Source of the DNA: Myxococcota bacterium
Lineage (GTDB): Bacteria; Myxococcota_A; Polyangia; Nannocystales; Nannocystaceae
Assembly (NCBI GenBank): GCA_039028615.1
Contig: JBCCHT010000011.1
Location: forward strand, 96,001 to 160,000
Direction of reading: 5' to 3'
DNA length: 64,000 bases
Within the stretch, counting starts at the first letter, position 1, and each line of letters begins with the position of its first letter. Below are positions 1 through 64,000 of this stretch, piece after piece. The position numbers and the translations under genes are program-made. The notes under the pieces were generated by a model. The model was not told where the DNA came from. It saw nothing but the letters and a program-made list of their open reading frames with translations, and did no database searches.

Positions 1-753
<753 letters not shown>

Positions 754-754
<1 letters not shown>

Positions 755-1593
755 TGCCCGAGCTGCCCGAGGTCGAGCGAGCCCGGCGACTGGTCGAGCG
801 CGTAGCGGTCGGCAAGGTGATCACCAAGGTCCGCTGTGCCGACGACGACATCGTGTTCGACGGGGTCACACCTCGACAGGTCGCCCGCCGCCTGAAGGGG
901 CGCACGGTGGTGGCCAGCCGGCGCCGCGGCAAGCAGATGTGGTGGGAGCTCGACGAGCGGCCCTGGCCCTTGTTTCACTTCGCGATGACCGGGCAGTTCG
1001 TCACGCCCGCCCGCGGCCCCTTGCGCCTGGCGGCCTCGGGCAACAAAGACCTCGACCGCAGCTGGCCGCCGAAGTTCTGGAAGATCCACCTGTGGCTGGA
1101 CGACGGCGGCGAGCTGGCGATGACCAACTCGCGGCGACTCGGCCGCATCCGGCTGCGCGAGGATCCCGAGTCCGAGCCGCCCATCTCGAAGCTGGGCTTC
1201 GACCCCTTCTACGAGATGCCCTCCGCCAAGGCGTTCGGCGAGCGACTGCGCGCCCGCAAGGCCGTACTCAAGGCCTTGCTGCTCGACCAGAAGTTCGTGG
1301 CGGGCATCGGCAACTGGATGGCGGACGAGATCCTCTACCAAGCGAAGATCGATCCCCGCCGCCGCGGGCACGAACTCGACGAGGCCGAGGCGCGTCGCAT
1401 CCACGCCAAGACCAAGGCCATCGTGGAGCTGGCCTGCCGCGTCGAGGCCGACAAGAGTAAGTTCCCGCGCAGCTGGCTGTTCCATCACCGCTGGGGGAAG
1501 ATCGCCGACGCCACCACAGCGCGGGGCGAAGCGATCGACTTTCTCGAGATCGGCGGGCGCACCACGGCGTGGGTGCCCGCCGTGCAGAAATAA
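754..1593 (+). CDS. Fpg/Nei family DNA glycosylase/AP lyase, zincless-finger type
   Basis: ATG at 754 overlaps upstream TGA; N-terminal MPELPEVE, RRGKQ, H2TH motif LLDQKFVAGIGNWMADEILYQA; C-terminus GGRTTAWVPAVQK has no Cys4 zinc finger. Confidence 0.93.
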
Positions 1594-1655
1594 CGGAGGG
1601 AATCTCGGGCCCGATGTCGAACCGGGCCTAGCTTCGCCGTCGTAGGGCCGGACCG

Positions 1656-2345
1656 ATGGCGAAGTTCCAAGGCTTTCCCCCCCAAACCCTCCGATTCCTG
1701 AAAAACCTGGGATCCCACAACGAAAAGGCGTGGTTTCAGGCCCATCGCGAAGAGTACGAAGCGTACGTCCTCGAACCCGCGAAGTCGTTCGTGGCCGCGC
1801 TGGGTGAGCGATTGACCGCCCTTCGCCCGGAGATTTCGGCCGAACCCCGGATCAACGGCTCGATCTTTCGCATCAATCGAGACGTGCGGTTCTCCAAGGA
1901 CAAGCGGCCGTACAAAGACCACATCGACCTGTGGTTTTGGGAAGGGGCCGATCGCAAGCAGGGCTCTTCGGGGTTCTTCTTTCGGCTCCTGCACGACCGC
2001 GTGATGCTCGGCGCGGGGATGCACGGGTTTCCCAAGGAGCAGCTGACGACATTTCGGGCGGCGGTCGACGACGATGAAATCGGCTCCGCGTTGGTCACGG
2101 TCGGCAAGCGGCTAGCGAAGGCCGGGTACCCACTCGAAGGTCAGTCGTACAAGAGAGTGCCGCGCGGATACGACACGGAACATCCGCGGGCCGAGCTACT
2201 GCGACACGGGGCGCTTCATGCGGGGTCGACCCTGGAACCCCTCCCCGAAGAGCTTCACTCGGCGAAGTTCGTCGGTTTGTGCATGCGGCATTTCAAGAAA
2301 CTGTTGCCACTGCATACATGGTTGGTCGATCACCTGCAGTCCTAG
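1656..2345 (+). CDS. DUF2461 / TIGR02453 family protein
   Basis: FLKNLGSHNEKAWFQAHR, FRINRDVRFSKDKRPYK, KRVPRGYD..HPRAELLR motifs. Confidence 0.88.
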   Translation: MAKFQGFPPQTLRFLKNLGSHNEKAWFQAHREEYEAYVLEPAKSFVAALGERLTALRPEISAEPRINGSIFRINRDVRFSKDKRPYKDHIDLWFWEGADRKQGSSGFFFRLLHDRVMLGAGMHGFPKEQLTTFRAAVDDDEIGSALVTVGKRLAKAGYPLEGQSYKRVPRGYDTEHPRAELLRHGALHAGSTLEPLPEELHSAKFVGLCMRHFKKLLPLHTWLVDHLQS

Positions 2346-2581
2346 ACACATACAGTCTGCGACATTGGCCGCCCACCTCCGATCCCGTCCCATCAGAGGC
2401 CTGAGCGCAGGCAAATCCCCCACAGGTACGGTGTTGGCGTGGAGTTGTCGATCGAGCGCACAGTTATTACGACCTGCACCATGGTCGATCGAGGTCTACG
2501 CTACCCAAGTACGAGGGGCCGCATGTGAAGGTGCACATCGGCCCACTTGGATGCCCTCGTACCTCCATCACCCAACACGCA

Positions 2582-4150
2582 ATGCATTGGTCGTTCGAAG
2601 AACGGGCCCGGGTCGTGCTCGGGCTCGCCCGGGGTGAAATTCGCCTGACGGAACTCACCACGCGCAAGGGGCTGTCCGCAGCCACGGTGCGGATGTGGGT
2701 CGACGAGTTCATCCACGCCGCGCCCGAGCAGTTCGACGAAGACATGCACACGACGCTCGTCGGGCAGGGGCTGGCGAGCGACTCGGTGAGCAGCCAGCAG
2801 TCGGGGCACATCGAAGACGTGGCCCCGCTCGATCTCCTGCAGAGCCTGAGCATCTACCGCAAGGCCGGGCATGTCTCGTTTTTCCATGCCCACGGCACGA
2901 GTCAGCTGTGGTTCGAGGGCGGTGAGATCGTCGATGCCTGCAGCGGCGCGCTGCATGGCGCGGCCGCGGTCTACCGCATCGTGGGTCACGAGCGCGGCCA
3001 CTTTCGCGTAGACGTCACGGGACAGCCGCGTCCGCGAACGATCGAAGAGCCGGTCAACGCGTTGATCTTCGAGGCGGCACGCCGACTCGACGAGAGCCAG
3101 CGCTTGCGCGCCAAGGCCCCCGCGTCCGACGAGGTCTTGTCGGGCGCCGCCGCGGCCCTGCTGGCCCCCGATCTCCCGCCGGACGAGCTCGAGGTCGCCA
3201 CGCTCTTCGGTCCGGGGGCGACCCTCGGCGAGGTGCAAGAGCGCTCGAGCCTCGGCGAGCTGGAGACACTGCGGAGCATCGCGTCCCTGCTGAAATCGGA
3301 TCGACTCGAGCGCACGGGGCAGACCCGCGTCGCGACCATTCCCAGCGTCAAGGAACGGGCGGCCGCCCTTCGCCGCGTCGCCCTCGAGATTTCCCAAGCG
3401 GCCGTGCCCGCGATCGTGCACGAGCCCCGCCCCCGCTCGCGACGGCCGCTGTGGCCCTTCGCTTCGCTCGGCGGGCTGCTGACGCTGGTCGTCACGATCG
3501 CCCTCATCCGCGGCGGGACCGAAGAGCCGACCCCCACCGTCGCCAAGTCCACCCGGGCCCCGTCGTCCGAAGCACCGCCGCTGGCCGTGGCCGGGGCTCC
3601 CCCCGCGGGCTCCAACGGCCTCGCCCATGTCCCCACGTTGTCGGGCTCTTCCACGGCCATGCCAGCTGCGAGTGCCGACCCCCCCGTCGCAGACGAGAAC
3701 CCCGAACCAGCGGAGACCGAACCCGAACCCGAGCCCGAGCCCGAGCTGATCATCGAAGACGATGCCCAGCCGACGCCGCACAACCGTGGCCGCAAGCGCG
3801 GTCGCAAGGCCGCACCCGAGGCCACCCCGGCTCCCGTGCCGATGCCGGTCGTCGAAGAACGACCCCCCGCCGAAGAACCTCCCCCCGAGGACGCCGCATC
3901 GCTGCTCCGCCGAGCGCGGGACGCCTACGGATCGGGACGCGCTCGCGAGGCCTACCGCCTCGCCGACCGCAGCTACCGACTCCAGTCCTCTCCCAAGGCC
4001 GCCGAGGTCGCGGTCCTGGCCGCGTGCATGATGAAGGCGCCCAACAAGGCCCGCAGCGCGCTGAACAAGGTCACCTTGCTCCGCCGCTCGACCATGCGCA
4101 CGATCTGCCGCGACCAGCACTCGGTCCGCATCAAGATCCTCCCCCAGTGA
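2582..4150 (+). CDS. Membrane protein: N-terminal HTH-like segment + DUF4388 (PATAN-like) domain + TM + Pro/Glu-rich linker + C-terminal helical domain
   Basis: DLLQSLSIYRKAG...LWFEGGEIVDA...AVYRI...GHFRV and NALIFEAARRLDE fit DUF4388; TM LGGLLTLVVTIALI; start uncertain (2525 or 2582). Confidence 0.7.
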   Translation: MHWSFEERARVVLGLARGEIRLTELTTRKGLSAATVRMWVDEFIHAAPEQFDEDMHTTLVGQGLASDSVSSQQSGHIEDVAPLDLLQSLSIYRKAGHVSFFHAHGTSQLWFEGGEIVDACSGALHGAAAVYRIVGHERGHFRVDVTGQPRPRTIEEPVNALIFEAARRLDESQRLRAKAPASDEVLSGAAAALLAPDLPPDELEVATLFGPGATLGEVQERSSLGELETLRSIASLLKSDRLERTGQTRVATIPSVKERAAALRRVALEISQAAVPAIVHEPRPRSRRPLWPFASLGGLLTLVVTIALIRGGTEEPTPTVAKSTRAPSSEAPPLAVAGAPPAGSNGLAHVPTLSGSSTAMPAASADPPVADENPEPAETEPEPEPEPELIIEDDAQPTPHNRGRKRGRKAAPEATPAPVPMPVVEERPPAEEPPPEDAASLLRRARDAYGSGRAREAYRLADRSYRLQSSPKAAEVAVLAACMMKAPNKARSALNKVTLLRRSTMRTICRDQHSVRIKILPQ

Positions 4151-4203
4151 CGCTCAGCCCTCCACCATCCCGAAACCAGTCCTCGATTGGTACCCTCGCG
4201 GCC

Positions 4204-4626
4204 ATGGCCCGAGCCCACTTTGCCGCGCTGCTCGCCGTCTCACTGGCGCTCGCGTGTTCAGCCCGACCGGTCGACTCCGACGACGAGGACGAGTCCGACT
4301 CGACGGACATCGACGAAGCGGGGGTCCAGCCCAGCGAGCAGGGAACGATGTACTCGGCGTGCGGCACCTCAGCCGAGTGCGCGCCGCTGGAGTTCTGTGT
4401 TTTTCCGCAAGGCGAGACGGGCTTCTGTACGGCGGCCTGCGCCTCCCCCACGAACTCGAGCAACTGCGCTGGCGCCCCCGGCAACCAGGAACTCAGTTGC
4501 TTCGACATCGGCCTCGCCGACGACCGCCAGGTGTGCGCGCTCGATTGCGCGGCTACGCCCTGCCCCCGCGGGATGCGCTGCGAAGCGGTGAACTCGGGCG
4601 GGACCGCCCGCTCGATCTGTTTCTGA
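4204..4626 (+). CDS. Cys-rich lipoprotein
   Basis: Signal peptide with lipobox ALAC, acidic linker, many Cys; TACCCT -10 element 7 nt upstream of ATG. Confidence 0.75.
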   Translation: MARAHFAALLAVSLALACSARPVDSDDEDESDSTDIDEAGVQPSEQGTMYSACGTSAECAPLEFCVFPQGETGFCTAACASPTNSSNCAGAPGNQELSCFDIGLADDRQVCALDCAATPCPRGMRCEAVNSGGTARSICF

Positions 4627-4672
4627 CGGGCCCTGGCCAAGCCACGGTGGTCTGCGCTACCCAAGACGTCCG

Positions 4673-7645
4673 GTGGCCGCGGACTCGACCTACGACCCCG
4701 ATCCTTCGCTCGATACCCGAACGATCGCCGACCATCGCCGCGATCGGACGCTGGACGCGAAGCCCAGCCGCGAGCCGATCGAGCGCGGCACCTCGATGGG
4801 TCGTTACCTCGTGCTGGACGAGATCGGCGAGGGCGGCATGGGCGTGGTGGTGCGCGCCTACGACCCCAAGCTGCATCGCGAGGTCGCGCTCAAGCGGCTG
4901 CACCGCGGAACCCTCGACGCGGAGAGCCAGGCGCGGCTGTTCCGCGAGGCCCAGGCGATGGCCCAGCTCAGCCATCCCAACGTGATCACGATCCACGACG
5001 TGGAGCGCACGGAGCGGGGCGTGATCATGGCGATGGAGTTCGTCGAAGGCCAGACGCTGAGCAAGTGGATCGCCGAGGGCCCCCACCCGTGGGCGGAGGT
5101 GGTCGAGCGCTTCAAGCAAGCCGGCCGAGGTCTGCTCGCGGCCCACCAGGCCGGCCTCGTGCACCGCGACTTCAAGCCGAGCAATGTCATCACCGGGCAC
5201 GACGGCCGGGTGCAGGTGATGGACTTTGGACTCGCCCGGGCCGAGCCCACGCAGTACAGCTCCGACTCGCGCATCTCGACCGACGAGCCCGAGACGCCGG
5301 ACCCCATGTTCGAGCCGGACCCGTCGATGATGGTGCTGTCGGCCGATGCCAGCGGCTCGCTCGACGTCCCGCTGACCGAGGCGGGACTGGTGATGGGTAC
5401 GCCGGCCTATATGGCGCCGGAGCAGCACCGCGGCGACGTGGCGGATGCTCGCTGCGATCAGTACGCGTTTTGTGTGTCGCTGTGGGAAGGGCTGTGGGGC
5501 ACCCGCCCCTTCGAGGGCAACCATCGCGCCATCGCGCTGGCCAAGCACGGAGGTCCGCCGCCGCTGCCTCGCGAGCCCAAGGTACCGCGCGCGCTCCAGG
5601 ACATCGTGCGGCGCGGGTTGTCGCCCAAGGCGGGCGAGCGCTTCCCGTCGATGGCCGAGCTCATCGACGCGCTCGAGCGAGACCCCACCACCCAGAGTCG
5701 GCGATGGCGAACGGCCGCGGGAGCGGTGGTCGTGGCGGCGGGCGTGACCGGAGTGGTGCTCGCCGGGCGAAGCTCCGCCCCCGCGCCGTGCGAGGACGCG
5801 AGCGCTCAGCTCGAGGGTATCTGGGACGACACACGCCGAGCCGAGGTGCGCGGAGCCCTGCGCGACACGTCGCTGAGCTACGCGGAGAACACCTGGAAGC
5901 GGGTGTCGACGTTCCTCGACGACTACGCGCAGACCTGGGCGCAGATGCACACCGAGGCATGCGAGGCGACAGCCGTCCGCCGGGTCCAGTCCGAAGCCCT
6001 GCTCGACGTGCGCATGCAGTGCCTGCGTCGTCGCAAGCTCCACCTCGAGGCCGTCGTCGAGGTGCTGGCCACGGCCGACGAGGCGGTCGCCAAGACAGCC
6101 ATCCGCCAAGTCATGAACCTGCCGCCCATCGAGCGCTGCGCGGACGTCGACGCGCTGATGGCCGCGGTCGCCCCACCCGAGCAGCCGGCCATCGCGGCCG
6201 AGGTCGAGGAGATCCGCGACGCGCTCGCTCGGGTGATCGAGCTCGGCCACGCCCGCCGCTACGACGAAGCCCAGGTCGTGATCGATGGCCTCCTCGAGCG
6301 TGCCCGCGCCACGGACTACACCCCCATCGTGGCCGAGGTGCTGCGCATCACCGCCGATCTCTCGGACCTGCAGGGAAACTTCGCGCGCGCCGAGAGGGAG
6401 GGCACCGAGGCGTTCGAGCTCGCGCTGCAGTCGGGGCACGACACCGCCGCGGCCGACATCGCCAGCGCGATGCTGTTCCTGACCGCCAACCGGCAGGTCA
6501 ACCTCGACAAGGCTCGGGTCTGGAGCACGGCGGCGGTGGGCCTGGCCCAAGCGGTACGCCCGGGAGGGCGACGACACGCCCGCTCCATCAACGGCCTCGG
6601 CGTGCTGGCCTACCACCTGGGGGACTTCGCGGTGGCCAAGATCCACTTCGAGCGGGCCATCGAGATGCTCATCCAGGTGGAGGGCGAAAAATCCGACACC
6701 GTCGCCAACACCTACAACCACCTGGGCGCCATCCTCGACGAGCAGGGTCGCTACAAGGAAGCACAGCGGCACTTCGAGCGCGCCTTGAAGATCCACCTGG
6801 AGCTATACGGCGAAAACCATCCCTGGCCCACCCGCTCGATGGACAACCTCGCGCTGTCTCTCCAGGCGCAGGGGCTCAACGAACGCTCACGGGACATGCA
6901 CGTCCGGGTGCTCGAGATTCGCCGCCAGGCCCAGGGCGAGCGGCACCCCAACGTGGGGCTGGCCCACAACAACCTCGGCTGGGACTACATGGGTCTCGAC
7001 GAGTACGACAAAGCGGCCGATCACTTCGAGCACGCGTTGGCGATCTTCGTGGAGGCGCTGGGGGACGAGCACCCGCGGGTCGGCATGGCGGCAGAGAGCC
7101 TCGCCGAGGCCGAGCAAGCCCGCGAGCGCTACGCCGCGTCGGAAGTCTTGCACCGACGCGCGCTGAGGATCCGTCGCAAGGCCCTGGGCGACGAGCACCC
7201 GAACGTCGCGCTGTCGTATAGCGGCCTGGGCAAGGTGGCGACGAGCCAGGGCCGCTACGAGGACGCGATCGAGCAGCACGGCAAGGCGCTGGCCATCACC
7301 GAGAAGAAACCCGAAGGCATGGAGCGACGGCTGGCCGAGATGCTCCTGGCGATGGGACAGGCACAGCTCGGGGCGGGGCACTTTGCCGACGCTCGGAAGT
7401 CGCTCGAGCGCTCCCGCACCGTCATGAGCGAGAGCTCCGATCCACAGGTGCTGGGGGCGCTTTATTTCGCCCTCGCGGAGGCCAACGAGGGGGACGGTGG
7501 CGATCCCCAGCTGGCCCGCGACCACGCCGAGAAGGCCCGGAGCCTGCTCGCGGACCAGACGACCCGCCGCGCGACCGAGCTGCGGGGCAAAGTCGACGCC
7601 TGGCTGGCCAAACCGGCCCCTCAACCCTCGCCCGCCCCCGATTGA
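4673..7645 (+). CDS. Ser/Thr protein kinase with TM segment and C-terminal TPR repeats
   Basis: GEGGMGVV, VALK, HRDFKPSN, DFGLAR, GTPAYMAPE; kinesin-light-chain-like TPRs (HPNVGLAHNNLG). Confidence 0.95.
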   Translation: MAADSTYDPDPSLDTRTIADHRRDRTLDAKPSREPIERGTSMGRYLVLDEIGEGGMGVVVRAYDPKLHREVALKRLHRGTLDAESQARLFREAQAMAQLSHPNVITIHDVERTERGVIMAMEFVEGQTLSKWIAEGPHPWAEVVERFKQAGRGLLAAHQAGLVHRDFKPSNVITGHDGRVQVMDFGLARAEPTQYSSDSRISTDEPETPDPMFEPDPSMMVLSADASGSLDVPLTEAGLVMGTPAYMAPEQHRGDVADARCDQYAFCVSLWEGLWGTRPFEGNHRAIALAKHGGPPPLPREPKVPRALQDIVRRGLSPKAGERFPSMAELIDALERDPTTQSRRWRTAAGAVVVAAGVTGVVLAGRSSAPAPCEDASAQLEGIWDDTRRAEVRGALRDTSLSYAENTWKRVSTFLDDYAQTWAQMHTEACEATAVRRVQSEALLDVRMQCLRRRKLHLEAVVEVLATADEAVAKTAIRQVMNLPPIERCADVDALMAAVAPPEQPAIAAEVEEIRDALARVIELGHARRYDEAQVVIDGLLERARATDYTPIVAEVLRITADLSDLQGNFARAEREGTEAFELALQSGHDTAAADIASAMLFLTANRQVNLDKARVWSTAAVGLAQAVRPGGRRHARSINGLGVLAYHLGDFAVAKIHFERAIEMLIQVEGEKSDTVANTYNHLGAILDEQGRYKEAQRHFERALKIHLELYGENHPWPTRSMDNLALSLQAQGLNERSRDMHVRVLEIRRQAQGERHPNVGLAHNNLGWDYMGLDEYDKAADHFEHALAIFVEALGDEHPRVGMAAESLAEAEQARERYAASEVLHRRALRIRRKALGDEHPNVALSYSGLGKVATSQGRYEDAIEQHGKALAITEKKPEGMERRLAEMLLAMGQAQLGAGHFADARKSLERSRTVMSESSDPQVLGALYFALAEANEGDGGDPQLARDHAEKARSLLADQTTRRATELRGKVDAWLAKPAPQPSPAPD

Positions 7646-7687
7646 TCCCTTGCGCCGTCGCGCGCCGCTTCGTATGCCGAAGGGCAC

Positions 7688-8839
7688 ATGGTCGAGCTCG
7701 CCGCCGCGTCCCAGGACCTTCGCACTGTCATCGAGCGGGCCAGTCGTGGCTTGGTCCAACGCGACGTCGCCGTGCAGCTGGTGGTGCTGGCCGCGGTCGC
7801 GCGCGAGCACCTGCTGCTGATCGGCCCTCCGGGCACGGCGAAATCCGAAGCGGTGCGGCGCGTCGCCGCGGGCATCGGCGGGCGCTACTTCGAGTACCTG
7901 GTCGGTCGATTCACCGAGCCCGCGGAGATCTTCGGTCCCGTCGATCTGCAGCGCCTGCGTCAGGGCGTGGTGGAGACCCAGACCGCGGGCATGCTGCCCG
8001 AAGCCGACGTCGCCTTCCTCGACGAGGTGTTCCTCGGCTCGACCGCCATTCTCAACACTCTGCTCGGGGTCCTCAACGAGCGGGTCTTTCGGCGGGGCCA
8101 GACCCAGCTCGATTGCCCGCTGCGGGTCTGCGTGGGCGCCTCCAACACGCTGCCCAACGACCCTGCTCTGGCCGCGTTTTCCGACCGCTTCCTGCTGCAC
8201 CTGTTCCTCGAGCCCATCGCCGATCCCCACCTCGAGACGCTGCTCGAAGCCGGGTGGTCGCTCTCCGACGCGCCCGCGTCGGCCACCGACGCCGAGGGCA
8301 GCCTCCAGTCGCTCGACACGTTGATCCAGGCCTCGCGGGCCATCGACATTCACGCGGTGCGGGGCTCGCTGGCGGAGGCGATCCGCGTGCTGCGAGGCGA
8401 AGGCATCGAGATGTCCGACCGGCGGGTGGTGAAGCTCCAGCGCTTGATCGCCGCCGCGGCGGTGCTCGACGGGCGCACGGTCGCACACGAAGGGGACCTG
8501 TGGCCCGTCATCTTCGCAATCCCGCGCCCGGGCGACCAGGACCGAGCCCGCGACCTGCTGCGTGCGCTGCTCGATCGCTCCACCAACGAGACCCTGCCCG
8601 GCGCGGCCGAGAACGCCTCCCTGGGCCCGTTGGTCCGAGCCCAGCGCCTCGTGAGCGCGGGCCAAGCCCTGCTCGAGACGGACCCCGGAGACGACGCGAC
8701 CGCGCGCCGCCGCCTGCGACTCGAGCTCGAGGGGGTCGGCCGAGAGATCGACGCCGGGTTTGCGCCCGACGCTCTACCCGAAGGGCTCGGGCCGCTGCGG
8801 CAGCGCATCGTGACCAAGACGGCGGAGCTGAGCGATTGA
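7688..8839 (+). CDS. MoxR/RavA-like AAA+ ATPase
   Basis: Walker A GPPGTAKS, RFTEPAEIFGP, Walker B AFLDEVF, ASN sensor, DRF Arg finger, SDRR. Confidence 0.93.
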   Translation: MVELAAASQDLRTVIERASRGLVQRDVAVQLVVLAAVAREHLLLIGPPGTAKSEAVRRVAAGIGGRYFEYLVGRFTEPAEIFGPVDLQRLRQGVVETQTAGMLPEADVAFLDEVFLGSTAILNTLLGVLNERVFRRGQTQLDCPLRVCVGASNTLPNDPALAAFSDRFLLHLFLEPIADPHLETLLEAGWSLSDAPASATDAEGSLQSLDTLIQASRAIDIHAVRGSLAEAIRVLRGEGIEMSDRRVVKLQRLIAAAAVLDGRTVAHEGDLWPVIFAIPRPGDQDRARDLLRALLDRSTNETLPGAAENASLGPLVRAQRLVSAGQALLETDPGDDATARRRLRLELEGVGREIDAGFAPDALPEGLGPLRQRIVTKTAELSD

Positions 8840-9261
8840 GCCAAGTCCCCCTGCGCTGGTCGACGCGGACGACGGGTGAGCCCATTGCCCCCGAGGGGAT
8901 GCTGGCTCCCGCCACCGTCGTACGACCGCTGCTCGATCGGCTCTTGCGCGAAGACGACGAAGCGCTGGCCCGGCTGCGCATGGTCGCGTCGCCGCGGGTC
9001 GCCGTCGTGCTCGGCGACGCGAAAGACCTGCCGTGGATCGACGGCGTGATCTATCTGCGCCGCGCCAGCCAGGTGTTCGTCCCCTCGTGGCTGGAGCTCG
9101 AGCTCGACGTCGACGTCGCGATCGAGGCCTTGCGCCGCCGAGCGCCGGACCTCGCCCTGCCCGCGACGTGGATCCCCGAGCCCGGCTGGCTCGTCTCGGT
9201 GGCCGACGCCCGTCCGCCGCAGCGGGAGGTCCTGCGCGAGCATCGGGAGGCGTGGTCATGA
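8836..9261 (+). CDS. bpX5-like protein of MoxR-vWA-beta-propeller ternary system
   Basis: TTG start overlaps MoxR stop, stop overlaps next ATG; LPWIDGVIYL..VFVPS motif resembles bpX5 as recalled. Confidence 0.65.
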   Translation: MSQVPLRWSTRTTGEPIAPEGMLAPATVVRPLLDRLLREDDEALARLRMVASPRVAVVLGDAKDLPWIDGVIYLRRASQVFVPSWLELELDVDVAIEALRRRAPDLALPATWIPEPGWLVSVADARPPQREVLREHREAWS

Positions 9262-11081
9262 CCGCGCTGCCCGAGGCCCTGCGTCCGTGGGGCCAGCCCT
9301 TGTCGATGTTCGTACGGCTGGTCCACGAACACATCGGCCCCTGGCTGTCGGCGCTGCGCGACAGTGTGGGACCGATGTGGCTGCCGCGACGCGCCCGCAG
9401 CGGCGATCCCGATGGCGTCGATGGACTCGCGCCCCGGGGCACCTACGATCGTTTACTGCTCTCCGAGTGGGCGATCGCCATGGAGTTTCCCCAGGAGTTC
9501 CTGCGGCGTGCGGTGATGGGTGAGCACATGTTCGTCGCCCCCGCGTTCCAGCAGCCCCACGGGGCCCACACGTCGATCGCCCTTTTGGACTGCGGCCCTT
9601 CGCAGCTCGGTGCGCCTCGCCTGGCTCAGCTCGCGACGCTCATCGTGCTGAGCCAGCGCGCGAAAGAGGCGGGCGCGAAGTTCCGCTTCGGCGTGCTGCA
9701 AGACGAAGAGCACCAGCTCCACGAGCTCGACCGCAACGCCATCTCCGCGTGGCTCCGCGCCCGAACCTGGGCCCCGCCCCCGCGCGACACCACCGTGTGG
9801 AAGGACGCCCTGCAGAGACTCGATGCCAAGGACGCCTGGGTGGTGGGTGCGCCGTCGACCTTGCCCACCGCACGCGCCCTGGGTGCCGGCCTGCTGTCGA
9901 TCGAAGAGCCGGTCTTCGACGCCGAGCGAGTGCTGCACGTGTCGACGCACCCGGTGACCGCCGTGGGGGCCCAGCTCGATCTGCCCTTGCCGCCCGACGA
10001 CGTCTCCGTGCGGATCTTCCGAGCCCCGCTGGCCAGCGCCCCGCGCCGCGCTCGTCGCCCGCACACGCCGGTCGTACCGGGCCAGGTGGGGCAGCTCAGC
10101 TGCGATGGCCGTCGCCTGCTACTCCCGGTCGAAGGCGGCGAGATTCACTCGTTCCACGTTCCGGGCCGGCTCAGCGACAGCGTCGGGCGCACCAAGAAAG
10201 TCGAGTCGCTGTACCAGAGCCGACTCATTGGCGCCGACCTGTGGCAGCGGCGACTGGTGGCGATCTCGCTGGGCGACGACGGGCACGTGCGGCTTCGGGG
10301 CGCGGGCCTGCTGCCCCAACCCCGGTACGACGACTCGAAGACGATCAGCACCGAGGTGTCCACCGGACTGTCCTGGCCGGAGAGCCTGCACATCAACGAG
10401 GGCGGGGTCCTCGAGTTCTATGTCGTTCGGGCCGAGTCCCGGCGGTTCGAGGCCTACCTCTACGATCACCACCAGCAGCTGTGGAACCTCGAGGTCGGCG
10501 CGTCGCCGGGCTCGGATTCACTCGACGAGTGTCACCTCGACGTGCTCGACCGTGGTTGCCGAGGCCTACGACGACTACGGCGAGAGCTCTTCGTGTGGTC
10601 CTCGTTGAGCGCGGGCCGAGTGTGCACGACCTTCTCCAAGCTGAGGCCGCCGCAGGGACTCGATGCCGAGGCGCTCGAGACCTGCGTGTTCGGGGCCTCC
10701 ACCGCCGTCTCCAAGGATGCCTCCCCCGCGGCGTATCCCGATGCCACGGGCTCCAAGTATCGGCTGTGGGGGACGGGCGAGACCACCGAGCTGAGCGTCC
10801 CGCCCGGCTCCGTCATCGGCCTCGATCGAGAGGCGGGCTGGCACGAAGCCAAGCCGATGCTGCTCGTGCTCGACCCCGATCGCCGGACCCTGCGGGCCAC
10901 CAACGCCAAGGGCACGACGGCCATCTACTCGTCCCCCGTCGACATCACCCAGGCCAAGCACGACCCCGCCTGTCGCCGCGTCGTGCTCTTGGGTGAAAAC
11001 GGGGACATCACCGTGTTCGACGTGGGGCTGCGGCAGGTGGTGCTGCAGCTGCCTCGCGCCAGCCGGGAGAAGGCCTCGTGA
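9258..11081 (+). CDS. vWA-like (ViaA-related) protein with C-terminal beta-propeller-like region
   Basis: GDPDGVDGL..RGTYDRLLLSEW..EFLRRA; degenerate MIDAS LLDCGPSQLG; beta-rich C-half; ATGA and GTGA coupling on both sides. Confidence 0.7.
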   Translation: MTALPEALRPWGQPLSMFVRLVHEHIGPWLSALRDSVGPMWLPRRARSGDPDGVDGLAPRGTYDRLLLSEWAIAMEFPQEFLRRAVMGEHMFVAPAFQQPHGAHTSIALLDCGPSQLGAPRLAQLATLIVLSQRAKEAGAKFRFGVLQDEEHQLHELDRNAISAWLRARTWAPPPRDTTVWKDALQRLDAKDAWVVGAPSTLPTARALGAGLLSIEEPVFDAERVLHVSTHPVTAVGAQLDLPLPPDDVSVRIFRAPLASAPRRARRPHTPVVPGQVGQLSCDGRRLLLPVEGGEIHSFHVPGRLSDSVGRTKKVESLYQSRLIGADLWQRRLVAISLGDDGHVRLRGAGLLPQPRYDDSKTISTEVSTGLSWPESLHINEGGVLEFYVVRAESRRFEAYLYDHHQQLWNLEVGASPGSDSLDECHLDVLDRGCRGLRRLRRELFVWSSLSAGRVCTTFSKLRPPQGLDAEALETCVFGASTAVSKDASPAAYPDATGSKYRLWGTGETTELSVPPGSVIGLDREAGWHEAKPMLLVLDPDRRTLRATNAKGTTAIYSSPVDITQAKHDPACRRVVLLGENGDITVFDVGLRQVVLQLPRASREKAS

Positions 11082-13825
11082 TCCGGCCCCGTCAGCTCGT
11101 GTTTCGTGGCCGCGTGATGGCCCAGGGGCTCTTGGTTCGCCGGGCGTTGATCGGCGAGGAGCATGCCCGGCAGCGCGTGTTGGAGCAGGTGCGCGAGGGC
11201 GTTCAGGTCCACGAGATCTCGGCCGGCTACCTGGTGCGGTGGCCCGAGCCCCGCGCGGTCCGAGCCGAAGAGCTCCCCGGCGGCATCGTGGTGAGCCGGT
11301 CGGACCTCTGGCTGGCGCTCCCGCTGCGCGACGATGAAGTCAAATCCTTGGCGCCGGCCTCCGGCAGCTTCGTCCACGCCGAGGGCGGACGGGTCCACGT
11401 GGTGCTGCCCTCGGAGCTTCGTGGAGTCGATCTCGCGGATTGGATCGACGTCGGGCCTCTGGAGGTCCTCGACGTGGAGCCCGTGGTGAAACAGGGAGGC
11501 TTCCCTGTCGCCAGTGGCCCTCGCGTCGCGGCCGACGAAGCACCCAACAACGCGCGCGAGGCCCTCGGCGCCGCCCTGCCCCCCAACTCGAGAGAAGTGC
11601 AGCGCTTGATCGACGCCCTCGCCGAGTCCAAACCCCAGGCCGGGCGCGCGGCGGGGACGATCGACGCGCTCGGTGGACGCACGCCGGGCGTCATGGACTC
11701 GGTGGCCACGTGGCTCGCCCGAGTCCTGGGTCCGAGTTCATCGCGCGCGCTCGTGAGTGGATCGAACGCGGCCGGGTCCCCCGTCACGGTGTCGACCTCG
11801 GCGAGCCGGTCGTCCGAGCCCGGCCGACTGCACAAGCTCTTGGCGCGCTGGGTCGGCGCCTCTCCTCTCTCCGCCCTCATCGGCCACCGCCAGGCTCGCT
11901 ACGTGGAGAAGACGCTGCGCATGTTCGAGCAGGGTCGATTCGACGAGGCGCTGCGCCACGCGATCCCCTTCTCCTCGATCCCCGGCGCCGTCTCGCCGCC
12001 GTCGATGCGCGTGCCGAGCCCTCGCGCCGAGCTCCGACTGACGGCGGCGACCCGGGGCCTACCGCAGTCCTCCCTCAACCTCGGGGATTCGCTCTACGAC
12101 CGGTTCCGAAGGCTCTATCGGGAGGCCGCCCGGGCCCTCGAGAGCGACGGACGCATCGAAGAAGCCGCGTACGTCCTGTTCGATCTGCTCGGAGACAACG
12201 ACAAAGGCATCGCGCTGCTCGAGCGACACGAGCGATACGGGCTCGCGGCGCGCATGGCCGAAGGCAAGGGGATGCCGCCCGGTCAGGTGATCCGGCTGTG
12301 GTTTCTCGCCAAGGATCCCGCGGCGGCGGTACGAGTCGCCCGGCGCACGGGGGCCTTCGCCGACGCGATCTCCCGCCTCGAGGCCAAACATCCCGATCTC
12401 GCGGATCGCCTGCGGGTGCTGTGGGCCGATCGCCTCGCGTCGGCCGGGGACTTCGTCGCCGCCATCGATGCAGTCTGGCCGGTCACCAGCGCGCGCCGCC
12501 TCGCACATCGCTGGATCGATCTCGCGATCGAGTTCGGCGGTCCCCCGGCCATGCGCATGCTGCCGCGCAAGCTCGAGCTGCGGATCGACGAGCCCTCCGC
12601 CGTCTCCGAGGTCGGGCGGGAGATCTCGGCCCTGCTCGATCGCGACGACGACGACGCCCGCGTCCTGCGGTCTCAGCTCGGGCAGGCGTGGCTCGAGATG
12701 AAGCAGCCCTGGCCCCCCGTCGCGCGCGGCCTGGGTCGCGCGTTGGCGCGTCGGCTCTGCGACGACGGGCACCACCGCCAATTCGACCCCGTCGCGCGCA
12801 AGTTCGTCGACGCCCTGCGAGACCCCCTCCTGTCGCTCGATTCGCCCATGGTGCGGATGCCGACGAGCAACGAGACGACGGGCGTCCATGCGTCGCGCTT
12901 CACTCGACACGAGCGAGGCCTACACCGGATCTCCGACGCCGCCCGACTCGCCAACGGTCGCCTGCTCGTGGCGATGGGCGACGCGGGCGTGCGCGTGGTC
13001 GATGCTCGAGGCAAGGTCCTGCGCCGCTACGAACACCCCGCCCAGCGCTTGGTCGTGTCGGACACGGGCACCCGGGCCATCGGCGTATTCACCCGCGGGG
13101 CCGTGCATACGCTGACGCGCTTCGATCTCGTGACCGGGCGGGCCGAACGTTGGTGCGATGCCAACTTCGTGTCGTACGTCGACAGCTACGACGGCGCGAC
13201 CTGGTTCGTCGCGACCGAAGACGCCCTGACCGCCGTGGATGCTCAGTCCCCGGGCTTCGACGCACTGTGGCGCGTCGGGCAGATTCGCGATCCCATCGTG
13301 GCCCTCGCTCGCGACCCCCAGCATGTCGTCTTGGTGGTTCATCGAGACGAGGCTTCGTTGATGGAGGTCTGGCGCTACGAGCTGACGGACAAGGGACCCG
13401 TGCTACGAGAGCGGTCCGATCTCGCGCTGCCGCGCCAGGGCGAACTCATGAGCTTCGAGGCCAGCGCCGCCCCCAGCGGCCGCGCGGTGATGCGAGTCGA
13501 CTACCCCTCCGCCACGGAATGGAAGCCCGATGTCGTCGCGTTCGGGCCCTCGAAGACCACGCTGCAGGCCAACGATCCGCCGGCCGGTACCTACGTCACC
13601 AGCTCGGACCGCAACTTCCTGTGGATCACGACGGCCGAGGACGTCCAGCTGCGCCTGCTCGCCCCGGGGTCGCTCTCGGCGTTTCGCGGCAAGACGGTAC
13701 GGCTCGAGGGCAGCACGCACAGCCGTGTTCGAGTCGAGGGGGAGCGCCTGCTCGTGTGCGACGACCTCGGTCGCATCGTGCACCTCAACCACGAGCTGCG
13801 CGTGCTCGACTACTGGCTGGTCTGA
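11078..13825 (+). CDS. bpX6-like N-terminal domain + helical repeats + C-terminal beta-propeller
   Basis: N-terminus IRPRQLVFRGRV..LIGEEHARQRVL; LRMFEQGRFDEALRHAIP; EEAAYVLFDLL; GRLLVAMGDAGVRVVD propeller blades. Confidence 0.68.
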   Translation: MIRPRQLVFRGRVMAQGLLVRRALIGEEHARQRVLEQVREGVQVHEISAGYLVRWPEPRAVRAEELPGGIVVSRSDLWLALPLRDDEVKSLAPASGSFVHAEGGRVHVVLPSELRGVDLADWIDVGPLEVLDVEPVVKQGGFPVASGPRVAADEAPNNAREALGAALPPNSREVQRLIDALAESKPQAGRAAGTIDALGGRTPGVMDSVATWLARVLGPSSSRALVSGSNAAGSPVTVSTSASRSSEPGRLHKLLARWVGASPLSALIGHRQARYVEKTLRMFEQGRFDEALRHAIPFSSIPGAVSPPSMRVPSPRAELRLTAATRGLPQSSLNLGDSLYDRFRRLYREAARALESDGRIEEAAYVLFDLLGDNDKGIALLERHERYGLAARMAEGKGMPPGQVIRLWFLAKDPAAAVRVARRTGAFADAISRLEAKHPDLADRLRVLWADRLASAGDFVAAIDAVWPVTSARRLAHRWIDLAIEFGGPPAMRMLPRKLELRIDEPSAVSEVGREISALLDRDDDDARVLRSQLGQAWLEMKQPWPPVARGLGRALARRLCDDGHHRQFDPVARKFVDALRDPLLSLDSPMVRMPTSNETTGVHASRFTRHERGLHRISDAARLANGRLLVAMGDAGVRVVDARGKVLRRYEHPAQRLVVSDTGTRAIGVFTRGAVHTLTRFDLVTGRAERWCDANFVSYVDSYDGATWFVATEDALTAVDAQSPGFDALWRVGQIRDPIVALARDPQHVVLVVHRDEASLMEVWRYELTDKGPVLRERSDLALPRQGELMSFEASAAPSGRAVMRVDYPSATEWKPDVVAFGPSKTTLQANDPPAGTYVTSSDRNFLWITTAEDVQLRLLAPGSLSAFRGKTVRLEGSTHSRVRVEGERLLVCDDLGRIVHLNHELRVLDYWLV

Positions 13826-13834
13826 AACGCGAAA

Positions 13835-13860
13835 GACCCCCTGCCCGGAGGCAGAGGGTC
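13835..13860. terminator. GC-rich hairpin between convergent genes, possible bidirectional terminator
   Basis: GACCC-C-CTGCC cgga GGCAG-A-GGGTC; only short A/T flanks. Confidence 0.55.
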
Positions 13861-13882
13861 CTTGCGTCGCGAACGATCTCGC

Positions 13883-16033
<2,151 letters not shown>

Positions 16034-16448
16034 GGTGGAGCTCGGGGCGGTGAGAGGTGCGGGATTCTTCGGCGCTAAATCGTGATGTTCATCTTACGGA
16101 TTTACCAGAATCTAATGGGCGGCCCTCCGCCGTGTCAAGCGAGATACGGTGTTAGGGGTTAACGAAATTCGCGCTTAAATTGGCAGCTAGAGGGCCATAG
16201 CTCGACTTCGCGCATCTGCGGAAAACACACTGGGGGGATCGGGCCCCAACCGTTGTTCTGGGCCAAAACTATTATAACTGAACCCCCGATCGGAGCCTGG
16301 TTCAGAACCGCTCGCGACCCCCTACTGTCACTCCGCAGACCCCCGGTGTCGCGGATGTGCGCACACTAAACGCTGTCAGATCTTCGACTGCGAGTGGCCC
16401 ACCTATGGTGATTCACAGTCGGTTGTTTTCGCGTAGCATCGGCAATCC

Positions 16449-17693
16449 ATGCCTCGCAGCGCGCTCATTTTTTCGGGGCTCGCGGTCGGAGCCATGTCGC
16501 TCATGCTCTGTCAGTGCAAGAGATCGACACCGGCTTGGACCGAAGAAAAGCCTCAACCCAGCTCTGCCAAGTCGTCGAAGGATTCATCGGCCGATGATGC
16601 CCAAGGCACACCCACGGCCACGGTGGCTCCCGGAGTCATCGATCGCAAGAGCATCGAGGCCATCGGTAAAGCAGCCGAGTATTCGCCGCAGGTCGAAGCG
16701 ACGCTGCTCGCGGCATTGGAGCACGAAGACAAGGACGTACGAAGCCAAGCGTGCTGGTCTCTGGGCCGCCTCGGCGCCCACTCCAAGCCCCATGTCCCCA
16801 AGCTCATCGCGGCCTTGGGCGACGATACCTGGGAAGTTCGGCACAACGCCGGATGGGCGCTACGGGCCATCAAGGACGGCGTAGGCCCGCAGGTCATCGC
16901 CGCGCTGGAGCACGAAAACCCGTGGACTCGACTCGAGGCCGCCCGCGTGCTCACCGAGGTCGATCCGAGTCAGCACGACCGCGCGGCCGAGATGTTCATC
17001 GAGGGTCTGGGTGCCGACGACGAGAAGATTCGAGTGGTCGCCGCCCAGGGTCTGGTGAGCCTGGGCGCCGCAGCCAAGGCCGCCGTGCCCCAGCTTCGCG
17101 AGGCAGTCAAGGACGACAACGAGCACGTCCGCAAGACTTCGATCACCGCGTTGGGGCTCATCGGGGAACCGGCCGCCACCGCCGTCCCCGAGCTCATCGC
17201 GGCCATCGGCGACGACAAGCGCTTGGTCCGAGTCGAAGCGATCAACGTGCTGGGGACCTTCGGGGCCCAGGCGATGCCGGCCAAGTCCGCGTTGCTCAGC
17301 GGTCTCGGTGACAAGGACAAGCACGTCGCCAACGCGGCGGCGAACAACATCGGCAAGCTCGGGCCGGAAGTGCTGCCCGACCTGGTGCTCGCGTGCCAGG
17401 ACCAAGAGGCGAAGGTGCGCCAGTGGGCCATCGATGCCGTCGCGCTCTCGCCCCACGTGGACGCCGACACGATCGACGCGATGCGCAAGCTGCTGAAGCA
17501 CGAGTCGTGGGAGACGCGCTTTCGCGCCGCGGTGGCCCTGGACCGCAAGGACGAGGTCGCCCGCCGAGCCGTGCCCGAGCTGATCGCCGCGCTGAAGGAC
17601 CCCGACGACACGGTCCGAGTGAACGCGACCAATGCCCTTCGAACCATCGGAACCCCGGAAGCAGTGTCCGCGCTCCCGAAGGAAACCGGATAA
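16449..17693 (+). CDS. HEAT/PBS-lyase repeat protein, exported or lipoprotein
   Basis: Repeats AVPELIAALKDPDDTVRVNATNALRTIG; N-terminal hydrophobic segment ending in Cys (LMLCQC). Confidence 0.87.
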   Translation: MPRSALIFSGLAVGAMSLMLCQCKRSTPAWTEEKPQPSSAKSSKDSSADDAQGTPTATVAPGVIDRKSIEAIGKAAEYSPQVEATLLAALEHEDKDVRSQACWSLGRLGAHSKPHVPKLIAALGDDTWEVRHNAGWALRAIKDGVGPQVIAALEHENPWTRLEAARVLTEVDPSQHDRAAEMFIEGLGADDEKIRVVAAQGLVSLGAAAKAAVPQLREAVKDDNEHVRKTSITALGLIGEPAATAVPELIAAIGDDKRLVRVEAINVLGTFGAQAMPAKSALLSGLGDKDKHVANAAANNIGKLGPEVLPDLVLACQDQEAKVRQWAIDAVALSPHVDADTIDAMRKLLKHESWETRFRAAVALDRKDEVARRAVPELIAALKDPDDTVRVNATNALRTIGTPEAVSALPKETG

Positions 17694-17717
17694 GATCGGG
17701 AAGGCTCGCGTTCTTCG

Positions 17718-18395
17718 ATGTCGTCTCCTCCGTCCATCTCGTCTGGTCGTGTGATCCTGGGCCTCGGCGCGCTGGCGATCACCGGGGTGGCCCTGGTGAT
17801 GCTCATGGGCGACGACTCCACGAAGACCTCCACCTGGTCCGACGAAGGGGCAGGCAAGGCGATCGCTTCGGGCGAGTCGAAGGCGCTCGAACCCGACGCC
17901 TTCGAGCGCCGAAAGTCGGCCCAGCGGCGCGGGCAGCCCGACAAGGCCAAGGTCCTCGAGGGCATCGCTCGCACCGCGGAGGCGTTTCGCCCGGCCGACT
18001 TCGGTCAGCTCGACCACGAGTACCGCCCCGACTCCATCGAGCGCCACGCCAAAGACCTCGAGGGTTGGCTCGGCGAGTCCGACAACCGCAAGGCCGCCCC
18101 GAGCCTGATGGAAGTGGACTGCAGCTCGCCGCCGTGCCTCATCAGCGTGGACTTCAGCACGGTCGACATGTCCTTCGTCGAGCGCGCCCGCGAGTATCTG
18201 GCCAATGCGTCCGACCTGGGCGAGCCCGAGCTCATCGTGCGGGGCACCAACCCCGACAAGCAGCAAGTGTGGTTGTTCTGGCCGCCCGGCGAGTCCGGCA
18301 GCACTGGCTACAACGTCTACAAGGAAGCCGCCCGCAAGCGCGTCGTCGAGAAGTGGGAAGACATGCCCAACGACGATCCCAGCATGAACCCGTGA
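17718..18395 (+). CDS. Hypothetical protein with N-terminal membrane anchor
   Basis: TM VILGLGALAITGVALVMLM; VDCSSPPC motif; typical GC3 codon bias. Confidence 0.65.
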   Translation: MSSPPSISSGRVILGLGALAITGVALVMLMGDDSTKTSTWSDEGAGKAIASGESKALEPDAFERRKSAQRRGQPDKAKVLEGIARTAEAFRPADFGQLDHEYRPDSIERHAKDLEGWLGESDNRKAAPSLMEVDCSSPPCLISVDFSTVDMSFVERAREYLANASDLGEPELIVRGTNPDKQQVWLFWPPGESGSTGYNVYKEAARKRVVEKWEDMPNDDPSMNP

Positions 18396-18479
18396 CACGG
18401 AAAGCCTGGCCCGTGAACAGCTCACCTGAAAACGCAGCGACCATCTGTAACGCAACGCGGGCCGTCGTCGAGGTCAGTC

Positions 18480-20135
18480 ATGGGTGACACGCTCCAGCGC
18501 CTCCGCGCCGCCGCGACGCGCCCCGTCGATGGCGCGTCGCTGCTGATGTTCCGCATCGCCTTCGGCCTCATCATCTTCTGGGAGGTGATGCGCTACACCA
18601 ACAACGGCTGGGTCAAGGCCTACTACCTCGACACCGAGTTCCGCTTCAAATACTGGCCCTTCGATTTCGTCGAGCCCTGGGGCGGCGACGGGATGTACTG
18701 GCAGTTCGGCATCCTCGGCGTGGCCGCGCTCGCGATCATGACCGGCTTCCGCTATCGGATCGCCTCGGTCGTCGCGTTCTTCTCCCTCGCGTACATCTTC
18801 CTGCTCGACCAGGGGCGCTACCTCAACCACTTCTACCTGGTGGTCTTGGTCTCGTTCCTGATGATGTTCCTTCCCTTCGATCGGGTGGCCTCGCTCGATC
18901 CGTGGAAGCGCAACCCGCCGGGCACGATGCCCGCGTGGGTTCTGTGGTTGATGCGATTTCAGATCGGCGTGCCCTACTTCTTCGGCGGCGTCGCGAAGAT
19001 CAACGGCGACTGGCTCCGCGGCCAGCCGCTGACCGCCTGGCTGAGCAACAAGGGCGACTTCCCCGTGCTCGGCCCGCTCTTCGAGAACGAGACGATCGGG
19101 TTCAGCATGGCCTACGGCGGCCTGATGCTCGACCTGTGCGGGGTCTTCCTGCTGATGTGGCGCAAGACCCGGGTGCCGACCTTCATCGTCATCGTCAGCT
19201 TCCACCTCACCAACTCGGGGCTGTTCAAGATCGGCATCTTCCCGTGGATGATGATGGCGGCCACGCTGCTGTTCTTCCCCGCCGACTGGCCCAAGCGAAT
19301 CTGGAGAGACCTGCGCAACGAGAACCGCCGCGCGTGGATCGGGGTCTTCATCGGAGCGGGCATCGGCCTGATGCTCGGCAACCACTTCCCCAGCACCGAC
19401 TCGTCGATGCACGGGATGATCATGGCCCTGGTCGCCGCCTTCATCGGCTATCAGCTCGCCGTGCCCGGCCTCGCCAACACCCCGGTCACCGAGACCACCA
19501 CCGACGCGGCCGCGGACGCAGACGGCGAGGACGAAGCCGAGCCCGACACCTCGGACGTCGCCAAGACCTCGGAAGACACGGACACCTCGGGCACCACCCT
19601 CGCCACCCCCGCTCCGCTGGCCGTCATCCCCACCATCGCGCTGATGGTGTGGTGCTCGCTGCAGATCCTCGTGCCCCTGCGCCACTTCGCCTACCCGAGC
19701 AACGTGCACTGGACGGAGGAGGGGCACCTGTTCGCCTGGCACATGAAGCTCCGACAAAAGCGGGGCAAGATCATCTTCATCGTCACCAACAAGGAGACGG
19801 GAGAGTCGTGGCGGGTCGACCAACGGAAGATGCTCAGCAAGAAGCAGGCGACCCGCATGTCGGGGCGACCGGACATGATCGTCCAGTTCGCGCATTACCT
19901 GGCCGACGGGCTCGAGGCGGAGCATGGTGCTCCCTTCTCGGTGCATGTGCGCTCGAAGGCTCGCCTCAACGATCGCGACTGGGCGCCGCTGATCGATCCG
20001 GGCAAGGACCTCACCGAGGTCACGCGCCCCTGGGTCCCGCCCGTGGCGTGGATCAACCCCTACCCAGCCGCCCCCCGCGAGCCTCGAGCCGACGAGGGCA
20101 AGAAGAAGGGCAAGAAGAAGCAGGCCGGCAAGTAA
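18480..20135 (+). CDS. HTTM-domain / vitamin K-dependent gamma-carboxylase-like membrane protein
   Basis: RPVDGASLLMFRIAFG, YLNHFYL, RFQIGVPYFFGGVAKINGDWLRG, FHLTNSGLFKIGIFPW, WTEEGHLFAWHMKL, PDMIVQFAHYL. Confidence 0.92.
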   Translation: MGDTLQRLRAAATRPVDGASLLMFRIAFGLIIFWEVMRYTNNGWVKAYYLDTEFRFKYWPFDFVEPWGGDGMYWQFGILGVAALAIMTGFRYRIASVVAFFSLAYIFLLDQGRYLNHFYLVVLVSFLMMFLPFDRVASLDPWKRNPPGTMPAWVLWLMRFQIGVPYFFGGVAKINGDWLRGQPLTAWLSNKGDFPVLGPLFENETIGFSMAYGGLMLDLCGVFLLMWRKTRVPTFIVIVSFHLTNSGLFKIGIFPWMMMAATLLFFPADWPKRIWRDLRNENRRAWIGVFIGAGIGLMLGNHFPSTDSSMHGMIMALVAAFIGYQLAVPGLANTPVTETTTDAAADADGEDEAEPDTSDVAKTSEDTDTSGTTLATPAPLAVIPTIALMVWCSLQILVPLRHFAYPSNVHWTEEGHLFAWHMKLRQKRGKIIFIVTNKETGESWRVDQRKMLSKKQATRMSGRPDMIVQFAHYLADGLEAEHGAPFSVHVRSKARLNDRDWAPLIDPGKDLTEVTRPWVPPVAWINPYPAAPREPRADEGKKKGKKKQAGK

Positions 20136-20277
20136 CGGGGCGGCAGTCGCACCGCGCGACGTTGCGAAGCGCAACGCCGTGCGGGCGCACGACTGGGGCT
20201 CGGCGCCTCGGGCCTTGAAAATTCGACGTTTTTTCGGGGTCGCCGGATTGGATCGGCTTTCGCTTCGTCCGCCCCCC

Positions 20278-21288
20278 ATGAACCGCCGCACCGCCCTCGC
20301 CTCCTCGCTCTTCGTCACCGCCCTCGCCCTCAACACGGGGTGCTGGTACAGCGGGTCGGACATCCCGGTGATCGAGGCGGGCGACCTGGAGATGGAGCCC
20401 CCGGGCAGCGATTCCTTCCGCCAGGCGGGCGACCGGGGCGAGGTCTACGACCTGGCGCTCGAGGTCTCCGACGACGTCAACACGTGGGTCACGGACATCG
20501 CGGTGGGCATGTCTCGGCTGGTGCACGAGCTGGACCAGCACCGCCCCAACCGCGAAGAGGACGGCTGGCGTATCTACGGCCCCCACGACGACGACGAGGG
20601 CAAGGACGCGTCGTGGATGGCTCGCATCACGGGCGACTCGGCGGGCGCGAGCTTCGAGGTCTACATCGGGCGACGCGGCGCGAGCGAGGACGAGATGCGC
20701 CTGTTGATCGACGGTGACGTGTCGGTCGCGGACACCGAGCGCGACGGCCACTTCTCCATCGACTTCGACACCATCGCCGCCTACGCCGACGTCATGGACG
20801 ACGTCGACCCCGACGCGGAGTTCGGCGGCTCGATCGTCGTCGAGTTCGAGCGCGACACCAACACCCGGCACAAGCGCGTCGACCTCGACTTCGACGGCTT
20901 CTTCTACGACGACGGCGAGGACGACCTCGACTTCGACGGCGAGAAGTACCTGTACTTCCGCGACGACGAGGGCGCGGGGCGCTTCCACTTCGCCGCCATC
21001 AGCTCGTTCGAGAGCGACAACTGGAGCGGACCCGAGCTGGAGCGGATGACGGTGGACATGCGCTGGGACACCGAACAGGCTGGCCGCGCCCGCGGGCAGA
21101 TCCTCGAGGTCGACGGCGTCGGCGACCTTCGGCACGGCGATCTCATGGTCAACGAGTGCTTCGACGGGAGCGGCGGCCTGGTGTGGCGCAGCCTCAACGA
21201 GCCCTACGCCGGCTATGAGCCCGACTACTCGTTCGGCGACGAGGCCGACTGCGTCTTCGACGAGAGCGCGCTGATGGTCCGGGAATAG
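20278..21288 (+). CDS. Highly acidic myxobacterial lipoprotein
   Basis: MNRR..ALALNTGC lipobox; D/E-rich beta-strand body; RWDTEQAGRA and ECFD motifs. Confidence 0.75.
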   Translation: MNRRTALASSLFVTALALNTGCWYSGSDIPVIEAGDLEMEPPGSDSFRQAGDRGEVYDLALEVSDDVNTWVTDIAVGMSRLVHELDQHRPNREEDGWRIYGPHDDDEGKDASWMARITGDSAGASFEVYIGRRGASEDEMRLLIDGDVSVADTERDGHFSIDFDTIAAYADVMDDVDPDAEFGGSIVVEFERDTNTRHKRVDLDFDGFFYDDGEDDLDFDGEKYLYFRDDEGAGRFHFAAISSFESDNWSGPELERMTVDMRWDTEQAGRARGQILEVDGVGDLRHGDLMVNECFDGSGGLVWRSLNEPYAGYEPDYSFGDEADCVFDESALMVRE

Positions 21289-21310
21289 ACAATAGGTGAT
21301 ACTGGGCGGG

Positions 21311-22570
21311 ATGCTCGATCTCCCGAACGCAGCCGAGCAACTCGAAGCCGCCCTCGCGAAACGGAGCACCGCCGACCAAGCCCGGATCCGCGCGATCCTG
21401 CACCACGTGCACGTCGATGCCCTCCACTTCCTCGAGGGCAAAGACGGCGCACGCGGGTCGAGCCGCCCGGAGTTTTCCCGGGCGCACGGGCTGCTCCACC
21501 GGGCCGAGGACCTGCTGCACAAGGTCGGCAACGCGGTGCTGGGCACCCCCGATCCCACGGGGCAGATCTACGGCACGGGGACCTACGAGTCGCTCGATCT
21601 GGGCTGGACTGAAGCGCTGGCGCTGTGGATCGAAAACGGCCACGAGCGCGCCACCTTCAGCACCAGCCCGGCCACCATCGACATCCCCGATACGGTCGAC
21701 CTTTCGATCATCGGCGACTGGGGCACGGGGGACTTCGGCACCGAGCAGTCGCCCTCGGGCAGCGCGCTCATCGGTCGGCACGTCTCGCAGTCGCTGAAGC
21801 CCGCGATCACCATCCACCTCGGCGACGTGTACTACGCGGGCACCGAGGACAACGAGCGCAGCAAGCTCGTCGACATCTTCCCGTGGGGGACCTCGTCCTC
21901 GTTCACCCTCAACTCGAACCACGAGATGTACCCGGGGGCCAAGGCGTACTTCGACGTCGCGCTCGCCGATCGTCGCTTCGCCGCCCAGAACGCCACAAGC
22001 TACTTCTGCCTGCAGAACCAGCACTGGGCCATCGTGGGGCTCGATACCGCCTACGAGGCAGACTACTGGGACATGTACCTGCAGGGGACCTTGAAGACGA
22101 GCGACGGCCGCTCGCCCCAGCTCGACTTCCTGCGCCAGGTCGCACAGAGCGGACGCCAGCTCATCATCCTCACCCATCACAACCCGCTCGAGTTGTCCGG
22201 CGCGCCCAATCCTCTGTGGGGCGAGGTGACGCAGGCGCTGGCCAACACCCCCAGCGCGAGCCGACCGGTCTACTGGTACTACGGCCATGCCCACAACGCC
22301 GCCGTGTATCTCGACGTCCCCGGTAGCGCGGGCGTGCCGACCATCCTGCCGCGGCTTTCAGGCCACGCCGCGGTGCCCTACACCGTGAGCACCGACCTCA
22401 CCGAGTCGAGGCAAATCTCCTGGCTGGAGCGGGCATATATCCACGGCGACTCGGGCCTGGTCCGCAACGGCTTCTCCACCCTCGCCCTCGACGGACCTCA
22501 GCTGACGGAGTCGATGCTCGACCAAGAGGGCAACGTGTCGTGGACCCGCACCGCCACCGCGCGCCAGTGA
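21311..22570 (+). CDS. Calcineurin-like metallophosphoesterase
   Basis: GDWG, HLGDVYY, NSNHEMY, THH, GHAH metal-binding motifs. Confidence 0.88.
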   Translation: MLDLPNAAEQLEAALAKRSTADQARIRAILHHVHVDALHFLEGKDGARGSSRPEFSRAHGLLHRAEDLLHKVGNAVLGTPDPTGQIYGTGTYESLDLGWTEALALWIENGHERATFSTSPATIDIPDTVDLSIIGDWGTGDFGTEQSPSGSALIGRHVSQSLKPAITIHLGDVYYAGTEDNERSKLVDIFPWGTSSSFTLNSNHEMYPGAKAYFDVALADRRFAAQNATSYFCLQNQHWAIVGLDTAYEADYWDMYLQGTLKTSDGRSPQLDFLRQVAQSGRQLIILTHHNPLELSGAPNPLWGEVTQALANTPSASRPVYWYYGHAHNAAVYLDVPGSAGVPTILPRLSGHAAVPYTVSTDLTESRQISWLERAYIHGDSGLVRNGFSTLALDGPQLTESMLDQEGNVSWTRTATARQ

Positions 22571-22676
22571 GGGTCCACCAGCGCGGATTCGCGCGACAAA
22601 CGCCACCATGAGATTGCCCCCTTGGCGGGGTGCGGGAACGACGGGCCCCTTGCGGGTTCACTGCTAGAGTTGCGCG

Positions 22677-23375
22677 ATGGCACTGTCCCTGCGCCCGCTC
22701 GGATCCCTCTGCGTCGCCCTGTTGCTGGGGGCGTGCTTCGACCCGGCCGGCGGCGGCACCGACGATACGACCGAGGGCTCGAGCAGCACCACGGCCTCCA
22801 ACGACGGCCCGGCCACATGCGTACCGGGGCAGCTGCAGCCCTGTGTGTGCCCCAATGGCGCGGGCAACCAGGAGTGCAATACCGAGGGCACGGCCTTTGG
22901 CGAGTGCATCTGCGTCGGCTCCGACGGCACGACGACGACTGGCCCGGCCGAGACCACGACCGGCGTGAGCGACACCACCTCCAGCGCCGACGACAGCACC
23001 AGCGACTCCGGCAGCACGGGCTCGGCCGAGGACAGCTCGGGCACCACCATGGGCCTGGAAGACACGGGGCTCGCCGAAGAATCCAGCAGCGAGGGCGGCT
23101 TCGGCCCGCTCGAGGTGGGCGAGTCGTGCAACGACGACTCCGAGTGCATGACCGGGGTATGCTGGGATTTCAGCGACTACGACCCGTTCTGCTTCGGCAC
23201 CGCGTGCTCGGTCAACTGCGCCAGCGATGTCCAGTGCGTCAACGCGATGGCGATCGCGGGCGCACCCGACCCCAGCGCGAGCAGCTGCGGCGCCGATGGG
23301 CGATGCAGCACGCTCGGCACCGGTTTCGGGGCCTACGCGTGCGCAGGACCGAGCGAGTCCACGCTCAGCGAGTAA
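22677..23375 (+). CDS. Cys-rich lipoprotein with Ser/Thr linker
   Basis: LLGAC lipobox; CVPGQLQPCVC; S/T/D-rich linker; C-terminal Cys cluster. Confidence 0.75.
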   Translation: MALSLRPLGSLCVALLLGACFDPAGGGTDDTTEGSSSTTASNDGPATCVPGQLQPCVCPNGAGNQECNTEGTAFGECICVGSDGTTTTGPAETTTGVSDTTSSADDSTSDSGSTGSAEDSSGTTMGLEDTGLAEESSSEGGFGPLEVGESCNDDSECMTGVCWDFSDYDPFCFGTACSVNCASDVQCVNAMAIAGAPDPSASSCGADGRCSTLGTGFGAYACAGPSESTLSE

Positions 23376-23378
23376 GCG

Positions 23379-24758
23379 CTACGCGACGCCGAGGCCCTCG
23401 ACGACTCGCTCGAGCCGCATGCCTCGGCTGCCCTTGATGAGCACCGCCCCCGGCTCCGCGCCGTGCAGCGCCTCGGCCAGCGCGCGGGTCAGCGCGTCGA
23501 CGTCCTCGCCGAAGTGCCGCGCCGTCACGCCCGCCTGCTGGGCCGCCGTGGCCGTGTGCTCGCTGCGAGGACCGTAGGTCAATAGCGTGTCGATCTTCAG
23601 CTCGGCGCAGCGTCGACCGACGTCGGCGTGCAGCTCGGCCTCGCGCGGCCCGAGCTCGAGCATGTCGCCCAGCACCGCGATGCGGGGACCCGGGCGACGG
23701 CCATCGAGCGAGGTCAGGGCGGTCAGTGCCACTTCGACCGAGCCGGGATTGGAGTTGTAGCAGTCGGCGATCACCAGGTGCGACCCGTGGTGCAGCACGC
23801 GACCCCGGTCACCCACGGGCTCGACCGCCTCGAGGGCCTCGATCATCGGCGCCAACGGAAGCCCCAAGTGACAGCCCACGGCCAGCGCGGCGGCGGCATT
23901 GCGGGCGTTGTGGGCTCCGAACAAGCGCAGCCGCACCGTGACCTGCTCGCCTCCCGGCACCCGCAGCGTCGCCTCGGTGCGCTCGCTCTGCTGCACGCCG
24001 AGCACCTGCACGTCGGCGGAATCATCGGGACCGAAGCGCAGCACCGTCGGCCCATCGCCGGTCGGCAGGTGAGGTCGCAGCAGAGGCTCGTCGCCGGGCA
24101 CCACCACCACGCCATCGGTACCGACGTGCGGCACGACCTCGGCCTCCGCGGCCGCGATGGCCTCGATGGTCCCCATGAACTCGAGGTGCTCCAGCGCGAT
24201 GCTGGTGATCACCGCCACGCTCGGTCGCACGATCGACGCGAGGTGGTCGTTTTCTCCGGGCGCGCTCATCCCCAGCTCGATCACCATCGCGCCCGGATCG
24301 TGCGGCGTGTCGAGCAGGGTCAGCGGCACACCCAGGTGATTGTTGAGGTTGCCGCGCGTGCACAACACCGACGGAATCGCCGAGCCGAGCACGGCGGCGA
24401 CCATCGCTCGGGTCGTCGTCTTGCCGTTGCTCCCCGTAATGGAAACGACGGGACCGTTCGTGGCATCGCGGCTGCGCGCGCCCAAGCGGGTGAGAGCAGC
24501 GAGCGTGTCGTCGACCTCGACCACCGTCGCGTCACCGCCGGGCAGCGGCCGACCGGGCGCCATCAAGACCGCTGCCGCGCCGCCTTCGATGGCGTTGGGA
24601 ATGAAGTCATGACCGTCGCGCGCGGCGACGATCGGCACGAACAATGCCCCCGCGACCGGCGTGCGACTATCGATGAACGCGCCTGCGATCTCCGTGGCAC
24701 CGGCCTGTCGCAAACGCCCCTGGGCATGCTCAGCGAGACTCTGTGGGGACCAACGCAC
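23379..24758 (-). CDS. murF: UDP-N-acetylmuramoyl-tripeptide--D-Ala-D-Ala ligase
   Basis: IDSR, DGHDFI, ITGSNGKTTT, NLNNHLGVPLTL, DCYNSNP, LGDMLELG, KGSRGMRLE; start at GTG 24758 or TTG 24776. Confidence 0.95.
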   Translation of the reverse strand: MRWSPQSLAEHAQGRLRQAGATEIAGAFIDSRTPVAGALFVPIVAARDGHDFIPNAIEGGAAAVLMAPGRPLPGGDATVVEVDDTLAALTRLGARSRDATNGPVVSITGSNGKTTTRAMVAAVLGSAIPSVLCTRGNLNNHLGVPLTLLDTPHDPGAMVIELGMSAPGENDHLASIVRPSVAVITSIALEHLEFMGTIEAIAAAEAEVVPHVGTDGVVVVPGDEPLLRPHLPTGDGPTVLRFGPDDSADVQVLGVQQSERTEATLRVPGGEQVTVRLRLFGAHNARNAAAALAVGCHLGLPLAPMIEALEAVEPVGDRGRVLHHGSHLVIADCYNSNPGSVEVALTALTSLDGRRPGPRIAVLGDMLELGPREAELHADVGRRCAELKIDTLLTYGPRSEHTATAAQQAGVTARHFGEDVDALTRALAEALHGAEPGAVLIKGSRGMRLERVVEGLGVA

Positions 24759-24868
24759 CGCTTTGCCCCATAGCAACGGGCCCGAACACCTCGCAAGATT
24801 GTGGCGTTTCGACAGAACCGTTGCAGCGGGCTCCAGGTGCGACGTGCTAGGTTCGACACGACCCTTCG

Positions 24869-25378
24869 ATGACGATTCGCGACACGTTGCTGCTCGACCA
24901 AGGCTATCAGCCGCTCGAGGTCATCTCGTGGAAGCGTGCGTTGGTCATGGACCTGGTCGGCAAGGTGGAGACGGTCACGACGCACTCCTGGGTCGTGCGT
25001 ACGGTGGACCGGCAGTTCCCCGTGCCCGCGGTGGTGCGGCTGCTCCGGGCGGTGCGTCATCGTCCGCCCTTCGTTCGCTTCTGTCGGGACAACGTCTACC
25101 TCCGGGATGCGCACCGCTGTCAGTACTGCGGGCACGAGTTCCCCACGCGGGCCCTGACCCTCGACCACGTGGTGCCCCGCTGCGAAGGCGGCGAGACCTC
25201 GTGGACCAACGTCGTCACCGCCTGTGGGCCCTGCAATCGGCGCAAGGGTCGGGATCTCCCCGAAGACGCCGGCATGCCCCTGCTCAGCGTGCCCAAGCGT
25301 CCGCGCTGGCTGGCGCCCCGTGGCATGCGGCTGGGGCCCTCCCAGCTGCCCGAGCTGTGGCGCGACTGGATCCACTGA
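24869..25378 (+). CDS. HNH endonuclease (McrA-like)
   Basis: RDNVYLRDAHRCQYCG...LTLDHVVPR..GGETSWTNVVTACGPCNRRKG. Confidence 0.92.
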   Translation: MTIRDTLLLDQGYQPLEVISWKRALVMDLVGKVETVTTHSWVVRTVDRQFPVPAVVRLLRAVRHRPPFVRFCRDNVYLRDAHRCQYCGHEFPTRALTLDHVVPRCEGGETSWTNVVTACGPCNRRKGRDLPEDAGMPLLSVPKRPRWLAPRGMRLGPSQLPELWRDWIH

Positions 25379-25496
25379 GCGCGGTCTTCCCGCGGCCCTG
25401 GGAATGGGTTTCTTGCACCCACCCGCGCCCATGTGCCAATCGTAGGCGCGCGGAAATCGTGCCGCCCGTGCGGCCGACGCCCCGAAGGACGTTTAG

Positions 25497-26624
25497 GTGC
25501 TGTACACCCTGCTCTTCCCGCTCAGTGCCAAGTACCCCGCCCTGGGGTGGCTCAACGTACTTCGGTACACGTCGACCCGGATCATCGCGGCCACGCTCAC
25601 GGCTCTGCTCCTCTCGCTGGTGCTCTACCCCTGGTTCATCCGCACCTTGCAGCGGATCCAGCTGGGTCAGGTCGTCCGTAACGACGGCCCCGAGTCCCAC
25701 CTCGCCAAGCGGGGCACGCCCACCATGGGCGGCAGCCTGATCCTCTTCACGCTGATCATCCCCACCTTGCTGTGGGCCGACATGCGCAACCCCTACATCC
25801 TGGCCGTGGGACTGACCACCGCCGGGTTCGGGGTCATCGGCTTCCTCGACGACTTCCTCAAGATCCGCCAGAAGAGCTCGGGAGGCCTGCCCGGCAAGTT
25901 CAAGATGCTGGGGCAGCTGATCATCGCGACCGCCGTGTCGTACTGGCTGTTCGAGAGCTCGTCGGTGGTCCCCGAGGACATCCGCTACCGGGTGCAGGTC
26001 CCGCTGCTCAACTTCTACGACGACGACTACCGCCTCACGCTCATCCCCGGGCTGTACCTGGCGTTCTCGGTGTTCGTGATCGTGGGCGCCTCGAATGCGG
26101 TGAACCTGACCGACGGCCTCGACGGCCTCGCGATCGGTCCGGTCGTCATCTCGGCCGCCACCTTCCTCATCCTGACCTACGCGGCGGGTACCCTCATCGC
26201 GGGCTTCGACATCGCGGCGTACCTCGGCATCCCGCACCTGCCTCAGGTGGGCGAGCTGGCGATCTACTGCGGGGCGATGATCGGGGCCGGGATCGGGTTC
26301 CTCTGGTACAACACCTACCCGGCCAGCGTGTTCATGGGTGACGTGGGCTCGCTGCCGCTGGGTGCTGGCCTGGGCTTTTTGGCCGTCGCCTCGAAGAACG
26401 AGTTCACCCTGCTCATCGTGGGCGGCATCTTCGTGCTCGAGACGGTCAGCGTCATCGTGCAGGTGGTGTCGTTCAAGCTCACGGGCAAGCGCGTGTTCAA
26501 GATGGCGCCGATCCACCATCACTTCGAGCTCAAGGGCTGGGCCGAGCCGAAGGTCATCGTGCGCTTTTGGATCATCAGCATCATGCTGGCCCTGGTCGCC
26601 CTGGCCACCCTGAAGCTGCGATGA
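25497..26624 (+). CDS. mraY: Phospho-N-acetylmuramoyl-pentapeptide transferase
   Basis: KRGTPTMGG, GFLDDF, SNAVNLTDGLDGLA, FMGDVGSL, MAPIHHHFE. Confidence 0.97.
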   Translation: MLYTLLFPLSAKYPALGWLNVLRYTSTRIIAATLTALLLSLVLYPWFIRTLQRIQLGQVVRNDGPESHLAKRGTPTMGGSLILFTLIIPTLLWADMRNPYILAVGLTTAGFGVIGFLDDFLKIRQKSSGGLPGKFKMLGQLIIATAVSYWLFESSSVVPEDIRYRVQVPLLNFYDDDYRLTLIPGLYLAFSVFVIVGASNAVNLTDGLDGLAIGPVVISAATFLILTYAAGTLIAGFDIAAYLGIPHLPQVGELAIYCGAMIGAGIGFLWYNTYPASVFMGDVGSLPLGAGLGFLAVASKNEFTLLIVGGIFVLETVSVIVQVVSFKLTGKRVFKMAPIHHHFELKGWAEPKVIVRFWIISIMLALVALATLKLR

Positions 26625-27997
26625 GCGAACCGCAGGTGCAGGCGCCCTGGCGCCACGCGTTGGTCATCGGGCTGGGTCGTAGCGGGCGCGCGGCGGCCAC
26701 GTTGCTGCATGCGCTGGGCGTGCAGGTGCGGGCCTACGACGCGCGCGAGCAGGTCCCCGATGCGCCCGAGGGCGTGCAGCTGTTCATCGGCACGCCGAGC
26801 GCCCCCGACGAGGCCTTCGAGGGCATCGACGTGCTGGTGCTGAGCCCCGGCGTGCCACCCAAAGCCTTCCGCGAGGCCGCGGCTCGGGTCGCCCCGCAGG
26901 CGGCGATCCACGGCGAGCTGAGCCTCGCGCTCGACCTCGTGCACCGCGAGGCCTACCCGCAGTGGCCGGCCGTGCCCACCGTGCTCATCACCGGGACCAA
27001 CGGCAAGAGCACGGTCACCGCCTTGTGTGGCGCGCTGCTCGAGGCGGACGGCCGACACCCCTTCATCGGCGGCAACCTGGGAATCCCGCTGTGCGAGCGC
27101 CTGCACCAGACCATGACCGAGGGCTCGCCATGGGTCGACGGCCTGGTGATCGAGTGCTCCAGCTATCAGCTCGAGACCCTGCCGCCCACGCCGACCGCGG
27201 TGGCGATGATCCTCAACCTCTCGCCCGATCACCTCGACCGCTACGATTCCTACGAGCATTACGCCCGCACCAAGGGGCGCATCTTCGCGGGGCTCGGGGA
27301 CACGGGCCTGGCCCTGCTCGATGCCGACGACGCCTGGACCGAGCGACTGCAGCCATCCGAAGCCCGGGTTCGTCGGGTGGGAGAGCCCGGGGTCGCCGTG
27401 CTCGAGGGCGAAGGCGATGCGCAGCAGCTGGTCGTCGGCGACGAGCGCTACGACCGGGCGAGCCTGCGCATCGCGGGCGGCCACAATGCTCGCAATGCCC
27501 TGTTCGCCTTGCTTGCGGCACGGGAGCTCGGGGTCTCGCCCGACGCCTGCCGCCGCGGCCTGGCGCAGTTCGGCGGGCTCCCCCACCGCATGGTGCGAGT
27601 GCGGGACCTCGACGACGTCGCCTACTACAACGATTCCAAGGCCACCAACGTCGCGAGCGCGCTGGCGGGACTGGGCGGGCTCGATCGTCCCTTCGTGCTG
27701 ATCGCGGGCGGGCTGAGCAAGGGCGACGACCTGAAGCCGCTCGGCGACCTCATCGCGGCGCGCGGCCGGGGCATGGTCGTCATCGGCACGAGCGCGGAGC
27801 AATTCGCCGCGCTCGGTCGGGGCGTCGTCGACGTCGCCCACGCCGGAGCGATGGAGGATGCGGTCGCAAAAGCGCGCGCCATGGCCAAGCCGGGCGAAGC
27901 CGTCGTGCTCGCGCCCGCGTGCGCCAGCTTCGACCAGTACAAGAGCTATGCGCAGCGCGGCGACATGTTCGTCGCCGCCGTCATGGCGCTTTCATAA
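26621..27997 (+). CDS. murD: UDP-N-acetylmuramoyl-L-alanine--D-glutamate ligase
   Basis: ATGA overlap with mraY; GLGRSG, SPGVP, TGTNGKST, SSYQLE, DHLDRY, NDSKATN, PACASFDQY. Confidence 0.96.
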   Translation: MSEPQVQAPWRHALVIGLGRSGRAAATLLHALGVQVRAYDAREQVPDAPEGVQLFIGTPSAPDEAFEGIDVLVLSPGVPPKAFREAAARVAPQAAIHGELSLALDLVHREAYPQWPAVPTVLITGTNGKSTVTALCGALLEADGRHPFIGGNLGIPLCERLHQTMTEGSPWVDGLVIECSSYQLETLPPTPTAVAMILNLSPDHLDRYDSYEHYARTKGRIFAGLGDTGLALLDADDAWTERLQPSEARVRRVGEPGVAVLEGEGDAQQLVVGDERYDRASLRIAGGHNARNALFALLAARELGVSPDACRRGLAQFGGLPHRMVRVRDLDDVAYYNDSKATNVASALAGLGGLDRPFVLIAGGLSKGDDLKPLGDLIAARGRGMVVIGTSAEQFAALGRGVVDVAHAGAMEDAVAKARAMAKPGEAVVLAPACASFDQYKSYAQRGDMFVAAVMALS

Positions 27998-28087
27998 CGC
28001 GCATCGAGGCCGACCGGCCGCGCGCGAAAAGGCGCCCTATGCCGGTTTAAATAGCCGAGAACAACGTAATTGGTTAGTCGTGTCGGT

Positions 28088-28540
28088 ATGCGAATCGCCC
28101 TCATGACCCTGACCGCCGCGGCCACGATGGTCGCGCCCGTCCTATCGAACACGGCGTCGGCCACCTGTTGGTTGGAGTGCCGCCCGCCCATCATTCAGCT
28201 GCCCACCGATGACCCCGACGACGACGACGGCGGCATCGATGAGCCCGGCGGCCTCGATCCGAAGACGTCCGCCTGCGACGAGCCCGGCACCGAGGCGGCT
28301 GCCATCCCGTGGCCCATCCCCTGCGACCCCGCGTATGCGTGGACCTGCTGCAGCCCCCCGGGCGGCCCGGTGTGCTGCACCCCGCCGGGTGGCGGCCCCG
28401 CGATCTGCTCGGGCGGCGGCATCGAGCCGTTGAGCAGCACGCCCGAGCTCCCCGCCGACGAGGTGCTCGAGTGCCGCGCCGACGAGGTCGAGCCCACCGT
28501 GACCCTCGCCTTCGTGCAGCTGCTGTCGCAGCTGACGTAG
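28088..28540 (+). CDS. Small secreted Cys/Pro-rich protein
   Basis: Signal peptide ending ASA; CCSPPGGPVCCTPPGGGPAIC; acidic segments. Confidence 0.6.
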   Translation: MRIALMTLTAAATMVAPVLSNTASATCWLECRPPIIQLPTDDPDDDDGGIDEPGGLDPKTSACDEPGTEAAAIPWPIPCDPAYAWTCCSPPGGPVCCTPPGGGPAICSGGGIEPLSSTPELPADEVLECRADEVEPTVTLAFVQLLSQLT

Positions 28541-28656
28541 TGCCCTGCCCGACGGGGTCCCTACGCGGTCGAAGCTTCGACCGCGTACGGACCCCTGGCT
28601 CGCCCCGCGTGCACGATTTGCGGCGCGGGGCGTCCTTGGGCCAAGCTCCCCCCGCC

Positions 28657-29328
28657 ATGGGCAACCGCAAGAAGCGAACGGGGCGCTGTGAGCGGTGTGG
28701 GTTGCACCTGGCCCTGTGTGTCTGCGAGCGCTTCGTGCGGGTGGAGACCTCGGCCTCGCTGGTCGTGGTGCGACACATCCGCGAGCGCCACAAGCCGACC
28801 AACACCGGTCGCTGGCTCGTGGACATGGTCGAAGGCACCGCGATGACCCACTACGGGCAACGCGAGCCGCCCTTCGATCCCACCCCGCTCCAAGACCCGA
28901 ACGTCCGCTTCTTCGCGCTGTTTCCCCGCGAGGACGCGATCATGCTCGACGAAGCCGGCCTGGCGAAGCTGCGGGCGAGCCTCGACCCAGGACAGCGCAT
29001 CGGCTTCGCCCTGCTCGACGGCACCTGGCATCAGAGCTCTCGCATGAGCCGTCGTGTGCCCGTGGTGCAGGACCTGCCCTGCGTGGCTCTGCCCCCGGGC
29101 CCACCGTCGCGCTGGGGCGTGCGAACGCAGCACGACGAGCGCGGGCTCTCGACCTTCGAGGCCGGTGTGCGCCTCATCTCCGTGCTCGACGGGCCCCAGC
29201 GCGCCGCTCCGCTGCAGTCGGTCTTCCACGAGATCGCCGCGCGCATGATGTTCATGAAGGGCAAGCTGCCCAAGCCCGACGTGCCCGCCGAGTGGCACGA
29301 CGACCGCCTCCCCGGAGCCCCCGCATGA
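28657..29328 (+). CDS. tapT: DTW-domain tRNA-uridine aminocarboxypropyltransferase
   Basis: RCERC..LCVC, ERHKPTNTG, LLDGTW, LSTFEA. Confidence 0.87.
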   Translation: MGNRKKRTGRCERCGLHLALCVCERFVRVETSASLVVVRHIRERHKPTNTGRWLVDMVEGTAMTHYGQREPPFDPTPLQDPNVRFFALFPREDAIMLDEAGLAKLRASLDPGQRIGFALLDGTWHQSSRMSRRVPVVQDLPCVALPPGPPSRWGVRTQHDERGLSTFEAGVRLISVLDGPQRAAPLQSVFHEIAARMMFMKGKLPKPDVPAEWHDDRLPGAPA

Positions 29329-30554
29329 GCGAAGGCCCGGGCCGACGATCGAGCGCCCGCCAGACCTTCGTGTGGATGGGCATGCTGTCCGTCGTGACCC
29401 TGGTGCTCGGGGTCCTCCGCGAATTCGTCATCGCCCGCGATCTTCGGGCCAGCGGCTCCGCCGACCTGTTCTTTCGCGGCCTGGTCATCGTGGGGGCGTG
29501 CCGCAACTTCGGCCTCGCCCTGTTTCGCGCCCGCTGGATCCCGCTGGGCCTGGGCCCCGCCGCCGGCCAGCTGCTGCGACGCGAGCTGAAGACCAGCGGC
29601 CTGGTCACGGTGATCGCCTGGCTGGGCCTGCTGCTCGTGCTCGGGGTCGACCCGTTTTCCGGGCCCGTGCCCTGGGTGTTCGCGGTCGCGGTGGTCCTGG
29701 CCGTGCTCGGAGCGGCGGTGCGAGCCCTGGCCGAGCGGGCGGGCTACGAACGTCGCGGCTTCATCATCGAGTGGGCCTTGCCCTTGGGCACCATCGCGGG
29801 AGCGATGGTCGTGGGCCAGGGCGCCCTGGGCCCCACCCTCGGCATCACTACGGGCCTCGTGGTGGGCTTGCTCGCCTTGATCCCGCCCGTGTTTTTGCAG
29901 CAGGCGACCAGCGGCGGCGGCACCAAAGACTACGACCCCACGCGCACCCGGTGGCTGCTGCTCGACACGCTGATGTACATCAACCTCGGCCTGCTCGATG
30001 CGGTCTTGTCCCCGCACGTGTTCGACGAGGGTGGCTTTGCGCTGCTCAACTACGCCTACCTGTTCGTGAACGCGGCGCTGGCCGTACCCACCGCGGCCGC
30101 GACCGTGGTGGCCCTTCGCTTGGCCGCCGACCCGGTACGCGCGCGGGCCATCTTGCGGAAGTGGGCCCCCGTGGCCGCGCTCTTGATGGGCGGGGCCGTG
30201 TCGGTGGTGTGGGCCCTGCTGGGCGTCGAGGCGATCGCCTCGCAGATCGATGCCGCCGCGGGCTGGGAGATCGTCGCCGCGATTCGGCCCATCATCTTGG
30301 TCGCGGCTCCCTTTGCCGCCTTGCGCCTGGCCAACACTGTCGGTCGCCAGGCCCGGGTGGCCACCGACCCCCGCGGGCTGCTGCCCTGGGACCTCGGCGG
30401 CCTGGCCCTGCGCGCGATCGTGCTCGTGGTCGGTACCTCGCTGTTCGGAGTCATCGCCTCCCCCGTAGGGCTGGTGGTCTGCGAGGTGGTGCAGCTCGGG
30501 GCGTGGTGGACGTGGCGGAGCCCGGCGGAATCGCCCGACCCGGGTCGACCATGA
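29325..30554 (+). CDS. MurJ/MOP-superfamily-like polytopic membrane protein (divergent, about 409 aa)
   Basis: N-terminus LVLGVLREFVIARDLRASGSADLFF resembles MurJ TM1; LNYAYLF..P; many TM helices; ATGA overlap with tapT. Confidence 0.55.
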   Translation: MSEGPGRRSSARQTFVWMGMLSVVTLVLGVLREFVIARDLRASGSADLFFRGLVIVGACRNFGLALFRARWIPLGLGPAAGQLLRRELKTSGLVTVIAWLGLLLVLGVDPFSGPVPWVFAVAVVLAVLGAAVRALAERAGYERRGFIIEWALPLGTIAGAMVVGQGALGPTLGITTGLVVGLLALIPPVFLQQATSGGGTKDYDPTRTRWLLLDTLMYINLGLLDAVLSPHVFDEGGFALLNYAYLFVNAALAVPTAAATVVALRLAADPVRARAILRKWAPVAALLMGGAVSVVWALLGVEAIASQIDAAAGWEIVAAIRPIILVAAPFAALRLANTVGRQARVATDPRGLLPWDLGGLALRAIVLVVGTSLFGVIASPVGLVVCEVVQLGAWWTWRSPAESPDPGRP

Positions 30555-30620
30555 CCGCCGAGTAGGCCGCGTTTTTTGCGCATCGATCGATGCGTGGTTG
30601 GATTCGCCCGAGCAGCGGTC

Positions 30621-30700
30621 AAAACTACACCCAGGAGTTCAGCTAACTCCATGATTGTATTTTAGACTACATTTCACTACATTATGGTTTTGTGTAGTCC
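30621..30700. promoter_or_regulatory. AT-rich intergenic element with repeated ACTACA motifs
   Basis: ACTACA at 30624, 30666, 30676 and inverted TGTAGT at 30693; GGAGTT-cagct-AACTCC palindrome at 30634-30650. Confidence 0.45.
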
Positions 30701-30798
30701 GTGATTTTCCCCTTGTACCTACCTAGGATCCGATGCAGGCTGATGTAGGACAAGGACGCAGCACGGAGCTCACCTGTCCACCCCGAAGGAGACCCGCC

Positions 30799-31239
30799 AT
30801 GCACGCCGCTCGCACCGCCTTCGCCGCCGCCCTCCTCGCCTCCACCTTCGTCACTGGCTGTGACGCCCTGGAGAGCGACGGAATCGGGCCCGAGGGCGGG
30901 ATCGTGGTGAGCGAGGACGGACGCATGGCACTGGAAGTTCCGGCCGGTGCCCTCGAGGAGACCGTCGACATCTCCATCGAGATGGTCCCCGGCCCCCAGG
31001 GCTCCGCCGCCGACCTGTACGTCATCGAGCCGATGGGCCTGGCCTTCTCCTTCCCCGCCGAGCTCATCTACGACTACGACGACGACATGCTGGGCCAGGC
31101 CGCTCCCGACTCGCTGAGCCTGGTGACCCAGCGCGAGGCCAGCTGGAACTACCTCGCCGACCAGCTCGTCGACGACGAGGACCAGACGGTCTCCGCGTCG
31201 CTGATGACGCTGTCCAACGTCACCGTCGTCATCGAGTAA
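30799..31239 (+). CDS. Lipoprotein with ZU5-like domain
   Basis: RBS GAAGGAG; FVTGC lipobox; IGPEGG..LEVPAGAL..IEPMGLAFSFPAEL. Confidence 0.72.
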   Translation: MHAARTAFAAALLASTFVTGCDALESDGIGPEGGIVVSEDGRMALEVPAGALEETVDISIEMVPGPQGSAADLYVIEPMGLAFSFPAELIYDYDDDMLGQAAPDSLSLVTQREASWNYLADQLVDDEDQTVSASLMTLSNVTVVIE

Positions 31240-31249
31240 GCCCGCGGGC

Positions 31250-32179
31250 TCAGCCGACCACGCGCTTCAGGAAGCGCTCGACCTCGGTCCAGATCGCCGC
31301 GTTCCCGGCCGAGTTGCGATCGGGTCGGAGCATCGACGATCCATGCACGGCTCGCGCGGGCACGTGGACGGTGGCCGGTCGCGGCAGCTCGTCGGCGAGC
31401 GCCTGCGCGGCCGTGGCCTCTTTGCCTCGGTTGGACGTGATGAAGAACGGTAGGTCGGTGTCGCGGGCCCACTCGGCCACCATCCCCTCGCGGCCGAGGT
31501 ACTCCCCGGGCGAAAAGGAGAGCACCGCGGTGAGCGAGTCGCCGTGCTCGGCCGCGAGCCGGAAGACCAAGGCCGCGGTGTAGCTGCTGCCCCACGCGAG
31601 GATCGTGGGGTGACCGCGCTCGGTCGCCCAGGCCAGCGCGGCCTCGAGATCCGCGTAGGCGGCCTTGAAACCGGTGCTCTTGCCCCGTTTGGCCACCGTT
31701 CGGTTGTCCCGGCCAAAGCGGCGCCCACCCGAGCGCTGATCGATCGCGAGCGCGTCGAACCCGAGCGACTGCAGCCGTGGTGCGATGGCATTGTATTCGG
31801 CCGCGTTCGATCCCGCCTGATGAAACAGCAGCACCACCGGCCCAGGCTTGTCGCGCTCGACCGCATACAGGGTGCCGAAGATGGCCGACCCATCGGCCGC
31901 CGACAGCTCGACCTCGGCCGGGGCGAGCGGAGCGGGTGCGGGCGCGGCCACATCAGCCGCGACTGCAACATCGTTCCCCGCCGCCTTCGTGTCGTGGTCC
32001 TGTTTCGGACCGTCTTGCGTCGCCGGGTCGACCGGTGGACGGGCCGGATTTTCACCGTCGTCACGTTCGCCGACCGCTGCGGTCACGGCCGGCGTCTCGC
32101 CTTGTCGAGACGAGCCGTTTCCGCCCGTACAAGCACAAGCGAGCATCGCCCCCCACCACCAATGTCGCGGCCTCATCAT
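31250..32179 (-). CDS. Alpha/beta hydrolase (dienelactone hydrolase-like), exported or lipoprotein
   Basis: LLFHQAGSN, AIDQRSGG, WGSSYTA nucleophile elbow, SFSPGEY, HGSSML; LACAC near N-terminus. Confidence 0.8.
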   Translation of the reverse strand: MMRPRHWWWGAMLACACTGGNGSSRQGETPAVTAAVGERDDGENPARPPVDPATQDGPKQDHDTKAAGNDVAVAADVAAPAPAPLAPAEVELSAADGSAIFGTLYAVERDKPGPVVLLFHQAGSNAAEYNAIAPRLQSLGFDALAIDQRSGGRRFGRDNRTVAKRGKSTGFKAAYADLEAALAWATERGHPTILAWGSSYTAALVFRLAAEHGDSLTAVLSFSPGEYLGREGMVAEWARDTDLPFFITSNRGKEATAAQALADELPRPATVHVPARAVHGSSMLRPDRNSAGNAAIWTEVERFLKRVVG

Positions 32180-32266
32180 CACCGAGACTAGCAGGCTGTG
32201 GTGTCGGCGAGGCCGCGTCCCCTGTACCATCGCCTTCCCCTTTTCACATACCCACGAGGTTTCTCC

Positions 32267-34759
32267 GTGAAGAAAGTCGTCCGCAACGCCGCCTACCAGG
32301 CCTACCTCGATGCCAATGAAACCCTCGATCTCGGAACGCGCCTGAAGTCGGTTCGCGACGAGCCGCTGACGCCCGGCGGCCGCGCCCGCATGACGCTCTT
32401 CGAGCGCGTCTCGGGCGGTCGCCCTCACCCCCGCATGCAGTTCTCCTTCGTGGAGGTCGAGGATCCGAACCCGCCCGGGCCCCTCTTCACGCCAGACAAG
32501 GCTCCGACCAATGCCACCGAGCTGCGCGCCGCCATCGGCAACACGCGCTCGCAGCACGCCGAGACGCTGGCGCTCAAGGACCTCGAGGGCAAGGAGCCCA
32601 AGCAGAGCCGCCAGTACTGGCGCAACCGCATCCGGGCCAACCGCTGCGCGGCGCTCTTCGAGGAGGTCCGCGCCAAGGTCGCCGGCTGGGTCGACGACGG
32701 CTCCATCGACGCGGCGCAGCACAACGCCTGCAAGCTGGCCATCGCCGAGCAAGAGGACGAGGCCTTCGCCGGACGCATCACCTACGACAACGAGGACACG
32801 AAGACCTACCACAGCTACAAGAAGGACGCGCCCTTCGTCCACTACCTCGAGGAGATCCTGAAGTCGCTGCCCGAGGAAGGTAGCGAGGCCATGGCCGTGT
32901 CGTACTCGGCCACGCGGGAGTCGATCCGTCGCCAGCGCGAGCAGGCGCGTCGCCACCTCGACTACCTCATGCGCAACAAGTACGCGTACGAGGTCATCGT
33001 CGAGACCGACATCGAAAAGACCCTGGGCGGCTTCCTCATCGACCGGGCGAGCCGACGCATCGTCTCCGAGACGCCCGACTCCGATCCGCTGGAGCCGAGC
33101 TACGAGCTTTTGCGCATCAAGCCGAGCGCCGAGCACCCGCACGCGGGCAAGTGGCTGTACCGCACGCCCCAAGGCACCCTGCACCTGCAGACCCACGAGA
33201 AGGTCGAGGTCGACGCGTCGCTCGTCCGCTCCACGCCGCGCGACATCGAGGAGCTCACCTTCCGCCGCGCGCCCAAGGACCCCAACCTTCGCCAGGGCAT
33301 CCGGTTCGACTGGGACGAGAGCGGATGGGTCCAGCAAGACCGCGTGGACTGGGTCTCGTGGGCCGGCCACTGCGACCTCAAGGCGGTCGTCGAGGCGCTG
33401 GGCGTCACCCTCACCTGGGAGCCCAAGCCGGGCATCGAGGAGTACCGCTCCGACACTGGGAAGAAGACCAACTACAACCGAGACCTGCTGCTCGAGATGG
33501 TCGCCAGCATCCTGGAGTTCGGCTCGGTGCACAGCTACATCGACGGCACCGGTCGGTACTCCAAGGGCATCCACCACTTCGGTGGCTCGCGCAACGACAG
33601 CCACCCCGACCGCCTGCAGTTCAAGGGTCTGTCGCAGGGCCGCAGCTTCCGCTGGCCGCTCGGCGGTCGCCAGGACGTGTTCCGCATCAGCGGCATCGAG
33701 CTGCCCAACGGCGACAAGCCCGACATGGGCACCGTGTTCTTCCGGCACCTGCCCGACACCGAGAAGGTCTCGTTCGCGCCCAACCCCCGCTACATCAAGA
33801 CCGTCGAGGGTGACTACAACATCATCGACGTGTCCGGGTCCAAGCTCGAGGCGCGGATCAAGGTCGACGTGTTCGACGAGAGCACCGGGTACCCGATCCA
33901 GAAGTCGGAGACCACCACCATCGATCTCCGCGACAACGCCGAGGGCGGCGCCGATCGGCGGGACTTCCTGGGCACGCACATCGAGGACGTGGCCACCCGC
34001 AAGCTGTTCCGCGTGTACTACGTGCCCAAGGACAGCTCGATCGTCGCCGAGATGCACCAGTACACCGAAAAGGACGGCAAGTGGGTCAGCTCGCCGCTGC
34101 CCGACGAGAACACGGTGGTCAAGCTGGTCGAGCCGCTCAACTGCACGCTGAGCCGCGAGATGAAGCGCGATGATCCCTCGCAGTTCACCGCCCTGCTGGA
34201 CATCGCCCAGCGTCAAGCCAAGAACATCTGTGCCGATACCGACAAGGAGTCGGCGGTGTGGAACGGCGTGGTCACCTCGATCGACACGCAGAAGCTCGGC
34301 GCCAACGCGGAGGCCCGCACCGAGCACTGGAAGGTCGACATCAAGGCACGCTTCGGCGACGCCTCGCTCGAGTACCTGGTGCGCCGCGGCGAGGACGGCA
34401 CCCCCGAGGCCTACTGCCCCGCCACCTCCGACCGCCACTGGGGACGCTGGCCCGACTTTCTGTGGCAGGACATCCCGGACGTGTGCACCAAGGGCCTCGA
34501 CGAGGGCGAGTGGGTCGTCAACGAGACCATGCTGGAGCGCGAGTTCATCGAGGTCCGCCCCGACGACTCGCTGGCCTCCGGCTTCTTCGTCTTCGATGAC
34601 CACGTCAAGAACGTGTACGAGCTGATCTGGGGAGGCCTGGCCGGCTACACCCACACCATCGTCCACGAGAACAAGCGCTACGGCTTCAAGTCCAAAGAGA
34701 CCTGGCAAGCGGCGGTGGACAAGGTCGAGGCCCTGCGCCAGGCCCTGAGCTTCAAGTAG
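32267..34759 (+). CDS. Large hypothetical protein, possible Cys-dependent transglutaminase-elicitor-like domain
   Basis: RBS GAGG before GTG 32267; strong codon bias; SWAGHCD and AVWNGVV motifs. Confidence 0.7.
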   Translation: MKKVVRNAAYQAYLDANETLDLGTRLKSVRDEPLTPGGRARMTLFERVSGGRPHPRMQFSFVEVEDPNPPGPLFTPDKAPTNATELRAAIGNTRSQHAETLALKDLEGKEPKQSRQYWRNRIRANRCAALFEEVRAKVAGWVDDGSIDAAQHNACKLAIAEQEDEAFAGRITYDNEDTKTYHSYKKDAPFVHYLEEILKSLPEEGSEAMAVSYSATRESIRRQREQARRHLDYLMRNKYAYEVIVETDIEKTLGGFLIDRASRRIVSETPDSDPLEPSYELLRIKPSAEHPHAGKWLYRTPQGTLHLQTHEKVEVDASLVRSTPRDIEELTFRRAPKDPNLRQGIRFDWDESGWVQQDRVDWVSWAGHCDLKAVVEALGVTLTWEPKPGIEEYRSDTGKKTNYNRDLLLEMVASILEFGSVHSYIDGTGRYSKGIHHFGGSRNDSHPDRLQFKGLSQGRSFRWPLGGRQDVFRISGIELPNGDKPDMGTVFFRHLPDTEKVSFAPNPRYIKTVEGDYNIIDVSGSKLEARIKVDVFDESTGYPIQKSETTTIDLRDNAEGGADRRDFLGTHIEDVATRKLFRVYYVPKDSSIVAEMHQYTEKDGKWVSSPLPDENTVVKLVEPLNCTLSREMKRDDPSQFTALLDIAQRQAKNICADTDKESAVWNGVVTSIDTQKLGANAEARTEHWKVDIKARFGDASLEYLVRRGEDGTPEAYCPATSDRHWGRWPDFLWQDIPDVCTKGLDEGEWVVNETMLEREFIEVRPDDSLASGFFVFDDHVKNVYELIWGGLAGYTHTIVHENKRYGFKSKETWQAAVDKVEALRQALSFK

Positions 34760-34973
34760 GAGCGAATCCCACCATCCTTGGCCCGAACGAACCGGGCCGG
34801 AGAATCGTCGAGGCGCTGCGGATCTGGCCGCAGCGCCTCTTTTCGTGGGCCGAACGCTGGTTCTCTGGATTTTCGACCTCGCAGTCGTGACTTGTCCCGC
34901 GATCGCGGCCCTCCGGTAAACCCTGGTTCTTTGCGGCGTGGCGAGGGCTGCGGTGCTAGCGTGCACGGCGGTC

Positions 34974-36284
34974 ATGCCCGACGAGCGGGAAACGACCCTG
35001 CCATCGACTTCCGACGGCTCGGACGAGTCCGACGAGCGACTCGCATTGGTTTGCATCGGCTCGCCGGAGCGTGATTTCGCCCATGCGGGCGCGGTGTACC
35101 GATTGTCGGGCGTCGGCCGGGTTCGCTTCGGCCGCTCCGTCGATCAGAAGTGGGACCACGGGCAGCGCGACGGCGTGGTGGAGATCGCCGTGCCCCTGCC
35201 GTGGGTCAGCAGCGTGCATGCCGAGCTCCACCTCGACGGCCCGCGCCTTCGCATCGTCGACTGCGGCAGCCGCAACGGCACGCTGGTCGAGAACAAGCGC
35301 ATCGGGACCCAAGCCGGCCTGAGCGTGGGGCGGGTCTTCGAGATCGGCCGCTCGTTTTGGATGCTGCGTCGGGTTCGTTCCACCGTCGATCCGACCGAGC
35401 CGGGCCAGACGCCGCGCTTCGCCTGCAACGAGGTCCGCACGCTCCAGCGGGTCATTGCCCGCCTCGCTCCCAGCACCGTGCCCATCCTGCTGTACGGCGA
35501 GACGGGCACGGGCAAGGAACGACTGGCGCGGGCGATCCACGTCCGCAGCGGTCGCGAGGGCCCCTTCATCCCCGTCAACGTCGCCGGCTCCATCGAGCGG
35601 CTGCTGCAAGGCCGGGCCGAGCGCCTGCTCGCCGCCCGTGGCGGCACCCTGTATCTCGACGACGTGGGCGAGCTGGCCCCCGAGGACCAGACCAAGCTGA
35701 CCTCGGCGCTCATGAGCCATGCCCACGAGTCCCGCGAAGAGGGCCACGACGCTCAGATTCGTCTGGTCTCGTCGAGTACCCGCGACCTGCGGACCATGGT
35801 CGAGGCTGGCACCTTCCGACCCGATCTGTTGGGGCGCCTGGCCGGCTACGAAGCGCGGCTGCCTCCGCTGCGAGAGCGTCGCGAAGACCTGGGCTTGCTC
35901 GCCATGGACGTCCTGCGTCGCCAGGCCAAGGGCGGCCCCGTCCCGCGCCTGTCCAGCGCCGTGTTTCGCTCGATGCTCGAGCACCCCTGGCCCTTCAACC
36001 TGCGGGAGCTCGAGCACTCGCTGATGGCCGCGCGCACGCTGGTCGAAGGGGAGCCGGGGGAGATCGACCTCGAGATCTGGAAGCAGGTGTGCTGGAAGGT
36101 CGAGGGCGGCGACCCGTCGCCGTCGCGCGTCGAAGCGGTCCGCCGTGAGCTCGTGCAGCAGCTCGCCCGGCACCGCGGCCAGCTCGACGCCGTCGCTCAG
36201 GCCCTGCAGTGCGAAGTCGAAGACGTGCAGCGCTGGGCCGAGCGATTCTCGCTCCGACCCGAGCGGTACCGCGACGCGGGCTGA
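34974..36284 (+). CDS. FHA domain + sigma54-activator-like AAA+ regulator lacking GAFTGA
   Basis: FHA: FGRS, VSSVHA, DCGSRNGT; GETGTGKE, GGTLYLDDVGEL, FRPDLLGRL, LPPLRERREDL, WPFNLREL. Confidence 0.85.
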   Translation: MPDERETTLPSTSDGSDESDERLALVCIGSPERDFAHAGAVYRLSGVGRVRFGRSVDQKWDHGQRDGVVEIAVPLPWVSSVHAELHLDGPRLRIVDCGSRNGTLVENKRIGTQAGLSVGRVFEIGRSFWMLRRVRSTVDPTEPGQTPRFACNEVRTLQRVIARLAPSTVPILLYGETGTGKERLARAIHVRSGREGPFIPVNVAGSIERLLQGRAERLLAARGGTLYLDDVGELAPEDQTKLTSALMSHAHESREEGHDAQIRLVSSSTRDLRTMVEAGTFRPDLLGRLAGYEARLPPLRERREDLGLLAMDVLRRQAKGGPVPRLSSAVFRSMLEHPWPFNLRELEHSLMAARTLVEGEPGEIDLEIWKQVCWKVEGGDPSPSRVEAVRRELVQQLARHRGQLDAVAQALQCEVEDVQRWAERFSLRPERYRDAG

Positions 36285-36289
36285 ACGCC

Positions 36290-36657
36290 GGCCCACCAGT
36301 GGGCCACCCGGTCCACCCACGGGCCACCCTGCGACTCGAGCCGACGCGCATCTGCTCGGGATCTCAGCAACTCGATCTTGGCCCGGTCGTTGCTCTTACG
36401 AGGGCCCGTGGGTCCTTCAACATCATCAACCAATCCATTCGAAGCGTTCTGCACTCGCGACCCGGTCCTGCTGCGTACGCGTCAGAGCCTTCGTACGTGG
36501 TCCCAGCGACCGTTGGACGTGCTCGTGGTCGGTGAGTCGGGCGTGGGCAAGTCCCTCGTCGCACGCCTGGTTCATCTTGGATCAGCCGCCGCCAATTCGA
36601 CGCCGCAGGTCCATCCCGCGGTCGATCCGAGCGGGGTGGCCCACTGGTGGGCCACCC
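36290..36657. repeat. Exact 20-bp inverted repeat pair built from GGGCCACCC half-sites
   Basis: 36290-36309 GGCCCACCAGTGGGCCACCC is the reverse complement of 36634-36653; further half-sites at 36310 and 36321; 36634-36657 is a palindrome with 11-bp arms. Confidence 0.75.
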
Positions 36658-37460
36658 TCGAGGGCGCCGCCGAGACGTGGGTGATCGACGACCTGGAACG
36701 ATGGCCCCTCGATCGACAGGCCGCGATGGTCGAGGCGCTGACGAAGGCCAAAGAGCAGGCCCCGCGTCTGGTCGTGCTCAGTCGAGTCCCAGCGTCGCGG
36801 CTGCTCGACGAGGGGCGGCTGCTGCCCGCGCTCGCGCAACGCTGGGGCGCCCGCGAGGCCGTGCTGCCTCCGCTGCGGGCGCGACCCGACGACCTCGCCC
36901 CAATCGTGGGCGCCATGCTCCGCCAGGCGGGTCGTCCCGGCCTGCGCCTCGAGCCCGATGCATGGCGAGCGCTGGCCCGGCACGGCTGGCCCGACAACGT
37001 CCGAGAGCTCCGCAAGGTCATCGACGATGCGTTGGCTCGTGTGCATGGCCCCCACCTCGGCGCGGCCATGCTCCGCCTCGACCCGCTGGCGCCGCCCTCC
37101 CTCGAGGACCTCGGCGACCGCTCGTTCCGGGCGCTACGGCAGCAGGTCGAGGGCTGGTACCTGCGGCGGCTCCTGCACCAGACGAACGGCAACATCAGCG
37201 AAGCAGCCCGTCGCGCCGGGTGCTCCCGCAAGGTGCTGCGCGATCGCCTGCGTCGCAACGGGCTCTATCCCCCCGTGGCCGCCCCCGCGGTGGAGGTCGG
37301 CGCCCCGCCGTGTGCACGCGAGCCCGCCGTGCTCCACCGGGGCATGCTGTGGTGCGCCGAGCCTCAGTCGCGGCGATGGGGCCGACGTCGCCGCCACATC
37401 GCGAGCAGGCCCATCAGGCCCAAGCCCATCAGTCCTCGCCCGGTCTCGTCTGCGCTCTGA
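36378..37460 (+). CDS. Degenerate sigma54-activator-like AAA+ regulator with Fis-type HTH
   Basis: GESGVGKS, VIDDLE, LPPLRARPDDL, WPDNVRELR, NGNISEAARRAG; no GAFTGA; start uncertain. Confidence 0.75.
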   Translation: MARSLLLRGPVGPSTSSTNPFEAFCTRDPVLLRTRQSLRTWSQRPLDVLVVGESGVGKSLVARLVHLGSAAANSTPQVHPAVDPSGVAHWWATLEGAAETWVIDDLERWPLDRQAAMVEALTKAKEQAPRLVVLSRVPASRLLDEGRLLPALAQRWGAREAVLPPLRARPDDLAPIVGAMLRQAGRPGLRLEPDAWRALARHGWPDNVRELRKVIDDALARVHGPHLGAAMLRLDPLAPPSLEDLGDRSFRALRQQVEGWYLRRLLHQTNGNISEAARRAGCSRKVLRDRLRRNGLYPPVAAPAVEVGAPPCAREPAVLHRGMLWCAEPQSRRWGRRRRHIASRPIRPKPISPRPVSSAL

Positions 37461-39799
37461 GCCCGGCAGGCACAGCCCGCCCCGCCCGAGCGCCCGGTGG
37501 CGTCCTTGGGCGTGGCCTCGGCCAGCGGCGTGCCCACCAGGCCTCCGCCCGCGGCGGGATCGGCTGGGGCTCCGTTCGCCCCGGCACCCGCCGCTCCGTT
37601 GCCACCCGCAGAGGCGCTGCCGCCCGCGGCCGCGCTGGGCGGGGGCGCATCCCGCTTATCGGCGACGCCCAGCTCCTCGAGCAGGGCCCCCGCATCGGCC
37701 ACCTCGTCGAGCACCCACAGCACGTAGCGCACGTCGACGATCACGTTGCGCGAGCGCGCCGTGTTGTAGCCGAAGTCCCCGGCGATGTTCTCCCACACCC
37801 GGTCGAAGTTGAGGCCCACGAAGCGGCCCTGGCCGTCGATGACCGGGCTGCCCGAGTTGCCGCCGGTCGTGTCGCCATTGGACAGGAAGTCGACCGGCAC
37901 ATCACCGAGCGCGGGATCGACCCAGTAGGTGCTCGTCGACTTGGCGGCCGCCTGCTGGACGGACTCGGGCAGGTTGAACGGATCCTCGCCCGTGTGCTTG
38001 GCCACCATGCCAGCCACCACCGTCTGCGGCGTGGCGAACAGCCCGTCGCGAGGCGAGTAGCCCTTGACGCTCGCGTAGCTGAACCGAAGCGTGCCGTTGG
38101 CATCGGGGTACACGGGGCCGCCACGCACCTTCTCGAGCATCTCGAAGTAGCGGGGCCCCAGCACCAGCATCTCGCCCTTTTGCCGGTCGCGACGGTCCTG
38201 GAGCTTCTCGATCGCCTCGACCATCTCGTGGGCGAGCATCAGCATGGGGTCGCGGCTCGCCGCCAGCGCCTCGGCATCGGCCGCATCGAAGGCCGCCTTC
38301 ACGAACGCCTCGTCGGTCACCTTGGTGGACCGCAGCATCCGCTCGAGGTCAGTGCTCTTGAACCCGGTCACCCGCTCGGTCGGGGGCAGAGCCTCGATGC
38401 GGGCAAACAGACGCAGCAACAGGTCGAGGTCGACCTTGGCGTCGTAGTCCCGCAGCCGCCGCTGCTGGCTCTGCCACAGCCTCCGCTCGCCTCGCTCCTG
38501 GTACTTCGAGCGACGCTCGAGGTCGGGCTTGGCCTGCTCGCGAGCGCGACGCACCAAGTCGATGGCGACCGCCAGCGCTCGCGACCCCCGGGTGGAGTTG
38601 TCGAGCACGAAGTCGCGTTCGAAGTTGTCGCGTCGCACCGCGCTCAGATCGGCCAGGCCCTCCAGCACCCCGGCGTAGGCGTCGCCCTGCTCGGCCGCCC
38701 AGGTGGTCAGCGCCTCCTGCTCCTTCTTGCGCGCCTCCAGCAGGCGATTGCGACGAATCCCGTCGATCATCCCACGGGCGTTCTTGTGGCGGTTGGCCAG
38801 GCTGCGCAGGGTGGCCGCGACCTTGATCTTCACCGCTGGGTCGGCCGCGCCGTGCCGCTCGAGCACCTCGATCCACTCCCCATAAAGCGCCACGCGCGAG
38901 GGCAGGAACTGCTCGAGCTGCCGCTCCATCTCCACCGCGGGCAGGTAGCGGTTGGTGCGTCCCGGGTAGCCCAAGATCGCCACGAAGTCGCCGGGCGAGA
39001 CCCCGCGCGGCGCCACCTCGAAGTGCTGCTTGGGCTCATACGGCACGTTGTCGGTGGAGTACGCGGCCGGCTTGCCGTCGGGCCCGACGTAGGCGCGCAT
39101 CAGGGTGAAGTCCCCCGCGTGCCGGGGCCACATCCAGTTGTCGACCTCTCCGCCGTAGTTGCCGATCGACGAGGGCGGGGCATACACCACGCGAACGTCC
39201 AGCAGCTCGAGGTAGCGCAGCAGCTGGTACTCGTAGCCGTTGTAGAACTCGGCCACCTGGCAGTAGTCGCCGGGATGGTCCTTCTCGCACTGAGCCACCA
39301 TCTCGGCACGAGCCTTGTCGACGACCAGCGCCCGCTTGGTGGGGTCGGGCTCGGCTTCGGCCAGCGCCCGGATCTTCTCGGTCACGTCCTCGGAGGACTC
39401 GAGCACCTTGACCGTGCTGCCCTCCGCCTTCAGCTCGTCGGCGTGGGTCGAGGCATAGAAGCCGTCGCGCAGGTAGTCGTGCTCGACCGAGCTGCCCGCC
39501 TGGATCGCCCCGTAGGCACAGTGATGGTTGGTCGCCACCAAGCCCCGCGAGGACACGAAGCCCGCCGAGCACCCCGACAGGTTCACCGCCGCCCGCATGA
39601 GCCCGCCGTCCTTCGGGTTCCACAGGGTCCGCGAGTCGATGCGCAGCCCCATGTCCCGTAGCTTGGTCTGGTCGAGCTTGGGGATCTGTTTGGGCATCCA
39701 CTGCCCCTCGTCCGCTCGTCCCGTGGTGGTGAGGGCGAGCCCCAGCATCACCACCGAACCCATCAAAGCGCCGCGAAACGACCGTCCGTGCCCATTCAT
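37364..39799 (-). CDS. S46 family dipeptidyl peptidase (DPP11-like) with MYXO-CTERM anchor
   Basis: ADEGQWMP, TNHHC, DNWMWPRHAGDF, DTTGGNSGSPV, GLNFDRVWE; C-terminal GCACRA..LMGLLAMWRRRR. Confidence 0.93.
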   Translation of the reverse strand: MNGHGRSFRGALMGSVVMLGLALTTTGRADEGQWMPKQIPKLDQTKLRDMGLRIDSRTLWNPKDGGLMRAAVNLSGCSAGFVSSRGLVATNHHCAYGAIQAGSSVEHDYLRDGFYASTHADELKAEGSTVKVLESSEDVTEKIRALAEAEPDPTKRALVVDKARAEMVAQCEKDHPGDYCQVAEFYNGYEYQLLRYLELLDVRVVYAPPSSIGNYGGEVDNWMWPRHAGDFTLMRAYVGPDGKPAAYSTDNVPYEPKQHFEVAPRGVSPGDFVAILGYPGRTNRYLPAVEMERQLEQFLPSRVALYGEWIEVLERHGAADPAVKIKVAATLRSLANRHKNARGMIDGIRRNRLLEARKKEQEALTTWAAEQGDAYAGVLEGLADLSAVRRDNFERDFVLDNSTRGSRALAVAIDLVRRAREQAKPDLERRSKYQERGERRLWQSQQRRLRDYDAKVDLDLLLRLFARIEALPPTERVTGFKSTDLERMLRSTKVTDEAFVKAAFDAADAEALAASRDPMLMLAHEMVEAIEKLQDRRDRQKGEMLVLGPRYFEMLEKVRGGPVYPDANGTLRFSYASVKGYSPRDGLFATPQTVVAGMVAKHTGEDPFNLPESVQQAAAKSTSTYWVDPALGDVPVDFLSNGDTTGGNSGSPVIDGQGRFVGLNFDRVWENIAGDFGYNTARSRNVIVDVRYVLWVLDEVADAGALLEELGVADKRDAPPPSAAAGGSASAGGNGAAGAGANGAPADPAAGGGLVGTPLAEATPKDATGRSGGAGCACRAQSADETGRGLMGLGLMGLLAMWRRRRPHRRD

Positions 39800-39860
39800 T
39801 GGTGCCCGGACCCTATCATCATTGATTGGCCCGCGGCCGAGCATCGGGCACGATCGAGGG

Positions 39861-40442
39861 GTGAAGACCGATTCCGTCGCCCGGGTCGCCCCAGCCACCC
39901 GCCGCTGGCTTCTGGCCAACGCCCGCGACGCCCTGGCGAAGGCCCTGCAGACCCCCGCCCCGCCGCTGCCCCCGGCGCCCGACGACCCCATCCTCGACGA
40001 GCCCGCCCGCATGTTCGTGTCGTGGCACGAGGGAACGCGGCTGGTGGGATGCATCGGGGTCCTCGAGCCGCGGGAGACGGTGCGGGAGGGAACGCGGCGG
40101 CTCGCCGTGCAATCCGGGCTCCACGATCACCGCACGCCCATGCCCGCCGCCACCGACCTGCCGCGCCTGCACGCGGAGATCTCCATCCTCACGCCGCCCG
40201 AGCCCATGGCCGAACGCGGCCTGGCCGAGATCGCCGCGGCGCTGGTCCCGGGCCGAGACGGGCTGGTCCTCCACGACGGGGCCAAGCGCGCCGTGTTCCT
40301 CCCCGTGGTGTGGAACAGCCTCACGACCCCCGCCGCGTTCGTCACCGCGCTGTGTCGCAAGGCCGGGATCGACCCCCAGGTTCGCGCCGAGCATGTCCGC
40401 GGCGAGCGATTCTTCGCCGAGGAATTCAGCGAGCCGCACTGA
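39861..40442 (+). CDS. AMMECR1-domain protein (AmmeMemoRadiSam protein A)
   Basis: FVSWH..LVGCIG, DHR, EISILTPPE, PGRDGL, FLPVVW, LCRKAG. Confidence 0.85.
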   Translation: MKTDSVARVAPATRRWLLANARDALAKALQTPAPPLPPAPDDPILDEPARMFVSWHEGTRLVGCIGVLEPRETVREGTRRLAVQSGLHDHRTPMPAATDLPRLHAEISILTPPEPMAERGLAEIAAALVPGRDGLVLHDGAKRAVFLPVVWNSLTTPAAFVTALCRKAGIDPQVRAEHVRGERFFAEEFSEPH

Positions 40443-40445
40443 GTC

Positions 40446-41834
40446 TCAGCCGGGGTTGGGCACGGCCCAGGCTTCGAACACCGGAGTGATGTCTTCGCCC
40501 GCGATCGTCTCGAAGCGGTCGTGGTTGAAGGTCCACGCCAGCGGCCCCGAAGGCACGATCACCGGATCGACCGCGTTCAGCTCGGCGAAGAACGCCTGAT
40601 AAAACGCCCAGTCGTAGGTGTACTGGAACTGCAGGAGGAAGCACAGGCCGTCCCACGCGTCCCACTGCTCGTAGGCCACGGGCTCGCTGCCCGGGCACCC
40701 CGCCACCTGCTCGTGCAGCGGCACGCCCAAGGCCTCGAGCGCGTAGATCGAAAACAGGTTGGGCCACGACTCGAGCGAGTTCTCCTGGTACCACCACAGG
40801 CGACCGGCGAAGGTGAAGTCGTGGCCCAGCTCGTGGGCAAAGCCCCAGATGTCCACCCCGGGCATGCCCGCCAGCGAGATGCGATCGGAGAAGTCGGGCT
40901 GCACCAACACGGGCTGCATGCGCACTGGGTTGCCCGCCAGCATGTAGCCCAGCGGGGTCACGTCGGGATCGGGGAAGAACCGGATGCGCTGCCCGTGCTG
41001 GGGAAGAGCGCCGCGGAGCTCCTCTTCGAGCTCGTAGATCTCGTCGAGGATCGCCACCGAGGCCTCCAGCGCGGCCGCGTCCTGCCCCGCGGTGCTCGTG
41101 GGCAAGGTCAGCAACACGTGGTCGCCGCGGATCTCGACCCAGCCCGACGCGACCTCGTCGAAGGGGTACTCGGCCGCGAGCACCGACTCCACCGTGGGTA
41201 CGGTGGCACCGTCGCTGGTCACCGTCACCGTCTTGAAGCCCTCGGCCGCGACCCGGGCCTCGTAGGTCTCGCCGAGATCGTTTTCGGGTAGCCCGCCCAC
41301 GAACAGGATCCCGTCCTTGTCCGCGGTGAACACCACCTCGCCATCCACACAGGTCAGCGCCGGATCTTTGTAGTGCAGGCCGATGCGGGCCACGAGGTCG
41401 CCGATGAAGCACGGGCCATGATCGATGGGGTCGCCCGTGTTGATGTTGACGAACCAGGACCCCTCCTCGCTGATGGTGGCCGTGTCGCCCGCCTGCATGA
41501 ACAGCCCGGTGTTCACCCAGTTCTGGGCGGCGGGGACCTCGAAGGTCATCGAGCCGTAGGGCCCCCCGGGCGGCACGGGTAGGCACGTCCAGGGGCCTTC
41601 GCCGCACGGCTCGTCCACGGGGGAGTCCCCGGTCGTCGAGCCCGACGACGACTCGTCTCCGCCCGTGGTATCCGCGGCCGTCGTGTTCTCGGGGGTCGCG
41701 GGTGCGCCCGTCGTCTCGCCGCCCGAGCCCGAGCCTCCCGTGCTCTCGGCCGAACCGGGCTCCGCTCCGCCTTCGCTGGTGTTGCACGCGAGCGAAAGAG
41801 CGACAGCAACGACGAGCCACGACGAAGTACGCAC
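40446..41834 (-). CDS. Lipoprotein with LecA-like beta domain and M60-like zinc metallopeptidase
   Basis: SLAC lipobox; WVNTGLFMQAGD..LVARIG; WGFAHELGHDF followed by ESWPN. Confidence 0.72.
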   Translation of the reverse strand: MRTSSWLVVAVALSLACNTSEGGAEPGSAESTGGSGSGGETTGAPATPENTTAADTTGGDESSSGSTTGDSPVDEPCGEGPWTCLPVPPGGPYGSMTFEVPAAQNWVNTGLFMQAGDTATISEEGSWFVNINTGDPIDHGPCFIGDLVARIGLHYKDPALTCVDGEVVFTADKDGILFVGGLPENDLGETYEARVAAEGFKTVTVTSDGATVPTVESVLAAEYPFDEVASGWVEIRGDHVLLTLPTSTAGQDAAALEASVAILDEIYELEEELRGALPQHGQRIRFFPDPDVTPLGYMLAGNPVRMQPVLVQPDFSDRISLAGMPGVDIWGFAHELGHDFTFAGRLWWYQENSLESWPNLFSIYALEALGVPLHEQVAGCPGSEPVAYEQWDAWDGLCFLLQFQYTYDWAFYQAFFAELNAVDPVIVPSGPLAWTFNHDRFETIAGEDITPVFEAWAVPNPG

Positions 41835-41974
41835 GGCTCGAACCCTACCCCAGCGCCAACGCCTCGGCCTGCGCTGCACCCCACCGCGATTACACGGCGG
41901 CGCGCCGAGCCCCAACGCAACCGCGCCGCGACGCCGTGGGTACGGCGCGCGGCGATGTTGGCGGCACGCATCGA

Positions 41975-44665
<2,691 letters not shown>

Positions 44666-44845
44666 CACTCCAAATGCTCCCCCGCTTCGCCTCCGTTTCA
44701 CGAAGGCTCGGCGAGCGAAGCTTGCAACGCAGGGACGTCGTTGTCGAATGAACGACACCGACCGAGCGTCGAGCCGACCGCGCGTCATTTCCGGTTCCAA
44801 CGCGCGCACGCCCTCGCTTTCGCCCCACGCTATGCTCCCCGCGCC

Positions 44846-45592
44846 ATGCGGCATTCCATCGTCTCGACCATTGCCATCGTTTTCGTCGCTGTGGGTTGCG
44901 GAAATTCGACGGACGTCAACGATGGCTCCCCCTCGAGTTCGACGAGGAGCACGTCGAACCAAACCACCAACGAAAACACGGGACGCCCGACCGTCCCGGG
45001 AACGAACCAGACCTCCACTTCGACCACCAATCCCGGACCCCAAACAGACGGCAGCACGACGAGCAAAGGCACCGCCGACGGCACCGGGCCCGAGGGCACG
45101 GGCGGCACGAGGGGCACCAGCGGCACGGACAGCACGGGCTCCGATTCGACTTCGACCACCGTCGACCCCTGCGATGCGGGTGACGGCACCGAGTTCATGG
45201 TCGATAACCTGGTGTCCGTCTGGTACGTGATCAACGGCGTCCAGAACCCGGACCTGAACCTCTACCGCGGGTGCACCTATACCTTCCACATCGACACGCC
45301 CAAGCACCCCTTTCTCATCAAGTCCGTGCAGAGCGAGAGCGCGATCGACACCTACGACGAAGGGGTAACGAACAACGGTACGAAGGTCGGCACCATCACC
45401 TGGGAGGTACCGACGGACGCCCCCGACACGCTCTACTACGTCTGCCAGTTTCACCTGCGGATGAGCGGTGCCTTCAACATCTCCACCCCGGAGTGGGGCG
45501 GTAGTAGTGGAGGAGGCAGCGAAAGCAGCGGCAGCAGCGACAGCGGCAACACCACCAGCGGCGGCAGCAGCAGCACCAGCAGCGGGACTTAG
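44846..45592 (+). CDS. Lipoprotein with Ser/Thr-rich linker and cupredoxin-like domain
   Basis: AVGC lipobox; [26 protein letters not shown] (C-x2-H-x2-M). Confidence 0.75.
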
Positions 45593-46869
45593 CGCAGGTC
45601 GGCGAGGGCCTGGGTGACCTGCTCGCGAATTTCCCCCGGAAACAGCGCTCGGTAGTGCACGAAGGCCTCCCGGCTGAGGCCGTGCATCACGGGCGAGGCG
45701 TCGAGCAGCCGCTGCAGCGTGCCGCGGCTCGACAGCACCATCAGCGCTTCGTCCTCGATGTAGGCCTCGATCTTCACCCGATCGACCCCGCCCGCGTACT
45801 CGGGCTCACAGCCCTGATCCCGCAGCACCTGATGCAGGCGCTCGCGCGCGAGCTCGGGATCGACGTCGGCCCGCAGCCGCAGGGTCTTGAACAGCCGCCG
45901 GTCGCGAAGGCGCCCCGCCAGGTCGCGCAGCACGTCGTCCTTGCTCTGCGCGTAGCTGCGAATGGCCGTCTGCAAGCCGGGATCGTCGAGCTCGAGGAAG
46001 GCGGTGGTCGACACCGAGTCGCCCCGCAGCAAGGCCTCGAGCGCGGGCGGAGTGCCGGGCTGCGGCCCCAGATCGTGCAGGCGGCTGAACAGCGCGCGCG
46101 AGACCGAGTCGGCCGCTCGCACCGCCTTGTGCAGATAGACCTGCCGATACATGTAGAGGCGATTGAGGAAGAACCCCTCCACCGCGGTGAGGCCCTTTTC
46201 TCCGTCGACGGCCAGGGTCGCCGCCGAGCCCCCGGGCGGCAGGTACAGCCGCAGCGCAGCCAGCAGCCAGTCGAGGTCGAGGATGCCGTAGCGCACACCC
46301 GTCATGTAGGAGTCGCGCAGCAGGTAGTCGCAGCGATCGACGTCGAAGGTCCCCGAGACCGCGCGTGCCAGGTGAGGGATGGGGCTGCGCCCGTGCACGA
46401 GCCCTTCGACCAGCGACGGCATCTGCGGATCGATGTCCGACAGCACCTGGTGCACCTCGCTGTGCGGGTCGAGCAAGATCGCCGAGGTCCACTCCTCGTG
46501 GGCCCGCGCCTCGGGCAAGACCGCCTCGAAGGTATGGCTGAACGGACCGTGCCCCACGTCGTGCAGCAGCGCCGCGGCCAGGGCCACCCGCGCCATGTCG
46601 TCATCGATCCGGTCGGAGGCGGGGATGTCCGAGGCCAGCCGCCGCACCCGGTCGAGGTACCGCTTCATGACGTGCGCCGAGCCCACCGCATGGGCGAACC
46701 GGGAATGCTCCGCCCCGGGGAAGGCGAGCGATGCGTGACCCAGGGCGCGAATCCGGCGGAGGCGCTGGACCTCACGGGTGTTCATCAGCCGCTCCACGAC
46801 GCCTTCGACCGGGCCCTCGAAGGAGATCAGGCCGTGGACGGGGTCGCGGAGGATCACGGGGCCTGTCAT
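45589..46869 (-). CDS. HD-domain phosphohydrolase (SAMHD1-like dNTP triphosphohydrolase family)
   Basis: [50 protein letters not shown]. Confidence 0.9.
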
Positions 46870-46972
46870 ACCTGGCCGCTCGGCCGCGGCCAACCGGGGC
46901 CAAACCGTGGTTCTTTTCGGTTCCCCAGACCCGTCGCAGGCCCGTGGTACGCTTGCCGCCGTTTCGGTCTCC

Positions 46973-49900
46973 ATGCACGCGTGTCCCAGCTGCGGCTCCG
47001 CGCTCGACGCGAGCCAGCCACTACCGCCGCATTGCCCCTATTGCGGAGCCTCCCTCGCCCCACCAGCCCCGTCGGATCTCGGCGCTCCCCCCAGCTTTGC
47101 CGGCACCCCCGGTGAGTCGGGCGCGGCGCCGATCTTCGTGCCGGCCGAGAGCCGCACCGATCTGCGGTCGCCGTCTTCGCTGGCTGCCCCTCGGAGGCGT
47201 CAACCACCTCCGCCCGCCCCCAAGGCCGGGGCGGTCACCGGTCCGCCGAGCATCGGGCTCGCCGACGGCAGCGATCGCCACAACGAGTTCGATCTAGGCG
47301 GAGACCCCAGCGGGATGGAACTCGCCTTCGGCGACGGTCCGGTCGCCGAACCCGAGGCGCCTCCCGGCATCTCCCTGTCCGCGGAGCCCACCGATCGCTT
47401 CTCCTCCGGGGCCTCGTTGTCGGATCCGCTCATGGATCTGCCCAGCCCCGTCGCCGAGGCTCGCGATCAGGGCATCGGTCGCCCCAAGGCTCCGCCGCTG
47501 CCGCCTCCCCCCGGGTTCAGCCCGCCCAAGCCTCCCCCTCCGCCCGCTCCGCCGGGCGCCGGGCTTCCGCCTCCCCCTCCCGCCGCGGGCTACTCCGACC
47601 CCGTCGCCGAAGAGCAGGACCACGGGCTCGGGTTCTCGGCCCCCGTCGCCGGGCAATCGGACCACGGCATCGATCTACCCAGCCCCGTCCAGAGCCCGCG
47701 CGACGATGGCATCGATCTGCCCAGTCCCGTCGCCGCCGAGGCCCGCGACCACGGCATCGACCTGCCCAGCCCCGTCCAGGGTGTCCGCGACGATGGCATC
47801 GACTTGCCCAGTCCGGTCCAGGCGGGAGCCGCGGACGACGGCAGTGCCTACTCGCTCGATCTCCCGGCGCCCATCGATACGGCCAACCGCGATCTCCCGG
47901 CCCCGGTCGATCTGTCCCTGCCGGTCACCGAGGGCGACGGGCTCGATCTGCCGATCCCCGCCGACCTCCCCGTGCCCAGCGCGGGGGGCCAAGAAGTTCA
48001 GCCCGCCGGGCAAGAGGTTCGCCCCGCCGGGCAGGAAGTGCGCCCTGCCGGGCAAGAGGTTCGCCCCGCCGGGCAAGAGGTTCGCCCCGCCGGGATGGAC
48101 GTGACGCCCAGGGGCTCCGGGGACGAGGTCGCACCGCACGACCTGCCCGGGCCCAAGACGAGCGATGCGCTCGTGCCCGACTTCGATGCCGTGGGCATGA
48201 CGCCCGACGTGCAAGCTGCGGCAGCGACCAGCGGCGTCGCGGCCCCGGCCGCACCGTCGACCGACAGCGACGCATTGCCGGACCCGGCGATGACCGCTCC
48301 GACCGCGACGCCGCGTGCCAAGCCGATCGCCGCGGCCAAGCCCGCCGTGTCGCGCGGCGTGCTGCTGCTCGGCGGAGGCTTGCTGCTGCTGGGTGCAGTG
48401 GGAGCCGCCGTCTTCTATTCGGGGCTGCTCGATCCCGAAGAGCCCGAGGTCTCCGCGGGTCGCGGCGCCGTCAAGCGTGGCGGCGGCAAGTCTGGAGACG
48501 GCAAGGGCACGCAGACCCCGGGGCCCAAGGGCGCCGCGGCCGAGCGCGACGCCACCGTACTGGCGAAGTTCTCCGTGCACACGCCGGCCTCCTATCTCGA
48601 GGCGCTCGCCGCCACGAACGAGGCGGGCGACGTGCTGGGCGCAGCCGAGGCCGCGTTCCTGCTGCACTACCACTACGGTCCCAACCCGGCCCTGGCCACG
48701 CCGGCCGCCAGCGCGTTGCAGGCCCATGCCAGCGACAAGGCGGGGTACGTCCAGCGCATCGTGGGGCTCGCCGCTCTCGCCGCGAAGAACCTCGAGGGCG
48801 CCGAAGCTTCGCTGTCCGACGACGAGCCGCGCTCTCGGCTCTACCGCGGCTGGCTGCGCCTGGCCCAGGAGCGACTCGACGACGCCAAGGCCGAAGCCGA
48901 TGCCGTCCTGGCCGCGAATGCCAACGACCAGTCGGCCAAGCACCTGTCCCTGGCGGTGGCGGCCGCGAAGGATCCCGCCGCCGCGCTGAGCGCCATCGAG
49001 GCCGCGACCAAGGCCAACCCCGAGCACGCCGGTCTGCAGGCGCTGCTCGCCCAAACCGCGGTCGCGACCGGGCAGCTCGCCGTCGCACGAACGGCCGTGG
49101 ACGCCATCGATCCCGCGGCCACCGACGACCCCGGGGTCCAGGCGTGGGCCCATGTCCAACGCGCCCGCGTGCAGCTCGCCCAGGGCGACTACGACGGTGC
49201 GCTGGTGAGCTTCGACCGGGCCCTCGAGCGCGTGCCCGACGACTCGGCCCTCGAGATCGAGCGGATCCACGTCTTGCTCGATGCCCGACGCTTCAACGAC
49301 GCCAGCAATGCCATCGCGAAGCTGGTCGCCGCGAACTCCAAAGACGCCGAGCTGTTGCTGCTGCAAGCCCGCGTGGCGGTGCAGAGCGGCGACGGTGACA
49401 TCGCCCTGGAGATCCTCGGCAAGCTCGCCGCCGCCATGCCCAAGGACGCCCGCGTGCAGATCGCCGTCGGCGACGTGCATGCCATGCGCCTGGAGATCGA
49501 CCAGGGCCAGACCGCCTTCGCGGCCGCGCGCACGCTCGACCCCACGGCCATCGCCGCCGCGACCGGCGAGGCGGTGCTGCTGGCCGACGCCAAGCAAAAG
49601 CCCAAGGCCCTGGCCGTGCTCGAAGAGGCCAAGGCCCTGGCCAGCAAGGACGGGCGCACCGACGACGTCGTGACCCTGCTGGTCGCGATCGCCAACCTCC
49701 ATCGCTCCACGGGCGACGCCGCCTCGGCGTTGCTCGCTCTCGACGAGGCGCTCACCGCCGCGCCGACCCACAACGATGCCCAGCTTTTGCGGGGCCTGCT
49801 GCGGCTCGACGAAGGTCGTACCGCCGAGGGTCGAACCGACCTCGAGGCGGTCTTCGAGCGCACGGGCGGCTATCTCGGCCTCGCCGGACCCTTGGGTCGC

Positions 49901-50758
49901 CTGTACGTCACCACGGGTAATTTCGGCGCGCTCGAGCGGCTCATCGAAGGTCGCATCCGCGGCGAGCAAACGGCAGACGACGTGCTCAATGCCGCCGTCC
50001 ACCTGCGCCTGCACCAAAATCGCATCGCCGACGCCCGGGCGCTCATCGACACCGCGCTGGCGCGTCACCCCTCGGACTGGGAAGCCCACATGCTCCTGGC
50101 CCAGGTGCTCATCGCCGAGGGTCGGGCCGCCGACGCCTTGGCGGCCATCGAGCGCGCTCGCCCGAGCCAGCCCCAGCCCACGCTCATGCTGCAGCGCGGC
50201 AAGGTCTTCGAGTTCAACGGCAAGCACCCCGAAGCCCTGCCCGAGTACCGTCGCGCGCTGACCATCCAGCCCGAGCTGCACGAGGCCCGGTTCCTCTACG
50301 GCCGCCTGCTCGCGCACAACGGTGCCAACAGCAAGGCCATCGCCGAGCTCCAGCAGGTCACCAAGGCCACCGAGGCCGCGTCCGCCCCCTGGTTCCCCGA
50401 GGTCTGGGTCGCCATGGCCCGCGCGCAGCAGGGCCTGGGCAAGTACGACGATGCCATCGCCAGCCTCAACGAGGCGACCACGCTCAATCCCAAGTTCGGC
50501 TACGCCTTCGCCGAGCAGGGCCGCTACCACGTGTTCCGCAGCAACCATGCGGCCGCGATCACGGCGCTGACCAAGGCCATCGACCTCGCCGCGCCCACCG
50601 ACCACTGGTACCCCGACGCGCTCATCAACCTGGCGCGAGCGCAGGTCAAGCAGGGCAAGAACGCGGCCGCCAAGGCCACGCTGCAGAAGTTCCTCGAGGC
50701 GGCGTCGTCGGAGCACGTCTCTCGGGCCGAGGCGCAGCGCCTGCTTCGCAGCCTCTAG
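46973..50758 (+). CDS. Zinc-ribbon + Pro-rich repeats + TM + long TPR protein
   Basis: CPSC..CPYC at N-terminus; DLPSPV repeats; TM VLLLGGGLLLLGAVGAAVFY; about 750 aa TPR region. Confidence 0.85.
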   Translation: MHACPSCGSALDASQPLPPHCPYCGASLAPPAPSDLGAPPSFAGTPGESGAAPIFVPAESRTDLRSPSSLAAPRRRQPPPPAPKAGAVTGPPSIGLADGSDRHNEFDLGGDPSGMELAFGDGPVAEPEAPPGISLSAEPTDRFSSGASLSDPLMDLPSPVAEARDQGIGRPKAPPLPPPPGFSPPKPPPPPAPPGAGLPPPPPAAGYSDPVAEEQDHGLGFSAPVAGQSDHGIDLPSPVQSPRDDGIDLPSPVAAEARDHGIDLPSPVQGVRDDGIDLPSPVQAGAADDGSAYSLDLPAPIDTANRDLPAPVDLSLPVTEGDGLDLPIPADLPVPSAGGQEVQPAGQEVRPAGQEVRPAGQEVRPAGQEVRPAGMDVTPRGSGDEVAPHDLPGPKTSDALVPDFDAVGMTPDVQAAAATSGVAAPAAPSTDSDALPDPAMTAPTATPRAKPIAAAKPAVSRGVLLLGGGLLLLGAVGAAVFYSGLLDPEEPEVSAGRGAVKRGGGKSGDGKGTQTPGPKGAAAERDATVLAKFSVHTPASYLEALAATNEAGDVLGAAEAAFLLHYHYGPNPALATPAASALQAHASDKAGYVQRIVGLAALAAKNLEGAEASLSDDEPRSRLYRGWLRLAQERLDDAKAEADAVLAANANDQSAKHLSLAVAAAKDPAAALSAIEAATKANPEHAGLQALLAQTAVATGQLAVARTAVDAIDPAATDDPGVQAWAHVQRARVQLAQGDYDGALVSFDRALERVPDDSALEIERIHVLLDARRFNDASNAIAKLVAANSKDAELLLLQARVAVQSGDGDIALEILGKLAAAMPKDARVQIAVGDVHAMRLEIDQGQTAFAAARTLDPTAIAAATGEAVLLADAKQKPKALAVLEEAKALASKDGRTDDVVTLLVAIANLHRSTGDAASALLALDEALTAAPTHNDAQLLRGLLRLDEGRTAEGRTDLEAVFERTGGYLGLAGPLGRLYVTTGNFGALERLIEGRIRGEQTADDVLNAAVHLRLHQNRIADARALIDTALARHPSDWEAHMLLAQVLIAEGRAADALAAIERARPSQPQPTLMLQRGKVFEFNGKHPEALPEYRRALTIQPELHEARFLYGRLLAHNGANSKAIAELQQVTKATEAASAPWFPEVWVAMARAQQGLGKYDDAIASLNEATTLNPKFGYAFAEQGRYHVFRSNHAAAITALTKAIDLAAPTDHWYPDALINLARAQVKQGKNAAAKATLQKFLEAASSEHVSRAEAQRLLRSL
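47987..48091 (+). repeat. Five tandem 21-bp repeats encoding GQEV(R/Q)PA
   Basis: GGGCAAGAGGTTCGCCCCGCC three times exactly plus two variants, in frame. Confidence 0.92.
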
Positions 50759-50784
50759 ACCCGGCCGGCCCCACCGCCGAATCG

Positions 50785-50826
50785 CTCGATTTCGTGCGCG
50801 CCCGCCCGGCTGCGCGCGAAATCGAG
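50785..50826. terminator. 15-bp-arm inverted repeat downstream of TPR gene
   Basis: CTCGATTTCGTGCGC ... GCGCGCGAAATCGAG (14/15, the mismatch is a G-U pair); no U-tract. Confidence 0.45.
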
Positions 50827-51006
50827 ACTCGTGCGGGTCACGGATGGGCCCCCGTGCGCCAGCTCACTATGTTTTTGAGAACTGTTTCCGAGGAAGCGAC
50901 CACTCCCTCGTAAGACTCGGTTTGGGGTCCGCCTAGGACAGATCAAGGGGCCAGCGCCAAGGCTCGAGGCATCGATATGCCCGCTCGCGCACCCCCCCGA
51001 GCCGCC

Positions 51007-51708
51007 ATGCCGAATGAACGACCCAGTCCCCATGTCGATGCCGACCTCGAGCAGCTCGCCGCGTGGCAACGACAGCGCGATCGAGACCCGACGCCCGACC
51101 CTCTCGACGACCTGGCCGTCACCGACGTCCCCGTGCTCGACCACGCCCACGTCGACGCGATGGTCGACTCGGTGGTCGGCGGGCCCCGAGCCAGCGGCGT
51201 CACCCGGCTGCTGCGGGCGGTGGCCTCTCCGCTGGGCACGGGCCTGGTCGCGGCCGCGGTCGCCGTCGCCATCGTTCAGTTCACCTCCGACGACAAACCG
51301 GCCGCCTACGGGGGGCCGCTCGCCGAAACGAACTACGAAGCTCACCTGCAGGCCAATGCGCTCGGGCCCGAGGATCGACTCGAGTTTTTCACCTACGACC
51401 GACTCGACGTCACCCTCGAGCCGAACCCGCCGCTGGACGAAGAAACCGGCGCCCTCGAGCTCCGCATCGGAGCGCAGAGCGTCGCGCTGGGCCACACCGT
51501 CTTGTCCGCCCCCCGGGCCGTCCGCCACCGCTACGGCGAGGTCCGCTTCGAAGAACGAATCTCCACCCTGTTCGACCTGCCGCCCGGCGAATGGGACATC
51601 ACCTATCTGCTCGGCCCCCCCGGTTCCTGCAGCGAGTGGCCAATGGCCCTTTCGTGCAAGCCCCGCGGCACCGACCGCGTAGTCATTAAGCCGGAACGCG
51701 ACACATAA
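51007..51708 (+). CDS. Single-TM protein, putative anti-sigma factor (paralog A)
   Basis: Short N-domain, TM LVAAAVAVAIVQF, C-domain ending LFDLPPGEW..LGPPGSC..C; 11 nt upstream of sigma gene; start 50977 or 51007. Confidence 0.6.
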   Translation: MPNERPSPHVDADLEQLAAWQRQRDRDPTPDPLDDLAVTDVPVLDHAHVDAMVDSVVGGPRASGVTRLLRAVASPLGTGLVAAAVAVAIVQFTSDDKPAAYGGPLAETNYEAHLQANALGPEDRLEFFTYDRLDVTLEPNPPLDEETGALELRIGAQSVALGHTVLSAPRAVRHRYGEVRFEERISTLFDLPPGEWDITYLLGPPGSCSEWPMALSCKPRGTDRVVIKPERDT

Positions 51709-51719
51709 CGAGTGCGATA

Positions 51720-52691
51720 ATGACCGTTCTCCACGCGATGAAGCCCCCACCGCCGTCCGTCACGCCGCGCCTCGTCGAGTCGGCGTTGGCGGGAGATCTC
51801 GAGGCACGCGAGATCTTGGGCGCCACGGTCTCCCGCGTGATTGCCCGCGTCACCCGTCCCCTGCGGTCGTCGCTCGAGCCGTCGCTGAGCAACGAGCTCC
51901 TCCTGGTGGTCTGGCGGCACCTGTGCGCGGACAACCTGCACCTCGTTCGCTTGTGGCACGAGTCGCCCGAGGACGACTTCGAACGCTACGTCGCCGGGCT
52001 CATCCACGACTACGTCCACCCGCTTCGTGTCCGCATGCCGCCCGGCCCCGGCATTCGCAGCGCCGACGTCGTCGCGCTGTCCTCGGGCTGGACCCGCGAG
52101 TCCATCGAGTTCGCCCTCGACAGCGAGACGGGTCCCAAGGACACCCTCGCCCGGCACATCTACACCACGGTTCATCGCTACGCCTATCAGATCCTCTGCC
52201 GACGCAAGCGCAGCGGAGCGAAAGACGAAGCGCAAGACATCGCACAGAGCCTGCTGTTCAAGCTCTTCGAAGCGCCGGGCCCCAAGGCCAACGCCACGCC
52301 GCAGCAGCGCGGCCGCCCCGGGTATCTGCTCCGGTGCTGGGACCCCTCGCGGGGACGAGCACTCGACAGCTACCTGTACATGGTCACGAACAACTTCATC
52401 AATCACAAAGCCCGCAAGAAGAACAGCATCGTCCTGTTCCCCGAGGCCGACGACGGCGCAGCGACGCCCGATCCCCGGAGCCTCGAGTACGAGATCGGCA
52501 GCCAGCTCGCGCTCGAGTCGGTGGTCGGCAGCCTCAGCGAGCGAGAGCGTCCGCTGCTCGAGGTCATCGGTAAACAGTGCACCCCCGAGGAGCTGGCCAA
52601 GCGACTCGGCGTCGACCGCAACACCATCTATCAACGGATACGACGGCTGAAGGAACGTCTCAAGAAGACCCGCGACGAGTTCTCGCGATAA
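51720..52691 (+). CDS. ECF-like sigma-70 factor with apparent tandem sigma2 domains
   Basis: DEAQDIAQSLLFKLF..LLRCWDPSRGRALDSYL (sigma2); LSERER..TPEELAKRLGVDRNTIYQRIRRLKERL (sigma4 HTH); N-terminal LVESALAGD..LCADNLHLVRLW..FERYV resembles a second sigma2. Confidence 0.8.
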   Translation: MTVLHAMKPPPPSVTPRLVESALAGDLEAREILGATVSRVIARVTRPLRSSLEPSLSNELLLVVWRHLCADNLHLVRLWHESPEDDFERYVAGLIHDYVHPLRVRMPPGPGIRSADVVALSSGWTRESIEFALDSETGPKDTLARHIYTTVHRYAYQILCRRKRSGAKDEAQDIAQSLLFKLFEAPGPKANATPQQRGRPGYLLRCWDPSRGRALDSYLYMVTNNFINHKARKKNSIVLFPEADDGAATPDPRSLEYEIGSQLALESVVGSLSERERPLLEVIGKQCTPEELAKRLGVDRNTIYQRIRRLKERLKKTRDEFSR

Positions 52692-52853
52692 CCATAGACA
52701 CTCGCGACAACCGAGCACGGGGGGAAGAAACGACGGCAGACCGTGCAACCGAGCAGTGCAATGTATATCCGCTCCATCCGCTCTCACGACGGCCATGGCT
52801 GGGTGCACGCGATCTTTCGCGAGGCGCCCTCGCTCCGCGCGTGCCGTGCCCGC

Positions 52854-53390
52854 ATGGCTCCCAAGGCCCGGGAACTGCTCGGTACGATCGTGGTGACCGT
52901 GCTCATGGCCTTGCTCGTCGCCATGGCCGGCTCTCCCCCGAAGCCGGCCCCCGGCCAGGCCACCATCGTGTCTCCCCTCGCCGACGACTCGCCGCCGCCG
53001 CCTCACGCGATGCGGATGCACCTGGCGGGGCTCGATGACCCCCATGGCGCGCACGAGGGCGAGATCATCACCGTCTCACCCCGCAGCTATATCGAGTTCG
53101 AGGTCGAGCACGACATCGATCCCTCGGATGCGGCCACCCTGGTGATCCTCGCCCGCAACATCTCCTCTCCCGGCCCCGCCGGAATCCACCAGGCGATCCC
53201 CCTGCCCACCGACGCCCTCGTGCTCGCCGACTATGGTTTTCGGTATCAGGGCCGCTTCGACGAGCTGTTCCCGCTGCCGCCTGGCCTGTGGCGGCTGCGC
53301 TTCCACGTGGGCCCCGCGGGTCGATGTACCGTCGATCACGTGACCGCATGCGAGGGCGTCGAGAAGATCTTGGAGGTCACCGCGTCATGA
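52854..53390 (+). CDS. Membrane-anchored protein, paralog B of 51007..51708
   Basis: TM LLGTIVVTVLMALLVAMA; FDELFPLPPGLW..VGPAGRC..C; ATGA overlap with CHAT gene; start could be 52761. Confidence 0.62.
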   Translation: MAPKARELLGTIVVTVLMALLVAMAGSPPKPAPGQATIVSPLADDSPPPPHAMRMHLAGLDDPHGAHEGEIITVSPRSYIEFEVEHDIDPSDAATLVILARNISSPGPAGIHQAIPLPTDALVLADYGFRYQGRFDELFPLPPGLWRLRFHVGPAGRCTVDHVTACEGVEKILEVTAS

Positions 53391-56293
53391 AGTGGCTGCA
53401 GCGGACCCTCAGCGTCGCCACGATCTCCGCGATCGCGACCTTTGCCGTCCTGCAGTACCAAAAGTGGCGGCAGTCCCCGGCCGACGCGACCCCGGACATC
53501 GAGTGGTCCGAGGCCTCTGCGTCCGAGCTGGTGCTGCGAGGCTGTGACCTCCGCACCACCGCGCGCGGCACCGAGTGCCTGCTCGACCCCGTGCGCGCCA
53601 GCGACTCGCAGATCGTCCAGACCTGGCTGCGCGGCGCATCCATCCGCGACAAGGGCCGCATCGAGGTGCTCGTCGACGACCAGCCCTTGCCCGCCGAGGA
53701 CCTCGAGCTCGAGGAAATCGACGACGGGCTCCGTCTTCGCATCCCCATGAAGGGGCGCCTGTTCGGTCGCGATCCCAGCCGCTTCGAGATCCGCGCCACG
53801 CTCCGCGACGGGGCGCATCGCTGGGTCACCATCGTGCGCGAGCGCAGGCTGGCGCCGAAGCTCGAGGACCTCGCTTCGCGCATCATCTCCACCTCCGACC
53901 GAGCCCTCCGGGGCGAGCTCGAGGCTCAGCTGGTCGGCCTGCTGCCCCAGCTCGAGGGCAGCGACCGCGTCTACGCCATCGACCGCCTCATCGGACCCAC
54001 GATGGGGCGCAACGAGTTCTCCCGCGCGGTGGAGCTCGCCGACGAAGGGGCCACGGCCGCCCAGGCGAGCGGAGAGCTGACCGTCGGGTGCCGATTCCTC
54101 CGCTTTGGTGTCTCGGTGCTGCTCGACGTCATCAACGACGCCGAGCAGGCCGACGCCTGGTCCACGCGGGCCCAGCACTGCACGGCCGCCACCGAAGACG
54201 AACTCGATCCCGGCCCCGGTCCCGACCCCGACTCTCGCTTCAAGCTCCCCTTCGTCCGCGGCTCGCTCGTCTGGGAGCAAGGCGACCCGGTTGCCGCCGC
54301 CCTGGCCTTCCAGCGCTCGGCTCGTTGGGCCCGGCGCCTCGGCGACCCGAATACCGAGCTCCGCGCCACCATGGGCCAAGCCTCGGCCATGGGTCACGTG
54401 GGGCGCTTCGACGAAGCCGCCGCGCTCATGGCCACCCTCAGCCGCAGCAGCATCGCCGACGACTCCTGCCAGGGCCGGGCGCTCGTGGACTTCAACCGGG
54501 CCAACTATGTCTACGCACATAGCCAGGCCTACGACACCGCGGATACCAAGGCCCGCGAGCTGCTCACCGAGACAGACGAGCTGCTCACCTCCGCGCTCGC
54601 CGTGTTCCTGCGCCAGGAGTGTCTCGAGCGTCGCCGGCTCGATCGCTCCCGTGCCTATCTCAACCGCGCGCTGGCCCGAGTGGCGCTGGGTCGCTTCGAA
54701 GACGCTCGACGCGACCTCGAGCAAGCCGAGCCCGAGGGCGACGAGGACCAAGTGGCCGCCGCCCTGCTGCACGTGAAGGTCGAGCTGGGGCTCGGCCAGT
54801 GGTCGAACGCCGAGTCTCGCCTGGCCCTGCTCCGCACGAAGATCCTCGAGACCTCGCAGGTCGGTGCCAACCTGCTCGGCGATACCGAGGTCGTCGCCGG
54901 CCGCCTCGCCGAGCACCGAGCCGACCTCCGTGCCGCCGCCGAGCACTACCGCCGGGCCGAAGCGCAGTTCGAGTCGGACATGGCCTCGTCGCAGTTCGGC
55001 CTCGTCGCCGATCGCCAGGCGGGTGCCCAGGCCGAAGCCGCCCAACGACTCGTGAGCGTGCTGCTGCGTACGGACGAGCCCGCCGCGGCCCTGTGTGCGG
55101 CCCGGGTGCTGCGGAGCCGTCCTCTGCGACTGATGCACCGCGCGGCCCGGCTCGTCCGCGAAGGCGAGCCCACCCTGAGCCCCCTCGAACGCCAGCTCGA
55201 GGCCGCCCGGGCCCACCACGACCAAAGCCACCACAAGCCGCCACAGCAGCGTGATGCTGCCGACCGCTACGTCCGCGATGCCAACGCCCGATACGAGCAG
55301 GCGCTCGCTCGGGCCACCGCCGGGCGTGCCGAGACCGAGATCGGCGCGCTGTGTGAAACCCTGCCCTCCCCGCAGCCGGACGAGACCTCGCTGCTGTACC
55401 ACCGCGATCACCTCGGGGCGTGGTGGCTGATGGCGTGGACCGCCGACGACCTACGCGTCGAGTCGCTGGGCAAGCTGTCCGGTCGAGAGGCTCCGGCCGT
55501 CCTCACCGAGCGGCTCCTCGAGCCCGCCGCGTCGATGCTGGGTGCCTCCACTCACGTTCGCGTGCTGGCTTCGGGCGCCTTGGAGTCGGTGCCCTTCGAG
55601 ACGCTCCCGTGGCGAGGCACCCCGCTCGAGCAGTCGCATACGGTTCGTCGTGGTCTCGATCTGCCCCCCGGCCCCGACCGCGAGGGAACAAATGCGGGTC
55701 CGATCGTGTTTGCCACCGGGCCCCGCCCCGAGAATGCGCTGCGCGGCACCGACAACTCCGACCTCGAACGAGCCCAGGAGTTCCTGTCGGATCTGCCGGG
55801 CACGCTCATCGCTCATCGCGGCCAGGTCGACGTCGACACGTTCCGGGCGTCCACCACGGGCGCATCTGTGCTGGTCTACGTCGGGCACCACGAGCCGGGC
55901 GATCGCCTCGATGGCACCCATGCCCTCCCGGGGCTCCAGCTCGGCCCGCACAGCGCGGCCGACCTCGACTCCATCCTCGCCATGCAGCCCGGCCCCGCCC
56001 ATGTCGTGCTGGTGACGTGCGAGGGCATCGACGACGACGCCTCGACCTTGTCCGCCGATCTGGGCTTGGTCTCGGCCTACGTGGCCGCCGGGTCCATCGA
56101 AGTGCTCGCCACCACCGAGAGCCTGCGCCCCGACGACGGGGCCGCGGTTGCCCGAGCGATCAGTCGACGACTCTCCGCCATGGACTCCATCGACCTCCCC
56201 CGGGCGCTCGCCGACGTGCGCCGCCGAGGCATCGAAGGCCACGGCTCGGGGGTGCCACTGGACCTCTCCAAGTTTCGCGTCGTGACTCGCTGA
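53387..56293 (+). CDS. TPR-CHAT (caspase-like, HetF family) protease with N-terminal signal/anchor
   Basis: N-terminal hydrophobic segment; TPR-like helices; CHAT motifs RLLEP, GALESVPFETL, VYVGHH (His), VVLVTCEG (Cys), GLVSAYVAAG..VLAT. Confidence 0.82.
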   Translation: MKWLQRTLSVATISAIATFAVLQYQKWRQSPADATPDIEWSEASASELVLRGCDLRTTARGTECLLDPVRASDSQIVQTWLRGASIRDKGRIEVLVDDQPLPAEDLELEEIDDGLRLRIPMKGRLFGRDPSRFEIRATLRDGAHRWVTIVRERRLAPKLEDLASRIISTSDRALRGELEAQLVGLLPQLEGSDRVYAIDRLIGPTMGRNEFSRAVELADEGATAAQASGELTVGCRFLRFGVSVLLDVINDAEQADAWSTRAQHCTAATEDELDPGPGPDPDSRFKLPFVRGSLVWEQGDPVAAALAFQRSARWARRLGDPNTELRATMGQASAMGHVGRFDEAAALMATLSRSSIADDSCQGRALVDFNRANYVYAHSQAYDTADTKARELLTETDELLTSALAVFLRQECLERRRLDRSRAYLNRALARVALGRFEDARRDLEQAEPEGDEDQVAAALLHVKVELGLGQWSNAESRLALLRTKILETSQVGANLLGDTEVVAGRLAEHRADLRAAAEHYRRAEAQFESDMASSQFGLVADRQAGAQAEAAQRLVSVLLRTDEPAAALCAARVLRSRPLRLMHRAARLVREGEPTLSPLERQLEAARAHHDQSHHKPPQQRDAADRYVRDANARYEQALARATAGRAETEIGALCETLPSPQPDETSLLYHRDHLGAWWLMAWTADDLRVESLGKLSGREAPAVLTERLLEPAASMLGASTHVRVLASGALESVPFETLPWRGTPLEQSHTVRRGLDLPPGPDREGTNAGPIVFATGPRPENALRGTDNSDLERAQEFLSDLPGTLIAHRGQVDVDTFRASTTGASVLVYVGHHEPGDRLDGTHALPGLQLGPHSAADLDSILAMQPGPAHVVLVTCEGIDDDASTLSADLGLVSAYVAAGSIEVLATTESLRPDDGAAVARAISRRLSAMDSIDLPRALADVRRRGIEGHGSGVPLDLSKFRVVTR

Positions 56294-56364
56294 GAACGAA
56301 TCGCGAAATAAATTGAATATTGGGGGGTAAGAATCGCGCGCCTCGTAGCCTACTAGGTGATGCG

Positions 56365-56742
56365 ATGACTACTCCGCTGCTCAACCTGTTCCCCATCAAC
56401 GCGGCACTGCTTGCCTCGCAAGAGACTCGCCGCCCCACCCTCGGTTCCATCGACTATGTCGTGGAAAACCGCGACAACCGGATCTACGTGTCCGACCTCG
56501 AGCTGTCCGCCGACCTGAAGGCCAAGCTCACCGGTCCGACCATCGTGACCGCATTCTTCACGCTCGGCCAATCCCGGACCGAGATCGACGGCGCCCTCCT
56601 GCAGGGTGAGCGCAATGCCTTCGAGCTCCGCCACAGCGGCGAGCTGGGCGAGCTCCAAGAGCTTCGCCTGTCCCCCGAGGGCGAAGACGGCTGGGCAGTG
56701 GTCCTGGTTCCCCGCCACCGTCTCGACGCTGAAGCCTCTTGA
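56365..56742 (+). CDS. Hypothetical protein
   Basis: RBS AGGTGA; coding-like codon bias; follows an AT-rich spacer and precedes a UUCG hairpin. Confidence 0.55.
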   Translation: MTTPLLNLFPINAALLASQETRRPTLGSIDYVVENRDNRIYVSDLELSADLKAKLTGPTIVTAFFTLGQSRTEIDGALLQGERNAFELRHSGELGELQELRLSPEGEDGWAVVLVPRHRLDAEAS

Positions 56743-56804
56743 TTCGTACTGCCCCCGACCACGAATCAATCACGAGCACGCTCATCGTCGAGAGCAGCGT
56801 CCAC

Positions 56805-56838
56805 GTCGGGTCGGCCCCTTTCGGGGGGTCGGCCCGAC
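56805..56838. terminator. UUCG-capped hairpin between convergent genes
   Basis: GTCGGGTCGGCCCCT TTCG GGGGGTCGGCCCGAC. Confidence 0.65.
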
Positions 56839-56856
56839 TGGATTTCGAAGCCTGGG

Positions 56857-57186
56857 TCACTTCGCGGGCAGCGAACGCGCAAACTTCAGCCCGCGCTCGA
56901 TCCACGCCTTCAGGTCCTCGTCCGTCCGAAATCCTGGTTTCCCCACATAGACCATGCCCTTCATCGGGCGCTTGGTGAAATCCATCGGGCGCGCATGCGG
57001 CATGGCCAGCGCTTCCGCGTGCGCCTTGGGGCCCACCCGCACCATCAGCTCGTCCTTCACGATCCCGAAGGCCATGTTCCCCGAGGCCATGAAGGCCACC
57101 CCACCGAACATGTTCCGCTCCGTGATGCCCTTGCGGCGGGCCACCACCGTACGAATTCTCTCCGCCAACATCTCGTCGTACGCCAT
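56857..57186 (-). CDS. TfoX/Sxy N-terminal domain protein
   Basis: MAYDEMLAERIR, MFGGVAFM, LMVRVG, RPMKGMVYV, SLPAK. Confidence 0.88.
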   Translation of the reverse strand: MAYDEMLAERIRTVVARRKGITERNMFGGVAFMASGNMAFGIVKDELMVRVGPKAHAEALAMPHARPMDFTKRPMKGMVYVGKPGFRTDEDLKAWIERGLKFARSLPAK

Positions 57187-57362
57187 CGTCTGGTTCTCCT
57201 CACCCTCACGACGCGGCCGCCCCTCGCCGATCGACATCCAGTGTGCCGACTGCGTCAATCTCGGTCCATCGCCGGTATTGCGAGCGGCATGGAACACAGA
57301 TTCGAGACGTGAGACACCACGCGTAGGCTACGAGTCGCGGCCCCCTTGCTACCGTGGGCTCC

Positions 57363-57842
57363 GTGCCCGAGTCCCCCTCGCCTGCATCCCCGCCCGACGC
57401 GGGCTCCAGAGGGCAGACCCTGGTGCGGCTTTCGGTCACCGCCCTCCTGCTCGTCGCCGTATGGATGCCCGCGCGCCCCGGGGCCGAGGATGGCTTCCCC
57501 TTCTCCACCTATCCCATGTTCGGCTACGCCCGGACCGAGCGTTCCGTCATCGAGACCGTCGTGGGGGTCGAGGCCGACGGCCGACGACGACCCCTGACCC
57601 CCTGGCACATCGCCGGCACCACCCGCGCCAAGCAGGCCCTCGCCACCGCCCGCGCGGCCATTCGCCGCGGCACCGCGGCCGACCTGTGCCGTGACGTCGC
57701 GGCCCGAATCGCCGAGCGCCCCCTGCCCGCCGACCTCGTGTCCGTCGAAGTCGTCAGCGACACCTGGCGAGCCCTCGACGTCATCGAGCCCGGCGCGGGC
57801 CCCCTCGAGCGCCAGGTCCACGCCCGCTGCGAGGTGCCCTAG
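57363..57842 (+). CDS. Membrane-anchored partner of HTTM-like protein
   Basis: TM followed by DGFPFSTYPMF; abuts next gene; GTG 57363 lies 7 nt after TGCTACCGT. Confidence 0.62.
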   Translation: MPESPSPASPPDAGSRGQTLVRLSVTALLLVAVWMPARPGAEDGFPFSTYPMFGYARTERSVIETVVGVEADGRRRPLTPWHIAGTTRAKQALATARAAIRRGTAADLCRDVAARIAERPLPADLVSVEVVSDTWRALDVIEPGAGPLERQVHARCEVP

Positions 57843-58727
57843 ATGTGGAGCGCCGTCGACCGCTGGCTCGGGCCTCCCGCCCCCGCCTCTCGCCTCGCCG
57901 CCGTACGGGTCGCCGTGGTCGCGTTCGCCCTGGCCTGGACCGCGGGCATCGCCTCCGAGCTGCTCACGCGGGCCCAGCTCGATCCCAGCCGCTTCGCCCC
58001 CGTCGGCCTCGCCGGGCTCTTCGGCGTCGTCCCGCCCGCCCTCGTCACGACTGCGCTCGTCGTTGTCTTCGGCCTCGGCATCCTCGCCCTCGTCGGCCGC
58101 GGCTACCGATGGAGCGCCCCCGCCTTCGCCCTCACCCTCACCTGGCTGCTCTCCTATCGCAACAGCTGGGGCCACATGTCGCACTCCGAGCACCTGCTCG
58201 TCCTGCACCTGTGGGTCCTCGCCTTCGCCCCCGCGGCCGACGCCCTGCGCCTGCGCTCGACCGCTCCCGCCACTGCTCCTTCCGGTCGATACGGCTGGCC
58301 CCAGCGCCTGCTGATGGTCGTCACCGTCTCCACCTACGTCATCGCCGGCCTCGCCAAGCTCCGCGGAGGCGGATCGTGGATCTCCGGCGAAACCGTACGT
58401 CTGCACGTCGCCACCGAGGTGCTGCGCAACGACATGATCGGCACCGATGCCGCCCTCATCGGCCGCCCCCTGCTGCCCTTCGCGGGCCTCTTCGGTGCCT
58501 TCGCCATCTTCACCCTCGTCGTCGAGCTGGGCGCCCCCCTCGCTGTGGCGGCCGGCCGCATCCGCCTGGCCTGGGTCGCCGCCGTCTGGTCCATGCACCT
58601 GGGCATCGGCCTCGTCATGGGCATCGGCTTCGCCTACCCCCTCAGCGGCGTCGCCTTTGCGGCCTTTGTCCCCCTCGAGCGCCTCGTGGACTGGCTCACC
58701 CGGCTTCGGCAGCGCCGCCCTGCCTGA
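57843..58727 (+). CDS. HTTM-like membrane protein (membrane module only)
   Basis: PASRLAAVR, WGHMSHSEH, YVIAGLAKL..W, VELGAP, MHLGIGLVMGIGF. Confidence 0.75.
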   Translation: MWSAVDRWLGPPAPASRLAAVRVAVVAFALAWTAGIASELLTRAQLDPSRFAPVGLAGLFGVVPPALVTTALVVVFGLGILALVGRGYRWSAPAFALTLTWLLSYRNSWGHMSHSEHLLVLHLWVLAFAPAADALRLRSTAPATAPSGRYGWPQRLLMVVTVSTYVIAGLAKLRGGGSWISGETVRLHVATEVLRNDMIGTDAALIGRPLLPFAGLFGAFAIFTLVVELGAPLAVAAGRIRLAWVAAVWSMHLGIGLVMGIGFAYPLSGVAFAAFVPLERLVDWLTRLRQRRPA

Positions 58728-58753
58728 GCGTGTTATGGACCCAACCGATCGTC

Positions 58754-59629
58754 ATGGCGCACTCCCTCGAGATCGGACAGTTCAATGAGCTCGACGTCGT
58801 CGCGCTGGTCGAGGCCGGCGTGCTGCTCGGCTCGGGCGAGCTCGAGCTGTTCCTCCCCTCCCACCTGTGCCCCATCGGCGTGGATATCGGCACCACCATC
58901 GACGTCTTCGTCTACGTCGACCGCGACGGTGCCCCCCAGGTCACCACCCGGGTCCCCGAAGCCGTCGTCGGCGAGTTCGCCTTCCTGAAGTGCGTCAACA
59001 CCACCCGCGCCGGGGCCTTCCTCGACTGGGGCGCCCCCAAGGACCTGTTCGTCCCCCCCGACCAGCAGACCACCCTCATGGTCGAAGGTCGCAGCTACGT
59101 CGTCGCCGTCGTCCTCGACCGCAAGGGCGAGAAGATCATGGGCTCCGCGCGCTTGTCCGAGCACTTCGACTACGACGTCGACGACGTCCAGCCCGACGCC
59201 GAAGTCGAGCTGCTCGTGCACGGTCACTCCGACGCCGGCATCCAGGTCGTCGTCGACCGGCGGTACCGGGGCCTCATCCACAAGTCCGACGTCTACAAGC
59301 GGCTGTCCGTCGGGGATGAAGTTCACGGCTTCGTCCGGCAGATCCGCCCCGACAACCGGCTCGACGTTGCGCTCACCCGGCGGGGTCTCGGGGGGATCGA
59401 GGATGCGCAGTGGCAGATCCTCTCCGCGCTCAAGAAGGAGGGCGGGTTCTTGCCGCTGCACGACAAGAGCGCGCCCAAGGAGATCGAGCGGGCGCTCGGG
59501 ATGAGCAAGAAGGCCTTCAAGCGGGGGGTCGGGGGGCTCTACAAGGCGCGGCGGATTCGGCTCGTCGAGGGGGGGATTTCGTTGGTTGGGGATGAAGGGG
59601 CGGATGAGGATGATCGGGATGAGGGGTAG
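58754..59629 (+). CDS. cvfB: CvfB family S1 RNA-binding protein
   Basis: IGQFNEL, GAFLDWGAPKDLFVP, GLIHKSD, GFLPLHDKSAP, MSKKAFKRGVGGLYK. Confidence 0.9.
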   Translation: MAHSLEIGQFNELDVVALVEAGVLLGSGELELFLPSHLCPIGVDIGTTIDVFVYVDRDGAPQVTTRVPEAVVGEFAFLKCVNTTRAGAFLDWGAPKDLFVPPDQQTTLMVEGRSYVVAVVLDRKGEKIMGSARLSEHFDYDVDDVQPDAEVELLVHGHSDAGIQVVVDRRYRGLIHKSDVYKRLSVGDEVHGFVRQIRPDNRLDVALTRRGLGGIEDAQWQILSALKKEGGFLPLHDKSAPKEIERALGMSKKAFKRGVGGLYKARRIRLVEGGISLVGDEGADEDDRDEG

Positions 59630-59697
59630 GAGGGGCTAGGCGGGGGTTTAATGGGGGGTTGCTCTGGGTGGGGGATGGTTGATATTCCCGGGGCGCC

Positions 59698-59784
59698 GGA
59701 GGAGTGGCCGAGTGGTTGAAGGCGGCGGACTTGAAATCCGTTGTAGGGGCGACTCTACCGGGGGTTCGAATCCCTCCTCCTCCG
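59698..59784 (+). tRNA. tRNA-Ser (anticodon UGA), CCA not encoded
   Basis: Acceptor GGAGGAG/CTCCTCC, D-arm GCCGAGTGGTTGAAGGC, anticodon loop CTTGAAA, long variable arm, T-loop GGTTCGAATCC, discriminator G then CCC. Confidence 0.95.
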
Positions 59785-59963
59785 CCCTTCGTTCGCTTCG
59801 CTCCACTTCGGTTGGATGAGGAGGGCTTCAGGCGGCGGTTGGACCCCGGAGGGGTCCGCCCTTAGGCTCGAATCCCTCTGCGAAAGGGCTTGGTGGTTGT
59901 GGCGGCTTGGGGGGCCGGAGCCTGGGTGGTGGCGGTTGGTCGTTGGGGGGGTACAAAGGGGGT

Positions 59964-60644
59964 GTGACGACGTGGCCTCCGGAGTCGGTGCATGGGTTCG
60001 ATGGGTGGGCGGCTGTCTTTACCGATGCGGTGGGGTCGACGGAGGCTCTGATTTCGAACGATGGGGCCAGGGTGCACTTGAGGGTGCTGGGGGTGAGGTT
60101 TGCGGGGGCGTGGTTGGACGACTTTGCGCCCGTGGGGAACGAACCGGTGCCTGGTCGCTTGCGGCTGCATCGAGGGGACCTTTGCGACTATAGGCTCGAG
60201 TTTCGAGTGCCGATGACCGTCCGCGAGGGGGCTGACGATGTCGCGACGGCGCTCGATGTGTGTGTCGAACTGGGGCCTCCGACCGAGCGTGGGGGGCTCT
60301 CCCATGAGTGGGTGCAGCTACGTTTGTCGTTCGATGGGGCGGAGGAGTACACGACGAGGCGGCATGACTTGTTCGAGACTGCGTTGGATGAAGTGCGAGA
60401 ACATCTCGGTGCGGGGTCCCTACTGAAGTGCTGCTTTGGTTGTGATTTCTCGGACTATTCGCCGTACGGGAACGGGATGTTTGGGACGTTGTATTGCTTT
60501 CGAACGGCCAAGGAGCAGTATCGGAGGGTCGTTGGTAAGGATGAGATCTTCGAGCTTTGGGATGAAGCGGCGGGGGCGGTGCAGGAGACGTGGCTGTGCG
60601 AGGAGTGGGAAGCACGAGCGGCGAACCGAGGCTATCGAGGGTGA
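59964..60644 (+). CDS. DUF6304-like hypothetical protein
   Basis: CCFGCDFSDYSPYGNGMFG..CFR, VQETWLC, C-terminal GYRG; atypical G/T-rich codons; start uncertain. Confidence 0.65.
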   Translation: MTTWPPESVHGFDGWAAVFTDAVGSTEALISNDGARVHLRVLGVRFAGAWLDDFAPVGNEPVPGRLRLHRGDLCDYRLEFRVPMTVREGADDVATALDVCVELGPPTERGGLSHEWVQLRLSFDGAEEYTTRRHDLFETALDEVREHLGAGSLLKCCFGCDFSDYSPYGNGMFGTLYCFRTAKEQYRRVVGKDEIFELWDEAAGAVQETWLCEEWEARAANRGYRG

Positions 60645-60688
60645 AGTAAGCGAGGCGAGTGCCGTCTCGTGCAGCAAGCGGGGCGAGC

Positions 60689-61729
60689 CTAGAGGTCGTC
60701 GAGGTACTCGAGCACGAGTTGGATGCCCTCGTCGTGAAGGAGGGTGGTTCCGAGGTAGGGCATGTCGCCGTCCTGGAGCTGTCGAGCGACTCGGTCTCGT
60801 CGGTCGTCGAGGCCGGTCTGCTCGACGGGTGTCGAGTAGCGGAAGTCGAGGTCGCGTTTGGATGCTCGATCCCAGCGCCCCGGGCTGTGGCAGTGGGCAC
60901 AGTTGATGTCGAGGTAGGCGCGTGCGCGCTCGGTCAGGGACTCGGTGTCGTCTTTGTAGTTGGGGATGGTGGCGACCGATCCGTCATCGACTCTGCTGAG
61001 GACGCCTTCGGCTTGAAAGTACGCCAGCTGGTTGACGTCGTTGCCCTCGCGCTCGACGAATCGGTTCAGGTTGCGAGGCGTGGGGCCGATGAACACGGCG
61101 GACTCGTTCGCCTGATGGCAGGTCACGCACTCGCCCTCGTGCGGGACGACATAGTCCGTGGTGCGAGGTTGGCCGACCCGGTCGGTCCACGAAACGGCCG
61201 TGGTGGTCCCCTCCAGAAGCAGCGTGGCGTCGGTTTGTTCCGCATTCCACAGGTAGGTCGCGGCGTTCCAAAGACCAGCGGACTTGACCAGGAGCCGGGT
61301 CTCGATGACCCGCACTGGCGCGGTAGCGTCGCGCATGTCGGACGGGTAGTAGAAGGTCTTCACGAGGACTGCCCCGTCCGGGAATTCCAGCTCTCCATCG
61401 TCCGTCAGCGTCATCGTCGTGCCTTCGGGGACCCTCAGGAGGCGCTGCTTGTAGGCATAGTCCGTGAACAGCTCCGAAGAGAGTTCGTACGGGAGCGCGC
61501 GCTCGGCCGGCTGAAGTGATGCCATTGGCTCTTCGTAGAGCGCGTAGGCGGAAAGCCTCTCTGGAAAGGGCTCGGTCCGCGGGATGTCGAAGTCGAGGTC
61601 GTAGGGGTCGGGCTCGAAGGTTTCCTGGCCGCACCCCGACCCGACCGCCAGCAGAGAGACGACGGCGATGACCGCGCGCAGGTGTCCACGGTGGCTCCGT
61701 CCCCTGCGGTCGTGTCGATTCGATTCCAT
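60689..61729 (-). CDS. Diheme c-type cytochrome lipoprotein (SO2930-like)
   Basis: GSGC lipobox; LFTDYAYKQR, VKTFYY, IETRLL; two CXXCH motifs (CVTCH, CAHCH). Confidence 0.85.
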   Translation of the reverse strand: MESNRHDRRGRSHRGHLRAVIAVVSLLAVGSGCGQETFEPDPYDLDFDIPRTEPFPERLSAYALYEEPMASLQPAERALPYELSSELFTDYAYKQRLLRVPEGTTMTLTDDGELEFPDGAVLVKTFYYPSDMRDATAPVRVIETRLLVKSAGLWNAATYLWNAEQTDATLLLEGTTTAVSWTDRVGQPRTTDYVVPHEGECVTCHQANESAVFIGPTPRNLNRFVEREGNDVNQLAYFQAEGVLSRVDDGSVATIPNYKDDTESLTERARAYLDINCAHCHSPGRWDRASKRDLDFRYSTPVEQTGLDDRRDRVARQLQDGDMPYLGTTLLHDEGIQLVLEYLDDL

Positions 61730-61860
61730 GAGCGCCGTTTCGTCGCGAAGCGCGACGAGGCCATGATTCGTGTTCTAGCCAACAGAAGACGGCATTTCAC
61801 GTGCCCTTACACTTCTTTAGATTCGCGACGCCGCAGGCTCGGTACGAGTGGTTCGGACCC

Positions 61861-62556
61861 ATGAACATCCTCATCGTGGAAGACGACGTGCGGACCGCTG
61901 AGCTCCTCGAGGAGCTTCTGGCGATGGAACCGCACCACGTCGTCTGCGTGCCGACCGGCGAGGAGGGGCTCGCCCACCTGCGCTCGGCCCCGGTCGACTT
62001 GGTGGTGCTCGACGTGATGCTCCCGGGACGCGACGGCTACTCGATCTGCGCCGAGATTCGCTCGTTCTCTTCGGTACGAATCCTGATGCTGTCCGCACGC
62101 GGGGCGCCCGAGGACCGAGTCGATGGGCTCAGGCTGGGAGCCGACGACTACTTGCCCAAGCCGTTCCACGCGCAAGAACTCCTCGCCCGCATCGAGGCGC
62201 TCTCGCGGCGTAGCCCGGTCGCGGAGACCGAGTCGGCAGGACCCGTCGCGCGAGCCCGTGGGCTGCGGCTCGACGGCAACGCCCGCACCGTCCACCTCGA
62301 CGACGCGGAGATCCCTCTGACCGGTGCGGAGTTCGATATCTTGCGTGCGCTCGTCGAACGGGCCGGACGCGTCGTGTCGCGGGAACGCTTGATGGAGCTG
62401 GCGCGCGGCACCGAGTTCACGGCGTTCGATCGTGCCATCGACGTGCACATCAGCAACATCCGAAAGAAGCTGGGCGAGACCCCCGGCGCCCCCCGTTGGA
62501 TTCGCACCGTCCGCGGGATCGGCTACCAGGTGAACGTGCTTCGAGACGAACCTTGA
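61861..62556 (+). CDS. OmpR-family response regulator
   Basis: ILIVEDD, LDVMLPG, GADDYLPKPF, RAIDVHISNIRKKL, TVRGIGY. Confidence 0.95.
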   Translation: MNILIVEDDVRTAELLEELLAMEPHHVVCVPTGEEGLAHLRSAPVDLVVLDVMLPGRDGYSICAEIRSFSSVRILMLSARGAPEDRVDGLRLGADDYLPKPFHAQELLARIEALSRRSPVAETESAGPVARARGLRLDGNARTVHLDDAEIPLTGAEFDILRALVERAGRVVSRERLMELARGTEFTAFDRAIDVHISNIRKKLGETPGAPRWIRTVRGIGYQVNVLRDEP

Positions 62557-63752
62557 ACCGCCAGACACAGCTGCTGTTCGGACTCATCGCGACCGTTTTC
62601 GTCACGCTGGCGCTCGCTTGGGTCACGGTGCAGGCCCTCGTGTTCCGCCCCGCGATCGGACAGCGGGAGCGAGCGCGGACCCACCAGGTACTGGACGCCG
62701 CCGAGCTCATGCGCTCCGGGATGAGCAAGCCGGAGATCGAGGCGAGTCGCGGCATCGATCTCCGGGTGTACCTCGGGCAGCCCGACGGGCCTCCACCCGG
62801 GGATGGGTGGGTCCGGCAGGACACCGAACGAGGCACCATCTGGAAGCGCACGGGCGGCAAGTACGAGATCGCCGCGTGGACGGGTCGGACCTGGGTGGTG
62901 ATCGAAGAGGACCTCCCCTATGGCACCACCTTCGCGGTAGCCCTCATCGCCGGCGGTATCCCGGTGATCCTCTTGATGTTGGGTCTCAGCCATCGGGCCA
63001 ATCGTCATCAACACCGAGCCGAACAGAGCTTGGCTCGGATCGCAGAGGGTAACCTCGCGGAACGGCTCGACGAGCACGCGGGTAACCGGGAGGTTCGCCG
63101 GGTCGCCGTGGCCGTCAACCAGATGGCCGCCCAGCTACAAGCGCTCATCGAATCCGAGCGCCACCAGATGGCGGGGCTCTCCCACGAGCTGCGCACGCCG
63201 CTGACGCGGATTCGCCTCGAGCTCGAGCTCGCCAGACGTGAAGGAGGGCCCACCAAGCGCCTCGATCGAGTGGAGCGAGACATCGAGGGTTTCGACGCCA
63301 TGTTGACCGAGATGCTCGATCTGTCGCGATTGAAGGTGGTCGGCAAGCCCCTGTTGAAACGCGAGGCCATCGCCCTGGAGCACCTGGCCCAGGACGTCGT
63401 CGGCGAGGCGTCGGGTGAGGTCGAGATTCTGGGGACGGGCACCGCCACGGTCGACCCGACGTTGGTGGCCCGCCTCATCCGCAATCTACTTCGCAACAGT
63501 GCACAGCACGCGGCGTCGAGCCGGCGATGGATTGAGGTCGCGGACGACACCCTCCGTGTCGGCGACGATGGTCCAGGGATCGCCCCAGACCAGCACACCA
63601 CTGCGCTCGAGGCGTTCCAACGCGGCGACTCTTCAACCGGGCACGGGCTCGGGTTGGCGATCGTCGCCGCGATCGCAGCGCTTCACGACGGGTCGGTATC
63701 CCTCTCCGAGCCGCCCGGGCTCGTCGTCACGGTCTGCTTCGGGCCTTCCTGA
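62553..63752 (+). CDS. HAMP-domain sensor histidine kinase
   Basis: TTGA overlap with regulator; two TM; SHELRTPL, NLLRNS, DDGPGI, GHGLGL. Confidence 0.93.
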   Translation: MNRQTQLLFGLIATVFVTLALAWVTVQALVFRPAIGQRERARTHQVLDAAELMRSGMSKPEIEASRGIDLRVYLGQPDGPPPGDGWVRQDTERGTIWKRTGGKYEIAAWTGRTWVVIEEDLPYGTTFAVALIAGGIPVILLMLGLSHRANRHQHRAEQSLARIAEGNLAERLDEHAGNREVRRVAVAVNQMAAQLQALIESERHQMAGLSHELRTPLTRIRLELELARREGGPTKRLDRVERDIEGFDAMLTEMLDLSRLKVVGKPLLKREAIALEHLAQDVVGEASGEVEILGTGTATVDPTLVARLIRNLLRNSAQHAASSRRWIEVADDTLRVGDDGPGIAPDQHTTALEAFQRGDSSTGHGLGLAIVAAIAALHDGSVSLSEPPGLVVTVCFGPS

Positions 63753-63913
63753 TGCCGCCTTTGAACACGCCGACTCTCCCCTCTCGCGTGTTCGGCAGTG
63801 CGGCATCGTGCCTACGGAGAGCAGTCTCGATGGAGTTTTGCTCCTCGAGGGGTGCAATGGACGGACCGGTTGGTGCGTTGAGGCCGTGCGACGGGGAGGG
63901 CTTCGGGCGGCGG

Positions 63914-64000
63914 ATGACGATTTCACCTAGGTGGGGGTCTGCGGTGGGATCGTGGTCGCGCTTGCTGTGGGCTGTGTGCGGCCTGCTGTTGGTGGGCTGC
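63914..64000 (+). CDS. Possible start of a lipoprotein running out of the window
   Basis: MTISPRWGSAVGSWSRLLWAVCGLLLVGC ends in a lipobox at the window edge. Confidence 0.35.
   Translation, partial: MTISPRWGSAVGSWSRLLWAVCGLLLVGC

Follow-up and report, generated by a model that had tools for sequence, protein, structure and literature searches.

The five-gene locus at positions 51007-56742 of the window (the whole 64,000-nucleotide stretch of DNA that was analysed) represents a diverged form of a cassette with three parts: an ECF sigma factor, a single-pass membrane protein and a separate TPR-CHAT protease. The proposed switch is a variant of DdvA-type caspase-gated sigma control, the new elements being a twin inhibitor, a doubled sigma region 2 and a promoter motif of its own. 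The best explanation, judged about evenly poised between being right and wrong, is that membrane protein A holds the sigma factor, the protease cuts A, sigma is freed and two promoters are transcribed. The N-terminal domain of A likely tethers sigma at the membrane; on a signal, our guess for which is a protein or peptide of the envelope that the protease binds through its TPR or beta domain, the protease likely cuts the outer domain of A outside the membrane, a site-2 protease would complete removal of A, and freed sigma would direct transcription from two GTAAGA-N16-CCTA sites, serving its own genes and a small gene. This explanation is strengthened by the fold match, retention of the catalytic dyad, gene linkage, fusions, signs of export, the promoter motif and the M50 site-2 protease genes of the genome (5 matches).

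The locus and its cassette family

All five ORFs are on the + strand: A, a predicted anti-sigma factor of 233 aa (51007..51708); the ECF sigma factor (51720..52691, its start being 51720 or 51738); B, a paralogue of A (52854..53390, with starts at 52743, 52761 or 52854 possible); the 968-aa protease (53387..56293), whose ATG overlaps the TGA of B as ATGA at 53387-53390; and a small orphan gene of 125 aa (56365..56742). A preliminary description of the locus as five same-strand genes with B and the protease coupled through ATGA is borne out. All five have a GC3 of 0.82-0.90 and are free of stops and frameshifts, and the locus sequence has zero differences from a single contig assembled from the probable source run, a comparison that is not independent. 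Hairpins had also been placed at both ends, and both are real: a GC-rich boundary element without a U tract on the + strand (50785..50826; z -3.6, 0/200 shuffles as stable) and a stronger one, strand unassigned (56805..56838; z -5.6, 0/200 shuffles as stable). However, neither is necessarily part of the module: neither scores as a terminator in an intrinsic-terminator scan, the first is 3' of an upstream TPR gene and the second separates the small gene from tfoX, which converges on it. A third hairpin, at 56739-56769, is weak (5/200 shuffles). That the hairpins are repeated elements was rejected as each is single copy in the genome, and sigma-70 promoter and terminator scans of the locus gave nothing above chance.

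The genome has 12 such cassettes, and the family is found phylum-wide (31/401 genomes) and in Acidobacteriota; no description of the A-protein family was found in the literature searched. Run over 107,593 ORFs, a profile of 11 A-family paralogues matches nothing beyond the 11 themselves, A (E 3.5e-12, the profile having been built without it), B (E 2.5e-6) and one weak match, which also adjoins a sigma and a CHAT gene. Among 53 regions around CHAT matches in relatives, the A family is present in 44 and sigma in 45, with both in 43, while 9 are without the A family; together with natural fusions, this supports the gene co-conservation that the earlier proposal had listed as a check. In the reverse direction, with 40 of the 58 phylum-wide A-family matches taken as regions chosen by the A family alone, 30 have the CHAT family and 10 are without it, 6 of the latter being well flanked. 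A scan of contigs with one protein as query yielded 3 loci. Fusions with the order N-domain, membrane helix, outer domain and TPR-CHAT account for 10/158 family proteins, plus locus L057, and the HxxxCxxC zinc anti-sigma motif is present in one fusion and 4 loci (0/52 profiled N-domains).

These arrangements bear on whether the protease is instead an output of sigma, i.e. an exported enzyme directed at other envelope or foreign proteins, with A inactivated otherwise. Its gene is 3' of the first predicted promoter in what is apparently one transcript, A-family genes exist without a protease, and a second exported protease (S8, subtilase) is present in 23/53 cassettes, with none in the copy under study. 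Such a role is unlikely given the in-frame fusions of protease to the A family, the linkage kept in several cassettes whose CHAT gene runs divergently from those of sigma and A, and a match between the A-family loop and the protease pocket (below).

The locus is atypical in having a sigma factor with doubled region 2 and a B without cytoplasmic domain, and in missing both an Arg loop and an acidic pocket. One other species, G005, has the order A, long sigma, short B and CHAT, and the twin-inhibitor form is present in 2/73 family genomes. The preliminary description had included neither the doubled region 2 nor the dozen paralogues nor the promoter motif. That rarity, a long branch, a CHAT score that is the weakest in the genome and a small gene without homologues would suit a decaying tandem duplication, with the extra region 2 and B as leftovers of a switch that is maybe dead. 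The intact reading frames and the GC3 values argue against decay, as does G005, which at ~25% protein identity shares the order, the B truncation, the long sigma and the promoter motif, and decay is regarded as very improbable.

The protease and its membrane partners

The protease has an N-terminal hydrophobic helix, a beta domain (48-152) with Cys53 and Cys64, a TPR array and a separase-like CHAT module (666-967). Its model (pLDDT 86.6, pTM 0.87, with residues 841-845 at pLDDT <50) has DdvA as the best Foldseek match (E 1.2e-12), followed by Csx29 and separase. VIA comparison gave Z 26.1 with Csx29 (rmsd 9.7, 511 aligned), Z 22.0 with DdvA (rmsd 6.9, 548 aligned) and Z 20.2 with separase 5fc2 (rmsd 3.4, 274 aligned). 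A protease-family profile aligns the His and Cys with those of DdvA (E 2.8e-12); phmmer with the protease against the PDB gave no matches, and a single-sequence fold (pLDDT 41) was discarded. Model, Foldseek, VIA and profile alignment all support the caspase fold that had been anticipated, and we are confident in predicting a caspase/separase-type fold with a dyad of His834 (55886..55888, +) and Cys878 (56018..56020, +) after the catalytic strands, the VGHH and VTCEG motifs noted earlier. At the level of profile searches the expected assignments hold in part. TIGR02937 for sigma (50.9 bits, cut-off 42.9) and, in a genome search, PF12770 for CHAT (25.9 bits, cut-off 24) are above cut-off, but PF12770 is marginal, the weakest of 25 matches, and was unreported by hmmscan, and the Pfam region 2 and region 4 matches of sigma are slightly below cut-off. 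Given the marginal PF12770 score, it is fold and alignment that settle the CHAT assignment.

The location of the TPR-CHAT part matters for any direct action on A. The N-terminal hydrophobic stretch of the protease is the weaker (KD 1.43), modest and with basic residues after it; in the family, 95/109 proteases have a hydrophobic N-terminus and 56/109 a lipobox-like Cys, and the Cys53/Cys64 columns are invariant (82/82). The strongest hydrophobic 19-mers of A (KD 2.11) and B (KD 2.49), one in each with basic residues before it, agree with their earlier designation as TM proteins. Hydropathy, charge, the Cys pair and the fusions favour an extracytoplasmic TPR-CHAT, which would place the protease together with its targets outside the membrane, a shared location that the original proposal demanded.

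Whether catalysis is needed is a separate matter. The TPR-CHAT protein might serve as a co-receptor or shield, bound to A (and B) and keeping a housekeeping protease away until displaced by a ligand, with its own catalysis dispensable here. Three of 66 relatives have the catalytic His replaced by Phe or Thr, are otherwise intact beside sigma and A-family genes, and all have non-Arg partners; the copy under study has an unusual pocket. In the part of the DdvA work available (PMC11506125), the bulky domain of DdvA shields against RseP, DdvA without TPR-CHAT is removed by RseP, and dyad mutants still repress, equalling wild type in unperturbed cells. The dyad is kept by the great majority of relatives, however (Cys in 66/66, His in 63/66), and the locus retains both His834 and Cys878, as does its G005 orthologue at 25% identity, leaving the shield as a minority reading. 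(His835, which follows the catalytic His, is seen in 1/63 His-bearing relatives.)

A has an N-terminal domain of ~70 aa, one membrane helix (72-90) and a beta-rich outer domain with Cys208 and Cys217, its only Cys residues; the CHCC zinc domain is absent. The match of its N-terminal domain to the family is weak (E 0.05), and a zinc motif is missing from it. B is paralogous to A, with a membrane helix and an outer domain with Cys pair, and the two are members of one unnamed membrane-protein family as judged by profile matches. The family cytoplasmic domain was not found in any frame for B, so the two are not paired anti-sigma factors of equal kind, as had been supposed; a frameshifted anti-sigma domain 5' of B was considered and rejected, being absent in three frames. 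The likeliest role for B is that of a partner of the protease, anchored in the membrane and either docking on it or holding it in check; a second anti-sigma factor is the less likely reading. RseB is the guarding component of DegS/RseA/RseP regulated intramembrane proteolysis, and by analogy B could have an RseB-like guarding role. The outer-domain profile had no matches in the PDB or Pfam, Pfam gave 1 chance match for 48 outer domains of the family, NCBIfam and PADLOC had no match for A or B, and a DUF4384 lead from the Atlas for the outer domain (33% of one cluster) was not confirmed.

Family outer domains have Arg at one loop column in 65/78 (Lys in 2). The two protease columns that covary best with it hold a Glu, on the helix that follows the first catalytic strand (64/67 vs 1/9), and an Asp, 37 residues beyond the Cys (58/67 vs 0/9); both fall in regions that form the clan CD Arg pocket (PMC4357240, available text), for which separase D2151 is cited (PMC9729208, likewise). 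On a FastTree phylogeny built from the non-CHAT part of the protease, this covariation comes down to 1 to 3 independent changes and does not reach significance, and other columns split likewise. Most relatives would probably cut after the conserved Arg. That Arg is absent from both A and B. The A loop, residues 111-122 (51337..51372, +), aligns with the family Arg loop and is the candidate cut site, with Gln115 at the Arg column and Leu119-Gly120 as an alternative. In the copy under study, which is on a long branch, the acidic columns are occupied by Phe799 and Pro915, and the loss of the acidic pocket depends on alignment as Glu798 and Asp916 are one residue off; specificity here is probably for something other than Arg. 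A more elaborate picture, offered tentatively and itself rather doubtful, is of a dozen parallel trans-envelope switches with their own exported caspase-like site-1 proteases, insulated by matches of loop residue and pocket, this locus being a double-locked non-Arg copy with B as securin-like decoy, a two-region-2 sigma and a two-promoter regulon.

Sigma factor, predicted regulon and purpose

The sigma factor is identified by TIGR02937, as its earlier ECF-like label implied. In a profile test, residues 7-92 form an additional, degenerate domain resembling region 2, ahead of full region 2 and region 4 (121-322). Aligned directly with each other, the two copies of region 2 gave an uninformative E 0.009 over 24 residues, and the profile test was used instead. 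The search for sigma relatives in the protein set retrieved the protein itself alone. In the available text of the ECF classification literature searched, no mention was found of a doubled region 2 or of an inhibitor paralogue without sigma-binding domain.

GTAAGA-N16-CCTA has 2 matches in 12.27 Mb, one 72 nt 5' of A (50910..50935, +) and the other ending 13 nt from the ATG of the small gene (56327..56352, +), and 1 match in G005, 5' of its orthologous A. Its definition comes from these same three sites, chosen out of six regions. At 13 other spacings the motif has 0-1 matches in the 12.27 Mb, and of 3000 trios of upstream regions drawn at random, 2 have any such motif in common; the motif also matches inside an unrelated gene of another genome, G004, and the backwards control gave 0-5 matches per genome. 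A shared GTAA motif was not found for the other cassettes. We infer that the two sites are promoters of the locus sigma, and the predicted regulon is the cassette plus one orphan gene. The product of the latter has no Cys and no clear signal peptide, searches of the protein set, of 72 family genomes and of the Atlas gave no relatives, and the ORF 3' of the G005 protease has no match to it.

As to purpose, the locus could be an anti-phage switch of the Craspase or DdvA kind, responding to a phage protein that it detects in the envelope, both characterised relatives acting in defence. This concerns purpose only, as it is compatible with the cutting of A by the protease. Its description as CRISPR-free holds, in that the window has neither a CRISPR-like array nor, among its 48 proteins, any Cas protein (only generic kinase, AAA, HEAT and HTH matches); CBASS is likewise missing from it, and Rfam on 40000-64000 finds one tRNA. 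Pfam on 99 neighbours from 16 regions of the same genome gave kinases, subtilases and unknown proteins with no named defence family. The defence role raised as one option thus finds no link in the window or those 16 regions, and with a predicted regulon so restricted, an anti-phage function seems unlikely.

Comparison with known systems

That CHAT/ECF/anti-sigma neighbourhoods are uncharacterised in myxobacteria, as had been thought, is an overstatement, since the locus resembles a split version of the characterised DdvA/DdvS of Myxococcus xanthus (PMC11506125, PMC6061681; PDB 8ROT, 8RW5; consulted in part); CHAT plus subtilase neighbourhoods have also been described for ECF54. ECF54 of Actinobacteria has, in the portions available (PMC7826278, PMC8999054), an ECF sigma beside TPR-CHAT, also with a subtilase and with proteolytic control proposed. 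However, it is from other phyla and is described there without an anti-sigma factor and with a carboxypeptidase-regulatory-like gene at +1, whereas the locus has a membrane protein of no Pfam family and, unlike 23/53 of its relatives, no subtilase. With DegS/RseA/RseB/RseP the parallel is two-step cutting of a membrane anti-sigma factor (PMC11506125, PMC10028731, partial texts), but the first cut here would fall to a clan CD cysteine protease dedicated to the task, with each cassette having its own, rather than to an HtrA serine protease. Other caspase/ECF systems, as far as the accessible text of PMC8195603 covers them, differ from that of the locus.

The Type III-E Craspase parallel drawn earlier is sound for the TPR-CHAT fold (see the Csx29 comparison) and for a protease that would work in trans, on a sigma inhibitor encoded apart from it, and Craspase has non-Arg specificity, cutting after Met or Leu (PMC10028731, PMC9729208, available parts). 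It is otherwise the more distant: the window is without Cas7-11, crRNA or array, A and B have no Csx30 match, sigma scores 19.3 with the CASP-sigma model NF041236 against a cut-off of 100, and Craspase is soluble and RNA-triggered in those sources, while the system here would be membrane-bound and outside.

DdvA/DdvS has in common with the locus an ECF sigma, a single-pass membrane anti-sigma factor (predicted for A), a TPR-CHAT that would here too be extracytoplasmic, the His/Cys dyad, a separase-type fold, a proposed order of CHAT first and RseP second for release, and an autoregulated promoter beginning GTAA (predicted for the locus); DdvA gave the best match to the protease both by sequence profile and by Foldseek. 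In DdvA, anti-sigma domain, helix and TPR-CHAT are in one chain, whereas the locus protease is a separate gene with an N-terminal beta domain, and A has an extra beta-rich outer domain and is without the CHCC zinc domain. The DdvS promoter is GTAA-n16-CGT rather than GTAAGA-N16-CCTA, and the locus is without a CBASS/CRISPR island and has a second, truncated A-family gene and the doubled region 2. Periplasmic cleavage by CHAT is a proposal in the DdvA/DdvS papers, in the available text of which (PMC11506125, PMC6061681) the authors consider a signal to be needed before it can be tested. Cleavage by anti-sigma-linked CHAT proteins is so far a proposal, which counts against the explanation preferred here. 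The split form has two separable proteins, a predicted cut loop, Arg, non-Arg and His-less natural variants and a predicted two-site reporter promoter, and with such separable parts and variants the question of a caspase-like enzyme as site-1 protease becomes testable in vitro. The genome under study has 12 cassettes, compared with three DdvA-like proteins on the DdvA/DdvS side. By analogy, the locus appears to work like DdvA/DdvS split in two; DdvA is the closest model and Craspase the weaker analogy.

Gene content and distribution of the cassette

The plus-strand locus at 51007 to 56742 is real and conserved, all five open reading frames of the preliminary description being found as described, with GC3 of coding type (0.82-0.90). 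Membrane protein A (51007-51708) is followed by an ECF sigma factor (51720-52691), by B, a paralogue of A ending at 53390, by the TPR-CHAT protease (53387-56293), whose ATG at 53387 overlaps the stop of B, and by a small gene for 125 aa (56365-56742). Two strong hairpins do flank the block, as had been claimed (z -3.6 and z -5.6), but they are without U tracts and are readable as ends of neighboring genes. The CRISPR-free character stands, neither Cas gene nor array being found within the window; that the locus serves defense is improbable. Upstream are an HD-domain phosphohydrolase (45589-46974) and a large protein (46778-50758) with an N-terminal zinc-ribbon, one membrane helix, numerous TPRs and Pro-rich tandem repeats (42-nt and 21-nt). 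Downstream are a convergent TfoX_N gene (56857-57237) and, at 59698-61729, a tRNA gene, past which the GC skew shifts and GC drops.

The genome (12.27 Mb, 94 contigs) holds 12 cassettes of sigma factor, A-family protein and protease, i.e. the locus and 11 others, one broken by a contig end; a further CHAT fragment lies where a contig stops. Next to another CHAT cassette (contig 1, 372061-375178) is a cluster of small genes resembling one another, one of which matches RebB (R-body type). In one sample of genomes, the protease was found in 15 of 24 from the family and in none of 16 others. The expectation of a conserved neighborhood was borne out: in 53 regions fetched for 55 CHAT matches, the A family is found in 44, sigma in 45, both in 43 and a subtilase in 23. 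The S8 subtilase gene, also present at L002, L003, L007, L009 and L014, is a common fourth member that recalls ECF54. With the A family alone as query, 31 of 401 genomes of the phylum were positive, and the 40 regions examined (from 58 outside matches) have the CHAT family in 30 and lack it in 10, four of these at contig ends. Sigma and A-family pairs with complete flanks and no CHAT gene in the region occur at L105, L109, L111, L112, L117 and L125. In Thermoanaerobaculia, sigma, A family, CHAT and subtilase are together in two of three loci, the remaining one being cut short. Elsewhere (L067, L119, L123, L135, L160) the CHAT gene is split over two or more frames, by assembly error or decay. 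At L007:8825-11012, a 72-aa ORF with a leader-like N-terminus, which we take to be possibly a peptide precursor, precedes a cupin gene and is divergent from a cassette sigma.

A relative, G005, shares the gene order A, long sigma, short B, CHAT. The locus proteins have their best matches in its sigma, its B and its protease, and A has its best full-length match in the G005 A, all at near 25% identity.

Sigma factor, putative inhibitors and predicted promoter motif

The sigma factor scores above the ECF model cut-off. Since its residues 7-92 also align with positions 4-96 of a profile built from 89 cassette sigmas (E 1e-5), its region 2 is, as judged from sequence, doubled, with a degenerate first copy. 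Across 73 family genomes, matches extend to the N-terminus only in G005 and one orphan locus of this genome, whose N-domains score weakly against the profile (E 0.14 and 0.013). A second sigma with doubled region 2 (contig 25, 39212-40117; L013:9212-10114) closes a stretch of kinase-TPR and ECF genes, with no A-family or CHAT gene; three more orphan sigmas of its clade are at C44, C53 and C8.

A profile of 11 paralogues, A and B left out, recovers A (E 3.5e-12) and B (E 2.5e-6) among 107,593 ORFs, the other matches being its own members and a single weak one. In its members a single predicted membrane helix separates a cytoplasmic domain of ~95 residues from a beta-rich outer domain, for which Pfam and PDB gave no match. 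Position after sigma, HxxxCxxC motifs (four loci and one fusion) and an Atlas neighbor with zf-HC2 in 18% of its members point to an anti-sigma family. A retains a short N-domain with a weak family match (E 0.05), and none was found for B in any frame. That the locus is decaying is very unlikely.

GTAAGA-N16-CCTA stands upstream of A, of the small gene and of the G005 A. Its only two matches in the whole genome are at the locus; over five genomes, G005 has one and G004 one, within an unrelated gene. Because random upstream pairs share such a motif in 375/3000 draws and trios in 2/3000, its weight rests on the second species. The orphan small gene is thereby a likely target of the sigma, tied to the module by the motif, and the counts suggest a very small regulon. 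That the protease is itself an output of the sigma has little probability. A two-codon ORF (Met-Arg-stop, 56360-56368), whose stop overlaps the ATG of the small gene, sits exactly where the transcript start is predicted.

Protease fold, predicted export and candidate cut site

Pfam scarcely detects the CHAT domain. A structure model from an 82-row alignment (pLDDT 86.6, pTM 0.87) has an N-terminal helix, a beta domain (48-152), a TPR array, a long helical hairpin and a CHAT module (666-967). Foldseek places DdvA, the Myxococcus xanthus anti-sigma, on top, with Csx29 and separase next; VIA gives Z 20-26 for these three. The rmsd is large where the repeats are compared; for the protease domain of separase it is 3.4 A (274 residues). 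The proposed caspase-type fold is thus predicted by the model, and both residues of the claimed dyad (His834, Cys878) are there, aligning with those of DdvA, the best PDB match of the family profile. Across the family, Cys is kept in 66/66 and His in 63/66 CHAT domains, and His835, directly after the catalytic His, is the sole case among the 63. Cassettes whose protease is His-less (Phe or Thr instead, Cys retained) are at L047:8018-12404 (G005), L077 (G004) and L088 (G002), the first directly after the orthologue of this locus.

N-terminal hydrophobic stretches (95 of 109 relatives with complete N-termini), lipobox-like Cys (56 of 109) and the invariant Cys53/Cys64 of the beta domain (82/82) argue for export of the family; in the present copy the N-terminal helix is weaker and a lipobox is absent.

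A loop ~25-35 residues beyond the membrane has Arg in 65 and Lys in 2 of 78 A-family outer domains. In 76 cognate pairs, the protease columns best tracking this residue are a Glu (64/67 versus 1/9) and an Asp (58/67 versus 0/9), which fall in the two stretches forming the pocket for Arg in MALT1, gingipain and separase (PMC4357240, PMC9729208). A pattern with the loop Arg is matched by 8 of 9 natural fusions. As the non-basic state amounts to three changes on the tree, with one to three independent pairs, the Arg loop as cut site matched to the pocket is suggestive only. The locus is among the nine exceptions in loop and pocket columns alike, which also include the three proteases without His and a clade whose loop has Leu; this makes the present copy either re-specified or catalytically weak. 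A non-catalytic shield role for the protease is rather unlikely.

The proposed switch and known systems

In the favored reading, a split switch of DdvA type, A would hold sigma, the exported protease would cleave the loop of A, an M50 protease (genes are found in the genome) would then release sigma, and the freed sigma would drive both GTAAGA-N16-CCTA sites. For Arg-type relatives this is fairly probable, and for this copy the odds are even. The likeliest role for B is to dock on the protease or restrain it.

The split family was not the subject of any paper listed by the literature searches; one may exist among subscription papers or in supplements. The locus contributes the twin A-family arrangement, the doubled region 2, a loss of the Arg signature on both sides and the two-site promoter motif. 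In Craspase a sigma inhibitor is cleaved in trans in the cytoplasm (PMC10028731, PMC9729208), and ECF54 combines ECF, TPR-CHAT and subtilase and is described as having no anti-sigma (PMC7826278, PMC8999054). The A family is fused to the protease in 10 of 158 family proteins and at locus L057, giving a DdvA-like chain; fusions without CHAT signal peptide are L057:8017-11500 (G002), P0057, P0089, P0094, P0111, P0126, P0138, P0141, P0145 and P0157. DdvA/DdvS have the same parts and the same proposed, unproven cleavage as the locus, but within a single chain (PMC11506125, PMC6061681), and the DdvS motif, GTAA-n16-CGT (PMC6061681), starts with the same GTAA. By defining features, the locus belongs to none of these three systems, and it would work most like DdvA.
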